Positions 1-46,537 of a DNA stretch of 46,537 nucleotides are shown here, one piece after another. The stretch is taken from positions 1-46,537 of the forward strand of contig JBHIDR010000003.1 in assembly GCA_046760225.1 (NCBI GenBank), given 5' to 3'. The notes under the pieces are model-generated. The model worked only from the letters and a program-made list of their open reading frames with translations, did no database searches and was not told where the DNA came from. The translations under genes were made by a program, and so were the position numbers. Origin of the DNA: Candidatus Aenigmatarchaeota archaeon (GTDB lineage Archaea; Aenigmatarchaeota; Aenigmatarchaeia; Aenigmatarchaeales; JACQIB01). Each line of letters starts with the position of its first letter. Positions within the stretch are counted from its first letter, which is position 1.

Positions 1-537
1 ATTGCTGTTTCTAATTCAAGGGGGGGCATACTCTGCAAGGAAGGGCTTGACCCGAACAAAGTGCTTGCCCATAAGAAAGAAACAGGCACTGTGGTAGGTT
101 TCAGGGGCTGTGAGAAAATAACAAATGAACAGCTGCTCGAACTGGAATGCGATATTCTTGTTCCTGCTGCAATTGAGAACCAGATAACAGGAAAGAATGC
201 TGACAGGATAAGGGCAAAGCTGATAGCAGAGGCAGCAAACGGTCCGGTAACACCTGAAGCAGATGAAATGCTGCACAAGAGGAACATATTCATGATTCCT
301 GACTTCCTTTGCAATGCGGGAGGTGTTACAGTAAGTTATTTCGAATGGGTGCAGAACAGGTATGGCTATTACTGGAAAGCTGAAGAGGTGTACAGAAAGC
401 TGGATGAGATAATGACGCGCGCATTCCATGAGGTTCTTAAGGTTTCTAAAGAAGAGGGCGTATGCATGCGCAAGGCAGCCTATATGGTTGCAGTGAAAAG
501 GATTGCGGATGCCATGAAGCTCAGGGGCTGGGTCTAG
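1..537 (+). CDS. gdhA: Glu/Leu/Phe/Val dehydrogenase (glutamate dehydrogenase), 5'-truncated by window edge
   Basis: Frame open from base 1; motifs PAAIEN, AEAANGP, PDFLCNAGGVTVSYFEWVQN. Confidence 0.93.
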   Translation: MAVSNSRGGILCKEGLDPNKVLAHKKETGTVVGFRGCEKITNEQLLELECDILVPAAIENQITGKNADRIRAKLIAEAANGPVTPEADEMLHKRNIFMIPDFLCNAGGVTVSYFEWVQNRYGYYWKAEEVYRKLDEIMTRAFHEVLKVSKEEGVCMRKAAYMVAVKRIADAMKLRGWV

Positions 538-1759
538 AAAGGTATTTGCTAATTGCTCTTGCCTTTATTTTGCCATCAGCAAGTGCCTGGACAACAGTTG
601 AGGGACCTGAGACAAAGTCACCGCCAGCAAACACCTTTTCACTGTCGATATCTATTTTCTCAGGTACTTGGCCAACAGCCATTATGACAGTATCTGCATC
701 TATTTCAAATTCAGAGCCTTGAACCGGAACCGGCCTGGCTCTTCCTGATTCATCAGGCTCACCAAGCTCCATCTTGACAAGCCTTATCTTGCCTTCACTT
801 ATCTCAACAGGATTTGTAAGAAACATCAGCTCCACCCCTTCCTCTTCAGCTCCCTGTACTTCCCTGGGGTCAGCTGGCATCTCATTCCTGGTCCTCCTGT
901 AAACAATCCTGACACTATCAGCTCCTAGTCTTAATGATGCTCTTGCTGCATCAATTGCAACATTCCCTCCTCCAACCACAATGGTGTTTTTGCCAACGCC
1001 CACCTCTTTTCCAGAATTCACATCAAACAAGAAATTTACAGCTTCCAAAGCTCTTTCCTCCCCAGGAATGCCCATCTTCCTGGGTGCCCATGCTCCAGCA
1101 GAAACATAGACAGCATCAAATCTTTCGGTCAGCTCTTTGGGGTCCTTTATCTCATGCAATGTTTCTATTTTCACACCAGCCTTCTTTATGAGCTCAATCT
1201 CCTTGCCCAGCGAGCTCTTCGGCAACCTGTAGCTGGGTATTCCATAATAAAGCATTCCTCCAGGCATCTTGAACCTCTCAAAGACTGTTACATCATGGCC
1301 TTGCTTTGACAAATAGAATGCAGCTGAGAGGCCTGATGGACCAGAGCCTATTACTGCAACCCTGTTTCCTGTTGAGGGCTTGCTTTCTATGTTGACTTTT
1401 GAAAAATCAGCATGCTCAGCAACATATCTCTTCAGCAACCTTATCCTTATTGGCTCGCCCTTTGCTCCAAGAACACATCTTTTCTCACAGAAAGCAGGGC
1501 ACACCTTGCCTGTTGTTATTGGAAATGGGTTGTCCTGGATTATTATTTCCAGTGCCCTTTCCAGCTCACCATCCACAATGGATCTTACAAACAGAGGAAT
1601 CTGCTGGGTTGTGGGACAGGTCTGAGCACAAAGAGGATTAGTGCATTTTATGCACCTCTTTGCCTCCTCAACTGCCTCTTCCTCAGTCAAGCCCAGAGAC
1701 ACTTCTTTCCAGGTGGTCTTTCTTTTTTCTGGATCCAGCTTTCTTTCCCTAGACTGCAT
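521..1759 (-). CDS. NAD(P)H-dependent flavin/Fe-S oxidoreductase, GltD/SudA family
   Basis: EAKRCIKCxxPLCxxxCP Fe-S cluster, GSGPSG FAD motif, GGGNVAIDAAR, YRR, AGGDFVSGP. Confidence 0.9.
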   Translation of the reverse strand: MQSRERKLDPEKRKTTWKEVSLGLTEEEAVEEAKRCIKCTNPLCAQTCPTTQQIPLFVRSIVDGELERALEIIIQDNPFPITTGKVCPAFCEKRCVLGAKGEPIRIRLLKRYVAEHADFSKVNIESKPSTGNRVAVIGSGPSGLSAAFYLSKQGHDVTVFERFKMPGGMLYYGIPSYRLPKSSLGKEIELIKKAGVKIETLHEIKDPKELTERFDAVYVSAGAWAPRKMGIPGEERALEAVNFLFDVNSGKEVGVGKNTIVVGGGNVAIDAARASLRLGADSVRIVYRRTRNEMPADPREVQGAEEEGVELMFLTNPVEISEGKIRLVKMELGEPDESGRARPVPVQGSEFEIDADTVIMAVGQVPEKIDIDSEKVFAGGDFVSGPSTVVQALADGKIKARAISKYLSRPSP

Positions 1760-1811
1760 AATTAATTCATATGCACAACCTTTTTAAACCTTCAGCTTAA
1801 ATAGAAATAAC

Positions 1812-2384
1812 ATGGCTTTTGAAGAATACCTTTCAGCAGGAGTGCACATAGGGATGAAGCAGACAGTAAAGGACATGAGGAAATTCGTGTACAAGATAAG
1901 ACCTGATGGCCTTGCTGTGCTGAACGTGTCCCTGATAGATGAAAGGCTGAACATAGCTGCAAATTTCCTTACAAAATTCAACAACATAATTGTGACCAGC
2001 AGAAAAATGGTGGGGCAAAAGCCTGCAATAAAGTTTGCTGAAGCAGTTGGTGCCAAAAGCTTCATCGGCAGGTTCCTTCCTGGAACAGTAACAAACCCTT
2101 CCTTCCCGGGCTACAGCGAGGCGGATGTTGTCATAGTCACTGACCCTCTTGTGGACAAGCAGGCTGTAACAGAGGCAGTGAAAATGAGGATACCTGTTAT
2201 TGCGCTGTGTGACACCTTCAACGAGACCAAGAACATAGACCTCGTGATACCATGCAACAACAAGGGGAAGAAGGCGCTTGCAACAATCTACTGGGCACTT
2301 GCAAAGAAAATCCTTCTTGCCAAAGGGGACATAAAGAGCGAAGACGAATTCAAGTTAAAGTCCTCGGATTTCGAGGCCCAATAA
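1812..2384 (+). CDS. rps2: 30S ribosomal protein S2
   Basis: YLSAGVHIG, GRFLPGTVTNP, IPCNNKG motifs of archaeal uS2. Confidence 0.96.
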   Translation: MAFEEYLSAGVHIGMKQTVKDMRKFVYKIRPDGLAVLNVSLIDERLNIAANFLTKFNNIIVTSRKMVGQKPAIKFAEAVGAKSFIGRFLPGTVTNPSFPGYSEADVVIVTDPLVDKQAVTEAVKMRIPVIALCDTFNETKNIDLVIPCNNKGKKALATIYWALAKKILLAKGDIKSEDEFKLKSSDFEAQ

Positions 2385-2415
2385 ATTTTAAAACGAATGA
2401 AATTCTATTAATAGT

Positions 2416-3285
2416 ATGCTAATCAGGAATCCTGCTGTTGCTGGCTCATTCTATCCGCTTAGCTCAAACGAGCTTGCCTCAATGATAAAGAGATTCATGA
2501 ACGAGTCCAAGGCCCGGCCCAGGCAATGCATGGGTGTTGTGGCGCCACATGCAGGGTATGTGTATTGCGGAAAGGTTTTTGCTTCAGTGTACAGCGCTCT
2601 CAGTGGGAGTGATTTTGATACAGTTGTCATACTGGGGCCCAACCACATGGGAGCTGGTGCTGGAATAGCAACAGGAAAGGGAATGTGGAAAACACCCCTT
2701 GGCTCTGTTTCTGTTGATGAGGAGTTTGCAGGTGAACTTCCAAACAATAACATATTCAATGATCCAGGAGCGCACAGGAATGAACATAGTATAGAGGTGC
2801 AGCTGCCATGGCTGCAGGCGGTTTTTGCGAACAAGAGGTCAAGGTTCCAGCGCTTTGTGCCTGTTGCAATAAACCTGCTATACTATACCAAGGAGCACTG
2901 CAAGGCACTTGGGAACAGGATAGCGGATGTTGCTGAAAAGCTCAACAGGAAGACACTGGTGATTGCGAGCAGCGACTTCACCCACCATGGAAGGCTGTAC
3001 GGCTATACCCCTTTTTCAGGGAGCGGTAAGCAGATACTCAAGAGAATAAAGGAAACAGACATGGAGATTGCAGGATATGCAAGCAAGCTAATGCCTGAAA
3101 GGCTTGTAGAGGTATGCAGGGAAAGGAACCTCAGCATCTGCGGCTTCGGAGCAATAGCTGCAATGCTCTGGGCAGCAAAAAGACTAGGTGCCAAGAACGG
3201 GGAGATACTTGACTATAGCACAAGCTATGATGTTTCAAGGGACACAAACGCTATCGTCGCCTACTGTGGGATTGCTGTCTTTTAG
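2416..3285 (+). CDS. MEMO1 family protein (AmmeMemoRadiSam system protein B)
   Basis: RNPAVAGSFYP, PHAGYVYCG, GPNH, EHSIEVQLP, SSDFTH, SICG. Confidence 0.92.
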   Translation: MLIRNPAVAGSFYPLSSNELASMIKRFMNESKARPRQCMGVVAPHAGYVYCGKVFASVYSALSGSDFDTVVILGPNHMGAGAGIATGKGMWKTPLGSVSVDEEFAGELPNNNIFNDPGAHRNEHSIEVQLPWLQAVFANKRSRFQRFVPVAINLLYYTKEHCKALGNRIADVAEKLNRKTLVIASSDFTHHGRLYGYTPFSGSGKQILKRIKETDMEIAGYASKLMPERLVEVCRERNLSICGFGAIAAMLWAAKRLGAKNGEILDYSTSYDVSRDTNAIVAYCGIAVF

Positions 3286-3690
3286 CGGCACTTTGCTGTA
3301 AAATATTATACTATTCCTATAGTCTGAAGCCCTCACACTACTGTAGTCATTGTCATTTAGATTGTGTTTGTGCACCCTTATGTTTCTCATCTCAGGCCCC
3401 ACAAAGAGTGCACCATATCCCTTACTCTTCAGTTTACTAGCTAGTTGTCTCCTGTCCTTAATGATATCAAAATCTGGAGCAATTTGAATAGTATCAAACA
3501 TTAAGCACAAAGAATCAATATAATCGCCGAGATTATCGTCTAACTGTACATATAGTTTACTGTCATCTATAATAAGATGGCCTATTGTCTTTTCATCCTT
3601 GTGCCTTCCATCAAACTCTATGTACATGAAGTGTTCGTTTATCTTCACTTCTCCAATAGAAATCATAAAACATATTTGCTCTACTTCCAT
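3235..3690 (-). CDS. Hypothetical protein (AT-rich ORFan)
   Basis: 151-aa ORF filling the gap between MEMO1 and gltX; no recognisable motif; 3' end overlaps MEMO1. Confidence 0.45.
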   Translation of the reverse strand: MEVEQICFMISIGEVKINEHFMYIEFDGRHKDEKTIGHLIIDDSKLYVQLDDNLGDYIDSLCLMFDTIQIAPDFDIIKDRRQLASKLKSKGYGALFVGPEMRNIRVHKHNLNDNDYSSVRASDYRNSIIFYSKVPLKDSNPTVGDDSVCVP

Positions 3691-3768
3691 ATAATGTTAA
3701 TTGACTTCCTTGCGGTTGTTAGAAACATTTATAAGAGGTTTTTTAAAGTAAAGTTCCAAATATTTTAC

Positions 3769-5412
3769 ATGGCAAAGCTGAAGGATATTGTGCTGAAGCA
3801 TGCCCTGCTCAATGCTGTTGAGTTCGGGAGGGCAGAGGCAGGGCCTGTGATAGGCAAGGTCATAGCAGAGTATCCTGAGTCCAAGAAGGACATTGCAAAA
3901 CTGAAGAAGGAAATAGCATCTGCAATCGAGAAAGTAAACAAGATGAGCAAGGAGAAGAGGGAAAAAGAGCTGAAGAAGTTCGGCAAGATAAAAAAGCCAG
4001 AGAAAAAGGAAAGGGAGGGGCTGCCTGAGCTGCCAGGTGCAAGAAAAGGCAAGGTTGTTCTGAGGTTTGCTCCTGAGCCCAATGGCTATCTTCATATAGG
4101 GCACCTGAAATCTGCCCTGCTCAACTATCTTTATGCCAAGATGTACAAGGGCAAGCTTATTCTCAGGTGGGACGATACAAATCCCAAGAGAGAGAAGAAG
4201 GAATATTATGATGCAATAAGGCAAGACCTCAAGACATTCGGTGTGAAATATGACAAGGAAGCCTTTGAATCAGACAATATGGAACTCTTCTACAAGCATG
4301 CAGAGGAGCTGCTGAAAAAAGGCAACATGTATGTCTGTGACTGCCCGCAAGAGGCAATAAGCAGCTTCAGGGAGCAAGGAAAGGCCTGCCCCTGCAGGGA
4401 GAGGAAGGTAAAGGAGAACATGGAGCTCTGGAAGAAGATGCTGAAAAAGGGAAAGGAGGATGAGATGATGGTGAAGCTGAAGACCGACCCTGCTGACCCG
4501 AACCCTGCCCTGAGGGAGCCCAGCATGCTGAGGGTTGTTGAGACTCCGCATCCCCTGAAAGGTAAAAAGTACAGGGTCTATCCGCTCTATAATTTCGCCT
4601 GCACCATAATGGACCATGATCTAAAGATAACGCACGTGCTCAGGGACAAGGGATTTGAGAACGATGCCAGGATACAGGGAATACTTTACTCCCTGTTCGG
4701 CTGGCCAGTGCCTGTGATAATCCACTTCGGAAGGCTGAAAGAAGTGGCAGGGATACCAATGAGCAAGAGGAAGATAAGGCTGCTCATTGAAGAGGGCAGG
4801 CTGTCAGGCTGGGATGACCTGAGGATCCCGAACCCAAGGAACCTCCTGAAGAGGGGCTTTATGCCTGATGCAATCAGGAGAATGGTGGAGGAGGTTGGCC
4901 CGAGCAAGCATGACATAACGATCACAATGGACATGATTGAAACCTATAACAGGCAGCTGATAGACAAGAAGTCCAACAGGTACTTCTTTGTTGGTGAGCC
5001 AGTTGAGCTGAAACTGGACAGGCTGGTGATGAAGTCTGTCAGGGCTCCCATATATCCTGGGAAAAGGAAGTACAGGAAGATACCCACAAGCAAGAAGATA
5101 TTCATAGACAAGATGGACTATGTTGCCAACAGGGAGAAGGAAGTGAGACTAATGCACTTCTGCAACATCAGGATCGACAGGAAGACCAAGGTCACGGGCA
5201 AGGCCAACAAGGACATACCAAAGATACACTGGGTACCATCAAGGAACATCAAGGTAAAGCTAATAATGCCTGACGGCAGGCTTCTAAACGGCCTTGCTGA
5301 GCCGGAAATAAGGAAAGTCAAGATCAATGACACCCTCCAGTTTGAGCGCGTGGGCTTTGTGCGCGTAGACAAGGTCAAACCTGAAATAGTCTGTTACTAT
5401 GCGCACAGGTGA
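3769..5412 (+). CDS. gltX: Glutamate--tRNA ligase
   Basis: RFAPEPNGYLHIGH, LRWDDTNP, MSKR, QFERVGF; start placed at ATG 3769 (MAKLKDIVLKHALLNA), not 3577. Confidence 0.95.
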   Translation: MAKLKDIVLKHALLNAVEFGRAEAGPVIGKVIAEYPESKKDIAKLKKEIASAIEKVNKMSKEKREKELKKFGKIKKPEKKEREGLPELPGARKGKVVLRFAPEPNGYLHIGHLKSALLNYLYAKMYKGKLILRWDDTNPKREKKEYYDAIRQDLKTFGVKYDKEAFESDNMELFYKHAEELLKKGNMYVCDCPQEAISSFREQGKACPCRERKVKENMELWKKMLKKGKEDEMMVKLKTDPADPNPALREPSMLRVVETPHPLKGKKYRVYPLYNFACTIMDHDLKITHVLRDKGFENDARIQGILYSLFGWPVPVIIHFGRLKEVAGIPMSKRKIRLLIEEGRLSGWDDLRIPNPRNLLKRGFMPDAIRRMVEEVGPSKHDITITMDMIETYNRQLIDKKSNRYFFVGEPVELKLDRLVMKSVRAPIYPGKRKYRKIPTSKKIFIDKMDYVANREKEVRLMHFCNIRIDRKTKVTGKANKDIPKIHWVPSRNIKVKLIMPDGRLLNGLAEPEIRKVKINDTLQFERVGFVRVDKVKPEIVCYYAHR

Positions 5413-5459
5413 TTGTATGTCAATAATTAAAAGGGAAAGTGGAGAACACTAACATCTTC

Positions 5460-6578
5460 CTAAAGCTGGCTGCCTTCGTACTTCAATTTTCCTCTCTTCA
5501 CCAATAGTTCTGTGGCTGCCTTGACTATCCACGGCCAGGCTATGGTCGCATCACAGTAGACCTCTGCGTACCTGCCGCCGTCCTCTATTGACTCAAACTT
5601 TCCCCAAGAAATTCCCTCACTGTATGTGCAACCCGAAAGACCTCCCCAGTGTGTGGGTTCCGGGCATATCCTCACGCCGTACCTAAACTTCTTGTCATAC
5701 GGCTTGTCATCGAAGTCCTTGTTTTTCAGCTCATGAATTTCCTGGAAGCACAGCCCTTCCAGATAGGGCGCAATCTGCTGCACCCAGTTTCTCGGGACCC
5801 CGCCGCCGATAGTGAATATCCCCCACCTTTCATGCTTAATCGCATCACCCACAATGTCGTTGAAGTCCAGGAACGGGTCAAACCTTATTTCTTCCTTCCC
5901 CAGCTTCCTCATCCTCCTGTTGTAAAGATTGAAGTCCAGTGCCATCTCAGAGTCGGTGAACGCCGGTATGTATATCTTGATTCCTTTCCTGAAGGCCGTC
6001 TTTATCGGCGACCTATCCTCCTTCTTCTCGTCTAGATACCTGCCGAGCTCCCCCATGAGCTCATGGCTACATGTCGGCCTTGACTTGTCCATCTTATTGA
6101 GGATGTTGCATATTATCTTATCAACACCTTCAAAGTTGGTCTCAGGCTCCAGAGAATCATAAATGCGATTGAGGCCCTGCCTGTATAGCTCCTCGTCAGT
6201 GATGTTTCCTGGGTCCTTGTAGTGCGCATAACCTGCTGACTCAATGAATCCGTGGGACATGAGGGCTCCTGTGGAAACGACCGCATTGACCATGCCATTG
6301 TCTATCATGTGGTCTATAACATAGTTCATCTTTCCTATTGTCATTGCACCGCTCAGCGTGAGCACCTTGAAACAGTTCTTGTCCTCGACCATGTCCACAA
6401 GAACATTAACAGCGTCTCCTACGGCCCTGCCGCCGAAAGCTGTCTTGCCCTGTGCCCTTGTCATGTCGTAGAACGAGTTGATATTATTGATGTCTAGTGT
6501 CTCCAGTTTCTCCAAGTTGCTTGTATCAACCTTCTTGTGCCTCAGATATCTGTCATCCTTTCCCCTCTTCTCATCCAT
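5460..6578 (-). CDS. dys: Deoxyhypusine synthase family protein
   Basis: GLNRIYD, PAFTDSE, IGGGVPRNW, GGLSGCTYSEGISWGK, CDATIAWP. Confidence 0.9.
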   Translation of the reverse strand: MDEKRGKDDRYLRHKKVDTSNLEKLETLDINNINSFYDMTRAQGKTAFGGRAVGDAVNVLVDMVEDKNCFKVLTLSGAMTIGKMNYVIDHMIDNGMVNAVVSTGALMSHGFIESAGYAHYKDPGNITDEELYRQGLNRIYDSLEPETNFEGVDKIICNILNKMDKSRPTCSHELMGELGRYLDEKKEDRSPIKTAFRKGIKIYIPAFTDSEMALDFNLYNRRMRKLGKEEIRFDPFLDFNDIVGDAIKHERWGIFTIGGGVPRNWVQQIAPYLEGLCFQEIHELKNKDFDDKPYDKKFRYGVRICPEPTHWGGLSGCTYSEGISWGKFESIEDGGRYAEVYCDATIAWPWIVKAATELLVKRGKLKYEGSQL

Positions 6579-6703
6579 TTTATCGTTAAATTAATGTGCC
6601 TGAAAAAATTTAAAACCCATACCCAGGTAATCTTTAAATACTTTCTAAGCAAGGTTCTCTAAAGAAAGGATGACAAGATGAACTTATGAAATGAGGTGAT
6701 TTG

Positions 6704-7027
6704 ATGGTAGAACAGGAAAAGGTTTTACAGGCTGTTGAGCTTGCAAAAAGCACAGGAAAGGTAATAATAGGAACCAATGAGGCAACAAAGGCTGTTGAAA
6801 GGGGGGTTGCAAAACTCGTGGTTATTGCTGATGATGTGGACCCAAAGGAGGTCATAATGCACCTTCCACCGCTCTGCAATGAGAAGAAGATACCGCTTGC
6901 GCACGTGAATGCCAAGCAGGAGCTCGGAAGGGCAGCAGGAATTGATGTTCCAACAGCTGCTGTTGCAATCATCGAGGAAGGAGAGTCAAAGAAGATAATA
7001 GATGAAATAGCCAAAGAGAAGGAATGA
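6704..7027 (+). CDS. rpl7ae: 50S ribosomal protein L7Ae
   Basis: [35 protein letters not shown] upstream. Confidence 0.96.
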
Positions 7028-7032
7028 TCTGA

Positions 7033-7251
7033 ATGCCAGCACCAACTGATGCAGTTGCAGCAGAGGTAGTACAGGTCCTTGGAAGGACAGGAGTAAAGGG
7101 AGTTACGCAGGTAAGATGCAAGGTACTTGAAGGCAATGATGCAGGCAAGATACTCATGAGGAACGTGCTGGGGCCTGTGAGAGTAGGGGACATGCTCATG
7201 CTCAGGGAAACAGAGATGGAATCAGCTGGAGGCATGGAACCAAGGCGATAA
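7033..7251 (+). CDS. rps28e: 30S ribosomal protein S28e
   Basis: [29 protein letters not shown]. Confidence 0.96.
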
Positions 7252-7253
7252 AC

Positions 7254-7436
7254 ATGGCAAAGTGCAGCTTCTGCAAGATAAATGTTGAACAGGGCACAGG
7301 AAAGATGTTTGTGAGGAACGACGGCAAGATATTCTACTTTTGCGGTTCCAAGTGCCAGAAGAACATGCTCATGCTCAGAAGGGTCCCGGAAAGGCAGAAC
7401 TGGATAACAAAAAAGAAAAAGACCAAGAAAACCTAA
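7254..7436 (+). CDS. rpl24e: 50S ribosomal protein L24e
   Basis: CSFC..GTGKMFVRNDG..FCGSKC zinc motif. Confidence 0.96.
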   Translation: MAKCSFCKINVEQGTGKMFVRNDGKIFYFCGSKCQKNMLMLRRVPERQNWITKKKKTKKT

Positions 7437-8959
7437 AGCCTTTCCTCCAATAACTTCTCAGTAAGGGAGCGCTTCCTTTTCTTAGCTGTTTTTTTGTTTG
7501 GCTTTAGGCCTGCCTTTTTTAGGGCAATTTCCCAAGAACCGAATCTTTTTCTATAAAGATACTGGTTTGGTATGGACTTGTCTGTATTTAGTTCTCCTTT
7601 TAGTGGTGTTCTTCCGAGCTCTTCTGCTTTTTTCCTGAGGAAATCAAGGAGTTCTTGATCAGTGTATTTCTTTTTGTACACCCTCATATACGGTTCCAGG
7701 CCTGCTTCCTTTACTGCATTCTTCCAAGAGCCAAATCTCTTGTAATAAACACCTGGGTATGGCATAGAGTCATCCTTAATTACTTCTTCTATAGTTGGTG
7801 TTCTTCCGAGTTCTTCGGCTTTATCTTTAAGAAGCTCTAGCAGTTCCTCGTCTGTGTAGTCCTTTCGCTCACAATTGATATCCAGACCTGCTTCTTTTAA
7901 AGCCTTGTTAAAGGAGCCGAACCTTTGATTATAAGTATGTGCACTTGGTATGGACTTGTCCTTGTTCATTTCCATTGTGGTTGGTGGTCTTCCAAGCTCC
8001 TTTGCCTTTTCCTTAAGAGCTTTAATGAGCTCTTCGTTTGAGTATTCTCGGTATTTTGATTCTAATCCTGCTGCTTTTAAGGCACTGTTCCAGGAACCAA
8101 AATGTTTACAATAAGTATTTACACCTGGCATGTTTTTGTCTGTTTCTATTTCTCTTGCAGTTGGTGCTCTACCCAGATCATCTGCCTTATGCTGGAGAAC
8201 TTCAATAAGCTTCTCTTGTGTATAATTATGTATTTCTAAGCATGCTTCTTCTAGGGCATTGTTCCAAGAGCCAAATTTTCTCATATAGGTACTTGAACGT
8301 GGCATGGATTTGTCTCTGTCTATTTCTCTTTTACTCGGCGTCTTGCCCAGCTCCTTGGCTTTGTTTTGTAAGAGCTCGATGAGCTCTTGTTCCGAATATT
8401 CGTGTTTAAAATCTCTATTTAATTCTATACCTGCTGCTTCAAGGGCTTTGTTATAGGAACCAAACCATTTTATGTAGGTAGACGGATTTGGCATTGACTT
8501 GTCCGCTTTTATATCTTCTGTAGTCGGTGTCCTGCCCAGTTCTTCTGCCTTTTTCTGAAGATATTCTATGAGTTCTTCCTTTGAATAATATTCACGGTTC
8601 CTGTCCAAGCCTGCTTCTTTCAGGGCGTTGGTTAAGGAACCAAACCTGTACCGATAAGTAGTTGAAGATGGTATTGATTTGTCTGCAGTTATTTCTTTTT
8701 GGGTTGGTGTTCTACCCAGTTCTTTTGCTTTTTTCTTGAGAAGCTCTAGTAGTTCCTGATCTGAATAATATTCCTTATTAACATTCAAACCTGCTGCTTC
8801 CAGGGCCTTGTTATAAGAACCGAATGTTTTTGTGTAGATATATACAGAAGGTATGTCTTTGTCCGCGTTTACTTCTCTTCTAGTGGGTACTCTGCCTAAC
8901 TCTTCTGCCTTCTCTTGTAGTTTCTCGATAAGATAGTCATCAGTATATTTTTCACTCAT
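7433..8959 (-). CDS. Protein of 8 tandem ~60-aa homing-endonuclease-associated (HNH_repeat-like) repeats, no nuclease domain
   Basis: Eight copies of Y(S/T)xxELxxxLxxKAxELG(R/K)xPTxxExxxDKS(I/M)PxxxxYxxxFGS(W/Y/F)NxALxxAGL; ATG 8959 follows GGTGA; family name from recall. Confidence 0.85.
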   Translation of the reverse strand: MSEKYTDDYLIEKLQEKAEELGRVPTRREVNADKDIPSVYIYTKTFGSYNKALEAAGLNVNKEYYSDQELLELLKKKAKELGRTPTQKEITADKSIPSSTTYRYRFGSLTNALKEAGLDRNREYYSKEELIEYLQKKAEELGRTPTTEDIKADKSMPNPSTYIKWFGSYNKALEAAGIELNRDFKHEYSEQELIELLQNKAKELGKTPSKREIDRDKSMPRSSTYMRKFGSWNNALEEACLEIHNYTQEKLIEVLQHKADDLGRAPTAREIETDKNMPGVNTYCKHFGSWNSALKAAGLESKYREYSNEELIKALKEKAKELGRPPTTMEMNKDKSIPSAHTYNQRFGSFNKALKEAGLDINCERKDYTDEELLELLKDKAEELGRTPTIEEVIKDDSMPYPGVYYKRFGSWKNAVKEAGLEPYMRVYKKKYTDQELLDFLRKKAEELGRTPLKGELNTDKSIPNQYLYRKRFGSWEIALKKAGLKPNKKTAKKRKRSLTEKLLEERL

Positions 8960-18760: not shown

Positions 18761-18903
18761 GGCTGATATCAATGAGGGATACATGGATAAGCGAAGATAA
18801 AGTGTTTGTAGATATAGTCATAACAGATCTGGGAGCAAGAAGACTCGTTTACAATCGCAGAACTGAACAGTACGAATATGAAAAACTCTATCAAGGATGG
18901 TAG
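18757..18903 (+). CDS. Small hypothetical protein, 48 aa
   Basis: ATGA overlap with rps6e stop; MRLISMRDTWISEDKVFVDIVITDLGARRLVYNRRTEQYEYEKLYQGW. Confidence 0.45.
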   Translation: MRLISMRDTWISEDKVFVDIVITDLGARRLVYNRRTEQYEYEKLYQGW

Positions 18904-18906
18904 TAA

Positions 18907-19281
18907 TTAAAGCTGTGCGGGGAAGTAGAGATAGTAAGCGGTCACGTTGAAGTCCTCTACGAAGCCGCTGCGCAGGATCGAGCTGAACTTCTTTGCGCCG
19001 GCCTCGAACCTTTCATGCGCGTCGTCTATCTCGGAGCGGAAGTTCTCTGCGGTCGGGACCTTGTATCCGGACGTCTCTTCTATGTAAAGCAGGGCGGTCG
19101 TCTTGTCTGGGTAAGGAATCATAAATACCGCGTGCTTGGTCTCGCCCTCATAAAAGACTGCCCAGTCACTTCTTGCAACAATGTTGTTTTTTGCAAGTAT
19201 CGCTTCCAGAACAGGCGTCGTGGTGACGAAGAAAAGCTTCGGAGGTGTTAATATGTGTCTGTGTAAAAGTTGTGTGAACAT
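18907..19281 (-). CDS. Hypothetical protein
   Basis: 124-aa ORF, partly GC-rich, convergent on previous ORF; start uncertain. Confidence 0.45.
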   Translation of the reverse strand: MFTQLLHRHILTPPKLFFVTTTPVLEAILAKNNIVARSDWAVFYEGETKHAVFMIPYPDKTTALLYIEETSGYKVPTAENFRSEIDDAHERFEAGAKKFSSILRSGFVEDFNVTAYYLYFPAQL

Positions 19282-19422
19282 GAAAAGAAGTCAAATCATA
19301 GCGGACTTTGAGGCGGAAATAATGGAAGACTGGCTTGGGGGTGATGGTATGAGAGTTCAAAGGCAGAAAGAACTCAATCTTTTTAAATACCTCGCCCGCT
19401 ATATTGAAATAGGGAGTGAAAT

Positions 19423-22400
19423 ATGACCAAAAAAATCGACCCAAGGCTTATTCCCGAGGTCAACATAGGTACGGTTGGACACTGAGCAACTTGCGGGTTG
19501 CTTGGCTAAAAACGTGGACCACGGGAAATGCGTTGCATTAGATGAAGATATGTTTATTAATAATAAGCTAATTTCAGGACAGGAATTAATGGACTTAGCA
19601 AAATCTAAAGGGAATATTGTTTTTTCAAAGAAAAATGAATGGCTATACAACATTCCAAATCTTTATACTTATAGTCTTGATTCTGAATTACAAACTGTCA
19701 GAACGAAAGCACAAGTATTTATACAGAAATATGAAGGGCCCATTCTTAAAATGATTACAAAAAATGGTAAAAGTATAAAGGCAACTAAAGAACATCCTTT
19801 GCTAATAAATGAAGGCGGTAATTTAAAATGGAAAAAAATGAAAGAGATTAAAGTTGGGGATTATATTGCTGTTTCGAATTTGGGTACATTCCCTAGTAAA
19901 ATAAAACTTAAAAATAGTTATCTCAAGGAACTAAGAAAAAGGTATCCATTAGTTATGACAAATATTGATTATAACAAACTTAAAGAAAAGACGGGAAACT
20001 TCGTTAATTTCTCTATGTTAAATGAAAAGGAATTTAGTACTTTGCGTATTTTGGGTAATTTTTCTTTAAGAGAAATAGCAAAGGCGACAAATTTTTCTTA
20101 TTCATGGATTCAGAAGGCCCTAGGCCAAAAAAGGAAAACTACAAATAATGTTAAATTAGAACTATCAAAGTTTTTCAAAAGTAATAAACATAGAATAGTA
20201 AGACTTTCTAAAAACGAAATATTGGTTGGTTATAAATCTCGCCATTCTGGAAAAAATTATACTAAATTCAAAAACATAAAGATTATAGATCAGGATATAG
20301 TAAAATGGTTTGCTTTCTTGCACGCAGAAGGAAATACTCATTATAAAAGAATAGTAGTTGTTCAGAAAAATTATCCCGAATTATTAGAAGAGTTTGAAAA
20401 GATATCTAAAAGCATATTTGGAATTGAATCTAAAATCGCATTCGGAAATAATGATGTTAAAAGATGTGAATTATATTCAAAACCGTTTATTGAATATATA
20501 TGTTTAAGGTTTGGACTTAAGATTGGGGCATCAAAGAAATCGCCTATTTGTAACTGGATACTTTCTCTGCCACCAAACCTTCAAGCTTTATTTCTAAAAT
20601 ATTTTTTTGCTTTAGAGTGTGATGTAAGAAAAAATTCAATAAAAATAACTCAAATTAATAAAAGAAATATAAATATTATCTCTACTATCTTGCACAATTT
20701 TGGAATAGAACATCACCTAAAAGAGGGTGTAAGAAAGAATCGTAATATAGAATATAGTTTACGCATAGAAGGAAAGCACAACCTTAGAAGATTTATAGAA
20801 AAAATAGGTATTTATGATAAAAACAAATCGAGAAGAGTTAAAGCGTACCTAAAAACAATTAAGCCTACAAACCCACCATCATACTCACTTGTTCCGATAA
20901 ATCCGAACATCTTGATGGAACTTTCACAAATTTTACCTAATTTCACTCTTAAAGAAAACTATTACTATTATGCGAATGGAAAGATAACCAAAATTAGATT
21001 AAATAAGATAGTTAAGGATATCGCTTTATGGTTGAAAGAATCGGAGAAGCTTAAAGATAAGGGAGATTTATATACTATAGTTAAAAATTTTAAGATTCCT
21101 CAAACAACATTAGCAAGAAAAATCAATTCTTCAAAATCTATAGTTAATAAGATACTGAAAAATAAATACAAAAACAAAATTGTAAGGAGCAAGTTAAAAG
21201 ATACTATAAAACAGTTGGCAGAAGATAAAACTAAAAGAACTGAGATTATTTATCAAAACCTTAGTTTGTTAGCATCTCCTTTGATACGTTGGGATAAAGT
21301 AAATAGAATAGAACACTTGCATTATAACGACTATGTTGTTGATTTGTTTGTACCAAAGTATCATAACTTCGTAGGAGGATTTGGTGGTATAGTATGTCAT
21401 AACAGCACCCTTATAGAAGCAATTTCTGGCCGCTGGCCTGCCCTGCATTCTGAAGAGCTGAAAAGGGGAATCACAATAAAGCTCGGTTATGCTGATGCAA
21501 CAATATACAGGTGCCCGAAGTGTGAAAAGACGCTGAGCACAGACAAGTGCCTTGGCTGCATGGAAAAAGCAGAGCTGTTGCGCACAATCTCCTTTGTTGA
21601 TGCTCCTGGGCATGAGACACTCATGGCAACTGTGCTTGCAGGTGCCAGTTTGATGGATGGTGCACTGCTCATAATTGCTGCAAATGAGAAATGCCCTCAA
21701 CCGCAGACAGCCGAGCACCTCATGGCACTTGACATCAGTGGGATAAGAAATATCATAATAATCCAGAACAAGGTAGATCTTGTTGATGAGGAAAAAGCAA
21801 TGGAGAACTACAAGCAGATAAAGGAGTTTGTGAAAGGAACTGTTGCAGAGAACGCACCCATAATACCTGTTTCTGCGCAGCAGAAGATAAACATAGATTC
21901 TGTTCTTGAGGCAATACATAAAATCATGCCCACACCAGAAAGGAAGCCAGAAGCAAACCCAAAGATGCTGGTTGTGAGGAGCTTTGACATAAACAAGCCA
22001 GGTACAGAACCACCAAAGCTCAATGGTGGGGTTCTTGGTGGTGCAATAATAGAAGGAAAGCTTAAGAAAGGTGATGAAATAGAGGTTGCACCAGTAAAGA
22101 TAAAGGACAAATGGCGCAGCATCACAACAAAGATAAAGGGCCTGCAGAAGGCAGGCAAGAACCTTGATGAAGCAGGGCCAGGAGGACTGGTTGGGGTGAT
22201 GACAACACTTGACCCAAACCTCACAAAGGCTGACTATCTTGCAGGCAGTGTTGTTGGCCTGCCTGGCAATCTTCCCTCAATCTCAAACTCCCTGAGATTT
22301 GAAGCACATGTTTTCGAGGGAATACAGCCCATAAAGATGGGAGAGCTGCTCATGATAAACGTGGGTACATCCAGGACAGTTGGGGCTGTGGATTCAATCA

Positions 22401-22522
22401 AGAAAGGAATTGTTGAGACCAGCCTGAAGCTGCCTGTTGTTGTAAGTGCTGGTGAAAGGGCTGCAATAAGCAGGAGACTTGAGGACAGGTGGAGGCTAAT
22501 CGGCTGGGGAATTCTTAGGTAG
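19423..22522 (+). CDS. eif2g: Translation initiation factor aIF2 gamma; join(19423..19480,19512..22522), contains an intein; mature ~397 aa
   Basis: MTKKIDPRLIPEVNIGTVG-H-VDHGK/STL, HSEELKRGITIKLGYA, FVDAPGHE, QNKVD, RWRLIGWG. Confidence 0.95.
19481..19511 (+). other. 31-nt BHB-type mRNA intron in aIF2-gamma
   Basis: TTGG AC^A CTGAGCAAC TTGCGG GTTGCTTGG CTAA AA^A CGT: central helix TTGG/CTAA, 9-bp inner stem, in-frame TGA 19483-19485. Confidence 0.9.
19529..21403 (+). mobile_element. Intein (625 aa) with LAGLIDADG-type endonuclease in aIF2-gamma P-loop
   Basis: GK/CVALDE start, ATKEHPLL block B, FLHAEG motif, ...GIVCHN/S end; strongly AT-rich. Confidence 0.94.
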
Positions 22523-22562
22523 ATTTATAAACTGGTCTTTCCATATTCTTTTTGGTGAAAAA

Positions 22563-22958
22563 GTGATAAAACTATTGATTCAACTGTTCCTTGTGGGAGC
22601 AATTATTCTAGCAGTCTTCTTTATGATATACAGAAGGAAGAAGCGTATGAAGACCACAATAATAGATGTATTCTGGCCTGACTGGAGACGTGCAACAATC
22701 TGGTTGTTCATCTTCACAGGTGTGACCTATTTTATCATGTACGATATTCAACGCTCTGTATTTGGCGTACCAGTTTACAGTGACATGCTCACGCCTTGGA
22801 TAGGATACATGCCCTACATAATCTTCCACTACACCGGATCAGAGCTGGGAGCACTTGTACTAGATATAATCAGTCTGGTATATTTCTGGGTTGTTGCGAG
22901 CATTACGGTCTGGATATGGGACAGCCTGAAGGCAAGGCCTGCAAGGAAGAAAAAGTGA
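22563..22958 (+). CDS. Hypothetical membrane protein
   Basis: Three to four hydrophobic segments, basic C-terminus. Confidence 0.7.
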   Translation: MIKLLIQLFLVGAIILAVFFMIYRRKKRMKTTIIDVFWPDWRRATIWLFIFTGVTYFIMYDIQRSVFGVPVYSDMLTPWIGYMPYIIFHYTGSELGALVLDIISLVYFWVVASITVWIWDSLKARPARKKK

Positions 22959-23101
22959 AGTAGACTTCAGTACAATCATTCATATTGGGAGCAATTGGTG
23001 GAATTTTAGGTATTGCAGCATTCAAAAGGAAGAAGCCTGTGCGGAAGAAACGCTGAGCTGAAACTTTATATTGGCGTGCATTAAATTCTTTAGTGATAGC
23101 T

Positions 23102-23521
23102 ATGCCTGCATGCGAAAGATGTGGTAAGGGAGAAGCAGAATGGAGGTGCCAAGTCTGTGGAAAGATTGTATGTGAGAACTGCGCAAGGCCAACTGACAAG
23201 GGAGTATTCTGCGCTGACCATGTGCCAATAGAAAAGCCAAGGGGAGAAGTGAAGAAAAAGAGGGAGATAAGTGCAGGAGCAAAGGCAATAAAATCTATTT
23301 TCATTGTAATGCTGGTACTCACACTGGGGCTCGGCCTCATAGTCTCCATAGGAGAGGTCTTCATCAGCATGATTGGTATTCCGACTGATGCTGGACCTGC
23401 CCAAGGCATAATCGACATAATAATAAGGGTCAAGGGCAGCGGCACGTTGATACTTGTGGGCATGGCCATAATCACTGCACTGCTTGGAATTGCTTATATT
23501 GGAGCAAGAAGAGCAGGCTAG
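23102..23521 (+). CDS. Zinc-finger (B-box-like) membrane protein
   Basis: CxxC-x7-CxxC-x4-CxxC...CxxH followed by two TM helices. Confidence 0.75.
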   Translation: MPACERCGKGEAEWRCQVCGKIVCENCARPTDKGVFCADHVPIEKPRGEVKKKREISAGAKAIKSIFIVMLVLTLGLGLIVSIGEVFISMIGIPTDAGPAQGIIDIIIRVKGSGTLILVGMAIITALLGIAYIGARRAG

Positions 23522-23564
23522 AAAATTTATATATAGCGGGAAGCACAAAAATAAAGTGATACTG

Positions 23565-24932
23565 ATGAAACAGATTTTGATATGGGGGGCGGTTTTCACA
23601 GTGATAATGGCTGCTTCAGCCATGGCTGTGGATTTTTCAGCTGATGTCAGCGAGGAGCCTGAGGTTTTTGCAGGCGACACAGCTGTGTTTGAAGCAACAA
23701 TAACAAATGCAGGAACCCAGAACTGGTTCTCCCTGTCTGTGTTCCCAACAGACTGGATAAGGCTTGAAAGCCCGTCTGTAAAGGTCCCAGGAGGGGGCTC
23801 CTTTACTGTCAAGATATATGTAACACCACCAGAGGACACAAAGGCCGGGAGCTATAGCCTGGATTTCCATGTGCAAAAGGCCGGGGAGAGGATAGAGGTC
23901 CCTTTTATTGTCAATGTCAAGCAGAGGACATCAGCTGCCCTGATAAAGGATTTTGAGACCAGCTGCACGTCATGCAAGGACAGCGTGAATGTTTCAATGA
24001 AGATTGAGAACGTTGGCACGTCGGCAATAAAGGACGCCACTCTTTCCCTCATGCTGGGCAAAAAGGAAAAGAAAATAGAGATTGGACAAATGAACATCAG
24101 CGGCTCAACAGAAATTTCAGAGACATTCTCACTTGAAGGATATTCTCCTGGCTCCTTTAGCATAGTTGCAGTGCTGATTGGTAACGGCATCAACCTTGAC
24201 ACAGAGACAAGGGAGTTTGAGGTTGCTGTGATTGACAACATTGACATAGAAAGGGACGTGTCAAGCTTCCTTTTCGGGAGCACAATAAAGCTGGTAGCAA
24301 CCAACAAGGGCAACACAGAGAAAGAAGCAGGAATATCATCATCTGTCTCCCAGTACTTCTGGGTGGTTTACTCGGGCCCGCAGCCAGATGAAAGGGGCGC
24401 TGAATGGGTCTGGAAGAGAACACTGAAACCTGGCGAGTCTGCAGAAGTAAAGTACAGCGAATTCATATGGCCGATACCAGTCATAATGATTATCCTAGTA
24501 ATTGCAATCTTATTCAGCTACCTGCAGGCAACAGCGCTTGCTGTGAAGAAGAGGATGTTCAGGACAATGGACGAGTATGCAATGTCAATCCTGATAAAGA
24601 ACAGGGGTGCAGAGGCGCACAATGTTCTTGTAAGGGACGTCATACCCCCTACCTTCAATCTCTCAGGCAAGTTCGAGACACTGAAGCCTGTTGCAAAGAA
24701 GACCGGCTTTGGCACAGAGCTTTTCTGGAAAATAGGAAGGGTAAGGAAGGGAGAAGAGATGATACTCCACTACAGGATAAAGCCTGTGAGCAGGATAAGG
24801 GGCACAATGCAGCTGCCTGCTGCCAGTGTGAAGGCAAAGAGAGGGGACAAGACGCTGTTCGTTTATTCAGGCAAGCCAGTAATAACAGGTGCACACGGGC
24901 CCAAGCCAAAACTCAAGGTAAAGACCGAGTAG
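23565..24932 (+). CDS. Signal-peptide-bearing membrane-anchored Ig-like (CARDB/DUF11-like) surface protein
   Basis: MKQILIWG... signal, ITNAG/IENVG/TNKGN Ig-like strands, one TM, cytoplasmic IKNRG..VRDVIP domain. Confidence 0.75.
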   Translation: MKQILIWGAVFTVIMAASAMAVDFSADVSEEPEVFAGDTAVFEATITNAGTQNWFSLSVFPTDWIRLESPSVKVPGGGSFTVKIYVTPPEDTKAGSYSLDFHVQKAGERIEVPFIVNVKQRTSAALIKDFETSCTSCKDSVNVSMKIENVGTSAIKDATLSLMLGKKEKKIEIGQMNISGSTEISETFSLEGYSPGSFSIVAVLIGNGINLDTETREFEVAVIDNIDIERDVSSFLFGSTIKLVATNKGNTEKEAGISSSVSQYFWVVYSGPQPDERGAEWVWKRTLKPGESAEVKYSEFIWPIPVIMIILVIAILFSYLQATALAVKKRMFRTMDEYAMSILIKNRGAEAHNVLVRDVIPPTFNLSGKFETLKPVAKKTGFGTELFWKIGRVRKGEEMILHYRIKPVSRIRGTMQLPAASVKAKRGDKTLFVYSGKPVITGAHGPKPKLKVKTE

Positions 24933-24933
24933 A

Positions 24934-24941
24934 TTTAAATA
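24934..24941 (+). promoter_or_regulatory. TATA box for tRNA-Tyr
   Basis: TTTAAATA ending 26 nt before the tRNA 5' end. Confidence 0.6.
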
Positions 24942-25002
24942 ATCTACAGCACCAATTTCTTGATATCCCGCGATGGCTTAGTCTGGTAGAGCGACCGGCT
25001 GT

Positions 25003-25653
25003 GCGGTGAGAAAGCATGACGACACTAAAACCTATAATAGAACAACAAGGTACAGTTTCAGAAGCAAAGGCTAGAATATTGGCGAACCTCAAGGCTGATG
25101 GAAGTACATGCAGAAGCGGTACGAACTATACAAAAAAATATGAGGTACGTGATGCCGAGCAACTTAATAGGTTTGCCAAAGACCTGAAACATGTATATGG
25201 GCTGAACATAAAGCGCATGCTTAACACATCAGGAATAACAGGAATGCCCATAGAAGCTGTATACCTTAGGTCCAAATTAGCATTTGAAGATTTGCAGAAA
25301 TTTGGACGCTTCAGGTCAGAAGACTGGAATGTACCTCAGCAGATAAAAAACTCTTCCAAGCAAGTTAAGGCCGCCTTTTTAATGGCCTTTTTTGATGACG
25401 AAGGATCTGTTATCAAATCGAGAAGGGAAATACGCCTTTACTCGATAAATATTGATGGCCTTAATGAAATAGCAAAGCTGCTTGAAGAGTTTGAAATAAA
25501 GTGCAGTATACGAAGTGGTTATGGAAAACGAAGAAATGTGTTTGCCATTATAATTCGTGGCGTAGAAAACCTTGAGAGGTTTTCAAAACATATAGGTTTT
25601 GGTGTTAAGACTAAAAAAAGAAAACTAAAAAGTATGCTTTCCACTGTGGCCAA
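25003..25653 (+). mobile_element. 651-nt relaxed-BHB tRNA intron at 35/36 encoding a LAGLIDADG endonuclease
   Basis: Central helix GGCT/GGCC, 3' bulge AA^A, long closing stem GCGGTG-A-GAAAGCATG / TATGCTTTC-CACTGT. Confidence 0.82.
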
Positions 25654-25684
25654 AGGCGAGCACGCTAAGTGCTTGTTGCGTTAG
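25016..25684 (+). CDS. Intron-encoded double-motif LAGLIDADG homing endonuclease
   Basis: ILANLKADG and FLMAFFDDEG motifs; SD GGTGAG; 214 aa if read from circular intron, 222 aa from precursor. Confidence 0.9.
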   Translation: MTTLKPIIEQQGTVSEAKARILANLKADGSTCRSGTNYTKKYEVRDAEQLNRFAKDLKHVYGLNIKRMLNTSGITGMPIEAVYLRSKLAFEDLQKFGRFRSEDWNVPQQIKNSSKQVKAAFLMAFFDDEGSVIKSRREIRLYSINIDGLNEIAKLLEEFEIKCSIRSGYGKRRNVFAIIIRGVENLERFSKHIGFGVKTKKRKLKSMLSTVAKGEHAKCLLR

Positions 25685-25697
25685 CACTCGCTCGGAA
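25656..25697 (+). other. 42-nt tRNA-Tyr intron at canonical 37/38
   Basis: Inner stem GCGAG/CTCGC, CTG/CGG central pairing, 3' bulge AA^A. Confidence 0.82.
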
Positions 25698-25748
25698 ACC
25701 GGTAGATCGGGAGTTCGAATCTCCCTCGCGGGACCATTTGTGATTTTT

Positions 25749-26363
25749 ATGTCCAGTATGCGAGAGCTCAGGAAGGTCTATATGCAGAACAGGAGGCAGA
25801 TAAGGAATTTTTTGGAATCAACCAAAAATAAGAATGATGGTTTCCTGCTGCAGGAGATGTTCTTCTGCATGCTCACTTCCCAGACAAAGGCAGCCAACTG
25901 CCGTGCTTCTGTTGACAGGCTGAAGGGATGCAGGGACCTCTTTGAAGCGAACATGGAAGAAATAAGGAACTCCCTTGCTGGTGTGAGGTTCGCTGACAGG
26001 AAGGCACAGTACCTTTTCAAGGCAAGGCAAAAGCTGCCCAGGATAAAGGAGAACCTTTCCCTTTCGCCATTCGAGCAAAGGGAATGGCTGGTCGATAATG
26101 TGAAGGGAATGGGCATGAAACTGGCTTCACACTATCTGAGGAACATAGGGGTGTTTGGCCTGGCTATACTTGACGTCCATGTGCAGAGGTTCATGCAGGA
26201 AAACTGGAAGTTCCGGGGAGAAGTGGGCAAGCTGAACAGGAAGCAGTACCTTGAGAACGAGAAGGAGTTCTTCAGGCTAGCGAAAAAGCTTAAAATGAGG
26301 CCGGAGGAGCTTGACATAGCAATATGGATGCTGGGCAACAGGAGCGGCAATTTCTACGGTTAA
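25749..26363 (+). CDS. ogg: N-glycosylase/DNA lyase (8-oxoguanine DNA glycosylase, Ogg2-type)
   Basis: EMFFCMLT, GVRF, REWLVDNVKGMGMKLASHYLRNIG, AILDVH; start 25740-25758 uncertain. Confidence 0.88.
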   Translation: MSSMRELRKVYMQNRRQIRNFLESTKNKNDGFLLQEMFFCMLTSQTKAANCRASVDRLKGCRDLFEANMEEIRNSLAGVRFADRKAQYLFKARQKLPRIKENLSLSPFEQREWLVDNVKGMGMKLASHYLRNIGVFGLAILDVHVQRFMQENWKFRGEVGKLNRKQYLENEKEFFRLAKKLKMRPEELDIAIWMLGNRSGNFYG

Positions 26364-26364
26364 C

Positions 26365-26372
26365 TTTAAATA
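26365..26372 (+). promoter_or_regulatory. TATA box for 5S rRNA
   Basis: TTTAAATA ending 23 nt before the 5S 5' end. Confidence 0.6.
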
Positions 26373-26394
26373 CCTTTGAGAAAGTAATAATCAT

Positions 26395-26554
26395 TGGTCG
26401 CGGTCAAAACGGAGTGGCAAGATCCGTTCCCGTTCCGAAACATCCTTCAGAGAAGCTGCACCTTACCTGGAGGGTGAGGAAACACGGTAATGAATCGCTC
26501 CAGTGATCTGGACTGTACTGTGGAAAACATGGGAAATCCAGGACGCTGCGACCA
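26395..26554 (+). rRNA. rrf: 5S rRNA with 43-nt intron; join(26395..26439,26483..26554), 117 nt
   Basis: Helix I TGGTCGCGG/CTGCGACCA, helix II GGAGTGG/TCGCTCC, loop C CCCGTTCCGAAC-ACGG restored after removal, loop E TGTACT...GGGAAA. Confidence 0.9.
26440..26482 (+). other. 43-nt BHB-type intron in 5S rRNA loop C
   Basis: CCGT TCCG AA^A CATCCTTCAG..CTGGAGGGTG AGGA AA^C ACGG: outer 4 bp, central 3 bp + G.A, 10-bp inner stem. Confidence 0.85.
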
Positions 26555-26587
26555 TAACTTTTTATTCTACCAAAATAATAGAATTTC

Positions 26588-26791
26588 ATGGCAAAGAGAA
26601 GAAAACAAAGGAAAGTAAGCAAAAGGCAAGTCATGAGGGAACTTGCCATTGGTCTCATTATTTTAGTATCTGTGATCATACTTGCCATAAGTGCTTTTTC
26701 TGATATAATCGATCTCGTGATTATAGTGGGACTTATTATTCTTGCAATCATCATAGCAACAATATTTGCAGGAAAGGGTTCACTTGATTAG
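26588..26791 (+). CDS. Small two-TM membrane protein
   Basis: Basic N-terminus then hydrophobic hairpin, 67 aa. Confidence 0.65.
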   Translation: MAKRRKQRKVSKRQVMRELAIGLIILVSVIILAISAFSDIIDLVIIVGLIILAIIIATIFAGKGSLD

Positions 26792-26830
26792 AAAAAGTAT
26801 TTAAACTGTTACTGCTCATTTCTTAAGTAT

Positions 26831-26938
26831 GCCCGGGTAGTATGTCTTGGTGTGGCATTTCACCCGAGAGCTAAAAGTGGTCTAGTATCTCGGCCTGTCG
26901 AGTCGAGGACCTGGGTTCAAATCCCAGCCCGGGCGCCA
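26831..26938 (+). tRNA. tRNA-Asp(GTC) with 32-nt D-arm intron (26844..26875, position 13/14)
   Basis: GCCCGGG/CCCGGGC acceptor, G73, CCA, loop CTGTCGA; intron TAGT AT^G TCTTGG..CCGAGA GCTA AA^A. Confidence 0.92.
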
Positions 26939-27008
26939 CACCAACCCCTTTATAAACCTTGATATTCTATGGGTTGTTAGGACATTTTGGAAGTTCGAAA
27001 AAAAATAG

Positions 27009-27182
27009 GTGATAAGAATAGCAGAGTTCAGAAGGGGCGGTTTCGACAGAAACAGAAGGCCTCGCGAAATGCATAAAGCTACTTGCGCTGAATGCGGCAA
27101 GGAATGCGAAGTTCCGTTCAAGCCTAAATCAGACAGGCCGGTTTATTGCAAAGAATGCTTTATGAAAAGGAGAAAGTTCTAA
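27009..27182 (+). CDS. CxxC-x17-CxxC zinc-ribbon protein
   Basis: PREMHKATCAECGKECEVPFKPKSDRPVYCKECF; below ORF-track length cut-off; start GTG 27009 or ATA 27018. Confidence 0.88.
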   Translation: MIRIAEFRRGGFDRNRRPREMHKATCAECGKECEVPFKPKSDRPVYCKECFMKRRKF

Positions 27183-27276
27183 AGTTGATTTAGAATTTAG
27201 TATTGCAGATTTTCTGTTTTTTATCTGCCTAGCCCAGGCTATATCTAAATTTAAAGATTTACTGACAATATTTCTC

Positions 27277-28065
27277 ATGCTGTATGAAAACGTACATGAA
27301 TGTGCTAAAAAAATAGTGCCCATAGTTTCTCCCATAGGAAAAAAAGGAACGTTTGGACAAACAATATATGCCACAGTCTTGCCTGACAGCAGTGAATACT
27401 CCCATATTTTCAAGGAAGCTGAGAGGATATTGTATGGCGTAGAGGAGCAGCTGCTCATGATGCATTATACTCACTCCAGTAATACGCTTCGTGGACGATA
27501 CAGCAGAAACCAGGTCAAAATGGAGTTCAAAAACCATGAAATACTGGCAGACTGGTACAATGACTTTGAGAACGACGGAAGGATATGGTTCAGGACATGC
27601 TTTCCCAGGGAAAGCAGCCTGCCTGACATCAGCCATTGCCTGGCAGGCCCGCACTATGTGAAGTTCTCCCTGGAAGAGGATTACATATATTCATACACAC
27701 GCAAGGAGTACAAGGAATACATGGCGATCCTGGCAAAGAAGCGCTCCAAAATCAAGCCCAAGATAAAGGAGATATTCAGGCCGATAATACCCATGCTTCG
27801 TGGGCCTGTGGGAAAACGCGGTGATTATTTTGCACTGACAGTAAACAGGGAAAGTGAGCCGTATTACATCGGTTATGGCTACATGCTTGGCGGCATAAGC
27901 ATATCCTATCCCGGGACAATGGGAAGGATAGGCTGCGGAAAGTCTCGTTCTGAAACACACTGGTTCACTGTAAGAAAGGAAGATATAGACCTGGTAGAAA
28001 TCGGAGAGAAAATGGGAGAAATATATTCATGCACAAAAAACGTGCTTGAAGAAGCAGGCATCTAA
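27277..28065 (+). CDS. Hypothetical protein
   Basis: 262-aa ORF, no recognised motif. Confidence 0.65.
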   Translation: MLYENVHECAKKIVPIVSPIGKKGTFGQTIYATVLPDSSEYSHIFKEAERILYGVEEQLLMMHYTHSSNTLRGRYSRNQVKMEFKNHEILADWYNDFENDGRIWFRTCFPRESSLPDISHCLAGPHYVKFSLEEDYIYSYTRKEYKEYMAILAKKRSKIKPKIKEIFRPIIPMLRGPVGKRGDYFALTVNRESEPYYIGYGYMLGGISISYPGTMGRIGCGKSRSETHWFTVRKEDIDLVEIGEKMGEIYSCTKNVLEEAGI

Positions 28066-28106
28066 AACAAATTTATTTAAGCTATCCCAACTATCTCAAT
28101 TATAGC

Positions 28107-28277
28107 GGGCCCGTAACTCAGTCTGGTAGAGTGGCAGGCTTTTATCTTAGGATAAAAGATTTGAGGCTTTTGCCTGTGAAAGAAACCTGCAAGTCCAGGG
28201 TTCAAAAGAGGAGAAACTATGTTTCTCCCTCTACCCTCTTCCTTGGGTGGAGCCTGGAAATCCCTGCGGGCCCACCA
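28107..28277 (+). tRNA. tRNA-Lys(TTT) with two introns: 28145..28184 (37/38, 40 nt) and 28207..28260 (T-loop 59/60, 54 nt)
   Basis: GGGCCCG/CGGGCCC acceptor, CCA; CTTT TA^T..AAAG AA^A; TTCA AA^A..TGGA AA^T. Confidence 0.92.
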
Positions 28278-28281
28278 ACCA

Positions 28282-29016
28282 TCATTCTCTGTATTCGCAA
28301 TCGACTCTTGAATCGCATGATGTATTACTGCAGTCCACTTGCCTTATCCAGCTCGGATTTGAGTAATTCTCATGTGCTACATCTTGACATGGATAGGCGT
28401 AAATGGTTGTATTGAGCACTATCTTTATGTTTCCTTTGTGGCCTAATTCCTCGAGTTCTCTGAGAACAGAGGCATTGGCAACCGCCCTGCTCATATCATC
28501 AGTGTTTTCATAGCTGTAAATATCATCTAGGCTCATAACATAATTCTCTATCTTGTAATGCCTAGAGGCATCTATTCTTCCTTTTTCCTTGTCCCAATAC
28601 CCGACATCAGTATAATAGCTCAGCATTCCCACTGAACCTGACATCGGCTCTTCATAGATGCCGGGTTTGAGGGGGATGTTTTCTTTCAGCATCTTAACAA
28701 ATTCCGTATACTCGGAGATGCCGCCCACATTGTCAGTTCTTGGTGCAACATGCAGCTCCTCGGAGAACAAAATCACATTATCCCTTTCAGCACCTACTGC
28801 CCTGACAACAGGACCGCTATATTTGCCCTGTACGATGTCAACATGAATTTTACCGAGCATTTTCTTTAAATTATCAGAGCCTTTCCATGAAGATTCGTTT
28901 TTTCTCTTCTTTTTTCCAATTATGAAGGCCCCATCATCAGAGATCTCTTCTCCCTCGCTCATGTCAGGGATTGGCCTTTTGATAATTTTAGACACAAGAG
29001 AATAATATGGGGGCAA
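28282..29016 (-). CDS. Hypothetical protein
   Basis: 244-aa ORF ending 5 nt from tRNA-Lys 3' end; start uncertain. Confidence 0.6.
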   Translation of the reverse strand: MPPYYSLVSKIIKRPIPDMSEGEEISDDGAFIIGKKKRKNESSWKGSDNLKKMLGKIHVDIVQGKYSGPVVRAVGAERDNVILFSEELHVAPRTDNVGGISEYTEFVKMLKENIPLKPGIYEEPMSGSVGMLSYYTDVGYWDKEKGRIDASRHYKIENYVMSLDDIYSYENTDDMSRAVANASVLRELEELGHKGNIKIVLNTTIYAYPCQDVAHENYSNPSWIRQVDCSNTSCDSRVDCEYRE

Positions 29017-29214
29017 AGACTTAAATGAATTAGTAGATTCTTCACTAGATTAACCGGAATTTTGTTCTTTTTTATTTGAAATACGTCAATAGCAGAATGC
29101 AAAGCTTTATAAACTTGTGTATGCAATAAAAACAAAGTTCAATTCAAATTAACTCATAAGACGGAGTTATCTCCTGTCCATGAGCAGCCAAAGGCTAAAA
29201 AAGGAGGTTGTGAC

Positions 29215-29466
29215 TTGAAGAAGAAAGAAGAACCCACTTACAATATTCTCAAACACAAAATGGTGCCAAAGCACAAAATACTTTCAGAAGAGGAAAAGAA
29301 AGCGCTCCTCGAGAAGCACAACATAAACGAGGTCCAGCTTCCCAAGATTCTTACGAATGACGCTGTGACAAAGGCAATTGATGCCAAGATAGGGGACGTA
29401 ATAAAAATAGAAAGGGAGAGCCCCACTGCAGGAAAAACCGTGTACTACAGGATTGTTGTTAAGTGA
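29215..29466 (+). CDS. rpoH: RNA polymerase subunit H (Rpo5)
   Basis: HKMVPKH, QLPKI, GDVIKIERESPTAG..YYRIV; TTG start after GGAGG. Confidence 0.96.
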   Translation: MKKKEEPTYNILKHKMVPKHKILSEEEKKALLEKHNINEVQLPKILTNDAVTKAIDAKIGDVIKIERESPTAGKTVYYRIVVK

Positions 29467-29471
29467 TTACC

Positions 29472-32400
29472 ATGCCAACAGAATCCTTCATGAGGGAGTT
29501 CAGGAACGAGGTAGGCTTTATCAAGTTCCAGACCAACAGCTTTAATGATTTTGTTGAGAACAGGCTGCAGAGGATAATCGATGAAATAGAGAAGGTGGAG
29601 CCCGAAGTGCCTGAAATCGGGGAACTTCAGATAAAACTGGGCAAGGTGACTGTTGGGGAGCCGGTTGTAAGGGAAGCTGATGGAACAGTAAGGAAAATAA
29701 TGCCCATGGAAGCAAGGCTGAGGGACCTCACATATTCTGCACCCATATTTGTTGAAATGACGCCTGTTGTGAACAAGGTGGAGCAGGAGAGTGTGGCTGT
29801 TCACATAGGCGACCTGCCGATAATGATCAAGTCCAAATACTGCGCACTCCATGGAATGAGCAAGGAAGAGCTGGAAGAGGAGTTTGAGGACCCCTATGAC
29901 CCTGGCGGATACTTCATAATAAACGGCACTGAGAGGGCACTCATACTCATAGAGGAGATTGCGCCGAACAGGACAATTGTGCAAAAGCAGAAAGTGGGAA
30001 ACTACACAGAGATGACAAGGGTGAATTCTGAAAGGAACGGTTATGTGCAGAGGCACCTTATTGAAAGGAAGAACGACAGCTCCATATACATATCTTTTGC
30101 CAACATAAGGAGGCTGCCAATAGTTGTCCTGCTGAAGGCGCTCGGCATGGAGAACGACAAGGAAATAATAGCTGCAATAGGCGGCGGTGACAGGGTGACA
30201 ACCAATTTCTATGGAAACCTGTTTGAAACAGACGTTGCAACAACAAAGGAAGCATTCGAGTTCATGGTAAAGACAATGAAAATAGTGCAGAAGGAATACC
30301 AGAAGGAAAGGGTGAAGCAGATAATTGACCGCTACCTTCTGCCCCATCTCGGGCAGGAATCAAAGAACAGGAAGGACAAGGCAAAGTACCTCACAATCGC
30401 AATAAGGAAAATAATACAGCTGGCCCTTGGCATTATTGAGGAAGATGACATAGACCACTATGCAAACAAGAGAGTAAGGATGGCAGGAGACCTGCTGGAA
30501 ATACTTTTCAGGTCAATACTTGTCGGCAGGTGGGGACTGATAACAAGGGTAAAGTACAATTACCAGAAAATGGCAAAGAGGGGCAAGCTACCGCCAATCC
30601 AGACCATTGTGGAATCAAATGTGGTGAGCAACCAGCTTGTTTCTGCAATGGCAACAGGTGCATGGACAGGAGGAAGAACAGGTGTGTCGCAAAGGCTTGA
30701 CAGGTCAAACCACATCAAGACATTCTCCCATCTCAGGATGGTGCTGTCTCCCCTGACTTCAACTCAGGAGCACTTTGAAGCAAGAGAGCTGCACCCAACG
30801 AACTGGGGAAGGTTCTGTCCAGCAGAGACACCAGAAGGACCCACAATAGGTCTGAGAAAGCACCTGGCAATAATGGCAGAGATAACAACAGGGCTGACAG
30901 ACGTTGAAAGGGAAAAGTTTGTCAAGGGGCTGAAGCTCAAGGAAGGTGATATTGCTGTGGTGCTCAATGGAACAACAATAGGCACTATTGACTCACCTGA
31001 AATAATCAGCACAATCAGAAAGAAGAGAAGGGCAGACCTTATCCCGAACACAGTAAACATGGTCCATTATCCTGACATCAAGGAGATAAGAATCAATACA
31101 GACTCCGGAAGGGTGAGGAGACCCCTGATAATAGTGGAAAACGGAAGGTCAAAGCTCATGGAGGAACATGTAAAAAAGATAATTGCTGGTGAGATGAAGT
31201 GGAGCGACCTGCTCAAGGCAGGGGTAATAGAATACGTTGATGCTGAAGAGGAAGATGGTTCATTGGTTGCACTCAATGAAAAGGAAATCATGCCAGAGAC
31301 CACGCACATGGAGCTCACCCCGCTCGCAATAATGGGAATCTCAGCAAGCCTTTTGCCCTTTTCCCAGTACAACAGAGGGGACAGGGTCAACTATGGTGCA
31401 AAAATGGTGGGACAGGCAATCGGGGTGTACCAGTTGAACTCCAACCTGAGGCCTGACACCAAATCAAACATACTCGCATACCCGCAGCTCCCGCTTGTGG
31501 GCACATTAACAGTGCCCATCACAGGACTTGAAAAACATCCTTCAGGGTTCAATGTTGTGATAGCCCTTATGAGCCACCATGGGTATAACATGCAGGACGC
31601 AATAATATTCAACAAGGCCTCAATAGAAAGAGGTCTTTTCCGCTCATTCTTCTACAGGATATACAGCGGTGAGGAAAGGAGATACTGGGGAGGACAGGAA
31701 GACAAAATAGGTGCGCCTGAAAAGGACGTGAGGGGGTACAGGAGCGAGGAGGACTATGCCAACCTGAATGAGGATGGTATTCTTGCACCAGAACAGCCTG
31801 TCACAGGAAGGGATGTGCTTATAGGAAAGATATCACCAATGCGCTTCCTTTCAACAAGCGAACTCATGGGCGGAATAGCCAACATGAGGGAGACTTCGAT
31901 CTCCATGAGACCCACAGAAAAGGGAGTTGTTGACAGGGTGTTTGCCACAGAGACAATCAATGGCAACAAGCTCATAAAGGTCGCTGTAAGGGACATGAGA
32001 ATACCCGAAGTCGGGGATAAGTTTGCATCAAGGCACGGCCAGAAGTCAGTCATAGGTCTCATAGCAGAAGAGGAGAGCATGCCCTTTACTGCTTCAGGCT
32101 ATATTCCTGACATAATCATGAACCCGCACTCGATTCCTTCCCGTCAGACAGTTGGACAGCTGCTGGAGATTCTTGGTGGAAAGACATGTGCGCTCAATGG
32201 GTTCAAGGCCAATGCAAGTGCATTTGAAAACATTACAGAAGATGAGCTGAGGAAGATGCTTCATGCTGCTGGATTCAGAAGCGACGGAAAGGAAACACTC
32301 TACAATGGGATAACAGGAGAGAAGTATGATATTGAGATATTTGTGGGCTGCGGCTACTACCAAAAGCTTGACCACATGGTTGCGAACAAGATTCAGGCAA

Positions 32401-32735
32401 GGTCAAGAGGGCCTGTGACCCTTCTGACAAGACAACCAACAGAAGGAAAGGCAAAGGAGGGTGGATTGAGACTTGGAGAAATGGAAAAGGACTGCCTGAT
32501 AGCGCACGGTGCTGTGCTCACGCTCAAAGAAAGGTTTGATTCAGACAAGGTCACTGTCCCAATGTGCAAGAAGTGCGGACTAACAGCTGTATGGGACAAG
32601 CAGAAAAACGCGCACGTATGCCCGGCATGCAAGGGAACAGACATTATCGAGATTGAGATGAGCTATGCATTCAAGCTGTTATTGGACGAGCTCAAGGCAA
32701 TGATGATATATCCGAAACTACAGGTGAGCGGATGA
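29472..32735 (+). CDS. rpoB: RNA polymerase subunit B (Rpo2, unsplit)
   Basis: GGYFIINGTER, CPAETPEG, GDKFASRHGQK, GGLRLGEME. Confidence 0.97.
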   Translation: MPTESFMREFRNEVGFIKFQTNSFNDFVENRLQRIIDEIEKVEPEVPEIGELQIKLGKVTVGEPVVREADGTVRKIMPMEARLRDLTYSAPIFVEMTPVVNKVEQESVAVHIGDLPIMIKSKYCALHGMSKEELEEEFEDPYDPGGYFIINGTERALILIEEIAPNRTIVQKQKVGNYTEMTRVNSERNGYVQRHLIERKNDSSIYISFANIRRLPIVVLLKALGMENDKEIIAAIGGGDRVTTNFYGNLFETDVATTKEAFEFMVKTMKIVQKEYQKERVKQIIDRYLLPHLGQESKNRKDKAKYLTIAIRKIIQLALGIIEEDDIDHYANKRVRMAGDLLEILFRSILVGRWGLITRVKYNYQKMAKRGKLPPIQTIVESNVVSNQLVSAMATGAWTGGRTGVSQRLDRSNHIKTFSHLRMVLSPLTSTQEHFEARELHPTNWGRFCPAETPEGPTIGLRKHLAIMAEITTGLTDVEREKFVKGLKLKEGDIAVVLNGTTIGTIDSPEIISTIRKKRRADLIPNTVNMVHYPDIKEIRINTDSGRVRRPLIIVENGRSKLMEEHVKKIIAGEMKWSDLLKAGVIEYVDAEEEDGSLVALNEKEIMPETTHMELTPLAIMGISASLLPFSQYNRGDRVNYGAKMVGQAIGVYQLNSNLRPDTKSNILAYPQLPLVGTLTVPITGLEKHPSGFNVVIALMSHHGYNMQDAIIFNKASIERGLFRSFFYRIYSGEERRYWGGQEDKIGAPEKDVRGYRSEEDYANLNEDGILAPEQPVTGRDVLIGKISPMRFLSTSELMGGIANMRETSISMRPTEKGVVDRVFATETINGNKLIKVAVRDMRIPEVGDKFASRHGQKSVIGLIAEEESMPFTASGYIPDIIMNPHSIPSRQTVGQLLEILGGKTCALNGFKANASAFENITEDELRKMLHAAGFRSDGKETLYNGITGEKYDIEIFVGCGYYQKLDHMVANKIQARSRGPVTLLTRQPTEGKAKEGGLRLGEMEKDCLIAHGAVLTLKERFDSDKVTVPMCKKCGLTAVWDKQKNAHVCPACKGTDIIEIEMSYAFKLLLDELKAMMIYPKLQVSG

Positions 32736-35209
32736 TAGACCAGATTGATTTCCAATTGCTTTCGCCAACAATGGTAAAGAAGATTGCAAAAGCAGAAATA
32801 ACAAGGCCCGAGCTTTATGACAATGACGGTTTCCCAATAGAGGGCGGAGTAATGGACCCGAGACTGGGCATAATAGACCCTGGGCTCAGGTGCAGGACAT
32901 GCGGACAGACAATAGGAAACTGTTTCGGCCACTTCGGTTATGTAGAGCTGGTAAGGCCGGTTATCCATGTACTGTACTCAAAACTGATTTACAGGATACT
33001 GAGAGTAATGTGCAATGAGTGCTCAAGGATAATCACCACATCAACAACAACAAGACCAAAGAAGTGCACGCACTGCGGTACTGAACAGAAGGCCATAAAG
33101 TTCCAGAAGCCCTACACATTCCTGGAAGATGAAAAAGCGCTGACAACAATGGAAGTCAGGGAGAGGCTGGAAAAAATACCTGACGAGGACCTTAAGCTTC
33201 TGGGCTTCAGGGGAGGAAGACCAGAATGGCTCATAATAACACTCATGCCTGTGCCGCCTGTAATAACCAGGCCATCAATAACCCTGGAAACAGGCGAAAG
33301 GTCAGAAGATGACCTGACGCACAAGCTGGTGGACATAATAAGAATCAACCAGCGACTAAGGGAAAACATTGACATAGGTGCGCCGGACTTCATAATAGAA
33401 GACCTGTGGGAACTGCTGCAGTACCATGTTGCAACTTTCTTTGACAACACCTTATCAGGAATACCTGCTGCAAGGCACAGGAGCGGAAGACCATTGAAAA
33501 CTCTGGCTGACAGGTTGAAATCAAAGGAAGGAAGGTTCAGGCAGAACCTTGCAGGAAAGAGGGTGAACTTCTCAGCAAGAACAGTAATATCACCTGATCC
33601 CTACATAAGCATCAATGAGGTGGGCATTCCGAGGTCCATAGTAAGGGAGCTCACAATCCCATTGAGTGTATGGGAACACAATGTGGAAAAGCTGAGGGAA
33701 ATCATTCTGAACGCGCCTGTATGGCCGTCTGCAAACTATGTAGTAAGGCCTGATGGCAAGAGGAAGAAGATAACAGAAGAAAACAAGGAAGAGGTCGCCC
33801 AGGAGATATCACCTGGCTATATCATTGAGAGGCATGTGAGGAACGGTGACATTGTGCTCTTCAACAGACAGCCCTCACTGCACAGGATGTCCATAATGGC
33901 CCACAGGGTGAGGGTGACACCATGGAGGACATTCACAATGAACCTGTGCGTGTGCCCGCCCTATAATGCTGATTTTGATGGAGACGAGATGAACCTGCAT
34001 GTGCTGCAGACAGAAGAGGCGCGCGCAGAAGCGCGGCTACTGATGAGCGTGCAGAACCACATAAGGAGCCCGAGGTTCGGAGGACCAATCATAGGATGCG
34101 AGCATGACCATGTTTCAGGAGCCTACCTGCTTACAAAGAAGGAAACCGAGCTCTCGAGGAAGGATGCCTTCTACCTGCTTTCCCAGATAGGGGTTGATGC
34201 AGAGCTACCGAGCAAAAAGAAAATATCCGGCAAGGAACTGTTCTCCATGCTCCTTCCGAAAGGACTTAACATGGAATTCAAGGCAAAGGTCTGCGGATGT
34301 GAAAAATGCATAAAGGGGACGTGCCCGAATGACGGTTATGTTGTAATAAGGAACGGAAAACTTGAAAGGGGTGTGATAGACAAGAAGGCAATAGGAAGGG
34401 AGGCAGGAAAGGTCATTGACAGGATTGAAAGGGAGTATGGTACAGAAGAGGCGCACAAGTTCATTGACAGGGTATCACTCCTTGGGATAATTTTCCTTGA
34501 GAAGCACGGATTCACAATAGGGCTTGATGATATTGACCTGAACATCAGCACACTGGAAAAAATAAAAAGGGAAATTGAAAAGGGAGTAGTTGGTGCCAAC
34601 CAGCTGATTGAGGATTATGCCAACAACAGGATCGAAGTCCTGCCAGGAAGGGATGCGAAAGGCAGTTTTGAAGCGCACACACTAAAGCTGCTTGCAAACC
34701 TGACAGACTCGATTGGAAAAATAGTTGCATCAGACCTTGTTGAAAACAGCGCTGTTGTCATGGCAAAATCCGGTGCCCGCGGCCACATAACACACCTTGC
34801 ACAGCTGAGCGGAATACTGGGACAGCAGCATGTGCTCGGTGAGAGAATACACAGGGGATTCAGGGGGAGGACGCTGTCGCACTTCAAAGCCGGGGACCTG
34901 ACCCCGATGGCGCACGGTTTTGTGGTGAGCGCATTCAAGCACGGACTAAATCCGTTTGAATTCTTTTTCAATGTGTTGAGCGGAAGGGAAGGCCTCATGG
35001 ACAAGTCACTGAGGACAAGGCACAGCGGTTATCTGGAAAGAAGGCTGATGAACGCGCTACAGGACCTGAAAGTGGAATATGACGGTACAATCAGGGACAA
35101 CAGGAAGGTCATAATCCAGTTCAAGCCAGGTGAGGACGGCATTGATCCAGCAAAATCAGACTGGGGAGCAATAGATGTTGATGAAATAATAAAGGGTGTT
35201 GCCAAATGA
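32732..35209 (+). CDS. rpoA1: RNA polymerase subunit A' (Rpo1N)
   Basis: CFGHFG, GKRVNFSARTVISPD, YNADFDGDEMN. Confidence 0.97.
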   Translation: MIDQIDFQLLSPTMVKKIAKAEITRPELYDNDGFPIEGGVMDPRLGIIDPGLRCRTCGQTIGNCFGHFGYVELVRPVIHVLYSKLIYRILRVMCNECSRIITTSTTTRPKKCTHCGTEQKAIKFQKPYTFLEDEKALTTMEVRERLEKIPDEDLKLLGFRGGRPEWLIITLMPVPPVITRPSITLETGERSEDDLTHKLVDIIRINQRLRENIDIGAPDFIIEDLWELLQYHVATFFDNTLSGIPAARHRSGRPLKTLADRLKSKEGRFRQNLAGKRVNFSARTVISPDPYISINEVGIPRSIVRELTIPLSVWEHNVEKLREIILNAPVWPSANYVVRPDGKRKKITEENKEEVAQEISPGYIIERHVRNGDIVLFNRQPSLHRMSIMAHRVRVTPWRTFTMNLCVCPPYNADFDGDEMNLHVLQTEEARAEARLLMSVQNHIRSPRFGGPIIGCEHDHVSGAYLLTKKETELSRKDAFYLLSQIGVDAELPSKKKISGKELFSMLLPKGLNMEFKAKVCGCEKCIKGTCPNDGYVVIRNGKLERGVIDKKAIGREAGKVIDRIEREYGTEEAHKFIDRVSLLGIIFLEKHGFTIGLDDIDLNISTLEKIKREIEKGVVGANQLIEDYANNRIEVLPGRDAKGSFEAHTLKLLANLTDSIGKIVASDLVENSAVVMAKSGARGHITHLAQLSGILGQQHVLGERIHRGFRGRTLSHFKAGDLTPMAHGFVVSAFKHGLNPFEFFFNVLSGREGLMDKSLRTRHSGYLERRLMNALQDLKVEYDGTIRDNRKVIIQFKPGEDGIDPAKSDWGAIDVDEIIKGVAK

Positions 35210-37758
35210 AAGTAAAGTCACTCAAAGAGCTGCCACCTAAGCTGCGGGAAGAAGCAAAGGAAAAGATGAAGGCATACAGATTAACTGCAGCGCAAAAGTC
35301 CAAGATCGAGAAAAAGATAATTGAAATGTACAACAAGAGCCTCTTTGAAGCAGGTGAAGCATTCGGCATGGTGGCTGCACAGAGCATATCTGAACCAGCT
35401 ACCCAGATGTGCGTTGACTATGATGAAAATGTGCTGACCAAGGATGCGGGTAGGATTGAAATAGTCAAGGTTGGTCATTTCATTGATCAAAATTTTGAAA
35501 GATTCGGATTCAAGAGGATAGGTGAGTATGAGGTCTGTGACCTGCCCAAACAGCAAAAGCTCTTTGTATTGAGCCTGAACCCAGAAGAGAAGATGGAATG
35601 GAGAAGGGTGATTGCGTGCAACAGGCACGAAAGCCCGGAAACCCTGATTAAAATAACAACAAGGTCTGGAAGGGAGATCACAGCAACAGACTTCCATTCC
35701 TTTGTAATAAGAAAGCACAACAAAATAGTTTCCATAGCTGGAAAGGAACTCAAGGTTGGGGACAGAATCCCTGCAATAAGGTATCTGCCTGAAAACTGCG
35801 CCAGCTTCGTAAACATAGGCGGTTTCCTCCCGCCCCAAATGAAAACCATCAGGGAAGAGGGGCGCATACGTTCTGTGCGAGGGCTGACGTCCCTGCCAGA
35901 GCAGATGACATTGGATGCTGCGTTTGGCTGGTTTATAGGCGCTTATTTGTCCGAGGGCCACTCCACAGGAAGCGAGCTTTGCATCTCCAATATTAACGAC
36001 GAATTCATATCAAATGTTAAGAATTTCTCAGAAGGCCTTAACCTTAATTATAAAGAATTCCTGCATCATAGAGGATTTGCACAAAGCCGTGACTTCAAAA
36101 TAAGGTCAACGCTTTTCTCCAATTTCATCGAAGCGGCATGCGGGACAGGTTCTGGAGAAAAGAAGGTTCCAGATTTCGCTTACAGCGCTGATGAGAGATT
36201 TGTTGCAAGCTTGTTGAAGGGTTACTTCGATGGAGACGGTAATATCAGCGTGAAAAGGAAGATAATCAGGGCATCCTCAAACTCAAAGGAACTGATAGAT
36301 GGAATTGCACTGCTATTAACAAGGTTCGGAATATTCGCCCATAAGACCAAGGACAAGCAATTCGGCCTGCTTATTCCTTATAAATACGCACCGATATTCT
36401 TGTCTAAAATCGGTTCTGACATACCTGAGAAGGGTAAAAGGCTGAAAAGGTTGGCCGAGTTGTCGAAAAGGTTTTGGGATGATTATTCTCAAGACTTTAC
36501 AGACATGATTGGCGGTTTTGATGATGTACTGTACCAGGTTGCAAAGAAACTAAAATATCCGACCAGGTACATCAATAATTTTACCAAGCGTCAAAAAATA
36601 GGCAGGACAGCTCTTCACCGCTACATAAGACTTTTTGAAAGGCTAGCAAAAACAAAAGGTGTTGATATCGGAGGAGAACTCCAAATTTTAAAGCGGATGG
36701 CCAATTCCGATGTGGTTTGGGACGAGATAGCCAAGATAAGGCGTATAAAGCCTTCTTCGAGATATGTTTATGATTTTTCTGTGGAAGGGCTCAAAACCTT
36801 CACAACATTCGATGGGATTGTAACGCACAATACAATGAGAACATACCATGTTGCAGGAGCAGCACAGATAGAGGTGACGCTCGGCCTTCCAAGGATAGTG
36901 GAGATATTTGATGCAAGAAGGAGCCCGAAAACTCCCACCATGACTGTTTATCTAAAGAAGGCCTACAACACAAAGGACAGGGCCTACAAGATTGCTGCTG
37001 ATATCAGGGAAGTCAAAATGAATGATGTTGCTTCTTCATCTTCAATAGACCTTGTAAACGGTCAGATTGAAGTGATGATTGACCTGAAGGAGATGAGGGG
37101 CGCTGGCCTGAGCATGTCCAGGATAGAAAGCGTGCTGAAGGAATCATTGAAGGACGTTGATGTAAGGTCGAGAAAGGGAAGCTTCGTCATCAAACCCAAG
37201 GGAGACTATACTATAAAGGACATACAGAAGTTGAAGAAGAAAGTCCTTGACATGCACCTCAAAGGCCTGAAGGGCGTGTCGCAGGCTGTCATAAACCAGA
37301 GGGAGGGGGACTGGATCATAACCACTCTTGGCAGCAACTTTGCAAAGGTGCTCGGGGTGAAAGGAGTGAACCCTGCAAGGACAATGACAAACAACATCCA
37401 TGAAGTACAGAAGGTGCTCGGGGTCGAGGCTGCGAGAAACGCAATAATCAATGAAGCTGTAAACACGCTAAAGGACCAGGGCCTGGATGTCGATGTCAGG
37501 CACATCATGCTGGTTGCAGATGTCATGGTGGCGGACGGCACAATAAAGGCAATCGGAAGGTATGGGATTGCAGGAGCAAAGGGCTCGGTGCTCGCAAGGG
37601 CGAACTTCGAAGAGACAATCAAGCACCTTACCAAGGCTGCTGTGACTGCTGAGAGTGATAAGCTGGAAAGCATTGTGGAGAACGTTATGATAAACCAGGT
37701 TGTCCCTGCTGGAACAGGCATGTTCGACCTGATTTTCAGACCGCCACAAAAAAAGTAA
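35206..37758 (+). CDS. rpoA2: RNA polymerase subunit A'' (Rpo1C) containing an intein
   Basis: AAQSISEPATQM/TMRTYH, VTLGLPR, GVEAARN, RANFEET. Confidence 0.96.
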   Translation: MKVKSLKELPPKLREEAKEKMKAYRLTAAQKSKIEKKIIEMYNKSLFEAGEAFGMVAAQSISEPATQMCVDYDENVLTKDAGRIEIVKVGHFIDQNFERFGFKRIGEYEVCDLPKQQKLFVLSLNPEEKMEWRRVIACNRHESPETLIKITTRSGREITATDFHSFVIRKHNKIVSIAGKELKVGDRIPAIRYLPENCASFVNIGGFLPPQMKTIREEGRIRSVRGLTSLPEQMTLDAAFGWFIGAYLSEGHSTGSELCISNINDEFISNVKNFSEGLNLNYKEFLHHRGFAQSRDFKIRSTLFSNFIEAACGTGSGEKKVPDFAYSADERFVASLLKGYFDGDGNISVKRKIIRASSNSKELIDGIALLLTRFGIFAHKTKDKQFGLLIPYKYAPIFLSKIGSDIPEKGKRLKRLAELSKRFWDDYSQDFTDMIGGFDDVLYQVAKKLKYPTRYINNFTKRQKIGRTALHRYIRLFERLAKTKGVDIGGELQILKRMANSDVVWDEIAKIRRIKPSSRYVYDFSVEGLKTFTTFDGIVTHNTMRTYHVAGAAQIEVTLGLPRIVEIFDARRSPKTPTMTVYLKKAYNTKDRAYKIAADIREVKMNDVASSSSIDLVNGQIEVMIDLKEMRGAGLSMSRIESVLKESLKDVDVRSRKGSFVIKPKGDYTIKDIQKLKKKVLDMHLKGLKGVSQAVINQREGDWIITTLGSNFAKVLGVKGVNPARTMTNNIHEVQKVLGVEAARNAIINEAVNTLKDQGLDVDVRHIMLVADVMVADGTIKAIGRYGIAGAKGSVLARANFEETIKHLTKAAVTAESDKLESIVENVMINQVVPAGTGMFDLIFRPPQKK
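35410..36831 (+). mobile_element. Intein (474 aa) with LAGLIDADG endonuclease in RpoA''
   Basis: QM/CVDYDE start, ATDFHSF block B, GAYLSEG and GYFDGDG motifs, VTHN/T end. Confidence 0.95.
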
Positions 37759-37808
37759 TGTTTAAATTTGAGTAAGGCATAAATTATTCTAAGTGAAAGG
37801 TTTTCAAA

Positions 37809-38081
37809 ATGGCAGTGGAAGATGAAATCAAAACAGCGATTGCAAACAAAAAAGTGATCATAGGTACCAAAGAAGTGGTCAAGGCTCTGAAAGGCGGAAA
37901 TGTCAAAAAGGTAATCATTGCCAGCAATGTTCCGGGAAACACGGTCAGGGACCTTGAACATTACCAAAAAGTCTCGGGCATTGAAATGGAAAAATTCAAG
38001 GGCACGGGAAAGCAGCTTGGCATATCCTGCGGAAAGCCTTTCGGAATTGCTGTCATGGCAATCAGGGGGGGCAAAAAATAA
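37809..38081 (+). CDS. rpl30e: 50S ribosomal protein L30e
   Basis: VIIGTKE, IIASN, LGISCGKPF; position in rpo operon. Confidence 0.94.
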   Translation: MAVEDEIKTAIANKKVIIGTKEVVKALKGGNVKKVIIASNVPGNTVRDLEHYQKVSGIEMEKFKGTGKQLGISCGKPFGIAVMAIRGGKK

Positions 38082-38098
38082 ATTTTGGTGTTTTGAGA

Positions 38099-38497
38099 AT
38101 GAGGGAGTTTGATACAGACGACATACTTGCAATAGCTGCATTCGAAAACGCAACAGGCTGCGATGTAAGGGACTGCATAAACAATGAAACGCTTTATTTC
38201 CTGGTAAGTCCTGGCAAGGCAGCGCTTGCAATAGGCAAGGAAGGCAAGAACATAAAGAATGCAGAAAGGATTCTGCAAAGGCCAATAAAGATTTTTGAAT
38301 TCTCTGAAGACCCCAAACAGTTCATAAAAAACCTCATACCCCAGGCCCAGAAAATTGACATAAGCGGTGAGAAAGTAATTGTGAGCATACTGAACAAGGA
38401 CAGGGGAGTTGTGATAGGAAGGTCAGGCAACAACATAAAGGTAATAAGGGAGCTCCTTGAAAGGAACATTGGAATGAAGGAACTAAGAATTCTTTAG
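38099..38497 (+). CDS. nusA: Archaeal NusA (KH domains)
   Basis: AIGKEGKNIK and VIGRSGNNIK KH motifs; follows rpl30e. Confidence 0.93.
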   Translation: MREFDTDDILAIAAFENATGCDVRDCINNETLYFLVSPGKAALAIGKEGKNIKNAERILQRPIKIFEFSEDPKQFIKNLIPQAQKIDISGEKVIVSILNKDRGVVIGRSGNNIKVIRELLERNIGMKELRIL

Positions 38498-39642
38498 ATA
38501 TTAAGCAGGCTGGGACCGACAAAGTCAAATATCAGTATAAAGAGCATCAGCAGGGTCACTGCACGGACTATTTGCTTTGCCCTTTTCCTGTAATACTTCT
38601 CCACAATTGCCTCGAACATCAGTCCGCCGTCAAGGGGGTAAAGCGGCAGTATGTTCACAATGCCAACAGCAAGGCTGAAAATCCATATCATGTTCAGCAA
38701 AGGAATAAGGGTAAGGAGGAACAGTTTCTCATCAGCCTTGAAGACCGGCTTGTACATTATTCCTATGTAAGTGCTGTTGGTAACCTCGTCATACTCGGGC
38801 CTTATCTCGTATGTATTGCCGCTTGCTTTCACAACCAGGACATCATCCACGTCCAGTTCCCCGACTTCATCGACAAAATAGCCCCTTCCTCCAAGGTGCT
38901 CCCAGTATGTCACATGCACCGGCTTTCCGTTTATCTCTGTTATTGTTGTGTTGGGCTGCAGGCCTGCAGCATATGCCGGGCCTGTTTCATTGACACCAAC
39001 CAGATAAACCCCTGGCCCTGTGAAAGCAGGCCATATCAAAAACATGGTCGCAAGCAAGACAACGAGTGCAATGGCAAAATTGGCAAACGAGCCTGCTGCA
39101 AATATCCTCAGCCTTTTCATGAGCCTTGCCTTTTTCAGCTGCCTTTCATCAGGCTCAACAAACGCGCCCGGGAATATTGCAAGCAGAAGAAGACCCACTG
39201 ACTTCAGCCTTATCTTCTCTGCCCTTGCAATCACGCCATGAGAGAACTCGTGGGGAATGAGTATTAATGCTATAACTATCATCCAGAACCAGAACGGAAT
39301 CAGTATATAACCTGGTCCTATTGCACCTGTTGCAGACGGGGTAGGAAGAATGAGCTGTAAACCTGGCTGGGTTATAAGACCTACGCTTATGAGATAGGCA
39401 GTACTGAGAAGCAGGTGCACACCAACAATCATGAAGATAAGGCATACAACAACTGCAAGGGTATAGATTGCCTTCCATGTGCGCGGTGATAGCTGTGCAG
39501 TCCTGTCGATAAAGTTCCTGAACTTCTTTGTCCTACGCATGACCAGGACGTACTTGAACTCTATGTTCTTCCTGTCCCTGTAAATCAGGATACCTATTAT
39601 TGCAAAGAACAGTACCACTGATATCAGGTAGCCGTCAATCAT
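38494..39642 (-). CDS. Site-2 protease, M50 family with PDZ domain
   Basis: HEFSH, GAFVEPD, AAGSFAN, NILPLYPLDGG. Confidence 0.93.
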   Translation of the reverse strand: MIDGYLISVVLFFAIIGILIYRDRKNIEFKYVLVMRRTKKFRNFIDRTAQLSPRTWKAIYTLAVVVCLIFMIVGVHLLLSTAYLISVGLITQPGLQLILPTPSATGAIGPGYILIPFWFWMIVIALILIPHEFSHGVIARAEKIRLKSVGLLLLAIFPGAFVEPDERQLKKARLMKRLRIFAAGSFANFAIALVVLLATMFLIWPAFTGPGVYLVGVNETGPAYAAGLQPNTTITEINGKPVHVTYWEHLGGRGYFVDEVGELDVDDVLVVKASGNTYEIRPEYDEVTNSTYIGIMYKPVFKADEKLFLLTLIPLLNMIWIFSLAVGIVNILPLYPLDGGLMFEAIVEKYYRKRAKQIVRAVTLLMLFILIFDFVGPSLLNI

Positions 39643-39708
39643 TCAATCAACCTTCCTTTTTTAGTTAAGACTAACATATATATTTAAATTAAATATAAAA
39701 GTGAGCTT

Positions 39709-41259
39709 ATGGCAGAGGAGATGTTCTGGGCTGACCAGATGGCAAGGAAGGTAATCAAGGAAAGAGGAGAGAAGAGCAAGTATGTGGTAGCTGCAGGTAT
39801 AACACCATCTGGCACAATCCATATAGGAAATTTCAGGGAAATGATAACAGTTGAACTTGTTGCCCGTGCACTAAAGTCTGCAGGCAAGCAAGTAAGGTTC
39901 ATCTATTCCTGGGACAACTATGACAGGATTAGGAAAATTCCTGCAAATGTTCCAAAAAGAGAAGAATTAGAAAAGTATATGGGACAGCCTGTAGTTGATG
40001 TGCCTGATACATTTGGATGCCACAAGAGTTATGCAGAACATATGGAGAAAGATGTAGCAGATGCTCTTCCTGTAGTTGGTATAATGCCTGAGTTCATAAG
40101 TCAGAGCAAGATGTACAGGGACTGCGTTTATGCTGAAGAAATAAAGACATGCATGCTTGCAAAAGAGAAAATCAGGGAGGTACTTAACAAGTTCAGAAAA
40201 GAGCCTTTGCCTGAAACATGGTTCCCTCTTCATATTTACTGTGAAAAATGCAAGAAGGATGAAGGAAGGGTAACAAGCTATGATAATGAATATGCTGTTG
40301 AATATGAGTGTACCTGTGGTCATAAGGGCAAAGTGAACTTCAAGGAAAGGGGAATAGTGAAACTTCCTTGGAGAGTTGACTGGCCAATGAGATGGCACTT
40401 TGAGAAAGTTGATTTTGAGCCGGGTGGAAAAGACCATTCTGCACCAGGTGGTTCATGGGATACAGGATCATTAATAATAAAGGTAGTTTTCAATGAAGAG
40501 CCTCCAGTATACCAGATGTATGACTTTGTAATTCCAAAGGGAGGAGGTGTAAAGTTCTCAAAGTCCCTCGGAAATGTCTTGAAGCTAACAGACGTGCTTG
40601 AAATATATCTGCCTGAAATAATCAGATTCATGTTCGCTGGAACAAAGCCGGTAAAGGAGTTCTCTATACCAATGGATGAGGACATCTTCAAACTTTATGA
40701 AGACTTCTTCAAGGTCGAGAGGATTTATTATGGAAAGGAAGATTCCTCCCGCGCAGCGCACTGGAAAAGGGTGTACGAGATGTCTGTTCCAACAGAACCT
40801 TTAAAGGAAGTGCCTATCCAGCCATCATTCAAGCACTGTGTGGAGCTTATCCATATTTACAGAAAACCAGAAGAAGCAGTCAAAAACATAAAGGAAAAAA
40901 TGGATAAGGAAGGTAGGAAGAGATACCTTGCAATGCTAGTTTGTGCAAAGAACTGGATTGACAAGTACGCACCGGAAGAATACAAATTCACTGTGAACGA
41001 AAAGGTGCCCGATGTCTCCCTCATGGATGCACAGAAATCTGCAGTAAGGGAACTCGGTGCAAGGCTGGAGGAAGCAAAAGACGAAGCTGAGATGGTAAAT
41101 ATCTTCAATGAGCTTACCAAGAAGCATGGTCTTACAACAGGGGAATTCTTCAAGGCATGCTACCTGATTCTCTTGAGCAAGGAAAGGGGGCCTAGATTGG
41201 CACCGTTCATAATGGCAATAGGCAAAGAAAGGGTTGCAAAGCTGTTCAAATCAGTTTAG
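39709..41259 (+). CDS. lysS: Lysine--tRNA ligase, class I
   Basis: GITPSGTIHIGNFRE, KLPWRVDWPMRW, EPGGKDH, KFSKSLGN, GPRLAPF. Confidence 0.96.
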   Translation: MAEEMFWADQMARKVIKERGEKSKYVVAAGITPSGTIHIGNFREMITVELVARALKSAGKQVRFIYSWDNYDRIRKIPANVPKREELEKYMGQPVVDVPDTFGCHKSYAEHMEKDVADALPVVGIMPEFISQSKMYRDCVYAEEIKTCMLAKEKIREVLNKFRKEPLPETWFPLHIYCEKCKKDEGRVTSYDNEYAVEYECTCGHKGKVNFKERGIVKLPWRVDWPMRWHFEKVDFEPGGKDHSAPGGSWDTGSLIIKVVFNEEPPVYQMYDFVIPKGGGVKFSKSLGNVLKLTDVLEIYLPEIIRFMFAGTKPVKEFSIPMDEDIFKLYEDFFKVERIYYGKEDSSRAAHWKRVYEMSVPTEPLKEVPIQPSFKHCVELIHIYRKPEEAVKNIKEKMDKEGRKRYLAMLVCAKNWIDKYAPEEYKFTVNEKVPDVSLMDAQKSAVRELGARLEEAKDEAEMVNIFNELTKKHGLTTGEFFKACYLILLSKERGPRLAPFIMAIGKERVAKLFKSV

Positions 41260-41986
41260 CGGCCGATTCTCCTGTCCCTGTTCCTGTACCACCTGAGTAT
41301 CTTATTGAACTCCCTCCTACTGAAATCAGGCCAGAGCGTCTTTGTGAAGTATATCTCTGCATAGGCTGCCTGATAAAGCAGGAAGTTGCTCAGCCTGTGC
41401 TCGCCTCCTGTCCTTATTATGAGATCAACCGGCTCGTTCACCAGAAGGAACTTATTAAATGTATCCTCTGCAAGGGGCACGGTCTTGATTCCCTTTGAAA
41501 CAAGCTTTTTGGCTGAGTTGATTATCTCGAACTGGCTTCCGTAAGCAAGAAGTATGTTCAGCACACCCTGAGTATAGTTCCTGGTAGCGTTCATAACATC
41601 CTTGGCAGCCTGCCTCACGTCCTTCCTCCAGAGAGCAGAATTCCCGACTATTTTAATTCTCAGGTCCCGTTTCCTCATTCTCTTGTCTTTCAGAAAGCCC
41701 TTGAACTCCTTGTTATAAATCCCCCAGAGCTTGTCAACCTCTTTCTTGCTCCTATTCAGGTTCTCAGTAGAAAGCGCGTAAACACTGACCACCTTTATGT
41801 TGGGATCGCCTGCGCACCACTCAGCAACATCCTTGAGCTTCTGCACACCCTTTACATGGCCCCACCATACAGGCTTTCTGTGCTTTCGGGCATAACGCCT
41901 GTCTCCGGTTAGTATTCAAACTAAATACCGTCAGGTATTATTGCCAGATGAAGGTTAGCTTTTCTGCCAGTTACGTCATCTGTGAT
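41256..41986 (-). CDS. uppS: Polyprenyl (undecaprenyl) diphosphate synthase; complement join(41256..41902,41926..41986)
   Basis: LHLAIIPDG-N-RRYA restored on removing 23 nt; YALSTEN, DLIIRTGGEHRLSNF, WPDF, RRIGR; start tentatively ATC 41986 after GGAGGTGA. Confidence 0.9.
41903..41925 (-). other. 23-nt BHB-type mRNA intron in uppS
   Basis: Minus strand CCTG ACGG TA^T TTAGT TTGAAT ACTAA CCGG AG^A CAGG; in-frame TAG inside. Confidence 0.9.
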
Positions 41987-42945
41987 GCCATCACCTCCTG
42001 TACCTTTAAAGAGAAAAACTGCCTTATGAATTTTTCTATTTCCTCTTTGCGATAAATAATAAGCACATAGTTCACCGTTTTTGTACCATTTCTGAAGCCC
42101 TTATCTGTATAAATCCCAGATACTTTGATTCCATTATCATGGAATATATGCGCACATTCCTTTAATAACCTTTTGTTATGCTGCTTAATTCGTATATAAG
42201 GCTGCTTATTACCACCAATATGAATTGTGCCGTCTGCATCAAATAGTCCAGATAAAAACAATTTTTTGAGAAAATTAATTTTGATTATAGATGGCATACA
42301 CGTTTTGTTCTTTTTGCTACCTACTGGCATGCCACAAACTTTGGTTAAAAAGAGGTGTATAACTTTAGATCTTCCAATTAGTCTGTAAAAGTTTTTCTCT
42401 TTGAAAATCGGTGGGCTATAATTAAAAAGTTCTTTAAATATTTTTCTTAAAAAAATCAAATGAGCTATATTATCACCAGTTATTCTTATTTCAGCATTGT
42501 AAGTCGAGCCGTTGCTGATTAAGTTTTTCGGATTGGCTAAGTGACCGTCGCCCATTATGTAGCCAAGCAGATACGCTAACCGAGGTGTTAGAAATTTAGG
42601 AAGTGTATATTGCCTAGAGTTCGTGCAGCCAAACCAAATGGCTTTATCAAAGAGCTCATCTTTATCTGCACCTATAAATTTAACAAGCTTTAAGGCGTGA
42701 TAAATTGGTATACCAACATCACGCTTGCTCTCACCTATCCAGTAATTCAACCTTTTTACATCAACATTAAGAAATTGTGCCATCTCCTTTCTCTTACAGT
42801 TTGCTGCATTTCGCAGAAATTCTCTCATGCCATAAAGTCTTATAAAATCATTTCCTTTCGTTCCTTGTTCATTTGTATATAGCTTGTCTAAATAGCGAGG
42901 AAACTTCATGTTTGGTTCGTGAGGAATCGTAGCTACGTTACGCAT
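41971..42945 (-). CDS. Free-standing double-motif LAGLIDADG endonuclease with N-terminal HTH
   Basis: AYLLGYIMGDG and FLSGLFDADG; KEMAQFLNVDVKRLNYW HTH-like; no intein splice residues; AT-rich. Confidence 0.88.
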   Translation of the reverse strand: MRNVATIPHEPNMKFPRYLDKLYTNEQGTKGNDFIRLYGMREFLRNAANCKRKEMAQFLNVDVKRLNYWIGESKRDVGIPIYHALKLVKFIGADKDELFDKAIWFGCTNSRQYTLPKFLTPRLAYLLGYIMGDGHLANPKNLISNGSTYNAEIRITGDNIAHLIFLRKIFKELFNYSPPIFKEKNFYRLIGRSKVIHLFLTKVCGMPVGSKKNKTCMPSIIKINFLKKLFLSGLFDADGTIHIGGNKQPYIRIKQHNKRLLKECAHIFHDNGIKVSGIYTDKGFRNGTKTVNYVLIIYRKEEIEKFIRQFFSLKVQEVMASQMT

Positions 42946-42995
42946 AATTTTTATATGCGGACATTAAATATAAAGTTATCGAAAAGGTGACTCAA

Positions 42996-43214
42996 ATGAA
43001 GAAAGTATTCGAGATAATTGATGAGATAAAGGATGAGCACAAGAAGATTGCAGAGGCATGGGATGAGAAGAAAGAGATAAGCCAGAGCCTCATGATAGGA
43101 TGGATTGACAAGAACGTGAAGCTCATGCTGGAACTAGGCAAAAAAATCGAGGAGCTTCAGGAAAGGCTTGATACGCTGCAAGCAGAAGGCAAGAAGAAAG
43201 GACTGTTCGGCTGA
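42996..43214 (+). CDS. Small coiled-coil hypothetical protein
   Basis: ATG after AGGTGA; heptad pattern; host-like codon use. Confidence 0.7.
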   Translation: MKKVFEIIDEIKDEHKKIAEAWDEKKEISQSLMIGWIDKNVKLMLELGKKIEELQERLDTLQAEGKKKGLFG

Positions 43215-43218
43215 TTGT

Positions 43219-43701
43219 CTAGAACACATCAACCTCGTCCATCATGTAATCCATAATGGACTCGTTGTCCCTATCAAACCTAAATGTGGCTCTTAGCCTC
43301 TTGTTCTGTAAAACCACAGGAATCCAGTGTTTGTCGTCCTTCCACATCTTCTCAAAGGGAAGCTTGTCCGTATCTGTCCATACTGTACTCATTTCCTCTG
43401 ACTCCTTTGGTTCACCTTCCCATCTGTCAATAAAGAACACATGAACCTTCTGGTCCCATTTCTTTTCCTTGGGCGCAAATGGAAAATAGAACGTGATCTC
43501 TGCCATCTTCTTGAGGTCACTTGGGTCTACCTTGACGCTTGTTTCCTCAAGCAATTCCCTTACAGCTGCCTCCTCTATTGTCTCATTTTCTCCAACTTTT
43601 CCACCAAAGCCATTGAACTTGCCTTCCCCGAAGCCGCGCTTCTTCATTCCTAGAAGTATCTGGTTCTCCTTGACCAAAAAGCACAGTGTTGCATCTCTCA
43701 A
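43219..43701 (-). CDS. Nudix hydrolase, MTH1/8-oxo-dGTP diphosphatase-like
   Basis: KKRGFGEGKFNGFGGKV..ETIEEAAVRELLEET Nudix box, ESEEM, MWKDD. Confidence 0.92.
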   Translation of the reverse strand: MRDATLCFLVKENQILLGMKKRGFGEGKFNGFGGKVGENETIEEAAVRELLEETSVKVDPSDLKKMAEITFYFPFAPKEKKWDQKVHVFFIDRWEGEPKESEEMSTVWTDTDKLPFEKMWKDDKHWIPVVLQNKRLRATFRFDRDNESIMDYMMDEVDVF

Positions 43702-43711
43702 TCCATCCCCC

Positions 43712-43927
43712 CTATCGAATGCCGTGTCTTTTGAGGTCTTCTTCTGTTATTATAGGGCACATATTATAAAAAACTGAGCCTAGCACTTTTCGCGATGGGT
43801 AGCGTGGGTAGCTCATCCTTATTTCCCTTGCATCCTGTATCCCTTTCTCAATATCATGAATATCCATTTCTTTTAGCTCATCGGGGCTCTTCCCCAACAA
43901 TTCTGCTGTCATCTCATAGGGCTTCAT
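43712..43927 (-). CDS. Small hypothetical protein
   Basis: 71-aa ORF packed co-directionally between neighbours. Confidence 0.55.
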   Translation of the reverse strand: MKPYEMTAELLGKSPDELKEMDIHDIEKGIQDAREIRMSYPRYPSRKVLGSVFYNMCPIITEEDLKRHGIR

Positions 43928-43931
43928 AATT

Positions 43932-44786
43932 TCACTTGCCTCTGATTTTTTTCAGTACTGGTGGCATCTTTACCAAACTAGGAGTTTTTGTTTCTTTCAA
44001 CCAGATATAAAGTATTGTAAAGTAGGTAATCCTAATAAAGAGATAAATTACCAAGGTGAAAAAGAGGTAAATCATAATTAGCCCTATGTAAACTGTCAAA
44101 GCAAGATATGGATTTACAGCAAATAAGAAGAACATTATGAGAAAGGAAACAAAAAACCATATCGCTGCTCCTATTGTGATGGCCGCTTTGGAAAGTGGCT
44201 CAATGACGAATTCACCTATCAGTGCTTCTGGAACAGCATTCAAGAGCTTGGGAACGTCTTTCCTGAGGGCGTCCCATACGCTCTGGTCCTTTATCACCAT
44301 CGCAGGCAATGTGAACTTGTATACAATGCTCCAGCTGTGTTCCAGAGTGAATCCTAGCAAATCTTTGATAAAGCTCTTGTCCTTCTTCAGAAAGTAGACA
44401 AGCAAGGAAACAACGAACCCCAAAACAGTGAGCGTAATCACGTCCTTAAAGTCTTTGGCTGCTACACGAAGAGCAGACATGAATGAGACAGGCTTCTTCT
44501 TATATATTCTATAAATAATCCAGCTATGCGCGGTACTGAAAAAGGTATGGGTCAACAAGACTACGAAAACAGCAACTATAAGGGGTGGTAAGACAACGCT
44601 CACAAACCGGCTTTGTGTCAGAAATCTCTCTCCGTAGATATATGGAGCCATGACAATGCTAAACAGCAAAAATAGTACTATCAAGTCAACTACTGCCATA
44701 CATAGGGGTGAGCAAAGGGCAACTGGTCTTTCTTTGCCTATCTTAAGAGTTTCCTTCAAAGCCTGAAAACTACGGCCAAGCACCAT
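43932..44786 (-). CDS. Multi-pass membrane protein
   Basis: About six TM segments; start set at ATG 44786 because the longer ORF overlaps tRNA-Leu. Confidence 0.75.
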   Translation of the reverse strand: MVLGRSFQALKETLKIGKERPVALCSPLCMAVVDLIVLFLLFSIVMAPYIYGERFLTQSRFVSVVLPPLIVAVFVVLLTHTFFSTAHSWIIYRIYKKKPVSFMSALRVAAKDFKDVITLTVLGFVVSLLVYFLKKDKSFIKDLLGFTLEHSWSIVYKFTLPAMVIKDQSVWDALRKDVPKLLNAVPEALIGEFVIEPLSKAAITIGAAIWFFVSFLIMFFLFAVNPYLALTVYIGLIMIYLFFTLVIYLFIRITYFTILYIWLKETKTPSLVKMPPVLKKIRGK

Positions 44787-44919
44787 AATATAATTCTGTA
44801 AATTCTTTTTATAAAGATTCTCTTTATAAAGAATCTGGTGCGGGAGGAGAGAGTTTCGCTTCCACCTTCGTGCACCGAAGGCGGTGCTTCGAACTCTCGA
44901 AGGGACTAACCCACAAGGC

Positions 44920-45768
44920 ATCTGAAAACTTAGATTTTATGAATGTCCTAAGCAACTTATCTAAAATATCCATCTTTCTGGAACCTACCCAATTACCTTT
45001 AACTACAATAGTCTCATCTGAAAAGCCTATAATCTTCTTGAATTTTCTTATATACTCTTCTTTATGTATAGCTATTTCATGTCTATGTGTTCTAAGTATA
45101 CAATCTACTCCAAGATCTCTATGCATTTTGTATATGTCTAGCAATACTTCATCATTGTAGCAAACTGCAACTAAGCTCCTACTCCCTTTATTTAAAAGCA
45201 CAGATCCTTCATCGTCCCAAAATGCTCTTAAAAATGCAATCTTATTTTGCTTGCTTCCTTTCAAAATTTCTCGAGGCACTGTTGTTGATGCTTTTGGATC
45301 TGATGTTGTATAAGCTGGCGTGTAACTTAAAAGGTCCTCTATTATTAGTTTCGAACGGAAAGTTGCAGTAATACAGTTCCACTTATCGACATATATGTAA
45401 GGTTTACTTAGACCATAGACCTTTTTGAAATCCCCTGTAAACTGTCGTATAAGACCTTTAGATTTATTTCCATAGCTTATTCTATATCTTTTAGGCATTA
45501 CATTTCCGTCAAACAAGCAATGGGCTATAATCCTTGTTTTCTCTATACTTAGACCTTTCTGAATCACTGGCCTTTCCTTTATACAAGTTCCTTTTAAATA
45601 CCTTTTAGCTGTATTTAATGAAATGTTTGTTTTTTCTGCAATCTCTTGCATTGTATGTTTTTTATTTCTAAGTCTAAACATTTCCTTTACTTTTTTCTTT
45701 GGCAAAGGTTTTGCGTATTTCCTTGCAAATGCAATTTGATTTTTCTTCATTGCTGTCATTTTCTCCAT
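44920..45768 (-). CDS. Intron-encoded HTH + double-motif LAGLIDADG endonuclease (283 aa from circular intron; 314 aa to 44824 on precursor)
   Basis: TMQEIAEKTNISLNTAKRYL HTH, IIAHCLFDG and FLRAFWDDEG motifs. Confidence 0.9.
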
Positions 45769-45786
45769 TTTTCACACCTAAGTTTA
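44920..45786 (-). mobile_element. 867-nt BHB tRNA intron encoding a LAGLIDADG endonuclease
   Basis: Strict BHB at 37/38; AT-rich interior filled by one ORF. Confidence 0.9.
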
Positions 45787-45875
45787 CCTCAACCTTGCAC
45801 CGTTGACCTGGCTTGGCGACTCCCGCATACAAACAAATATAATATGACAGTTTAAATAACTTATAGGGTGATGTA

Positions 45876-46106
45876 ATGGAAGAGAAGAAGTGCATTGTGT
45901 GCGACTGCGATTACAACCTAATAAAGCAGCTTACGAAAAAGTTGCAGTTCCTGTGGGGCATTGATGGCTATATAAAGGATGCGGAAAAGGACGGGCACAA
46001 GGATTGCGCTGAACTGTTCAGGGAGATAAAGGCTGATGAGGAAAAGCATGCCAAAAAGATGAAGGAACTGCTTCTGAAGAAGGTAAAGGAAGGGAAGCTA
46101 ACATAA
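45876..46106 (+). CDS. Small ferritin-like helical protein
   Basis: YIKDAE..CAELFREIKADEEKH (ExxH); SD GGTGA. Confidence 0.7.
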   Translation: MEEKKCIVCDCDYNLIKQLTKKLQFLWGIDGYIKDAEKDGHKDCAELFREIKADEEKHAKKMKELLLKKVKEGKLT

Positions 46107-46137
46107 GGATAAATCTCTTTAAAGCAGAAAAGATACC

Positions 46138-46537
46138 ATGAAAAAAATAGTTCGTACAATCTCAGGCATAACCCCATTGGCAGTTATGTTAAAACCGCAT
46201 CCATGCCCGCATGGTAAATGCAATTATTGTCCTACTCATTCTGGCGTGCCTGAGTCCTATACACCGACTTCTCCTGTTGTTCTGAGGGCGCTTGACTGCA
46301 ACTATGACCCCCAGAGGCAGGTATGGGCAAGGCTGAAAATAATGGGAATGATGGGACATACAAGGGACAAGGTCGAGCTGATTGTGATGGGCGGCACTTT
46401 CCCTGCTTATCCACTTGATTACCAGAGGGAGTTCATCAAGGGCTGTTTTGATGGCCTGAATAACATAAAGAGCAACAGCCTTGATGAGGCCAAGAAAATC
46501 AATGAGACAGCAAAGCACAGGTGCGTTGCACTGTGCC
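46138..46537 (+). CDS. elp3: Elp3-family radical SAM tRNA uridine(34) acetyltransferase, 3'-truncated by window edge
   Basis: Own translation: MKKIVRTISGITPLAVMLKPHPCPHGKCNYCP..PESY..DKVELIVMGGTF; absent from ORF track (no stop in window). Confidence 0.92.
   Translation, partial: MKKIVRTISGITPLAVMLKPHPCPHGKCNYCPTHSGVPESYTPTSPVVLRALDCNYDPQRQVWARLKIMGMMGHTRDKVELIVMGGTFPAYPLDYQREFIKGCFDGLNNIKSNSLDEAKKINETAKHRCVALC

Follow-up and report, generated by a model that had tools for sequence, protein, structure and literature searches.

Putative BHB mini-introns interrupt the same P-loop codon in the aIF2-gamma and aIF5B genes of an Aenigmatarchaeote

The window considered here is a whole stretch of 46,537 nt (contig JBHIDR010000003.1 of assembly GCA_046760225.1, from a Candidatus Aenigmatarchaeota archaeon), and it carries on its forward strand the genes for the translational GTPases aIF2-gamma and aIF5B, each found in one copy in the genome and identified as such by Pfam. 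Direct reading of the aIF2-gamma frame from ATG 19423-19425 leads to ..NIGTVGH and then to TGA 19483-19485, the stop to which the preliminary description of this DNA had drawn attention, and the aIF5B frame from ATG 14486-14488 leads to ..ATLGHSI and then likewise to a TGA. Taking 31 nt (19481-19511) out of the former joins C19480 to A19512, and taking 22 nt (14523-14544) out of the latter joins C14522 to A14545; in each case GHVDHGK is obtained in frame. The features of both genes are as follows.

14486..14522, forward strand: aIF5B exon 1, 12 codons and the first base of His, reading MAIRSPIVATLG + C
14517-14520 / 14539-14542, forward strand: aIF5B central helix
14521-14523 and 14543-14545, forward strand: aIF5B bulges
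14523..14544, forward strand: putative aIF5B BHB intron, 22 nt (RNAfold; frame restoration)
14524-14529 / 14533-14538, forward strand: aIF5B inner stem, 6 bp (RNAfold)
14545..16229, forward strand: aIF5B exon 2 to stop codon (Pfam GTP_EFTU, IF-2, GTP_EFTU_D4)
19423..19480, forward strand: aIF2-gamma exon 1, 19 codons and the first base of His, reading MTKKIDPRLIPEVNIGTVG + C of His
19475..19478, forward strand: aIF2-gamma central BHB helix, 5' strand (exon UUGG, 4 bp), pairing with 19506-19509 (RNAfold)
19479..19481, forward strand: aIF2-gamma 5' bulge ACA (RNAfold), predicted cut C19480/A19481
19481..19511, forward strand: putative aIF2-gamma BHB intron, 31 nt, inner hairpin 19482-19491 / 19496-19505, loop 19492-19495
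19506..19512, forward strand: aIF2-gamma central helix, 3' strand CUAA (19506-19509), and 3' bulge AAA (19510-19512) (RNAfold)
between A19511 and A19512, forward strand: predicted aIF2-gamma 3' cut
19512..19528, forward strand: aIF2-gamma exon 2, first part, His bases 2-3, then V D H G K
19529..21403, forward strand: aIF2-gamma intein, 625 aa, with LAGLIDADG endonuclease domain (Pfam Intein_splicing, LAGLIDADG_3)
21404..22522, forward strand: aIF2-gamma C-extein to stop codon (Pfam GTP_EFTU, GTP_EFTU_D2, eIF2_C)

The N-terminus encoded by exon 1 of aIF2-gamma agrees with the intronless aIF2-gamma of relatives, and exon 1 of aIF5B agrees with the M.RQPIV..LG of 23 intronless relatives. The exon bases flanking the two inserts, which make up half of the BHB motif, are nearly identical in the two genes. 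Directly after the P-loop GK of aIF2-gamma, 17 nt downstream of the insert, stands the intein, with borders between GK and C and between HN and S; its GC content is 28% as compared to 47% in the C-extein, and it therefore looks recently acquired. The LAGLIDADG domain near the aIF2-gamma insert belongs to this intein and lies outside the insert, and no endonuclease ORF was found within either insert, for which 31 and 22 nt leave no room. Once RNA and protein splicing were done, the mature aIF2-gamma would have a computed length of 397 aa. A long ORF opens inside the gene at TTG 19475 and is probably what a gene caller would report for aIF2-gamma.

Both inserts split the His codon of GHVDHGK behind its first base, and RNAfold places both in the same architecture: a 4-bp helix formed by exon UUGG with the 3' end of the insert, a 3-nt ACA bulge, a 3-nt AAA bulge and an inner hairpin. 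Judged by sequence only, the borders are ambiguous by up to 2 nt in aIF2-gamma and by up to 1 nt in aIF5B; the canonical BHB cuts, which fall behind the second nucleotide of either bulge, coincide with the sole frame-restoring joints in the two genes, and they also yield an in-frame GHVDHGK in each of the 36 aligned relatives. Since this rule picks C^A in both genes, the earlier proposal that a 31-nt intron in aIF2-gamma occupies the same nucleotide as the one in aIF5B holds, as does the observation that both start with ACT and end with C(T/C)AAAA. The inner stems were correctly described as unrelated and that of aIF5B as 6 bp long, but the stem of aIF2-gamma comprises 10 bp in RNAfold, three of them G-U, instead of 9. 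In its 74-nt context the aIF5B element is clearly more stable than shuffled sequences (z = -5.28, with 0 of 200 shuffles folding as well), and the aIF2-gamma region is no more stable than shuffles over 81 nt (z = -0.21, 79 of 200 folding as well), with z = -1.48 in a 56-nt context. Pairing in the outer exon-exon helix is imperfect, one base (aIF2-gamma) or two bases (aIF5B) remaining unpaired opposite the 3' bulge, so the motif is better described as relaxed than as strict on its 3' side. This imperfection and the ordinary stability of the aIF2-gamma region count against a BHB intron. A search of Rfam returned no family at either insert.

Inspection of G1 motifs in related genomes, suggested in the preliminary description, was carried out in the class (Aenigmatarchaeota, DPANN) by searching 371 genomes for a non-His codon before VDHGK. 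This pattern occurred at 38 places in 36 genomes, as compared to four matches for the reversed control pattern, and 34 of the 38 places are inserts of BHB type, found in 32 of the 371 genomes (24 in aIF5B, 10 in aIF2-gamma); within the order, 4 of the 42 genomes together had 5 such places. A scan with one genome per species gave 50 loci, 32 of them with translational-GTPase context, all in archaeal MAGs mostly labelled Aenigmatarchaeota, and the remaining 18 were bacterial and had no such context. In an alignment of 36 introns, 91.3% of the cells assigned to pairs were paired, as compared to 20.8-41.6% when the partner was slid, and the covariation score was matched by none of 500 shuffles; changes on both sides of a pair were seen in 62 cells, the mean among shuffles being 16.7. 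The central-helix pair 12:46 is CG in 30 introns, UA in six and broken in none; the central helix as a whole has four of four pairs in 30 introns and three of four in the other six. All five inner-stem pairs scored show change on both sides, and the inner helix is present in every aligned intron, with 95.3% of its cells paired. For the outer helix between the exons this value is 78.7%, and one or two unpaired bases stand between that helix and the 3' bulge. Of 37 distinct introns, 36 have ACA as 5' bulge and the remaining one has GCA; among the 36 aligned introns, 35 have AAA as 3' bulge. Because codons supply the exon half of the motif, synonymous sites are constrained: Gly is encoded by GGA in 36 of 37 intron alleles as compared to 1 of 30 intronless aIF5B/aIF2-gamma alleles. 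Furthermore, the inserts are not frameshift sites, since one of them (L035), at 30 nt, is in frame and yet carries a stop.

The genome encodes enzymes that could process such elements: two EndA paralogues on contig C2, separated by roughly 800 bp that hold a 189-aa ORF, and one RtcB, whose own gene is interrupted twice. Given the BHB fold with frame-restoring cuts, its recurrence and covariation, and a genome that encodes EndA and RtcB, we consider it very probable that the inserts are BHB mini-introns, with cutting by EndA and joining by RtcB deduced from sequence. Following this, we propose that the last exon bases U-Y-G-G (Leu/Val-Gly codons) would pair with the intron 3' end C-Y-R-A to give the 4-bp central helix; that the 5' bulge ACA would consist of the third base of Gly, the first base of His and the first intron base, with AAA as the 3' bulge; and that a perfect intron hairpin would adjoin the 5' bulge, with a weaker exon-exon helix beyond the 3' bulge. 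EndA would then cut each bulge behind its second base and, in the last step, RtcB would join the exons and thereby rebuild the His codon of GHVDHGK. The EndA type with a single gene is characterized as strict in PMC5829648, and a point against the proposal is that only one EndA gene was found in each of two intron-bearing relatives (G032 and G027); EndA copy number (one or two) does not follow intron presence in the order.

Additional introns had been predicted in other translational GTPases, namely aEF1A and aEF2. The prediction was right for aEF2, which carries a mini-intron in the same G1 motif 2 nt further downstream, with exon helix UCGC and bulge AUA, but not for aEF1A: neither this gene nor the EF1A-like paralogue of the genome had an insert that could be found. 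Further BHB mini-introns of the same build were detected in the genes for RtcB (two), PorA and Top6B, and compact introns in the tRNAs of the genome likewise have AAA as 3' bulge. Scripted genome-wide BHB scans yielded 1111, 323 and 101 frame-merging candidates with no bulge triplet clearly enriched; these scans were too noisy for a census, and thus only candidates that rebuild a recognisable conserved motif were retained. A ribosomal P0-like gene (contig C2, ~44.5 kb) and a DNA polymerase B gene (contig C31, ~1.7 kb) were considered as intron hosts and dropped, their unspliced frames being sensible. A motif-free comparison with a genome of the same genus (G001, ~560 kb), which is blind to introns near the gene start and to introns common to both genomes, added only the Top6B insert and inserts in rRNA.

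With regard to origin, the preliminary description had offered transposition between paralogous sites or a shared target-site preference. We lean, if only just, towards the introns of aIF2-gamma and aIF5B being a single family, with DNA-level copying from one paralogous G1 site to the other. In three reciprocal-best pairs one intron belongs to either gene (L033-L034, within one host family, L050-L060 and L061-L081), an intron type with GUGA..UCAC is shared by aIF5B in three genomes and by aIF2-gamma in one more genome of the same host family, and a C:G first inner pair occurs in 2 of the 36 introns, which are the two of the source genome. These likenesses suggest transfer, qualified by the fact that hairpins of 20-25 nt are compared which are under the same structural constraint. 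The same observations speak against independent origins of the introns in aIF2-gamma, aIF5B and aEF2, for which the invariant G1 DNA would supply the exon half of the motif and tolerate any hairpin. To this second scenario we assign somewhat less than an even chance, as it would account for the unrelated inner stems of the two introns of the source genome, for the position of the aEF2 intron 2 nt further downstream with its different helix and bulge, and for the occurrence of mini-introns in unrelated genes as well (RtcB, PorA, Top6B).

The proximity of the intein raises a further, rather unlikely option, in which LAGLIDADG inteins and endonuclease-less BHB mini-introns would be two kinds of selfish element that settle at the same place, the P-loop (G1) DNA of translational GTPases. 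In the source genome two of the three G1-site introns stand beside a LAGLIDADG intein, the mini-intron of aEF2 lying at a distance upstream similar to that in aIF2-gamma, and in the class two of the ten aIF2-gamma introns do so; intronless sites with HVDHGK followed by Cys numbered only two in the 371 genomes, an absolute count and not a share of all intronless sites. The inteins of aIF2-gamma and aEF2 share only ~21-24% identity, too little for one to be freshly copied from the other. The mini-introns may have spread, between species and among aIF2-gamma, aIF5B and aEF2, by being carried along in the repair of double-strand breaks made by the intein endonucleases, with co-conversion of flanking exon sequence. 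Alternatively, they may be kept because they split the DNA target of the endonuclease and so shield the gene from intein invasion.

Explanations without splicing fare far worse. Retention of the insert in the mRNA with a start further downstream, such as TTG 19475, would give an N-terminally truncated aIF2-gamma and is in keeping with the long ORF that opens there; its product, however, would be without the P-loop's first Gly and without the IPEVNIG segment kept by all relatives, exon 1 has an intact ATG and a conserved coding sequence of 19 residues, and the same explanation would have to apply to aIF5B and aEF2, so that we regard it as very improbable. Ribosome hopping is known from gene 60 of phage T4, where the take-off and landing codons match, a stop follows right after take-off and the product resembles its homologues. 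For a comparable bypass here, with take-off at the His CAC before the insert and landing on a downstream CAC (D-H codons), it can be argued that matched CAC codons flank the insert in both genes, that the take-off codon of aIF2-gamma directly precedes a stop codon and hairpin, and that the hopped product still fits a loose [AG]xxxxGK pattern. Nevertheless, hopping would delete V-D-H of GHVDHGK, which is in frame in 36 of 36 aligned intron alleles; the stop of aIF5B comes two codons past CAC and is not adjacent; many relatives have CAT at take-off and CAC or CAT downstream, so that matching is irregular; and the 4-bp exon-intron helix and its covariation would be left unexplained, all of which makes a bypass improbable in the extreme. 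Pseudogenes or artefacts of assembly or sequencing, conceivable for a fragmented assembly of 83 contigs and 83% completeness, are just as scarcely credible, given that inserts of the same build occur at the same base in 32 genomes of the class from many different assemblies, that their sequences vary and yet keep the pairing, and that both genes, whose frames are otherwise intact, encode essential translation factors present in single copy.

Splicing at BHB motifs thus being the preferred reading, the introns can be set beside known systems. The reports of Watanabe (2002) and Yoshinari (2006) are said to concern the pre-mRNA intron of cbf5. This intron is described from Crenarchaeota (Desulfurococcales, Sulfolobales) in PMC2738675, a passage of which states that pre-mRNA splicing was not confirmed for other genes; in the literature found, cbf5 is the sole confirmed archaeal mRNA intron host, and at title and abstract level nothing was found on introns in aIF2-gamma, aIF5B or aEF2 or on BHB introns in protein genes of Aenigmatarchaeota. 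By analogy, the candidate introns of aIF2-gamma and aIF5B would work like the cbf5 intron, and they share its patchy distribution among related species, which implies gain and loss. They fall outside the cbf5 set in that the hosts are translational GTPases instead of a pseudouridine synthase and belong to a DPANN lineage (Aenigmatarchaeota) instead of Crenarchaeota; moreover, the same codon is occupied in two paralogues and the same motif in a third gene, and the splicing of cbf5 is experimentally confirmed, whereas that proposed here is predicted. For canonical and non-canonical introns of archaeal tRNA and rRNA, PMC5829648 gives the BHB motif as two 3-nt bulges with a 4-bp helix between them and cuts within the bulges. 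The introns described here have such bulges, a 4-bp exon-intron helix and in-bulge cuts and would use the same enzymes, but here the substrate would be an mRNA whose codons form the exon half, and the 3' side is relaxed. Related BHB introns in paralogous genes also bring to mind the tRNA introns of Thermoproteales, for which Fujishima et al. reportedly found related introns at several paralogue sites and read them as the outcome of copying (intron transposition); in the present case protein genes are affected at one and the same conserved codon, and the evidence for copying is weaker.

For the organism, tRNA-type splicing would be needed before translation of three translation GTPases as well as of RtcB, a pyruvate-oxidoreductase subunit and topoisomerase VI-B. 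If the messages are spliced in this way, protein synthesis would depend on the tRNA-splicing enzymes, and RtcB would splice its own message. At the G1 site this dependence would extend to roughly one species in eleven of the class (32/371), and in these genomes gene callers are expected to assign wrong starts to these essential genes or to truncate them. The patchy distribution, which crosses paralogues, offers a tractable case for the gain of simple introns and for asking whether introns and inteins interact at one site.

Direct reading of the aIF2-gamma gene from its ATG at 19423 gave MTKKIDPRLIPEVNIGTVGH followed by a TGA stop at 19483-19485, and the long frame reopens within the insert and runs on into VDHGK. 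Removal of 31 nt (19481-19511) joins C19480 to A19512, which re-creates a His codon and with it the universal G1 motif, GHVDHGK, the P-loop of translational GTPases. The 22-nt insert of the aIF5B gene (ATG 14486; insert 14523-14544) behaves in the same way. Both gene identities were confirmed by Pfam, and a protein search of the source genome found no second copy of either gene. Direct reading, Pfam and RNAfold bore out the preliminary description of both inserts but for small details: the inner stem of the aIF2-gamma intron, described as 9 bp, was folded as 10 bp, three of them G-U.

RNAfold returned one architecture common to both regions: a central 4-bp helix joins exon UUGG to the four intron bases that precede the AAA run (CUAA in aIF2-gamma, CCAA in aIF5B), 3-nt bulges follow its 5' side (ACA) and its 3' side (AAA), a perfect intron hairpin adjoins the 5' bulge, and past the 3' bulge the exons pair with each other in a weaker helix. 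The bulge-helix-bulge (BHB) is the motif recognised by archaeal splicing endonuclease, as described in PMC5829648. The canonical cuts fall behind the second bulge base on either strand (5' C^A, 3' A^A) and coincide with the frame-restoring joints in both genes, so the claim that both introns lie at the same nucleotide holds; judged by sequence without the fold, the borders are ambiguous by 1-2 nt. Compared to shuffled sequences, the folding signal was strong for aIF5B (z = -5.28) and not significant for aIF2-gamma (z = -0.21 over 81 nt, -1.48 over 56 nt), and thus the case for the BHB rests on comparison.

The source genome, of an Aenigmatarchaeote (DPANN), comprises 0.85 Mb in 83 contigs. In the order-level aIF5B set (30 loci, 29 from relatives) the G1 site was readable by regular expression in 24 of the 29 relatives' loci; 23 of these were insert-free, same-genus G001 among them, and the remaining one (genome G032) had 32 nt inserted at the base used in the source genome. 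A pattern requiring a non-His codon before VDHGK matched five places in 4 of 42 genomes of the order and 38 places in 36 of 371 genomes of the class, the latter as compared to four matches of the reversed control pattern. Inserts of 18-32 nt with the same build accounted for 34 of the 38 class places, in 32 genomes (24 in aIF5B, 10 in aIF2-gamma); on reading, the other four were unrelated sequences. An all-species scan, using one genome per species and a pattern fixed at both splice sites, returned 50 loci. Of these, 32 stood in aIF5B or aIF2-gamma context and came without exception from archaeal MAGs, labelled mostly Aenigmatarchaeota, with single records of Micrarchaeota, Nanoarchaeota, Iainarchaeum and Hadarchaeota. 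The other 18 were bacterial, lacked any GTPase context and were taken as chance. Since introns with other bulges escape the search patterns, all intron counts are lower bounds.

When alignment A1, which comprises 36 distinct introns, was scored against the named BHB structure, 91.3% of cells were paired versus 20.8-41.6% with the 3' partner slid by 1-3 columns, and the observed pairing or covariation score was reached by none of 500 shuffles. At the second pair of the central helix, 30 introns have C:G and six have U:A, and none has lost the pairing; all five scored pairs of the inner helix showed changes on both sides, and the outer helix was weaker (78.7% paired). The constraint extends into the exon: GGA encodes the Gly in 36 of the 37 alleles with an intron, but in just one of the 30 aIF5B/aIF2-gamma alleles that are intronless. 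The one GGG allele, in the aIF5B intron L119 (G294:C44), gives a GCA 5' bulge in place of ACA, the sole exception among 37 distinct introns.

Ribosome hopping between the CAC codons on either side of the insert would remove the conserved V-D-H, and it leaves the covarying exon-intron helix unexplained. Translation from a downstream start would cost the P-loop glycine and the conserved N-terminus. Intron L035, at 30 nt, is in frame yet contains a stop codon, so these inserts do not act as frameshift devices. Recurrence across many independent assemblies excludes an artefact or pseudogene. The aIF2-gamma and aIF5B inserts are a real, conserved pair of BHB introns, the splicing of which is predicted.

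With regard to origin, the parts common to the two introns of the source genome are only those the motif demands. We lean towards one intron family that would have moved between the paralogous sites, because of three observations. A C:G first inner pair occurs in only 2 of the 36 introns, both from the source genome, and it is not required by the local enzyme, since other mini-introns of this genome start differently. Moreover, three reciprocal-best pairs in the class join an aIF2-gamma intron to an aIF5B intron, one of them inside a single host family, and the GUGA..UCAC type is found in aIF5B of three genomes and in aIF2-gamma of a fourth, all of one family. However, the sequences are short, and independent gains at a permissive site are a serious rival.

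The expectation of further introns in other translational GTPases was half borne out: the aEF2 G1 motif is interrupted, whereas aEF1A and the EF1A-like gene of the source genome carry no insert. The aEF2 intron is of BHB type (32 nt, G000:C46:687-718, L125) and interrupts the motif once the His codon is complete, 2 nt further downstream than in aIF2-gamma; its exon helix (UCGC) and bulge differ from those of the aIF2-gamma and aIF5B introns. It is present in 3 of the 42 genomes of the order, and the motif reads SHIHHGK in the source genome, G005 and G027. In G027 aEF2 (L129, G027:C25), a stop two codons after GK is followed by a 6-bp palindromic hairpin, which may be a second mini-intron.

The aIF2-gamma gene also harbours a 625-aa LAGLIDADG intein (19529-21403) immediately behind GK and 17 nt 3' of the intron; this intein looks recently acquired because its GC content is 28% compared to 47% in the host gene. 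Likewise, aEF2 of the source genome combines the BHB intron with a LAGLIDADG intein after GK, and aIF2-gamma of genome G180 (L058), with an intron and a Cys right after GK, was counted as carrying both elements. As an absolute count, intronless HVDHGK-Cys sites numbered only two in 371 genomes. These findings suggest a possible link between mini-introns and inteins. An intein with a LAGLIDADG domain was also seen in an RNA polymerase A''-type subunit (35206-37758).

The source genome encodes two EndA (splicing endonuclease) paralogues and one gene for the RNA ligase RtcB. The EndA genes are separated by about 800 bp, a stretch that holds another ORF, and each product contains the two Pfam endonuclease domains. 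EndA copy number (one or two across the order) showed no correspondence with intron presence. Most members of family f3 have one EndA gene and most members of other families two neighbouring paralogues; intron-bearing genomes of the order were found in both groups. Besides aEF2, mini-introns of the same build interrupt further mRNAs of the source genome, including rtcB twice at conserved motifs, so that splicing of the rtcB mRNA would depend on the ligase it encodes:

G000:C35:1544-1573, rtcB (L127), 30-nt BHB insert, in frame without stop, at ..HEGY^GFPIGG
G000:C35:1646-1677, rtcB (L127), 32-nt BHB insert at ..GGIG^YDINCG
G000:C39:3279-3309, minus strand, pyruvate:ferredoxin oxidoreductase alpha-type gene (PorA, L126), 31-nt BHB insert in conserved FPITPQ^TEI
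G000:C2 ~16537-16566, Top6B candidate (L173), 30-nt BHB insert with a stop, at ..AEFFE^KNRHLLGF

We tentatively assign the last gene to topoisomerase VI subunit B on the basis of its N-terminal motif; its insert is absent in same-genus G001. The tRNAs of the source genome contain introns similar to the mRNA mini-introns; ARAGORN found only 21 tRNAs, many with odd introns. Further inserts were seen in tRNA and rRNA:

G000:C4 and G000:C12, minus strand (reverse-complement script indices 13895 and 17033), compact BHB in two copies (GCGG / GUA bulge / hairpin / CCGC / AAA bulge) at the junction of tRNA acceptor stem and D-arm
24967-25736, tRNA-Tyr with 693-nt intron (ARAGORN) containing an ORF (25016-25684) with LAGLIDADG domain
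G000:C1 ~43-47 kb (L175) and G000:C8 ~17 kb (L174), rRNA inserts

The position of the compact BHBs suggests tRNA introns at a non-canonical site near base 8/9. The tRNA-Tyr intron would be a classical mobile archaeal intron; Rfam made no tRNA call at 24967-25736 and called another tRNA at 26862-26935. The 16S rRNA falls into two Rfam pieces separated by about 1.7 kb, the first of which holds about 870 additional bases, and the 23S rRNA shows short inserts when compared with G001; all of this probably reflects rRNA introns.

According to PMC2738675, cbf5 was the only gene with confirmed archaeal pre-mRNA splicing. Among the titles and abstract openings returned by literature searches, nothing was found on introns in aIF2-gamma, aIF5B or aEF2, or on BHB introns of protein genes in the phylum Aenigmatarchaeota. 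Taken together, the BHB intron pair of aIF2-gamma and aIF5B represents a known kind of mechanism for which both the host genes and the lineage are new.

Follow-up and report, generated by a model that had tools for sequence, protein, structure and literature searches.

Bulge–helix–bulge (BHB) introns of archaeal rRNA genes are known to encode LAGLIDADG enzymes, for example, I-DmoI and I-PorI. These introns are removed by the splicing endonuclease EndA, carry the LAGLIDADG gene inside them, and presumably spread by homing. Several EndA-dependent introns per tRNA, including introns at non-canonical positions, occur in the multi-intron tRNA genes of Thermoproteales, Thaumarchaeota, ARMAN, and Asgard archaea, and it has already been described that archaeal tRNA introns lying close together are removed in order. 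According to the accessible text of PMC5829648, a heteromeric or broad-specificity EndA accompanies such multi-intron genes. The accessible portions of PMC6125680 and PMC3984707 mention archaeal BHB introns that bear homing endonuclease genes (HEGs); the former places the LAGLIDADG-bearing group I introns of DPANN-type archaea in rRNA genes in 39 of 39 cases, and the latter covers group I introns that interrupt the anticodon loop of bacterial tRNAs, sometimes with a homing endonuclease, as well as the concept of collaborative homing in phages. The word 'homing' does not occur in the accessible text of two reviews on tRNA introns (PMC4090602 and PMC4033280), and no report of a homing endonuclease inside a tRNA BHB intron was found in the literature searched.

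The window analysed in the present study, a stretch of 46,537 nt from contig JBHIDR010000003.1 of a Candidatus Aenigmatarchaeota archaeon (assembly GCA_046760225.1), contains on its forward strand a tRNA-Tyr gene (24967–25736) that reads as three exons and two introns. Exon 1 (24967–25002), which aligns with the 5′ halves of the tRNA-Tyr genes of relatives, covers positions 1–35 and ends in C32 U33 G34 U35. It is followed by a 651-nt intron at position 35/36 (intron 1, 25003–25653) and a micro-exon AG (25654–25655), which supplies G37 and, as the last base of the anticodon, A36. Intron 2 (25656–25697), 42 nt long, then occupies the canonical site 37/38. Exon 3 (25698–25736), delimited from the sequence, by ARAGORN, and by alignment with relatives, starts with A38 (25698); the adjoining CCGGT pairs with ACCGG (positions 27–31), and the exon continues through the T arm and the 3′ acceptor strand to A73 and an encoded CCA. 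When both introns are taken out, the loop reads CUGUAGA, all four stems pair, and the exons are intact. A C1–G72 pair together with A73 is the identity rule of archaeal tRNA-Tyr, and the gene has both (C24967–G25732 and A25733). Approximately 25 nt upstream of the 5′ end of the tRNA lies a TATA-like box, TTTAAATA (24935–24942), a candidate archaeal promoter judging from its position. As in the multi-intron tRNA genes, one tRNA is interrupted by several introns predicted to be EndA-dependent, one of them at a non-canonical position, and the host likewise has an EndA of the heteromeric or broad-specificity type. Unlike in those genes, the introns are only 2 nt apart, the anticodon itself is split (35/36), one intron is 651 nt long and protein-coding, and the host belongs to a DPANN-type lineage. 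The archaeal rRNA BHB introns also carry a LAGLIDADG gene, whereas here the host gene encodes a tRNA and the enzyme belongs to the intein-type LAGLIDADG_3 family.

The three-exon structure had been proposed from the sequence in an earlier note, together with the exon and intron coordinates, the CUGUAGA loop, and the C1–G72/A73 identity elements; every coordinate holds, the identity elements are present, and comparison with relatives confirmed the three-exon observation. Among 20 loci from 61 relatives, eight genes were tRNA-Tyr orthologues, and all eight read CTGTAG, an intron of 33–48 nt, and then A, with G37 in every case. The 41-nt intron of the same-genus gene L012, as well as those of others, aligns with 25656–25697, and judging from this alignment, the 42-nt intron and the only intron in the relatives' tRNA-Tyr are homologous. 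The same three-exon architecture was found at nine other distinct loci (L052, L053, L054, L096, L055, L133, L136, L145, and L157), and of the 28 distinct introns seen at 35/36 in other genomes, comprising 10 long introns and 18 short, ORF-less ones of 17–32 nt, every one is directly followed by AG. Loci L053, L157, L134, and L140, which the tRNA-Tyr detector misses owing to additional introns in the D arm or an atypical D stem, were placed by eye, and the detector made a spurious call at the truncated locus L051. A search for sequencing data covering 24940–25760 found DNA contigs from one study and no RNA run. No intron-less allele of the window locus was found in four DNA runs. An apparent joint of 25002 with 25681, with 25 letters between, was rejected; the contigs that gave rise to it have other flanks and belong to a different organism, the tRNA-Tyr of which matches L003.

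An archaeal, EndA-dependent BHB intron has two 3-nt bulges, a 4-bp helix between them, flanking helices, and cuts two bases into each bulge, and the ends of intron 1 form such a structure. The 5′ strand of the central helix H, G30–U33 (24997–25000), pairs with GGCC (25648–25651) at four of four positions (GGCU/GGCC), with a 5′ bulge of G34 U35 / G25003 and a 3′ bulge of A25652 A25653 / A25654. The stretch 24997–25000 doubles as part of the anticodon stem and loop. The flanking helix h pairs 25004–25017 with 25634–25646 through 13 pairs, with A25009 bulged. In the window, an extra U25647 opposite the 5′ bulge leaves the motif slightly relaxed; the motif is strict (4-bp helix and 3-nt bulges) in nine of the 10 homologous loci, with the cut directly before AG. 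All 10 HEG-bearing loci show four of four pairs in H, a 5′ bulge of GU/N, and a 3′ bulge of A(A/U)/A, followed by AG. The duplex of the intron-1 ends has an energy of −19.4 kcal/mol, compared to a mean of −7.2 kcal/mol (SD 2.6) for 200 shuffles, and the unconstrained minimum free energy (MFE) structure of the 770-nt precursor holds the pairs of H and h exactly. These results, along with the presence of the motif and AG in 10 of 10 loci, indicate that the intron-1 motif exceeds chance.

Helix h was then compared among relatives. At the 10 HEG-bearing loci, which were found without use of this helix, it is 10–14 bp long, differs in sequence, and has energies of −14.5 to −24.4 kcal/mol, compared to shuffle means of −6.2 to −11.2 kcal/mol. 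In the 28 introns, standard pairs fill 238 of 252 cells (94%) in register versus 21–50% when the partner is slid by one or two positions, though the percentages of the 18 short introns, which were located by their H and h pairing, are biased upward. Each of the positions h0–h3 shows at least four pair types in these introns, and one A31 variant pairs with U. On this comparison, the helix joining the intron ends covaries. Furthermore, the homologues read the same DNA in two frames at the C-terminal tails of the endonuclease, so that conservation of this stretch acts on the RNA rather than the protein.

Intron 2 has a probable, relaxed BHB motif. Its central helix, in which C32–U35 pair with the 3′ end of the intron, forms three of four pairs, with either U35 and U25692 mismatched or a 5′ bulge of 2 nt. 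On the 3′ side, the bulge is AA/A; relatives with intron 2 alone show the same relaxed geometry. The relaxed 5′ bulges reported in the earlier note for both introns were thus borne out in the window. This motif was seen only with the tRNA body imposed; because the unconstrained fold of the intermediate gave no cloverleaf, as is often the case for tRNAs, a constrained fold was used. G30–U33 belong to the central helix of intron 1, C32–U35 to that of intron 2, and G30–G31 to the anticodon stem. The motifs of the two introns thus share nucleotides, compete for C32 and U33, and cannot form together, and the 5′ site of intron 2 requires U35 adjoining A36. The helix needed for the reverse order is worse than the canonical intron-2 helix at nine of 10 loci, and the window shows a tie, with three of four pairs each. 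The earlier claim that intron 1 must go first is plausible but only partly shown. The 3′ site of intron 2 could be cut at any time.

The coding capacity of the large intron had not been remarked on in the earlier note. An ORF of 222 amino acids (25016–25684) fills 638 of the 651 nt (98%) of intron 1, and its last 31 nt cross the micro-exon into intron 2. As the ORF overruns the intron, the excised intron would lack an in-frame stop codon, except when translated as a circle or while still part of the precursor. The 5′ arm of helix h (25004–25017) includes a Shine–Dalgarno-like GGTGA and, from the start codon of the HEG, the first two bases. The deduced protein matches LAGLIDADG_3 (PF14528) at 49.1 bits, compared to a cut-off of 22.5 bits (E = 7e-13). 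It has both LAGLIDADG motifs, …LKADG (D28 and G29) and …FFDDEG (D128 and G130), the named residues of which do not vary among 35 sequences; at least 90% of these sequences also keep E129, and the start MTTLKP is conserved. The domain score above the curated cut-off, the two motifs, and the conserved acidic residues place the protein in the LAGLIDADG family, and the gene looks intact. Its best solved relative is the endonuclease chain 1dq3, at only E = 1.1e-5.

The endonuclease has 61 homologues; a scan of genome contigs gave no matches with the single protein but did with the alignment. Homologues with 45%–70% identity accompany tRNA-Tyr genes in a range of DPANN-type archaea, where they lie within the 35/36 intron or stand alone a short way downstream of the tRNA-Tyr gene. 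Of 67 close-family copies, 41 are located within a tRNA-Tyr gene or next to one, which is no more than an association. Ten copies are inside a long 35/36 intron, 19 are free-standing downstream of a tRNA-Tyr gene with a short 35/36 intron, and 12 are free-standing and adjoin tRNA-Tyr genes without a 35/36 intron. The tRNA-Tyr gene beside a downstream copy often has a 35/36 intron that is short and ORF-less and is followed by the same micro-exon, AG. In some cases, a repeated tRNA 3′ end borders the free-standing copy, hinting that the insertion site is a different one. Copies with 50%–70% identity occupy the same site in other lineages; the same-genus genome G001 is without the insertion, and no close copy was found in the other genomes of the order (best 36% identity). 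No further tRNA-borne LAGLIDADG copy was found by ARAGORN at 30 stand-alone loci of the same order and in six regions of the host genome. A free-standing endonuclease gene beside a gene with an ORF-less intron, with related copies borne in introns, is likewise seen in phages, in collaborative homing and in the invasion of ORF-less group I introns by endonuclease genes. Unlike in phages, the intron here is a BHB intron spliced by proteins and not a ribozyme, and the coincidence of the endonuclease target with the insertion site is putative.

The host genome encodes the proteins that such introns would require. Two EndA genes lie on contig C2, in the regions of 22994–23254 and 24053–24328. PF01974 scores 85 and 66 bits in them, and both also contain PF02778; each has N- and C-terminal domains, and on the two-repeat EndA model they correspond to the N-terminal and C-terminal repeats. 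RtcB is encoded on contig C35 (497 bits). No second tRNA-Tyr was found in the assembly, a check that the earlier note had called for, though this is weak evidence as the genome is 83% complete and only approximately 20 tRNAs are detectable; a plain genome scan for GUA stem-loops gave 138 chance matches and was uninformative. Considering these results, the gene very probably encodes a functional tRNA-Tyr(GUA) of a small-genome DPANN-type archaeon, the two introns of which would be removed by EndA and RtcB.

Other explanations of the locus were weighed against this reading. The gene is missed by ARAGORN without introns and by Rfam at the gathering score, and ARAGORN with introns yields Tyr(GTA) with one 693-nt intron at 35/36, in which the next exon would start from A25696 and the loop would be CUGUAAA, with A37. 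A single splicing event would suffice for this solution, but no BHB can be drawn at its sites: inspected by hand for a 3′ cut ahead of A25696, helix H would set GGCU against GCUC, which fails at the third pair. Furthermore, the last two bases of intron 2 in homologues are AT (L055, L133, and L136), CC (L052), or TC (L053 and L096), so that the same solution gives no Tyr loop at six of 10 loci, and all eight orthologues have G37 instead of A37. The 693-nt intron is thus very unlikely. A canonical 695-nt intron at 37/38, closed by the helix GTGAG (25006–25010)/CTCGC (25687–25691), would leave the loop CUGUGCA, with the anticodon GUG and C37, on a Tyr body, and hence a mis-decoding or dead tRNA. 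This helix exists in the window and, at −16.0 kcal/mol, is nearly as stable as the proposed helices, and C32–G34 with CGG and an AA/A bulge make a near-canonical BHB. However, the equivalent helix is weak at the nine other loci (−3.0 to −9.4 kcal/mol), and the MFE structure of the full precursor instead pairs 25004–25017 with 25634–25646. In addition, a tRNA-His(GTG) is separately encoded on contig C6, and C37 and a His anticodon on a C1–G72/A73 body would be non-functional. The helix not being conserved, the earlier dismissal of this GUG fold was justified, and we regard the 695-nt intron as highly improbable.

The incompleteness of the genome and its poor tRNA detection, together with a same-genus relative that lacks such an insertion, would also fit a pseudogene killed by a mobile endonuclease cassette, with the true tRNA-Tyr in the unassembled 17% of the genome. 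However, a precise BHB bounds the insertion and restores GUA-G, the exons are intact with every stem paired, and the arrangement and its covarying helices are kept in 10 long and 18 short versions from divergent lineages. Dead genes would not keep such a covarying arrangement, and a pseudogene is thus unlikely. Bacterial group I introns also interrupt tRNA anticodon loops, sometimes with a homing endonuclease, and LAGLIDADG-bearing group I introns do occur in DPANN-type archaea, though in rRNA genes as far as the accessible text of PMC6125680 goes. It is nonetheless scarcely conceivable that intron 1 is such a self-splicing intron. No ribozyme is detectable: Rfam gave no Intron_gpI match at E ≤ 10 over 24800–27100, and the ORF, occupying 638 of 651 nt, leaves no room for a ribozyme core. 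Furthermore, the intron ends form a BHB, and short versions of 17–32 nt are found at the same site.

Considering these results, we propose the following scenario for the maturation of the three-exon tRNA-Tyr. In the precursor, G30–U33 would pair with GGCC at the 3′ end of intron 1, and the intron ends would form a long helix, with the ribosome-binding region and the start codon of the HEG predicted to sit in this terminal helix. The intron-1 BHB may then be cut after U35 and before A25654, CUGU may be ligated to AG, and intron 1 would be released, presumably as a circle. The anticodon stem would re-form, and C32–G34 (and U35) would pair with the 3′ end of the 42-nt intron, giving the canonical 37/38 motif. 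Removal of intron 2 would join G37 to A38 and produce the loop CUGUAGA. The gene is a limit case for the splicing machinery, in which one third of the anticodon and the neighbouring base make up a separate 2-nt exon that is usable only if the two splicing events are sequential. As standard tRNA finders miss or mis-draw such a gene, genomes of this kind will seem to be without tRNA-Tyr.

Most likely, judging from the comparison of relatives, intron 1 arrived as a mobile element homing into the anticodon of a tRNA-Tyr gene that already had the canonical intron. More tentatively, and with somewhat less than even confidence, we suggest that the endonuclease lineage has specialised on the tRNA-Tyr of DPANN-type archaea, moving between the free-standing site downstream of the gene and the interior of the 35/36 intron. 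If so, the existence of the 2-nt micro-exon would be due to the targeting, by this element, of the anticodon in a gene with a pre-existing, universal 37/38 intron. Archaeal tRNA introns multiply and move between genes, and both a BHB tRNA intron bearing a HEG and an enzyme family tied to one tRNA gene, in free-standing and intron-borne forms, offer a testable mechanism of this movement. A lineage shuttling at tRNA-Tyr would, if true, be for BHB introns what collaborative homing and endonuclease-gene invasion are for group I introns of phages, and would explain for the first time, by a concrete mechanism at the DNA level, how archaeal tRNA introns spread.

The two halves of a tRNA gene are present within 24967-25736 of the window (forward strand). 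The 5′ part (24967-25002) comprises the acceptor strand CCCGCGA, the D arm and the anticodon-stem strand ACCGG and ends in CTGT. From A25698 on the same strand, the 3′ part comprises CCGGT, a 5-nt variable region, the T arm (GGGAG/CTCCC with the loop TTCGAAT) and the acceptor strand TCGCGGG, followed by A73 with an encoded CCA. A TATA-like TTTAAATA lies approximately 25 nt upstream. The archaeal tyrosine signature consists of C1-G72 together with A73, and both are carried by this tRNA. The gene was missed by ARAGORN without introns and by Rfam at the gathering score. The earlier note had read it as three exons, in which a 651-nt intron 1 (25003-25653, position 35/36), the micro-exon AG (25654-25655) and a 42-nt intron 2 (25656-25697, position 37/38) separate the two halves. 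Both the observation and this interpretation stand on the CTGTAG loops of orthologues, the bulge-helix-bulge (BHB) motif and the conserved AG, and the comparisons of sequence make the three-exon architecture very probable. The assembly, of which the window is contig 3, holds 851,505 bases in 83 contigs and is 83% complete, a size that matches a DPANN-type archaeon. No second tRNA-Tyr, for which the earlier note had proposed a check, was found in it by ARAGORN, exon BLAST, a 5′-half pattern or the Rfam model, which is weak evidence because only approximately 20 tRNAs are detectable. Most ARAGORN calls in this genome require an intron, in many cases at an unusual site; the tRNA complement is probably severely disrupted and incompletely annotated.

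Among 61 relatives, a search at the DNA level gave 20 loci, eight of which had a tRNA-Tyr orthologue (L002, L003, L004, L005, L006, L007, L009 and L012). In all eight, CTGTAG is followed by a single 33-48-nt intron and then by A with the 3′ stem strand, and the mature loop expected in the lineage is therefore CUGUAGA. Compared with these relatives, the window has 651 extra bases exactly between T35 and A36. The 41-nt intron of L012, from the same genus, was alignable with 25656-25697 over its full length, including conserved TTAGC and GCTC(A/G)GAA near the intron 3′ end; intron 2 is thus the ordinary ancestral 37/38 intron. When the intermediate was folded with the tRNA body imposed, the intron-2 motif was relaxed, with C32 to G34 paired with CGG (25693-25695), a 3′ bulge of AAA, and a 2-nt 5′ bulge followed by the helix GCGAG/CTCGC. 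A U35-U mismatch was also present in relatives carrying only intron 2, suggesting that the lineage's enzyme evidently copes with it.

A BHB motif has a pair of 3-nt bulges with four base pairs between them and is cut two bases into each bulge; this rule was checked against the known 37/38 geometry. In intron 1, the 4-bp helix between the bulges (helix H) pairs G30 to U33 (24997-25000) with GGCC (25648-25651). The 5′ bulge consists of G34, U35 and G25003, and the 3′ bulge of A25652, A25653 and A25654, so that one cut is predicted after U35 and the other just before the AG micro-exon. Past the 5′ bulge, a long helix joining the intron ends (helix h) pairs 25004-25017 with 25634-25646; A25009 bulges out of it, and U25647 is an additional base. 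Minimum-energy folding of the complete 770-nt precursor, run without constraints, recovered the pairs of both helices exactly, and the intron-end duplex reached −19.4 kcal/mol versus −7.2 (sd 2.6) for shuffled sequences. As modelled, the splice motif of the 651-nt intron is canonical apart from the extra U25647.

Intron 1 contains a 222-aa ORF (25016-25684, forward strand) that matches LAGLIDADG_3 (PF14528, E = 7e-13) and occupies 638 of the 651 nt. Among 267 candidates, 61 homologues of this homing endonuclease were retained at E ≤ 0.001 (45-70% identical, 200-230 aa), some labelled by their source as Aenigmatarchaeota and Woesearchaeota. Homologue DNA was examined at 78 loci of 197 confirmed metagenome matches and for 80 of 102 genome matches. 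The full two-intron architecture was found in nine more distinct loci (L052, L053, L054, L096, L055, L133, L136, L145 (= L074) and L157), and L051 has the 5′ junction in a truncated locus. In 10/10 loci, window included, helix H has 4/4 pairs, flanked by the bulges GU-N and A(A/U)-A (hyphens marking the cuts), then AG. Helix h, which played no part in finding the nine other loci, measures 10-14 bp in each of the ten, with differing sequences. The C-terminal tails of the homologues use two reading frames over one DNA stretch; what is conserved there is therefore the nucleic acid rather than the protein. Extra introns, a third or fourth beyond those at 35/36 and 37/38, occur in several of the homologous tRNA-Tyr genes, in the D region (L053, L157), the variable region (L052, L064) or the T arm (L133, L145).

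Among 67 close-family copies examined, 10 lie within a 35/36 intron, 19 lie downstream of a tRNA-Tyr with a short ORF-less 35/36 intron and 12 downstream of one without it; the other 26 were left unassigned, some because upstream sequence is missing. The short introns (17-32 nt) have the same helix H and bulges, with a hairpin replacing the ORF, followed by AG and the second intron. AG directly follows the intron in 28/28 distinct 35/36 introns. Across these 28, standard pairs filled 238/252 cells in register versus 21-50% with the partner slid, a figure biased in the share of the 18 short introns, which were located through H and h pairing. Each of positions h0-h3 shows four or more pair types.

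The rival splice solutions lack conservation in the loci compared. One canonical 695-nt intron would give a GUG anticodon, and its helix is strong in the window (−16.0 kcal/mol) but weak in the nine other loci (−3.0 to −9.4 kcal/mol), which bears out the earlier note's rejection of this fold. With introns allowed, ARAGORN called Tyr(GTA) interrupted by one 693-nt intron; the program maximises the tRNA score only, the splice motif being outside its test, and this solution works only if intron 2 ends in A plus a purine, whereas its final two bases are AT, CC or TC in 6/10 loci. A group I intron would be a further reading of intron 1, but no group I match appeared even at E ≤ 10, the ORF takes nearly the whole intron (638 of 651 nt), and the archaeal group I introns described to date lie in rRNA genes in 39/39 cases (PMC6125680).

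With three exons, the order of splicing becomes relevant. Helix H of intron 1 occupies G30 to U33, and the anticodon stem with the intron-2 helix H occupies G30 to U35; the two motifs share G30 to U33 and are therefore mutually exclusive. At its 5′ site, intron 2 depends on a U35-A36 junction. A reverse-order helix, with the final four nucleotides of intron 1 substituted for CUGU, forms at most 2/4 pairs in 9/10 loci, compared with at least 3/4 for the canonical helix in 9/10; in the window, the two tie at 3 pairs. The pairing counts and the exclusion of motifs thus make removal of intron 1 first a conserved logic of the predicted folds, short of proof, and the earlier claim that it must go first holds in this weaker form, given the tie in the window. 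A free AG dinucleotide would hardly be ligatable, and simultaneous removal of both introns is thus unlikely. The need to remove one intron before the next motif forms has been published for other archaea (PMC8450103).

The genome has two genes for the splicing endonuclease EndA (G000:C2:22994-24328; L210:1297-2862). Both encode an N- and a C-terminal domain; they lie approximately 0.8 kb from each other, with an unrelated 189-aa ORF in between. In the two-repeat EndA model, the 163-aa product corresponds to the N-terminal repeat and the other product to the C-terminal one, suggesting that the pair may be a split, heteromeric form of the two-repeat enzyme. Heteromeric and loop-bearing EndAs reportedly cut relaxed and non-canonical motifs (PMC5829648). 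The ligase RtcB is also encoded; its gene (G000:C35:1477-2834) reads as two pieces, a short N-terminal match being separated from the main body by two TAG codons, which could reflect a frameshift, an intervening element or misassembly.

Multi-intron archaeal tRNAs, non-canonical positions and ordered intron removal are already known. LAGLIDADG genes are likewise known from BHB introns of archaeal rRNA, whereas the host gene here is a tRNA. In a search of mostly open-access literature, we found neither a homing endonuclease in a tRNA BHB intron nor a family of endonucleases associated with a single tRNA gene, and among the papers listed none combined LAGLIDADG, tRNA intron and DPANN. Papers mentioning BHB introns together with homing endonucleases and tRNA genes were, by title and abstract, not on archaeal tRNA introns, and "homing" never occurs in two tRNA-intron reviews (PMC4090602, PMC4033280).

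The genome has 12 LAGLIDADG matches, including window 45010-45573 (reverse strand), window 20375-20863 (forward strand) and nine other places. Several, probably inteins, are embedded in very long open frames of 1017-1771 aa, and one near the window end lies in a 315-aa frame. Directly after the tRNA, an ORF (25740-26363, forward strand) matches N-glycosylase/DNA lyase (NF002305, 157 bits versus a 183-bit cut-off). It is followed by a 5S rRNA (26396-26554, forward strand, 48.9 bits) with an insertion of approximately 45 nt after ...CCCGTTCCGAA, roughly at 26436-26480, which has the hairpin CCTTCAG/CTGGAGG and may be a BHB intron. The gene order tRNA-Tyr, (endonuclease), 5S rRNA recurs in L141 and L159, whose 5S genes adjoining the endonuclease lack the insertion.

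More distant endonuclease homologues are free-standing genes starting approximately 50-200 nt past the tRNA-Tyr 3′ end. In a quick tree, the 10 intron-borne copies fell into three groups adjoining free-standing ones, and its well-supported branches require a minimum of two state changes. A direct repeat of the tRNA 3′ end (13-14 nt) flanks free-standing copies at L129:1150-1900 and L072:1100-1900, which suggests insertion into the tRNA-Tyr 3′ end with the end duplicated. A close copy of the endonuclease was absent from the other genomes of the window's order, where the best match was 36% identical, and the same-genus genome had no match; this fits a mobile element.

Follow-up and report, generated by a model that had tools for sequence, protein, structure and literature searches.

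Introns of the group I and BHB types have been described in archaeal ribosomal RNA genes, and the available text of the survey by Nawrocki et al. (2018; PMC6125680), in which the term "5S rRNA" occurs 0 times, places them in SSU and LSU genes only. Likewise, the available parts of two accounts of archaeal rRNA processing (PMC10515664, PMC12918454) describe BHB motifs for the 16S and 23S rRNAs, and not for the 5S rRNA. Oversized 5S genes in bacteria and archaea have been attributed to expansion segments (Stepanov and Fox, 2021; PMC7812874). In the portion of that paper available to us, excision is raised only as a possibility, loop-C expansions are placed at positions 34-37, positions 42-43 being blocked by uL5, and the expansions described mostly avoid the conserved motifs and are not complementary to the core; neither "metagenom-" nor "Candidatus" occurs in its main text. 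According to the available text of another study, no insert of at least 100 bp was present in 645 CPR-bacterial 5S genes (PMC11270868). Our literature search, which was based on main texts, yielded no published description of an intron in 5S rRNA, in agreement with the earlier note on this DNA, the author of which knew of no spliced 5S intron.

The window analyzed here, i.e., the whole stretch of 46,537 nucleotides, belongs to a tiny hydrothermal-vent archaeon (Aenigmatarchaeota, DPANN; genome G000 below) and carries an interrupted 5S rRNA gene with a 160-nt precursor on the plus strand. We infer from the sequence that the 43 nt at 26440-26482 are a protein-spliced BHB mini-intron in a working 5S gene, a reading to which we give a probability of roughly 0.8. 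What was observed directly is the gene with its motif, the fact that this motif is conserved and covaries in relatives, an empty site and the genes of the splicing enzymes. The features of the locus and its surroundings are listed in Table 1.

Table 1. Features of the interrupted 5S rRNA gene and of its neighbors (positions counted from the first letter of the window).
Feature	Position	Strand	Remarks
tRNA-Tyr(GUA)	24967-25736	+	693-nt intron in the anticodon loop
Ogg-type glycosylase gene	25740-26363		between tRNA-Tyr and 5S
A/T-rich box TTTAAATA	26367-26374	+	upstream of the 5S gene, some 25 nt from its start; probably an archaeal TATA box
5S rRNA gene (precursor, 160 nt)	26395-26554	+	RF00001 match
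Exon 1	26395-26439	+	5' strands of helices I, II and III, and loop C to ...CCGAA
First CCGU, 5' strand of mature helix III	26424-26427	+	expected to pair with 26484-26487 after splicing; Rfam alignment
Outer helix, 5' strand (second CCGU)	26430-26433	+	pairs with 26484-26487
Central helix, exon strand UCCG	26434-26437	+	pairs with AGGA
5' bulge AAA	26438-26440	+	predicted cut 26439/26440
Putative BHB mini-intron, 43 nt, no ORF	26440-26482	+	fold, boundary test, empty site in G001
Inner stem, 5' strand	26441-26450	+	10 bp with 26467-26476
Inner stem, 3' strand	26467-26476	+	
Central helix, intron strand AGGA	26477-26480	+	A26477 opposite G26437, a G.A mismatch
3' bulge AAC	26481-26483	+	predicted cut 26482/26483
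Exon 2	26483-26554	+	last C of CCGAAC through the 3' end
ACGG	26484-26487	+	3' strand common to the BHB outer helix and mature helix III
T5 run	26559-26563	+	directly past the gene; probably an archaeal terminator
tRNA-Asp(GUC)	26831-26938	+	neighbor of 5S; 32-nt intron 26844-26875 after base 13 (D-arm)

The gene was not reported when the whole window was scanned with Rfam at the default gathering settings. In the relaxed-filter scan, RF00001 covered 26396-26554 over the full model (positions 1-120) with 48.9 bits (cut-off 38, E 4.8e-09), the alignment containing an unaligned insertion of 45 nt located in loop C; the score of the same gene in the strict-filter mode was 37.2 bits. The region of the upstream box is kept in all seven of the family members aligned, the columns T17, T18, A21, A23 and C24 being invariant. 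A self-splicing group I or group II identity was considered and rejected: no match to the Rfam models of these catalytic introns was obtained in 26300-27100 at E values up to 10, and the insert measures only 43 nt as against hundreds of nucleotides.

The architecture given in the earlier note, with 43 nt interrupting the CCGAAC of loop C, an outer CCGT/ACGG helix, a central TCC/GGA helix plus a G.A, bulges AAA and AAC and a 10-bp inner stem, was recovered in full, both in the sequence and in the minimum-energy fold. The central helix thus comprises three standard pairs and the G.A mismatch, the inner stem of 10 bp includes two G.U pairs and the outer helix has 4 bp. The two 3-nt bulges lie on opposite strands, and the central helix is located 5' of the bulge on both of them, so that the handedness agrees with that of BHB motifs in tRNA, judging by the canonical 37/38 intron. 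When 26426-26491 is folded, the minimum-energy structure is exactly this BHB (-21.4 kcal/mol, z -2.02, with 8 of the 200 shuffled sequences as stable), and that of the whole gene also contains it (z -3.17, 1 of 200 shuffles).

Removal of 26440-26482 in silico restores CCGAAC and gives a product of 116 nt when counted from 26396 and of 117 nt when counted from 26395, the latter being the length announced in the earlier note. The comparison of 5S models with and without the insert, which had also been proposed there, points the same way: in addition to the full-length RF00001 match obtained in the presence of the insert, the joined exons (116 nt) matched an nhmmer profile built from 30 relatives without the intron in one piece with 100.4 bits, versus two pieces of 31.1 and 54.5 bits in the case of the unspliced gene. 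Since genome-free scanning of long 5S genes for BHB motifs proved to be unspecific, the helices of the 5S itself outranking the true sites, we focused instead on the boundaries by which the conserved loop would be restored. There exist three such choices in this gene, only one of which carries a BHB (central helix 3/4, inner helix 10, outer helix 4). As a control for chance, arbitrary pairs of sites were taken in the same genes, and 1,355 of the 150,349 pairs (0.9%) reached at least 3/4 in the central helix together with at least three pairs in the inner helix. An alternative cut register via U26433-A26481 was rejected: the conserved loop is not restored by it.

That the BHB would compete with mature helix III for the ACGG at 26484-26487, as had been pointed out in the earlier note, was confirmed by the thermodynamic model, in which the competition is nearly even: at 37 C, ACGG pairs with the second CCGU, forming the BHB outer helix, with a probability of about 0.52, and with the first CCGU, forming helix III, with a probability of about 0.43. 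In the precursor ensemble, the pairing probabilities were 0.95-1.0 in the inner stem and 0.87-1.0 in the central and inner helices taken together, whichever partner ACGG takes. The ViennaRNA minimum-energy fold of the joined 5S differs from the canonical 5S fold; a non-canonical minimum-energy fold is common for 5S. Splicing would free ACGG for its mature partner. It is conceivable that the intron serves to keep ACGG off this partner, and that splicing determines in this way when helix III and loop C fold.

The survey of related 5S genes suggested in the earlier note provided the main comparative evidence. RF00001 was run on 203 genomes of the phylum, which include 61 relatives, the whole order (42) and 151 each at the class and phylum level, these two being the same group. 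Relaxed-filter rescans of the 26 genomes lacking a 5S match recovered two genes, in G024 and G043, both of them intron-bearing, and left 24 genomes without a 5S. Among the 179 genomes of the 203 in which a 5S was found, 18 (about one in ten) carry loop-C inserts, 19 in all, ranging from 20 to 83 nt and devoid of ORFs, although these counts come from related genomes, which are non-independent samples. Apart from the present genome, 17 genomes are involved, carrying 18 inserts, each with its own matching BHB. Loop-C inserts occur in 11 of the 34 families and in 8 of the 37 5S-bearing genomes of the order, and the insert-bearing gene is the only 5S gene found in each of the 18 genomes.

The inserts occupy three sites. 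Site A (CCCRU/UCCGAAC) harbors 12 of them (G003, G016, G017, G021, G024, G101, G102, G106, G116, G121, G171, and G189), site B (CCCAUUC/CGAAC) a single one (G012), and site C (CCGAA/C) six (G000, G005, G017, G043, G100, and G162). By our own count on the E. coli 5S sequence, sites A, B and C correspond to positions 40/41, 42/43, and 46/47 of that molecule. Sites B and C are at or beside the positions given as blocked by uL5 in the available part of PMC7812874.

At all three sites, removal of the insert at its BHB restores the conserved loop in every case (19 inserts), and in the 13 single-intron genes of the first set, exactly one of the 1-8 boundaries by which the loop would be restored carries a BHB. 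Of the 19 introns, 17 have a complete (4/4) central helix, while that of the other two (G000 and G100) reaches 3/4. At least three contiguous pairs are present in the inner helix of 18 introns, that of G005 consisting of one pair, a mismatch and eight pairs. Five of the 19 have an outer helix of 3 bp or more that abuts the motif, and 14 are of the relaxed HBh' form. When scored with nhmmer against the intron-less profile, the joined form surpassed the unspliced one in all 18 genes.

The strand contributed by the intron follows the exon 4-mer with which it is paired: UCCC pairs with GGGR at site A, CCAU with GUGG at site B and UYCG with CGRR at site C. Double compensatory changes are present in G171 (UCUC with GAGG) and G043 (UUCG with CGAA), and G162 (UUCG with CGGA) shows a G.U intermediate. 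The same-genus genome G001, in which the gene is nearly identical, has a precise empty site at the predicted ends, and so have three other members of the family (G002, G004, and G006). In one genus, the site-A intron measures 56, 67, or 83 nt, the BHB core remaining unchanged. The 5S gene of G017 (L038 197-385, minus strand) carries two introns, of 46 and 25 nt, with a 6-nt exon, UCCGAA, between them. In the second BHB, the central helix begins on its exon side with the base that also closes the 3' bulge of the first BHB, and this overlap suggests that the two introns may be removed in a definite order.

Hairpin extensions of 30-36 nt were also observed in the helix IV/V part of three 5S genes (G070, L048; G114, L049; G183, L082), in which loop C is intact; these are probably ordinary expansion segments and not BHB introns.

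In the light of these data, the closest competitor of the intron reading, according to which the 43 nt would stay in the mature 5S as an extra loop-C hairpin with a functionless likeness to a BHB, appears to be improbable. Retained 5S insertions do exist, and positions 34-37 of loop C are counted, in the available text of PMC7812874, with the sites that are least obstructed in the bacterial 5S and are said to tolerate retained expansions in some Clostridia; the same phylum also includes the ordinary-looking extensions mentioned above. However, the universal CCGAAC is interrupted by the present insert, the 3' end of which shows complementarity to the core (UCCG with AGGA), in contrast to what that part of PMC7812874 reports for expansions. 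A retained expansion also fits poorly with the existence of three sites, each showing a register-exact BHB with compensatory changes, with an invariant BHB core in inserts varying in length from 20 to 83 nt, with the pair of inserts surrounding a 6-nt exon in a single gene and with the absence of the insert within the same genus. The comparative pattern is predicted by a protein-spliced intron and not by a retained expansion.

Site-A and site-C introns belonging to different families (G101, L052, and G100, L054; also L053 and L056) begin with the same 13 bases, whereas the start shared across sites never exceeded 8 bases in 2,000 composition-preserving shuffles. This common start suggests either a shared origin or movement between the sites, which lie only 6 nt from each other and are both occupied in the two-intron gene of G017. 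It might be speculated, although we find it rather unlikely, that these first known 5S rRNA introns constitute a family of mobile mini-introns, devoid of ORFs and hopping over a few bases by reversal of the EndA/RtcB reaction and copying back into DNA, with no homing endonucleases involved. A degenerate pattern of the site-C junction gave six matches in the genome contigs, three of which are bacterial chance matches and three archaeal, and 11 matches in the metagenome contigs, two of them in 5S genes; every 5S gene detected in this way was identical to one already included in the survey, and no new intron was found in either set.

The 5S gene is surrounded by other intron-bearing RNA genes. 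The intron of the neighboring tRNA-Asp forms a BHB with a central UAGU/GCUA helix, bulges AU^G and AA^A, an inner UCUUGG/CCGAGA helix and no outer helix. Rfam gave only a partial tRNA match for this gene (31.1 bits), and ARAGORN, which detected no tRNA anywhere in the window, missed it. The intron of tRNA-Tyr contains an ORF (25016-25684) encoding a 222-aa LAGLIDADG_3 protein (PF14528, E 7e-13). Elsewhere in the genome, the 23S gene (contig C8, 16724-22032; L060) extends over 5,309 nt for a model of 2,987 positions, and the 16S pieces (contig C1, 42935-46861) cover about 3.9 kb. In comparison with that of the same-genus G001, this 23S gene has six extra inserts of about 734 (737), 1,015, 27, 28, 825, and ~70 nt. 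All five of the inserts examined have BHB-like ends, with a 4/4 central helix in the 737-, 28-, and 825-nt ones, and the 28-nt insert with such ends is a mini-intron. In G043, the segment 1898-1953 of L085, to which Rfam gave a weak YrlA-like match, shows the 3' portion of a tRNA, with T-arm and acceptor, and directly after it the 5' portion of a tRNA, with acceptor and D-arm; this might be a permuted tRNA or else a pair of tRNA genes lying end to end.

Two EndA genes are present on contig C2 (L044, 1297-1788 and 2332-2862), with a 189-aa ORF between them. The encoded proteins, of 163 and 176 aa, each contain both PF02778 and PF01974. The 176-aa protein, which is alpha-like, keeps the Tyr and His residues of the triad, and its best PDB match is 3iey_A (E 4.3e-35), which we take to be the Nanoarchaeum equitans enzyme; these two proteins have in common a loop insert of 7 residues, absent from the M. 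jannaschii enzyme. The 163-aa paralogue has no triad His. The pairing of a Tyr/His-bearing EndA with a His-less one suggests an (alpha-beta)2 enzyme, a type said to accept non-canonical BHBs in the available parts of PMC5829648 and PMC7714728. An alpha-like EndA was found in 24 of the 25 genomes searched, and the second paralogue is mostly adjacent. In both paralogues of the present genome, Ala replaces the canonical catalytic Lys, and the segment AHNIRANMLW is invariant in all 10 alpha-like proteins aligned from the order (L090-L103). Ala is thus found at the catalytic Lys position despite the many BHB introns present in the genomes carrying these EndA genes. As a speculation, another Lys, for example in the invariant PxKRGxK loop, may take over catalysis.

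An RtcB ligase gene is located on contig C35. The RtcB match there (1477-2834) is distributed over two frames, positions 3-52 of the model lying in a frame with two TAG codons and positions 47-426 in the other, which could reflect a frameshift, an error in the assembly or the presence of a small insert close to the 5' end.

Evidence based on the BHB bears on cleavage alone and not on ligation, and it might therefore be imagined that EndA excises the insert without any rejoining, the 5S rRNA working in the form of two pieces (about 45 and 72 nt) that helices I-III keep together. According to the Rfam alignment, both fragments would remain base-paired via helices I, II, and III, and the situation would be comparable to that of bacterial rRNAs fragmented after the removal of intervening sequences. 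With the RtcB gene present in the genome, with BHB excisions coupled to ligation or circularization wherever they are described in the available parts of PMC10515664 and PMC7714728, and with no fragmented archaeal 5S found in the literature search, we consider this arrangement to be very improbable.

The gene is the sole 5S match across the assembly (851,505 bases in 83 contigs, 83.18% complete). The interrupted 5S DNA is real: three additional runs from the same study provided contigs that span 26200-26760, in which the segment 26295-26760 is unchanged and an intron-less joint is absent. An intron-less form with at least 90% identity was not found in the contigs of the four DNA runs of this study. 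One run (X1, record 4) includes a 208-nt contig from another organism, which matches only the 5' exon (26401-26439, with two differences), has a different upstream sequence and ends 2 nt past the end of the exon, where it is uninformative on the intron. As the assembly is only 83% complete, a second, uninterrupted 5S gene may be present elsewhere. That the gene at hand is a silent or decaying copy, i.e., a pseudogene disrupted by the insert, with the working 5S lying in the unassembled 17% of a genome split into 83 contigs, is the least credible of the alternatives, since the joined exons score like the intact relatives (100.4 bits), the A/T box and T-run are retained, the helix changes with respect to the same-genus G001 are compensated, similar loop-C BHB inserts occupy the sole 5S found in each of 18 genomes and the contigs of the four runs yielded no intron-less form.

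Taken at the level of sequence comparison, the geometry of the motif, the 18 further inserts, the empty site and the presence of EndA and RtcB genes favor the BHB intron reading put forward in the earlier note. The points that weigh against this reading include the G.A mismatch in the central helix, the competition for the outer helix and the presence of Ala instead of Lys in EndA.

The mechanism that we propose is deduced from the sequence as regards transcription, cleavage, ligation and the helix switch. The 5S gene would be transcribed from its own promoter. In the precursor, the exon UCCG and the AGGA at the 3' end of the intron would pair as the central helix, which would be flanked by the 10-bp intron hairpin and the CCGU/ACGG helix and would present the two 3-nt bulges. 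The tRNA splicing endonuclease, made up of the two adjacent EndA paralogues, probably as an (alpha-beta)2 enzyme of Nanoarchaeum type, would cut after the second base of each bulge (26439/26440 and 26482/26483), and RtcB would join the exons. ACGG would then pair again with the CCGU at 26424-26427, giving helix III in its mature form together with the universal loop CCGAAC.

Among the ribosomal RNAs, it is only for the 5S that our literature search revealed no intron on record, and what is described here would be a known kind of intron in a new host gene. If it is indeed spliced, the substrates of the archaeal tRNA splicing machinery would extend to all three rRNAs of a single organism, and ORF-less mini-introns would be subject to rapid gain and loss, and probably to movement, within a universally conserved loop of 11 nt. 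The 160-nt 5S precursor would be a small and testable substrate for a DPANN endonuclease devoid of the canonical catalytic lysine. Two of the 18 intron-bearing 5S genes (those of G024 and G043) were missed with the strict Infernal filters and found only in the relaxed rescans. Since standard filters miss intron-bearing 5S genes, some of the "missing 5S" calls made in DPANN bins may be artefacts, which may matter for genome-quality standards, in which the presence of 5S is counted.

Comparisons with the known systems show in what respects these introns are unusual. The retained 5S expansions (the 108-nt one of Halococcus morrhuae and those of Thermoanaerobacterium and other Clostridia) also give an oversized 5S with a hairpin insert, located in some cases in loop C, and have been demonstrated, or are assumed, to be kept in the mature RNA according to the available text of PMC7812874; unlike them, the present insert splits CCGAAC, pairs with the core as a BHB and has three alternative sites. 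EndA and RtcB also act on rRNA precursors in which BHBs lie in the flanks and serve to release or circularize whole rRNAs, whereas the BHB described here is internal to the 5S; the available parts of the papers on these precursors state or imply that 5S maturation proceeds without such BHBs. With the BHB introns of the 16S and 23S genes of Thermoproteales and other Crenarchaeota, as presented in the available parts of PMC4496867 and PMC6125680, the 5S introns share a BHB at the exon-intron junctions, from which the former are protein-spliced, as we propose for the latter, a small number of sites, a patchy distribution in close relatives and, in some cases, a short and ORF-less form. They differ in that the host is the 5S gene, which is not mentioned as a host in the available text of either paper, that all 19 5S inserts are ORF-less mini-introns of 20-83 nt and that the lineage is DPANN and not TACK. 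There is a resemblance in form to the non-canonical tRNA introns with an HBh' or relaxed BHB, which are processed by (alpha-beta)2 or epsilon2 enzymes (available text of Kaneta et al., 2018, PMC5829648, and of PMC7714728): an abutting outer helix is lacking in 14 of the 19 5S introns, as it is in the neighboring tRNA-Asp intron. Here the substrate is an rRNA and the alpha-like EndA has Ala at the catalytic Lys position, whereas the motif and the presumed enzymes are the same.

Follow-up and report, generated by a model that had tools for sequence, protein, structure and literature searches.

Work by Watanabe in 2002 and by Yoshinari in 2006 is said to have described a bulge-helix-bulge (BHB) intron in cbf5 pre-mRNA, in Crenarchaeota. 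The archaeal enzyme I-DmoI, a monomeric double-motif LAGLIDADG endonuclease, is encoded by a BHB intron that lies in rRNA. For cbf5, the pre-mRNA intron of Crenarchaeota is also treated in Yokobori 2009 (PMC2738675) and, going by the account in PMC7714728, it was the only case of a BHB intron in a coding region reported as of 2020. According to the same account, this intron is removed by the tRNA-splicing endonuclease and is tied to hetero-oligomeric endonucleases of broad specificity, and Haloferax volcanii has a further BHB intron, within the HVO_1309 5' UTR (PMC7714728). A system of a different kind comes from cyanophage S-PM2, in which the free-standing endonuclease F-CphI lies beside the intron-containing psbA gene and the pair is presented as a case of collaborative homing (Zeng 2009, in PMC6083498). 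As outlined there, the intron would block self-cleavage, and the endonuclease would mobilise an intron that has no ORF (PMC6083498). The literature that we searched contained no coding-region BHB intron beyond cbf5, and none of any kind in uppS.

In the window, the 46,537-nt stretch of DNA that we analysed, bases 41925..41903 of the minus strand most probably form an archaeal BHB intron within the coding sequence of uppS, the cis-prenyltransferase gene, of which this is the sole copy found in the genome under study (G000; 0.85 Mb, 83% complete). All parts of the gene are on the minus strand. Exon 1 (41926..41986) holds 20 codons plus one base (ITDDVTGRKANLHLAIIPDG + A) and ends, at 41926, with ...HLAIIPDG and the first base of an Asn codon. 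Exon 2 (41256..41902) begins at 41902 with the last two bases of that codon, reads (N)RRYARKH... and runs over 214 codons to the stop at 41258..41256. The 23-nt mini-intron between them (41903..41925) falls inside the Asn codon of DGNRR, and the frame of exon 1 read into it meets a TAG at 41923..41921. A first-pass annotation of the window had described this sequence, the insert and its in-frame stop exactly as we find them, and had predicted that removal of the insert gives PDGNRRY, which it does. The same-genus genome G001 has an uninterrupted MTDDVEGNSRGLHIAIIPDGNRRY over the stretch of exon 1, and is likewise uninterrupted across the junction (...HIAIIPDGNRRYARRH).

Exon 2 alone matches the Pfam family Prenyltransf (PF01255) with an E value of 1.6e-63, covering profile positions 6-219 of 219 and scoring 214.6 bits vs a cut-off of 27. 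Residue 2 of exon 2 aligns to residue 30 of E. coli UPPS 1jp3, and the closest relatives in the PDB are undecaprenyl pyrophosphate synthases. The DGNRR motif is complete only with the insert removed. With a codon of the catalytic motif broken by the intron, a functional product would require splicing. Standard ORF calling at this gene yields a 196-aa fragment.

The helices named in the first-pass annotation (inner, central with its A.G, and outer with 10-nt arms) are all present. The 5' exonic arm (41928..41941) comprises the outer-helix strand at 41941-41932 and the exon strand of the central helix, ACGG, at 41931-41928; the two exonic bulge bases, 41927-41926, follow directly. Within the intron, bulge base 41925 precedes an inner hairpin (41924-41909) with a 5-bp stem, TTAGT/ACTAA, and a 6-nt loop, and after it come CCGG (41908-41905), the intron's share of the central helix, and the bulge AG (41904-41903). 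The 3' exonic arm (41892..41902) is made of the bulge base A at 41902 and the outer helix at 41901-41892. The bulges UA|U and AG|A flank ACGG/CCGG in a relaxed form, with 3 Watson-Crick pairs (CGG/CCG) plus A.G, while the outer arms give 8 Watson-Crick pairs, one G.U and one A.C mismatch. With the junction placed from protein homology alone, the flanks satisfy the BHB rule. The 66-nt stretch folds at -19.2 kcal/mol vs -10.97 +/- 2.45 for 200 shuffles (z -3.36), none of which was as low. Its minimum-energy fold is a register shifted by one base (CGGU/ACCG), from which the canonical cut rule would remove 21 nt, with loss of the frame.

In the pre-mRNA, the exon bases flanking the insert would pair together as the outer helix, and exon ACGG would pair with intron CCGG, leaving two 3-nt bulges. 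A two-subunit (alpha-beta type) tRNA-splicing endonuclease would cut both bulges and RtcB would join the exons, so that the Asn codon of the catalytic motif and the frame of a 235-residue enzyme are rebuilt. This cutting and joining is inferred; the enzymes themselves are encoded in the genome. Two genes for splicing-endonuclease subunits (PF01974) are present in G000, on contig C2 at about 22.8-24.4 kb. One is catalytic-like: its match is chain 3iey_A of Nanoarchaeum equitans (E 6.4e-35), and it retains the histidine of ...REHTKWV. The other has Gly in place of that histidine. RtcB (PF01139) is also encoded, and the rtcB gene is itself interrupted. The first-pass annotation had counted two other mRNA introns; we identified one, a canonical 22-nt BHB insert in the aIF5B gene of the window (TTGG/CCAA, 4/4 pairs), and not the second. 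Its suggestion that mRNA introns reach beyond translation genes is borne out in the comparative sense, with rtcB also split in G000.

Inserts of 13-40 nt interrupt uppS in at least 12 further genomes, six at the same nucleotide as in G000, five 9 nt upstream and one further downstream, although related genomes are non-independent samples and counts of recurrence and co-occurrence therefore overstate significance. Within the order, 4/30 uppS loci are interrupted (L002, L004, L016 and L017). Among the matches listed, six of nine short-open-frame candidates from the class are interrupted, as is one of five further candidates among the matches listed for them, and two more interrupted uppS genes were reached through the endonuclease described below. 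Insert lengths are 13, 16, 18, 21, 23, 33 and 40 nt at the nucleotide used in G000, 29, 30, 30, 31 and 31 nt at the upstream site, and 26 nt (hand count) at the third. Every insert shifts the frame or holds stop codons.

For scoring the central helix, junctions were taken from the protein alignment and the 4-nt elements ending 2 nt before each cut were compared, a procedure with no free parameter. Over the 11 inserts scored, 40/44 positions pair (3-4 of 4 in every insert), a value reached by none of 5000 intron shuffles. The junction demanded by homology falls on the canonical cut positions in 11/11 inserts, and a register scan peaks at (0,0), with means of 3.64 pairs in the canonical register vs about 1.2 off-diagonal. 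Unconstrained folding finds the central helix in nine of the 11, with L016, L033 and L034 folding to an exact 3-4-3; L035 and L032 give no central helix on folding (pair probabilities 0.01 and about 0.1). L050 pairs at 2/4 central positions by hand count, and the 13-nt insert of G004 has no h', leaving a relaxed hBH-type form.

The two strands of these helices covary. Where the exon strand of the central helix is ACGG (5 loci), the intron carries CCGG, CCGT or ACGT, and where it is ATGG (2 loci), the intron carries CCAT. Pro and Arg codons change together in the outer helix, CCT (Pro) being paired to AGG (Arg) and CCG (Pro) to CGG (Arg). A full 4-bp outer helix is found in 5/7 interrupted genes at the G000 site vs 3/29 uninterrupted ones; complementarity over 6 nt of the outer helix separates the classes weakly (5, 5, 3, 3, 5, 5 and 5 in interrupted genes vs a mean of 4.0). 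Although their UppS proteins are far apart, G004, L045 and L046 are identical at 27-29 of the 30 nt spanning the junction. Over the same 30 nt, 252 uninterrupted cross-group pairs show a mean of 20.0 and a maximum of 25, so that 27 is never reached, and the identity drops to background within 15 nt on each side. The exon bases of the BHB arms are thus frozen, with synonymous positions conserved in interrupted genes only. Homology across the junction, cut geometry, covarying recurrence, the splicing enzymes and the single uppS match in the genome all agree with the earlier proposal that the mRNA carries a BHB-type intron, placed after the first base (phase 1) of the Asn codon.

At its 5' end, uppS is overlapped by a free-standing double-motif LAGLIDADG gene of 324 aa (41971..42945, minus strand), the stop of which lies inside uppS codons 5-6. 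This gene is absent from the first-pass annotation. The ORF matches PF14528 (E 2.5e-15, 57 bits vs a cut-off of 22.5) and phrog_4645 'endonuclease' (E 2.2e-11), and its closest relatives are labelled Candidatus Micrarchaeota; the PDB gave no sequence relative at E <= 0.01. Three orthologues show 47-51% identity to it, and all four carry identical ...IMGDGHL... and ...FDADG... motifs, both aspartates included. The presence of this gene upstream of a split uppS offers a probable reason for the presence of the intron. On balance, we favour the view that the intron is kept and spread by the upstream homing endonuclease, in what has been called 'collaborative homing'. The endonuclease would cut uninterrupted uppS at highly conserved codons, whereas the intron, by splitting the target, would shield its own chromosome, and the endonuclease gene and the intron would be copied together into cut alleles.

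One could argue that the intron is spliced and that the adjacent endonuclease has nothing to do with it, having settled in a tolerated intergenic spot or having another target, while uppS introns persist by other means. We consider this unlikely, albeit worth serious attention. All four endonucleases of the G000 type directly precede a uppS gene split at the same nucleotide, and these uppS genes are highly divergent. Among the ten interrupted loci found without using the endonuclease, four (L002, L004, L033 and L034) have a Pfam-supported LAGLIDADG_3 ORF as their immediate upstream neighbour in the same orientation, vs 0/27 uninterrupted loci. In G267 and G268, which are split at the upstream site, the accompanying ORF is of another kind (LAGLIDADG + HTH_50). 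Presence and absence are polymorphic: G001, of the same genus, lacks both ORF and intron, as do other family members, although the neighbouring genes differ.

Some loci speak for an unrelated endonuclease. Four of the ten interrupted loci (G118, G292, G265 and G210) have ordinary neighbours and no endonuclease nearby. Against this, homing elements are expected to decay by losing the endonuclease first and the intron later. G034 has an upstream ORF of the G023 type yet an intact uppS. Searches of the G023/G034 ORF for a LAGLIDADG domain gave only HTH_3 in Pfam and only HTH matches in PHROGs and NCBIfam; hhalign against a clear LAGLIDADG family returned a probability of 0.5%, and the AlphaFold model (mean pLDDT 37.4) was too poor for a fold search. 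This ORF was left out of the strict LAGLIDADG tally. The upstream ORF of G026 carries a weak LAGLIDADG signal, with a Pfam E value of 0.0066 (below cut-off), blastp E values of 7e-4 to 2e-3 and, by hhalign, an E value of 0.019 and a probability of 2.4%.

The same argument could be made from G000 as a whole, where LAGLIDADG_3 matches number 35 and lie in many settings, several of them beside intact genes. Inspection by eye of the sequence downstream of 19 free-standing ORFs across the genome revealed no simple pattern of an endonuclease ORF followed by an interrupted gene. Several of the 19 lie in what may be rRNA or lead into sequence that resembles tRNA; the gene after one of them is intact and resembles uracil-DNA glycosylase. 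Returning to collaborative homing, we tentatively extend it to a wider proposal, which may or may not hold: that in Micrarchaeota-like archaea free-standing LAGLIDADG homing endonucleases and enzyme-spliced BHB micro-introns could together make up mobile cassettes of two parts. The target of the endonuclease would be those codons of an essential gene that are most conserved (DGNRR in uppS), and the micro-intron, by splitting this target, would serve as an immunity patch. The tRNA-splicing machinery would render the patch harmless, and host genes would become dependent on EndA and RtcB. If true, such cassettes would give introns a general way into the protein-coding genes of archaea.

A less favourable reading of the locus is that uppS is dead in G000, the insert being a scar of repair or a small insertion that endonuclease activity left behind and that stays in the RNA, with a pseudogene or a truncated product as the outcome. 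The start of the gene lends this some weight, as does the relaxed BHB. Exon 1 lacks a canonical start codon: no ATG, GTG or TTG occurs in its frame, and ATC (41986..41984) aligns with the start of the relatives, which have ATG. ATC stands in place of ATG in the contigs of all four DNA runs. The first-pass annotation had placed the intron within about 60 nt of the start, and the distance stands, at 61 nt of exon 1 counted from the homologous start position, although the codon there is ATC. Four nucleotides upstream of it lies the Shine-Dalgarno-like GGAGGTGA (41991..41998, minus strand), which ties with the best such site among the 16 genes of the window, six of which have an SD-like core. With ATC at this position, the G000 copy may be weakly expressed or may have begun to decay. 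We also considered a large second intron that would hold the endonuclease ORF and supply an ATG, and set it aside: a strong SD stands just before ATC, and orthologous loci have ordinary start codons.

The rest of the gene speaks against decay, and we regard a dead uppS as improbable. Exon 2 is open over 214 codons with a pN/pS of 0.24-0.39 (vs four relatives), and by this comparison the uppS exons are under purifying selection. The exonic arms conserve their synonymous positions in interrupted genes only. Inserts occur at three sites in at least 13 genomes and, unlike a scar, those at two of the sites follow the BHB cut rule with compensatory changes. A product of exon 2 alone would be without the DGNRR aspartate. 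The gene is present in 40/41 genomes of the order sample, and a second intact uppS, named by the first-pass annotation as evidence against its intron, was not found in G000, where a PF01255 profile search gave a single match, although 83% completeness could hide another copy.

Translational bypass, in which ribosomes would hop the insert in the way they pass the 50-nt gap in gene 60 of phage T4, is very improbable. As described in bioRxiv 10.1101/2022.08.31.505936, the T4 mobA-gene 60 cassette resembles our locus in having a short non-coding, untranslated insert in an essential gene and an adjacent endonuclease gene. However, the T4 insert is skipped by the ribosome, and the matching take-off and landing codons are absent from five of the seven uppS inserts at the G000 site. 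By inspection, the other two, L004 and L046, have an exon-2-frame GGA just before AAC, a possible landing match for a take-off GGA. A ribosome that left the G000 message at GGT and landed on the sole nearby GGA would read DGDRR in place of DGNRR, since each exon holds part of the Asn codon. Nor would bypass account for the 4-bp exon-intron helix and its covariation. An assembly or sequencing artefact is a negligible prospect, as contigs of four DNA runs from one study, two of which may be the source of the G000 DNA, span the insert without indel or joint, two of these runs come from other samples of that study (X3, 41846-43033, 0 differences; X4, 41000-42965, two substitutions elsewhere), and homologous inserts occur in at least 12 other genomes.

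If the intron is spliced, an obligatory splicing step precedes a core enzyme of the membrane and glycan carrier, and not an RNA-processing or translation factor. The site in uppS would be a recurrent insertion hot spot, with three positions and at least 13 genomes, and split genes of this kind are easily mis-annotated as pseudogenes or truncated ORFs. The tie to the endonuclease would supply a testable mechanism for the origin and persistence of introns in archaeal protein genes, and would bear on a long-standing puzzle, the rarity of mRNA introns in archaea.

Set beside the described systems, the uppS insert resembles the cbf5 intron, as the sources cited above portray it, in being a short BHB-type intron in protein-coding sequence that is gained and lost among relatives. 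It differs in its host, a lipid-carrier synthase and not an RNA-modification enzyme, in its lineage and in that its splicing is a prediction. The uppS inserts are also much shorter (13-40 nt), occupy three sites within about 20 codons and have a homing-endonuclease neighbour. Like HVO_1309, as summarised in PMC7714728, uppS would be an mRNA substrate of the archaeal splicing endonuclease besides tRNA and rRNA; the HVO_1309 intron lies in an untranslated leader, whereas that of uppS breaks a codon of the catalytic motif. I-DmoI, likewise a double-motif LAGLIDADG enzyme associated with a BHB intron, is encoded within its intron, whereas the endonuclease ORF of G000 lies outside, upstream of the host gene and overlapping the first uppS codons. 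In this it comes close to F-CphI and psbA, where, by the account in PMC6083498, a free-standing endonuclease also adjoins a gene with an intron at the presumed target. That pair consists of a self-splicing group I intron and an Endo VII family nuclease in a phage, while uppS would combine an enzyme-spliced BHB micro-intron with a LAGLIDADG endonuclease of putative cleavage specificity, on a cellular archaeal chromosome.

The uppS gene of this genome (G000; 851,505 bases in 83 contigs, 83% complete) lies on the minus strand in two parts. The frame of the first exon (41926..41986) runs ...GRKANLHLAIIPDG up to 41927, followed by a single A at 41926; after a 23-nt insert (41925..41903) come AC at 41902-41901 and then AGG CGT TAT, the start of 214 codons (RRYARKH...; exon 2, 41256..41902) that end at the stop 41258..41256. 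The first-pass annotation had placed here a phase-1 intron that splits the DGNRR motif at Asn and holds an in-frame stop. Both points were borne out, with the first codon base at 41926, the rest at 41902-41901, and a TAG in the exon-1 frame at 41923..41921. Translated, 41900..41259 matches Pfam Prenyltransf (PF01255) with an E value of 1.6e-63 over profile positions 6-219 of 219, and the residues absent from this match are exactly the few encoded by exon 1. The best PDB relatives of the exon-2 translation are undecaprenyl pyrophosphate synthases. Since its second residue is aligned to residue 30 of E. coli UPPS (1jp3), the insert falls within the codon that corresponds to residue 28, two codons past the motif aspartate, presumably the catalytic one.

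The sole uppS product in the ORF listing is a 196-aa fragment (41256..41846), and no ORF is listed for exon 1 because its frame contains no ATG, GTG or TTG. An ATC (41986..41984, minus strand) occupies the position of the ATG of MTDDV in the same-genus genome G001 and in two further genomes (G031 and G020). The sequence GGAGGTGA, 4 nt 5' of this ATC (41984-41998, minus strand), matches the strongest SD in a set of 16 window genes, and near-cognate initiation at the ATC would be plausible. We checked the DNA in four runs from one study, two of which may be the source of this DNA and are thus not independent; a look-up of RNA runs for the same stretch gave none. All four contain the ATC, and none of their contigs showed an indel or joint at the site, so the insert and the ATC are real DNA; record 6 of run X3 (41846-43033) had zero differences and record 9 of run X4 (41000-42965) two substitutions, both elsewhere. 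Exon 2 gave a pN/pS of 0.24-0.39 against four relatives, with synonymous sites saturated, and 13 of 20 exon-1 residues, by count, are identical to those of G001. Judged from sequence, the gene is in use, and a search for a second, intact uppS returned a single PF01255 match in the 83%-complete genome.

The 66 nt at 41950-41885 fold with -19.2 kcal/mol, whereas 200 shuffles averaged -10.97 ± 2.45 (z -3.36) and none of them folded as stably. The inner, central and outer helices claimed in the first-pass annotation, including the A.G pair, were recovered in the register demanded by protein homology. On the minus strand, the outer helix joins 41941-41932 to 41901-41892 (10 positions, one A.C mismatch and one G.U), the central helix joins ACGG at 41931-41928 to CCGG at 41908-41905 (A.G plus three Watson-Crick pairs), the bulges are UA|U and AG|A, and a 5-bp inner stem carries a 6-nt loop. 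Under the canonical bulge-helix-bulge (BHB) rule, which we derived from the tRNA 37/38 case and with which the accessible text of PMC5829648 agrees, the 4-bp helix is followed on each strand by a 3-nt bulge, and cleavage falls behind the second base of that bulge. This predicts cleavage after 41926 and after 41903, in exact agreement with the junction that the protein requires. The minimum-energy fold has CGGU/ACCG, one base off the homology register, and a cut there would take out 21 nt and break the frame. The motif is therefore a relaxed one, with a competing register.

We then surveyed uppS in related genomes. In the order sample the gene was found in 40 of 41 genomes (the order has 42), and the junction region was read in 30 loci, the 13 matches not fetched having long upstream open frames. 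Twenty-six loci read straight through DGNRR, including that of G001 (MTDDVEGNSRGLHIAIIPDGNRRYARRH). The other four were interrupted: G000, G004 (same family; 13 nt) and G026 (21 nt, two in-frame stops) at the identical nucleotide, and G023, with 31 nt inserted at the boundary of the Ile and Pro codons, 9 nt upstream. Across the class (371 genomes, with a match in 308 to 310), about 150 matches were listed in each of two listings. From the first, we read the nine candidates with the shortest upstream open frames among the matches listed. Five were interrupted at the same two sites: G118 (16 nt) and G292 (18 nt) at Asn, and G265 (29 nt), G267 and G268 (30 nt each, in frame, with four stops) at the upstream site. 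G125 carries a frame-breaking insert with a 6-bp hairpin at a third site, after the GHKYGA codons (26 nt and about 16 codons past DGNRR, both counted by hand), and uppS was intact in the remaining three. Among the matches listed in the second, five loci were read, giving one interrupted gene (G210, 31 nt, upstream site) and four intact ones. Finally, G371 and G372, whose records are labelled Candidatus Micrarchaeota, were reached via an endonuclease search and have inserts of 40 and 33 nt at the Asn site. In total, among the matches listed and by the endonuclease route, uppS is interrupted in at least 13 genomes at three sites, and all inserts are either frame-shifting or stop-carrying. Class-wide, the matches listed also include two divergent types of uppS that are scattered across families, one at about 50-73% and the other at about 30-45% identity to that of G000, and some genomes, e.g. 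G020 and G040, have two copies, which hints at paralogy or horizontal exchange.

To score the BHB motif, we placed each junction by protein alignment and used one register for all loci; the relatives are not independent, so the pairing, shuffle and identity figures are descriptive and should not be taken for probabilities. In each of the 11 inserts scored, 3-4 of 4 pairs form between the exon 4-mer ending 2 nt ahead of the 5' cut and the intron 4-mer ending 2 nt ahead of the 3' cut (40/44 overall); L050, the G210 locus outside this set, formed 2/4 by hand count. A register scan peaked at the canonical position (3.64, against 3.09 for two registers sharing three pairs and about 1.2 elsewhere), and intron shuffles gave 17.2 ± 3.0 pairs, reaching 40 in 0 of 5000. 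Unconstrained folding recovered the central helix in 9 of 11 inserts, with pair probabilities of about 0.6-1.0, and failed to do so in L035 (0.01) and L032 (about 0.1). Both helices covary: exon ACGG occurs with CCGG, CCGT or ACGT in five loci and exon ATGG with CCAT in two, while the outer helix couples Pro CCT to Arg AGG (G000, G292) and Pro CCG to Arg CGG (G004, G371, G372). A complete 4-bp outer helix was present in 5 of 7 genes interrupted at the Asn site, compared with 3 of 29 uninterrupted ones.

The UppS proteins of G004 and G371/G372 come from very different groups (62% vs 33% identity to G000), yet of the 30 exon nucleotides flanking the junction the three genes share 27-29. In 252 uninterrupted cross-group pairs the mean was 20.0/30 and the maximum 25, none reaching 27. 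Identity was 13-15/15 on each side of the junction and 3-10/15 in adjoining windows. As the endonucleases of these genomes are only about 50% identical, the events are old, and we therefore take the frozen sequence to reflect selection acting on the RNA structure's exonic arms, perhaps along with old co-conversion.

The first-pass account of this region, supported as to the intron, overlooked the LAGLIDADG gene that adjoins uppS. This same-strand ORF (42945..41971), whose stop codon lies within uppS codons 5-6, encodes a double-motif protein (PF14528, E 2.5e-15; phrog_4645 'endonuclease') for which we found no PDB sequence relative. Its orthologues in G004, G371 and G372 (47-51% identity, both motif aspartates invariant) each directly precede a uppS split at the identical nucleotide; three distant matches (27-31% identity) had no uppS nearby. 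G267 and G268 have a different ORF, with LAGLIDADG_3 and HTH_50 domains, before their interrupted uppS.

For a strict tally, we compared 10 loci interrupted at one or other main site, all found without the endonuclease, with 27 uninterrupted loci whose upstream sequence could be read. At each locus the scan took in the one or two longest upstream ORFs (30 of 47 and 15 of 20 candidates); the intact loci L051-L054 stand outside the 27. A LAGLIDADG_3 ORF above the Pfam cut-off lay directly upstream in four of the 10 (L002, L004, L033 and L034) and in none of the 27. Two more interrupted loci had weak or unsupported candidates (L017 and L016), and four had ordinary neighbours (L032, L035, L036 and L050). 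Genome-wide, LAGLIDADG_3 gave 35 matches in G000 vs one weak match in G001. Besides, the same HTH ORF (269-345 aa, 61% identity) precedes uppS in G034 (L011, uninterrupted) and G023 (L016), of which only the latter has the insert; their exon sequences at the site differ (TTGGTTCCT vs TTGATACCC).

Further features were noted as well. The window contains two more free-standing LAGLIDADG ORFs (25016-25684, plus; 44824-45768, minus), one ahead of a gene for an Ogg-type DNA glycosylase and the other including an HTH domain. LAGLIDADG-containing inteins (Intein_splicing plus LAGLIDADG_3) lie in the genes for aIF2-gamma and an RNA polymerase subunit with Rpb1 domain 5 (19475-22522 and 35206-37758, plus). 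Three neighbouring ORFs (7433-8968, 11381-12283 and 12302-12730, minus) consist almost entirely of the 'homing endonuclease associated repeat' PF18780 (up to 8 copies, E 1.8e-166). Five LAGLIDADG_3 matches cluster on contig C8 in a seemingly rRNA region. Regarding tRNA, ARAGORN found none in the 46.5 kb and Rfam one (26862-26935), which at 31.1 bits barely exceeds the threshold. Several of the genome's endonuclease ORFs terminate in peptide strings resembling translated tRNA, so intron-split tRNA genes may have been missed.

G000 has two PF01974 genes about 0.8 kb apart. The 202-aa product matches Nanoarchaeum equitans EndA (3iey_A, E 6.4e-35) and retains the ...REHTKWV histidine and the preceding loop; the 163-aa product aligns to M. 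jannaschii EndA and has Gly in place of that histidine. The pair thus has the predicted pattern of a two-subunit (alpha-beta)2 enzyme. According to the accessible text of PMC5829648, non-canonical motifs are cut by the (alpha-beta)2 and epsilon2 types. An RtcB gene is also present and is itself split. Its break (contig C35, about 1540-1680; L043/L044) is an insert of about 32 nt, by rough hand estimate, which destroys the frame after the GGIG codons and ahead of DINCGVR; reading through it meets TAG twice. Between HEGY and GFPIGG, 30 additional nt that remain in frame and contain a hairpin may be a second intron or simply a protein loop. In the aIF5B gene, a 22-nt insert (14523..14544, plus) cuts the P-loop codons GHVDHGKT in phase 1 of a His codon and has a canonical BHB core (TTGG/CCAA, 4/4 pairs; bulges AC|A and AA|A); with the insert taken out the gene reads LGHVDHGKT. 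Its direct upstream neighbour is a radical-SAM gene, with no endonuclease ORF there.

As a predicted BHB intron, the uppS insert belongs to a kind already known. According to the accessible text of PMC7714728, cbf5 was the sole BHB intron on record for archaeal mRNA until that paper described a 5'-UTR case of its own; in that of PMC5829648 and PMC12397907 the cbf5 papers alone are cited for pre-mRNA, and the portion seen of a 2026 review on non-canonical splicing (PMC13149111) mentions BHB for pre-tRNA only, with 'cbf5' and 'archaeal mRNA' absent. Within the literature outside subscription journals and supplements, no publication addressing uppS or BHB introns within coding genes of DPANN archaea came up. 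The predicted BHB intron appears to be new in its class of host gene and in its lineage, in recurring at a hot spot, and in being coupled with a putative free-standing homing endonuclease. By analogy, an upstream LAGLIDADG ORF with an interrupted uppS would fit collaborative homing: as far as the accessible accounts go, the G000 arrangement matches the pattern described in cyanophage (PMC6083498), and in spirit the pairing resembles T4's mobA-gene 60 cassette.

Follow-up and report, generated by a model that had tools for sequence, protein, structure and literature searches.

What is a free-standing LAGLIDADG gene doing directly before a uppS gene whose own catalytic DGNRR codons are split by an insert of 23 nt? 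This arrangement lies in a stretch of 46,537 nucleotides (the window) from an 83%-complete Aenigmarchaeota genome of a hydrothermal vent. The first-pass annotation of the window had proposed that endonuclease and insert act as a pair, as in the 'collaborative homing' of phages, the mechanism of which is summarised in PMC2790892. We put the probability that the locus is an archaeal, BHB-intron version of this process at about 60%, and the recurrence of the same pairing in many related tiny archaea suggests that cutter and mini-intron spread together.

All features described below lie on the minus strand. The AT-rich LAGLIDADG gene that had been noted just 5' of the intron is an ORF at 41971-42945 (GC 0.35, vs 0.48 in uppS exon 2 and 0.44 in the window), and the reported gap of 45 nt between its stop codon and the intron is exact (41926-41970). 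The uppS product matches the whole Pfam Prenyltransf profile (2.9e-65), with its coding sequence in two frames at 41256-41915 and 41921-42100, and deleting the 23 nt at 41903-41925 rejoins both frames to read ...LHLAIIPDG|NRRYARKH, which bears out the claim that the intron splits DGNRR. Exon 1 (41926-41986) consists of ITDDVTGRKANLHLAIIPDG and one further base, the first of the Asn codon, and matches MTDDVEGNSRGLHIAIIPDG codon by codon; the latter is from G001, a genome of the same genus that has neither endonuclease nor intron; exon 2 (41256-41902, assigned by Pfam) encodes the remainder of the cis-prenyltransferase in 215 codons and a stop. No second uppS match was found in the 83%-complete genome, in which the gene is single-copy. 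The endonuclease gene had also been described as overlapping the Shine-Dalgarno sequence and start of uppS. The gene does run into the opening codons of uppS, and the ribosome-binding site GGAGGTGA (41991-41998) is embedded in the last endonuclease codons (...QEV); an equivalent purine-rich site occurs in the final endonuclease codons of the other five family-A loci. A canonical start is absent, as no ATG, GTG or TTG occurs in the exon-1 frame; ATC at 41984-41986 stands where G001 has ATG and is the putative start of uppS.

The ORF-less micro-intron (41903-41925, located by the BHB scan) splits the Asn codon as A|AC, and the BHB motif around it, drawn by hand and then scored by the BHB rule, spans 41898-41935. 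The motif comprises an outer helix CCUG/CAGG of 4 bp (41932-41935 with 41898-41901), a central helix ACGG/CCGG of three pairs and one A.G mismatch (41928-41931 with 41905-41908), two 3-nt bulges UA|U and AG|A (41925-41927 and 41902-41904), in which the canonical cuts, behind the second base, would restore DGNRR, and an inner helix UUAGU/ACUAA of 5 bp (41920-41924 with 41909-41913). Among 6030 candidate intron boundaries around the site, the motif-restoring 23-nt splice ranked first without ties under the strict BHB rule. Moreover, the 71-nt RNA folded at -19.2 kcal/mol (z -3.06; equalled by 1 of 200 shuffles), and the minimum-free-energy fold has the same helices as the hand-drawn BHB, with a one-pair shift at the bulges. 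Two ways of making UppS from an unspliced message were rejected. For translational bypass of the T4 gene 60 type, the take-off and landing codons of five loci were compared by eye, and a matching GGA was present only in G004 and L052 and absent in L051, G026 and G118. Frameshifting and read-through were ruled out, as the in-frame inserts of G026 and G292 contain stop codons, which makes read-through impossible, and an insert within DGNRR would be intolerable in the protein.

Interruptions of uppS were found in 19 loci and at two sites only, 11 nt apart: site 1, as here, splits the Asn codon as A|AY (15 loci), and site 2, the upstream one, splits the Ile codon as AT|A (4 loci). Intron length varies between 13 and 41 nt; all 19 loci retain an undamaged exon 2, and every insert can be removed in frame at BHB cut positions. 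In a strict-BHB scan of 17 loci, the motif-restoring splice ranked first in 7, second to third in 4, seventh to ninth in 2 and 22nd to 29th in 4. These poor scores in 4 of 17 introns, together with the A.G mismatch of the present one, mean that the splicing endonuclease would need a relaxed specificity. Of 13 distinct introns at site 1, 8 have all four pairs of the central helix and 5 have three of the four. Where the exon has GAC as its Asp codon, the intron partner is G (8/8); where it has GAT, the partner is A in 4/5 and G (wobble) in 1/5. The observed number of Watson-Crick pairs (12/13) was reached by 676 of 100000 shuffles, a statistic that ignores kinship, and at least two independent compensatory changes are implied by this pattern. 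By motif geometry, cut positions and helix co-variation, the uppS insert is a predicted archaeal BHB intron.

The free-standing gene at 41971-42945 encodes a protein of 324 aa (family A). Its Pfam LAGLIDADG_3 match (PF14528) covers residues 228-308, thus the second half only (2.5e-15, 57 bits vs a cut-off of 22.5). The first LAGLIDADG motif, LAYLLGYIMGDGHL (residues 123-136, 42538-42579), was read from the translation and has Asp133 at the catalytic position; the second, LFLSGLFDADGTI (residues 229-241, 42223-42261), lies within the Pfam match and contains Asp238. Across the six family-A proteins, A124-L136 are nearly all invariant, as are, without exception, F230, G233, F235, D236, D238 and G239, and the acidic residues of both motifs (D133 and D238) are kept in 6/6. 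The structural model, with a pLDDT of only 62, has an N-terminal helical (HTH-like) part followed by two alpha-beta-beta-alpha-beta-beta-alpha halves, and among solved structures it comes closest to chains of I-DmoI (prob 1.0, 22% identity, TM low at 0.35). From the two acidic motifs, the profile match and a patchy distribution, the family-A product is a predicted LAGLIDADG homing endonuclease. A larger intron enclosing the endonuclease was ruled out, as no upstream exon exists and exon 1 lies between endonuclease and intron. A divergent gene begins 50 nt past the endonuclease ATG, and a TATA-like octamer read from the sequence (42967-42974, 22-29 nt upstream of that ATG) is a possible archaeal promoter of a leaderless or near-leaderless transcript.

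The first-pass annotation had named co-occurrence of endonuclease and intron across genomes as a way to check the pairing. The outcome supports its proposal. MAGs of Aenigmarchaeota and 'Micrarchaeota' yielded 17 LAGLIDADG genes immediately before uppS, which fall into five divergent families, and uppS is interrupted in 16 of these 17 loci (family A, 6/6; B, 1/2; C, 4/4; D, 2/2; E, 3/3), each with the free-standing gene and an ORF-less intron within co-conversion distance of one another (45 nt apart at the present locus). An intact endonuclease beside an intron-less uppS, a pattern that the annotation had set against its proposal if common, was seen once in the 17 loci: G034 has an intact family-B gene next to an uninterrupted uppS, whose site differs from that of the spliced G023 at 7/30 bases. 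Counting from introns that were found without reference to the endonuclease, a LAGLIDADG gene was directly upstream in 11/14 interrupted vs 1/30 intron-less uppS, where the ORFs upstream of intron-less uppS were for the most part assessed visually (6 of them with Pfam) and the intron-less class is uncertain among unread loci because the open-frame flag missed at least one interrupted uppS (G065). The Fisher p for this contrast was 5e-7, or 4.5e-6 at one count per genus, and both values overstate the association because related genomes are not independent.

Each family is bound to one site: A, C and E occur with site 1 (13/13) and B and D with site 2 (3/3). Families A, C, D and E score above the Pfam LAGLIDADG_3 cut-off, while family B has no sequence match and its model best matches I-DmoI (TM 0.58 on target, E 3e-4). 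No similarity between A and B was detectable by blastp, and A and C or D share 22-34% identity over the longer blastp alignments; as judged from their sequences, the five families are independent arrivals at uppS. Between two host groups, the family-A endonucleases are 44-49% identical vs 33-35% for UppS, and within a host group UppS is the more similar of the two (62-79%, vs 50-63% for the endonuclease); by these identities, family A is a probable case of horizontal movement between distant hosts. Homing endonucleases are expected to leave a decay series. In G065 the family-C gene is split into two ORFs with uppS still interrupted, and in G118, G292 and G265 the uppS intron occurs without an endonuclease; read together, the broken gene and the intron-only loci are apparently this expected series.

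Taken as collaborative homing, the locus would be a two-part selfish element, made of the free-standing LAGLIDADG gene before uppS and the ORF-less 23-nt BHB intron in the catalytic DGNRR codons. The enzyme would recognise and cut the uninterrupted ...IIPDGNRR... DNA of genomes that lack the element, and the break would be repaired off the copy of an element-bearing genome. As the cut site would be only about 20 codons into uppS, the conversion tract would carry the endonuclease, the rebuilt ribosome-binding site and uppS 5' end, and the intron. A carrier's own chromosome would be spared, because the recognition sequence there would be split by the intron, and UppS would still be made because the intron would be excised from the RNA by the tRNA-splicing endonuclease (EndA) and joined by the RtcB ligase. 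The genome has two ORFs with PF01974 (two adjacent EndA genes) and encodes RtcB, the gene of which is itself interrupted.

Other explanations have to be weighed against collaborative homing, and the nearest of them, which we consider unlikely, keeps the enzyme and drops the immunity. It would cut or nick near the uppS 5' end, off the intron site, with the micro-intron as a passive co-converted passenger and with self-protection from base differences at the target. T4 MobE mobilises the nrdB intron in such a manner (PMC2790892), and the use of two intron sites 11 nt apart, the apparent entry of family B within the former uppS 5' end and away from an intron site, and the lone endonuclease of G034 all fit; however, a passive passenger should go missing from more than 1 locus of 17, and this reading leaves unaccounted for both the pairing of five unrelated or barely related families with interruptions of one 15-nt motif and the tie of each family to one site in 16/16. 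Less probable again is that two independent selfish elements share one hot spot, the micro-introns spreading alone (by reversal of splicing and recombination, or by conversion between paralogous motifs) and the endonucleases separately favouring the space upstream of uppS, with nothing functional behind the association. The contrast between 1/30 intron-less and 11/14 interrupted uppS with an upstream endonuclease speaks against such independence, as does the finding that the near relatives of A, B and C were located almost nowhere but at uppS, even though micro-introns without an endonuclease exist in rtcB, aIF5B and aIF2-gamma, those of aIF5B and aIF2-gamma have common ends and a common P-loop position, and the genome carries about ten LAGLIDADG genes.

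The remaining two readings deny that a mobile pair exists. That the LAGLIDADG protein has been domesticated, as a uppS regulator or as a splicing helper of the micro-intron (like group I maturases or WhiA) rather than a nuclease, would suit the helix-turn-helix domains of all five families and the translational link of the endonuclease gene to uppS; we hold it to be improbable, since five separate events would be required, no family has lost the acidic residue at the end of either LAGLIDADG helix, the distribution is patchy down to a genome of the same genus without the gene (G001), and BHB splicing is protein-only, which makes a maturase superfluous. Hardly credible is a broken gene, in which misrepair of damage by the endonuclease left the insert as a scar and uppS is a pseudogene whose function is supplied by the symbiont's host. 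The genome is reduced and its uppS has no canonical start codon, as such decay could produce, but uppS is single-copy here, and neither the intact exon 2 of 19/19 interrupted loci, nor the in-frame removal of every insert at BHB cut positions, nor the helix co-variation is what a scar should leave.

Among known systems, the closest to collaborative homing as proposed here is that of a cyanophage, where Zeng, Bonocora and Shub (2009) reportedly described the free-standing endonuclease F-CphI beside psbA with an ORF-less group I intron. Both loci have a free-standing endonuclease gene next to a conserved gene whose most conserved part contains an ORF-less intron. Unlike the phage locus with its self-splicing group I ribozyme and its enzyme of the Endo VII type, the present one is in a cellular archaeon and has a LAGLIDADG enzyme and a protein-spliced BHB intron (13-41 nt across the loci), the target is so near the uppS 5' end that the endonuclease precedes the gene and rebuilds its ribosome-binding site, and at least five endonuclease lineages converge on one motif. 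The I-DmoI-type introns of archaeal rRNA share the enzyme family, the intron kind and the splicing machinery with our locus, and the models of families A and B both come nearer to I-DmoI than to any other solved structure. Introns of this type enclose their ORF and interrupt an RNA gene, whereas here a minimal intron, with the ORF beyond its borders, interrupts a protein-coding gene, the translation of which has to wait for splicing. LAGLIDADG inteins at P-loops and catalytic motifs are likewise selfish elements in the most conserved codons, with the differences that they are removed at the protein level and carry the endonuclease within themselves. In T4, as described in PMC2790892, MobE is an adjacent free-standing endonuclease that mobilises an nrdB intron immobile alone, for which a short distance and co-conversion are needed, as would be the case here; it differs as an HNH enzyme that nicks away from the insertion site of a group I intron in a phage. 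Crenarchaeal cbf5 has a pre-mRNA BHB intron (PMC2738675; among the pre-mRNA examples cited in PMC5829648), and the accounts in these two papers report no endonuclease partner. In contrast to cbf5, the introns described here are in DPANN lineages, in several genes and in catalytic motifs, and are as short as 13 nt. To judge from two papers on archaeal splicing endonucleases (2018 and 2025) and the works they cite, protein-coding BHB introns have been known essentially from cbf5 alone. Titles and abstracts retrieved by a full-text literature search, with subscription journals outside its scope, named neither BHB introns in DPANN protein genes nor their pairing with endonucleases.

The first-pass annotation had further proposed that this mechanism could bring tiny BHB introns into motifs of the highest conservation. 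In its favour, EF-2 of G314 has the same layout, with a LAGLIDADG gene immediately before it and a BHB insert of 32 nt in AHI|DHGKTT (P-loop). Support is lessened in that micro-introns lack an endonuclease in rtcB and aIF5B as well as in uppS of G118, G292 and G265. In the present genome, rtcB, aIF5B and aIF2-gamma all have micro-introns without an adjoining free-standing endonuclease, so an intron can persist without an endonuclease and other ways of spread are possible. The introns of aIF5B and aIF2-gamma have the same ends and the same P-loop position, a likeness that suggests spread between paralogues. We tentatively extend the idea, at less than even odds: homing endonucleases may be what generates and disperses introns of protein genes in these ultrasmall archaea, since any endonuclease (free-standing, intein- or intron-borne) that hits a universal motif would select for alleles split there by a minimal BHB insert. 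Such inserts would hitch-hike between genomes and paralogues and remain as 'orphan' micro-introns after the endonuclease has decayed. If so, this would account for the splits in the catalytic motifs of uppS (DGNRR), EF-2, aIF5B and aIF2-gamma (GHVDHGK) and rtcB (HEGYGFPIGG, GGIGYDINCG), DPANN genomes would conceal a layer of mRNA splicing that includes the very ligase gene, rtcB, required by the pathway, and the locus would be a living model of endonuclease conflict seeding introns in protein genes.

Collaborative homing at this locus and its relatives would offer a concrete mechanism, with the endonuclease outside the intron, the micro-intron as shield and passenger, and a target that is unable to mutate, and would extend the process beyond phages and their ribozyme introns, to cellular archaea and to introns that proteins splice. 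In addition, the convergence of several LAGLIDADG lineages on a single short and conserved stretch would provide a natural panel for the evolution of specificity. On the practical side, gene callers will truncate or miss uppS, EF-2, aIF5B, aIF2-gamma and rtcB in these MAGs, and conclusions about 'missing' genes in DPANN metabolism are possibly distorted.

The insert is not an assembly error: over 40800-43400, the contigs of four DNA runs, all of a single vent study and possibly including the source sample, read identically, with insert and start unchanged. No allele without endonuclease or intron occurred among these contigs, which drop rare variants, so nothing in them points to current movement of the element in that population. 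Around the endonuclease genes of four loci, a search for direct repeats and target-site duplications gave short chance-like matches only. A genome-wide BHB-score search of 5094 adjacent ORF pairs, which is blind to short first exons and to stop-free in-frame introns, was noisy, and among 103 filtered candidates only rtcB stood out. LAGLIDADG ORFs of this genome were also seen within a 23S rRNA match and in a split tRNA at 24969-25757, which ARAGORN missed, and the aIF2-gamma gene in the window has a LAGLIDADG intein 15 nt from its micro-intron.

On the minus strand of the window we found, in order, a divergent promoter region, a 324-aa ORF (42945 down to 41971, by ORF call), uppS, and the final part of the gene for class I lysyl-tRNA synthetase, which lies on the opposite strand. 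Residues 228-308 of the 324-aa protein match LAGLIDADG_3 (Pfam, 2.5e-15), the protein has two LAGLIDADG motifs (LAYLLGYIMGDGHL and LFLSGLFDADGTI), and its gene has a GC content of 0.35, lower than uppS exon 2 (0.48) and the whole window (0.44). The uppS reading (Prenyltransf, 2.9e-65 in Pfam; the single uppS match in the window's genome G000, 851 kb and 83% complete) is divided over two frames, and deletion of the 23 nt at 41903-41925 restores ...ANLHLAIIPDG^NRRYARKHRKPVWWGH... (the caret marks the insert), whose DGNRR-type sequence is the universal cis-prenyltransferase motif. The first-pass annotation had reported this pair of endonuclease gene and intron, which we confirmed, and its distance of 45 nt from the endonuclease stop to the insert is exact. 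The insert is not a single assembly error, because the locus is identical in the assembled contigs of four runs of one hydrothermal-vent study, among which the source sample itself may be.

By all tests applied, the 23-nt insert is an intron of the bulge-helix-bulge (BHB) type. In the hand-drawn structure of the window uppS RNA, the exon-exon outer helix is CCUG/CAGG, the central helix is ACGG/CCGG (3 pairs and 1 A.G mismatch), the bulges are 3 nt each (UA^U and AG^A, the caret marking the cut), and the inner helix within the intron is UUAGU/ACUAA. The archaeal splicing endonuclease cuts 3' of the second base in each bulge, a rule that would excise exactly 23 nt from this RNA, and the account of the enzyme in PMC5829648 agrees with it. 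When 6030 boundary pairs were scanned without bias by the BHB rule, the motif-restoring 23-nt splice ranked first, untied, and these helices were also present in the MFE fold (-19.2 kcal/mol, z -3.06). RtcB is encoded in G000, and two adjacent tRNA-splicing endonuclease ORFs of 163 and 202 aa, each with a catalytic domain (contig C2, 22994-24328, locus L049), suggest a two-subunit splicing endonuclease, the type for which acceptance of relaxed BHB motifs has been reported.

We inspected the uppS 5' ends of 29 loci of the order, 16 further class loci selected by the flag of an open frame scarcely longer than the uppS match, and the loci reached through endonucleases. The motif was interrupted in 19 loci, and 32 further loci were uninterrupted at both sites, including that of G001, the sole other genome in the window's genus. 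At site 1 (15 loci) the Asn codon is cut after base 1; the inserts measure 23 nt in the window, 13 nt in G004, 16 nt in G118, 18 nt in G292, 19 nt in G108, 20 nt in G065, 21 nt in G026 and G046, 26 nt in G135, 33 nt in G123, G128 and locus L052, and 40, 41 and 35 nt in loci L051, L055 and L056. At site 2 (4 loci), 11 nt 5' of site 1, an Ile codon is split by 31 nt (G023), 29 nt (G265) or 30 nt (G267 and G268). In strict-BHB scans of 17 loci, the motif-restoring splice ranked 1st in 7, 2nd-3rd in 4, 7th-9th in 2 and 22nd-29th in 4, the low ranks belonging to the shortest introns (bulge-helix-loop) and to introns with an offset inner stem. The central helix of the site-1 introns co-varies with the Asp codon of the exon: GAC has G as its intron partner in 8/8, and GAT has A in 4/5 and G (wobble) in 1/5, a pairing equalled by 676 of 100000 shuffles. 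A third uppS interruption, which follows GH(K/R)(Y/E)GA some 20 codons further downstream, was also observed in G125, G123, G128 and G135 (loci L044, L059, L060 and L061); G125 has this interruption alone and no endonuclease upstream.

The LAGLIDADG genes directly 5' of interrupted uppS are of five kinds, designated families A to E. Family A (G000, G004, L051, L052, L055, L056; mutual identity 47-63%) and family E (G123, G128, G135) are above the Pfam cut-off, as is the G046 protein of family C (G026, G046, G108, and G065, where the gene is broken into two ORFs); for family D (G267, G268), which is about 40% identical to E, the one protein scanned, that of G268, scored 7e-14 in Pfam. Family B (G023) has an N-terminal HTH_3 and no LAGLIDADG profile match; it has the motifs IIAHTLFDGT and LRACFIDEGS, and its model (6 sequences, pLDDT 65.5) best matched I-DmoI (TM 0.58 on target, E 3e-4), followed by PI-SceI and I-SceI. 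By blastp, A had no similarity to B and was 22-34% identical to C or D over longer alignments.

Co-occurrence of endonuclease and intron across genomes, the check proposed in the first-pass annotation, was borne out whichever of the two was taken as the starting point, and the two counts were held separate to avoid circular counting. Counting from introns found by the open-frame flag alone, a LAGLIDADG gene lay upstream in 11/14 interrupted uppS (exceptions G118, G292 and G265), versus 1/30 uninterrupted uppS (G034, family B), 30 of the 32 being judgeable for upstream DNA; the ORFs 5' of uninterrupted uppS were mostly judged by eye, with Pfam on six. Fisher's test gave p = 5e-7, or 4.5e-6 counting once per genus, both made optimistic by kinship. 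Counting from endonucleases, 16/17 uppS-adjacent genes stood before a micro-intron. For family A, searches of a single genome for each of 185,579 species and of the JGI metagenome collection gave five more places (47-50% identity), all before interrupted uppS, one of them being G004 again, identical over the compared stretch. Family C relatives (at least 51% identity) occurred in 4/371 class genomes, all at interrupted uppS, and family B in 2/371, namely G023 (uppS interrupted) and G034 (uninterrupted); families D and E had five uppS-adjacent relatives, 5/5 with interrupted uppS, and many weaker ones (30-39% identity) located away from uppS. Each family also kept to its site, A, C and E to site 1 (13/13) and B and D to site 2 (3/3).

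Between Aenigmatarchaeota (L050, the G004 locus, from the window genome's family) and Micrarchaeota (L051, L052), the family A proteins are 44-49% identical and the accompanying UppS proteins 33-35%, whereas inside each host group it is UppS that is the more alike (endonuclease 50-63%, UppS 62-79%). Since family A is more alike than UppS between the groups, these identities argue that the endonuclease moved between deeply diverged uppS genes sharing little except the motif. Homing endonucleases are known to pass through a cycle of invasion and decay, and the states observed in the sequences fit it: neither element in G001, an intron with a broken endonuclease in G065, an intron alone in G118, G292 and G265, and an endonuclease alone in G034, whose site differs from that of spliced G023 at 7/30 bases, including three at the intron position.

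The endonuclease genes are built into the start of uppS. In 6/6 family A loci the purine-rich uppS ribosome-binding site lies inside the last endonuclease codons and the endonuclease stop codon coincides with the uppS start or falls past it; the L052 endonuclease frame crosses uppS exon 1 and terminates within the intron. The family D ORF of G267 and G268 (L040, L041) is in the frame of exon 1 and likewise ends within the intron, and the spliced mRNA would hold an endonuclease-UppS fusion frame. Family B seems to have entered within the uppS 5' end and to use the uppS start, because its proteins (P0003, L010, L015) begin with a peptide resembling the old UppS N-terminus, ...TDDVKL..DIH (for example P0003 MYLTDDVKLKQDIH... 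and G027 UppS ...ITDDVKLNRPDIHIAV). No flanking DNA repeats beyond short chance-like matches were detected at the endonuclease insertions in the four loci compared. What the uppS loci have in common is that the presumed target sits only about 20 codons past the gene start; the nearest harmless spot for a 1-kb ORF would then be just 5' of uppS, at an easy co-conversion distance from the cut. In the window, the exon-1 frame from the upstream stop codon to the intron contains no ATG, GTG or TTG; exon 1 aligns codon by codon with G001 (MTDDVEG...), and ATC (41984-41986, minus strand, the same in the assemblies of the four runs), 4 nt past GGAGGTGA, stands in place of the G001 ATG and is the likely start. 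The remaining five family A loci start uppS with ATG.

The same architecture is repeated, judging from sequence, at a second gene in G314, where a 409-aa LAGLIDADG gene (L097, contig C8, 534-1760), 30% identical to family C, lies directly 5' of EF-2, which has a 32-nt BHB insert (1849-1880; ...IRNIGIVAHI^DHGKTTFSD...), the sole motif-restoring BHB splice being rank 3 in the local scan. Micro-introns persist also without an adjoining endonuclease. The aIF5B-like GTPase gene of the window (14486-16226, plus strand) has a 22-nt BHB insert (14523-14544, plus strand; GH^VDHGKT) with a 4/4 paired central helix (TTGG/CCAA); no endonuclease gene lies 5' of it, the Cys-rich motif of the gene there suggesting a radical-SAM gene, and 14 relatives, judged by open-frame length, gave no sign of the insert. 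The aIF2-gamma gene (plus strand, from near 19423 to 22519) is interrupted at this same P-loop position by a 31-nt BHB insert (19481-19511) with similar ends, and 15 nt 3' of the insert begins an intein of about 625 aa with LAGLIDADG-like motifs (about 19529-21403). The RNA ligase gene rtcB of G000 has two interruptions on contig C35, a 30-nt in-frame insert (about 1545-1574; HEGY^GFPIGG) at a site common to G023 and G016, and a 32-nt insert (about 1646-1677; GGIG^YDINCG) at a site common to G008; G001 rtcB has neither. Two LAGLIDADG_3-positive ORF fragments of 211 and 97 aa (L088 in G016, 357-1191, minus strand), on the opposite strand 300-1100 nt 5' of an rtcB with a micro-intron, are possibly a decaying endonuclease.

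The first-pass annotation had proposed that the free-standing endonuclease cuts intron-less uppS and that the intron confers resistance, and we regard the two as a candidate collaborative-homing pair, a reading by which the enzyme would cut where the intron inserts and the intron-bearing allele would resist it. We rate this reading no higher than a probability of about 0.6, mainly because micro-introns also persist with no endonuclease next to them. Both collaborative and trans homing of phage group I introns are described in PMC2790892; the uppS pair would follow the logic of the former, in which the cut is at the intron insertion site, and the alternative likeness is to the latter, in which the cut is nearby. 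Enzyme family and intron type are shared with archaeal rRNA introns, for example that of I-DmoI, in which, unlike in the uppS pair, the intron itself contains the ORF. Among protein genes, cbf5 is the only case of BHB introns cited in the introduction and references of PMC5829648 and in the reference list of PMC12397907, the abstract of PMC2738675 likewise names only cbf5, and the passages of a 2026 review of non-canonical splicing that mention archaea, BHB or Cbf5 place archaeal BHB splicing under tRNA only; our full-text search, with subscription journals outside it, found no title or abstract that describes such introns in the protein genes of DPANN archaea or an endonuclease partner for them. 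Specialists would not anticipate that free-standing LAGLIDADG genes of five lineages are tied to 13-41-nt introns, predicted to be protein-spliced, that interrupt the catalytic motif of a gene essential to archaea, and with the uppS system the question of how archaeal mRNA introns arise and spread can be put directly to the test in vitro.

Further LAGLIDADG genes and possible interruptions were observed in these genomes. A split tRNA gene of the window (about 24969-25757, plus strand), undetected by ARAGORN, has an intron of about 690 nt containing a 224-aa LAGLIDADG ORF (25010-25684, plus strand) that is 37% identical to the uppS-adjacent family E. Contig C8 of G000 has three LAGLIDADG matches, two within the one stretch on which Rfam was run and which it reads as an archaeal 23S rRNA gene. 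A LAGLIDADG match on contig C18 falls within a 1771-aa open frame that is probably intein-bearing, and the long rtcB frames of G003 (977 aa) and G004 (1010 aa) are probably due to inteins as well. In G003 aIF5B (L118, contig C14, about 7917-7929), two pieces matching query 1-182 and 179-558 abut within about 11 nt, a possible mid-gene micro-intron.

Follow-up and report, generated by a model that had tools for sequence, protein, structure and literature searches.

When the two ends of an excised tRNA intron are joined, can the joint itself supply the stop codon of the protein that the intron encodes? The locus that raises this question lies in the 46,537-nucleotide stretch of DNA analysed here (the window), from a tiny vent archaeon of the DPANN, where a tRNA-Leu(GAG) gene on the minus strand at 45826..44836 is divided into three exons by two introns. 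The first intron is filled almost entirely by an open reading frame (ORF) that reaches the last intron base without meeting a stop. The parts of the gene are the following:

45787..45826, minus strand: exon 1, tRNA-Leu(GAG) positions 1-37 with the anticodon GAG; its last base is G37
44920..45786, minus strand: intron 1, an 867-nt BHB intron at 37/38
44888..44919, minus strand: exon 2, positions 38-59; its first base is G38
44853..44887, minus strand: intron 2, 35 nt, in the T-loop at 59/60
44836..44852, minus strand: exon 3, positions 60-73 and the encoded CCA

The unspliced gene was missed by both ARAGORN and Rfam. After removal of both introns, ARAGORN reports an 89-nt tRNA-Leu(GAG) including CCA, and the spliced sequence folds into a cloverleaf with a long variable arm; exon 2 is identical at 32/32 positions to the exon of a relative of the same family (G034). 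The gene appears to be the sole copy in this assembly. Intron 2 has the central helix TTCG/CGAA and the outer helix GAGAG/CTCTC, and an identical 35-nt T-loop intron is present in the tRNA-Leu(CAG) gene of the same genome (C1:53342..53508, locus L166), which has a separate insert in its variable arm and no intron at 37/38. The closest tRNA-Leu(GAG) relative (locus L171, on contig C16 of G034) carries a 17-nt insert in the 5' strand of its anticodon stem together with a different T-loop intron, and its 37/38 site is empty. A 'tRNA-Leu(gag)' reported by ARAGORN on contig C16 of the host's own genome turned out to be a wrongly assembled multi-intron tRNA and not a second copy.

The argument depends on where exactly intron 1 begins and ends. 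Its BHB motif is perfect, with 7/7 pairs in the outer helix (the anticodon stem lengthened to seven pairs), 4/4 in the central helix (positions 32-35 with TCAG, 44925..44922) and 10/10 in the inner helix, in which AAACTTAGGT is paired with ATCTAAGTTT. There are two 3-nt bulges, each cut after its second base, and the cuts G37|T and T|G38 give back a 7-nt anticodon loop. The intronic strands of the motif are located as follows:

45776..45785, minus strand: 5' strand of the BHB inner helix, AAACTTAGGT, including part of a Shine-Dalgarno-like motif
44922..44935, minus strand: 3' strands, with the inner helix at 44935-44926 and the central helix at 44925-44922

A second line of evidence comes from relatives with an intron-less tRNA-Leu(GAG), in which the junction is uninterrupted (...GGTTGAGG|GCCT...); the 37/38 site is empty in all four relatives in which the gene was found, namely G033 (same genus as the host), G034 and G029 (same family) and G037 (same order). 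Since the BHB motif and the empty sites are independent of each other, and since neither junction has a base in common, which leaves no slippage ambiguity, the boundaries are exact to the base. The intron thus starts with TAA (45786-45784) and ends after GAT (44922-44920), as a preliminary description of this DNA had stated, and the circle formed from it would measure 867 nt, or 3 x 289, also as described there. The emptiness of the site in 4/4 relatives points to a recent, lineage-specific gain. An orthologous intron was found neither by protein searches nor by a search for the exon-1 pattern over 371 genomes, the pattern matching only G037 and one paralogue. Intron 1 has 32.5% G+C against 43.9% for the genome, and the anticodon stem of this gene shows a compensatory change relative to the intron-less relatives (CAAGG/CCTTG against CTAGG/CCTAG). 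To judge from these comparisons, intron 1 is a real mobile tRNA intron that was acquired recently. The sequencing runs that contain the stretch are four metagenome DNA runs from a single study, with no RNA run listed; their contigs break at the tRNA exons and show three single-base differences. Two joints in these contigs that seemed to skip the intron belong to other tRNA-Leu genes, one of them with a 36-nt insert.

The ORF is the main content of the intron:

44920..45768, minus strand: ORF of 283 codons, encoding an HTH plus two-motif LAGLIDADG homing endonuclease; no stop within the intron

It runs from the ATG at 45768 to 44920 with no stop in the linear intron, in agreement with the preliminary description, and fills nt 19-867 of the intron (98% coding), overlapping the 3' strand of the splicing motif, so that bases 44922..44935 double as codons for the end of the protein (...SKFSD). 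The translated sequence matches the Pfam family LAGLIDADG_3 (PF14528) with 26.8 bits (cut-off 22.5, E = 6e-6) and, at its N-terminus, HTH_7 with 24.9 bits (cut-off 23.8). The motif acids lie in ...CLFDGN... (D87) and ...FWDDEGS... (E187) and are invariant in alignments of 20 and of 30 sequences; all invariant and nearly invariant residues of the family are kept, both catalytic acids included. The AF2 model has a mean pLDDT of 89.6 and a double alpha-beta-beta-alpha-beta-beta-alpha fold, and its Foldseek matches are intein endonucleases (TliVMA at E = 5e-9, and PI-PfuI), WhiA, I-DmoI and I-Tsp061I. A sequence search of the PDB gave weak matches only, and one of NCBIfam gave nothing useful. Relatives are plentiful in DPANN archaea: a word-based protein search found two, at 35-40% identity, an exhaustive search found 312 at E <= 0.001 with a best identity of 42%, and the profile has a match in 170/371 genomes of the class. 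By its conserved residues and its predicted structure, the ORF of intron 1 is an intact single-chain homing endonuclease. The four metagenome runs differ at one place within it (S148N, in one run).

The stop codons that could end this frame are these:

45784..45786, minus strand: junction stop TAA, intron nt 1-3; it stops the ORF only once the ends are joined
45772..45780, minus strand: further in-frame stops, TAG at 45780-45778 (nt 7-9) and TGA at 45774-45772 (nt 13-15)
44824..44826, minus strand: read-through TAA, which ends a 314-codon frame on the genome, 10 nt past CCA

Joining the ends in silico places TAA directly after codon 283. Between the following TAG and TGA stands the Shine-Dalgarno-like AGGTG (45779-45775, nt 8-12), and the ATG begins at nt 19, so that the 18 nt from stop to start hold three different in-frame stops and a putative ribosome-binding site that is paired with the last codons of the ORF. 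These three are the only stops of the circle in the ORF frame, all within nt 1-15; the remaining frames contain 30 and 28 stops. By intron composition, the probability that the first intron triplet is a stop is 0.088, and about 0.03 when multiplied by 1/3 for phase; that of at least three in-frame stops among the six codons that precede an ATG is 0.011, and triple stops precede 69 of the 16,937 ATGs of the genome. These figures, computed post hoc and on one case, are suggestive of more than coincidence. In the joined form the junction would lie in a 7-nt loop closed by a 10-bp stem, with -11.1 kcal/mol at 37 C; the stem is predicted to be melted at 80 C.

On the genome, again as the preliminary description had it, the frame stays open for another 31 codons, across exon 2, intron 2 and exon 3, as far as the TAA at 44826-44824, which sits in the loop enclosed by a 7-bp inverted repeat (AGATTCT/AGAATCT, read by eye). 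The two possible ends of the protein were compared with the family. The aligned stretches of homologues extend to query residues 273-279, leaving 0-6 residues of the homologue unaligned, and the family alignment likewise ends within a few residues of position 283. When the 314-residue read-through form was modelled with AF2, its last helix came out at residues 265-284, and the 31-residue tail, at pLDDT < 56 and without secondary structure, is predicted to be unstructured; low confidence would be expected there anyway, as the tail is not covered by any aligned sequence. By alignment and model, then, a 283-residue product would end at the natural C-terminus of the family, which is also where the predicted fold ends.

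The frame is nevertheless open on the genome for exactly those 31 codons, and the enzyme could be made, in step with transcription, from the linear primary transcript before splicing and trimming, as a protein of 314 residues with a tolerated floppy tail, in which case the junction TAA would be a coincidence; a stop in the first triplet does arise by chance with the probability of 0.088 given above. Such an origin has precedent within the family. Where relatives of the enzyme are encoded upstream of tRNA or 5S genes, the ORF often lacks its own stop and is terminated by a conserved TAG within the RNA gene, at tRNA positions 8-10, in the D-loop GGATAG, or in the 5S sequence GGCCATAG. This is so in eight of the 23 loci printed (L010, L016, L020, L031, L036, L056, L057 and L059) and in two of the seven printed ORFs of the host's own genome, one of which (on contig C72) stops at the U8-A9-G10 TAG of a tRNA-Pro, while the other (C16) runs about 28 codons into a tRNA-Gly. 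At L056 the 5' segment of the tRNA is duplicated, with one copy on each side of the ORF. An ORF with a borrowed stop requires a linear transcript for its translation and gives a product whose tail is encoded by the RNA gene; since the relatives' stops lie in RNA genes, such tails and translation from linear transcripts are common in the family, and linear read-through is a live rival to translation from the circle. Similar behaviour is seen in six related ORFs inserted in 23S rRNA genes (L097, L105, L106, L068, L117 and L122), five of which stop at a TAG or TAA inside one conserved stretch (...CCAGATGATCTAGCCCTGGGCA...), the sixth having an earlier TGA. As this stretch may be either exon or intron core, the six were left out of the comparator count given below.

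Several observations weigh on the other side. A ribosome translating the last codons and then the exons would unfold both the BHB motif and the tRNA body in the transcript of the apparently only tRNA-Leu(GAG) gene; the genomic stop lies past the mature 3' end and beside T-rich stretches (by eye), where the transcript may already have ended; the 31-residue tail is foreign to the family; and the three different in-frame stops of the 18-nt leader are left unexplained. Furthermore, trimming of the 3' end at CCA would remove the read-through stop, after which only the nascent transcript or the circle would have a stop, and the circle would be the sole long-lived species with a closed frame. On balance, we hold translation from the linear primary transcript to be possible and rather unlikely.

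The preliminary description had gone beyond this one intron, proposing the same design in two unrelated tRNA introns and, from this, selection for translation from circles. The wider proposal was examined with 181 gathered loci and the 83 contigs of the genome. An HMM scan and a BHB search covered 246 sequences (163 loci and the 83 contigs) and 185 endonuclease frames. A blind BHB scan near these frames returned 11,736 candidates, 735 of them strong, nearly all of which are chance matches in AT-rich DNA; a comparator was accepted only if ARAGORN called the spliced product, if the acceptor stem paired, or if inspection by eye bore it out. Nine distinct endonuclease-bearing tRNA introns were obtained, a number that is a lower bound because tRNAs with several introns can escape detection:

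24967..25736, plus strand: comparator intron in the window's own second tRNA
L005 (same sequence as L050), L006 and L008: comparator introns in initiator tRNA-Met
L018 and L048 (same sequence as L062): comparator introns in tRNA-Lys
L024: comparator intron in tRNA-Arg
L021: comparator intron in tRNA-Gln
L067: comparator intron in tRNA-Asn, boundaries set by eye and good to within 1-2 nt

All nine have a stop of their own, 10-80 nt before the 3' cut. This includes the window's other tRNA intron, whose ORF (25016..25684) has a TAG of its own, 11-13 nt short of the 3' cut, so that the shared design does not exist; the third, free LAGLIDADG ORF of the window (41971..42945) is not within a tRNA. 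The prediction that other endonuclease-bearing tRNA introns would have junction-derived stops likewise fails as a general claim, since 9/9 stop internally and circles need not supply a stop. One of nine distinct introns begins with a stop triplet, in line with the chance rate of 0.088. In several comparators the stop falls within the 3' strand of the inner helix or immediately ahead of it, and the ATG closely follows the 5' strand; given these compact internal stops, intron 1 is best described as the extreme of a compact design and not as a member of a junction-dependent class. A Shine-Dalgarno-like motif lies within the inner helix in five of eight independent tRNA-intron lineages, intron 1 included (leaders read by eye), which suggests that initiation is tied to the inner helix in these tRNA introns. 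Intron lengths that are multiples of three, seen at first in 5/5 cases, fell to 5/8 independent ones with L018 (883), L048 (839) and L067 (703), and the idea was dropped at a binomial P of about 0.09.

The second tRNA of the window (24967..25736, plus strand) has a 693-nt endonuclease intron whose best BHB has a central helix of 3/4 and an outer helix of 5/5 pairs; the corresponding cut gives the anticodon loop CTGTGCA (GTG, His). Its acceptor stem, with C1-G72 and A73, is of the Tyr type, and ARAGORN, with both cuts moved by 2, calls it Tyr(GTA). An ordinary tRNA-His with G-1:C73 is present on contig C6. Selfish elements abound in the window (7433..12730, minus; 19475..22522, plus; 35206..37758, plus; 41971..42945, minus). 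Three of its ORFs are composed of 'homing endonuclease associated repeats' (PF18780), the genes for eIF2-gamma and RNA polymerase A'' contain LAGLIDADG inteins, and a further LAGLIDADG gene is free-standing and has a promoter-like TATA stretch of its own. A 5S rRNA match at 26396..26554 (plus) is 159 nt long against a model of 120 positions and may have an insert, and at 26862..26935 (plus) there is a weak, odd tRNA match of 31 bits with acceptor-stem mismatches.

Homing endonuclease genes cycle between invasion and decay, and the missing stop of intron 1 could be read in that light, as a stop lost by mutation or deletion after the invasion from a gene that is now barely or no longer expressed, is decaying, and is under no selection for a stop. 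Two of the comparators are decayed (L008 by a frameshift, L048/L062 by internal stops), and intron 1 is restricted to this genome among the relatives checked and has no close homologue. What makes such decay improbable in our judgement is the state of the ORF itself, which is whole over 283 codons, keeps its invariant residues and both catalytic acids, is predicted by AF2 to fold with confidence, holds three stops in its frame as against 28-30 in the others, and shows a single difference across four metagenome runs.

For a circular message the cell would need enzymes to cut and to seal. The splicing endonuclease domain PF01974 was found in two places on contig C2 (E = 2e-24 and 2e-18) and RtcB (PF01139) on contig C35 (E = 1e-149), in an rtcB frame that is broken by a short intron-like insert. 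With two EndA-domain proteins and RtcB, both activities are available to this genome. The rtcB insert (contig C35, about 1630-1690, locus L167) is about 32 nt long with a 7-bp helix, GACTAAA/TTTAGTC, and disrupts the reading frame between ...GGISPGGIG and DINCGVR...; without it the conserved motif is whole again, and it looks like a BHB-type mRNA intron in the gene for the ligase that seals such introns. This interruption of rtcB counts against the circle as messenger. A second insert of 30 nt, in frame, lies just upstream.

The proposed course of events is as follows. The host endonuclease would cut the pre-tRNA at both bulges, RtcB would seal the exons, and RtcB would also close intron 1 into an 867-nt circle. 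Because this ligation would put TAA right after codon 283, the circle would be a complete message, with 849 nt of coding sequence, the stop codon and 15 nt of spacer that include the ribosome-binding site. Shine-Dalgarno initiation does not need a free 5' end. An internal start at AGGTG-N6-AUG would then yield the 283-residue enzyme. By cleaving the anticodon-loop sequence of intron-less tRNA-Leu(GAG) genes, this enzyme would spread the intron. In the 10-bp inner helix the last codons pair with the ribosome-binding site, and a ribosome that reaches the end of the ORF would thus open the helix for another round. Circles of this kind have been described: Danan et al. 2012 (PMC3326292) report that archaeal BHB introns occur as circles and that archaeal rRNA introns with an ORF form stable ones, and Legnini et al. 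2017 (PMC5387670) state that stable circular archaeal introns produce homing endonucleases, crediting Kjems & Garrett 1988 and Dalgaard et al. 1993. That the endonuclease of intron 1 is translated from the circularised intron is, in our estimate, a strong contender that still falls a little short of being probable.

A stricter form of this reading makes the circle an obligate messenger, all trimmed linear RNAs being without a stop. If RtcB ligation writes the stop codon, the endonuclease would come only from introns that have already been cleanly spliced out, which would spare the apparently sole tRNA-Leu(GAG) gene, and the terminating ribosome would unmask the ribosome-binding site and restart on a nuclease-resistant ring. 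We regard this stricter form as doubtful. The excised intron could also be read while still linear, as a message without a stop from which the ribosome is freed by archaeal rescue (Pelota/ABCE1). The linear intron does have the ribosome-binding site and the entire ORF. Non-stop messages are usually poor templates, however. Moreover, the archaeal BHB introns examined so far occur as circles, according to PMC3326292, and a linear stop-less message seems to us very improbable indeed.

Of the earlier proposal of selection for translation from circles, a part therefore stands. The intron anatomy, the family-like end of a 283-residue product and the presence of EndA and RtcB fit it; its restriction to one intron, with 9/9 others having an internal stop, does not. 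In sum, the junction-closed anatomy of intron 1 is confirmed to the base, the shared design proposed for two introns proves wrong, and the circle as messenger is plausible on the sequence.

The arrangement may be set beside known systems. The rRNA introns of I-DmoI (Desulfurococcus mobilis 23S), I-Tsp061I and I-Vdi141I are, like intron 1, BHB introns excised by the tRNA splicing endonuclease and are likewise nearly filled by a single-chain two-motif LAGLIDADG enzyme; they are reported to last as stable circles (PMC3326292 and PMC5387670). Intron 1 differs from them in its host, a tRNA (at 37/38), and in the N-terminal HTH of its enzyme. It probably also differs in having an ORF with no stop in the linear intron; the native stop is not mentioned in the accessible part of Nomura 2008 (PMC2602781). 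Ordinary archaeal tRNA introns at 37/38 share position, motif and processing enzymes with intron 1. They are short and non-coding, whereas intron 1 is 867 nt long and 98% coding, and the same tRNA-Leu(GAG) also has a typical short non-canonical intron, the 35-nt intron 2. The excised tRNA-Trp intron of Haloferax volcanii also has a function of its own after circularisation, as PMC3326292 describes; its cargo is a box C/D guide RNA, that of intron 1 a protein gene.

The closest parallel for the stop codon is circ-ZNF609, in which, as in intron 1, the in-frame stop is present only after circularisation, a stop upstream in the linear form turning into the terminator (PMC5387670). Circles of that type arise by back-splicing of a spliceosomal exon and use cap-independent eukaryotic initiation, while intron 1 would use RtcB-type tRNA-intron ligation and Shine-Dalgarno initiation; circ-ZNF609 has been demonstrated experimentally, and the circle of intron 1 is predicted from sequence. 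The free-standing LAGLIDADG genes beside DPANN tRNA and 5S genes belong to the same protein family (profile E-values down to 1e-98), and bases of the host gene likewise form the end of the ORF. Those genes lie outside the RNA gene and, unlike intron 1, cannot be circularised by splicing. Within the full-text literature, from which subscription journals are largely absent, we found no paper on a LAGLIDADG gene in an archaeal tRNA BHB intron and none on an archaeal intron whose stop is made by the junction.

Archaea have been known since the 1980s to contain stable circular introns that carry endonuclease genes, and reviews call these circles translated, which the sequence of those introns does not require. 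Independently of the circle question, the locus provides a clear homing-endonuclease intron in an archaeal tRNA gene with exact empty sites. If the reading of the circle as messenger is true, a frame closed by ligation would be a genomic signature of a circle that serves as messenger, and intron 1 would offer a simple natural model for testing the translation of circular RNA in a system of prokaryotic type. It would also show a selfish gene that links its own expression to its harmless exit from an essential tRNA.
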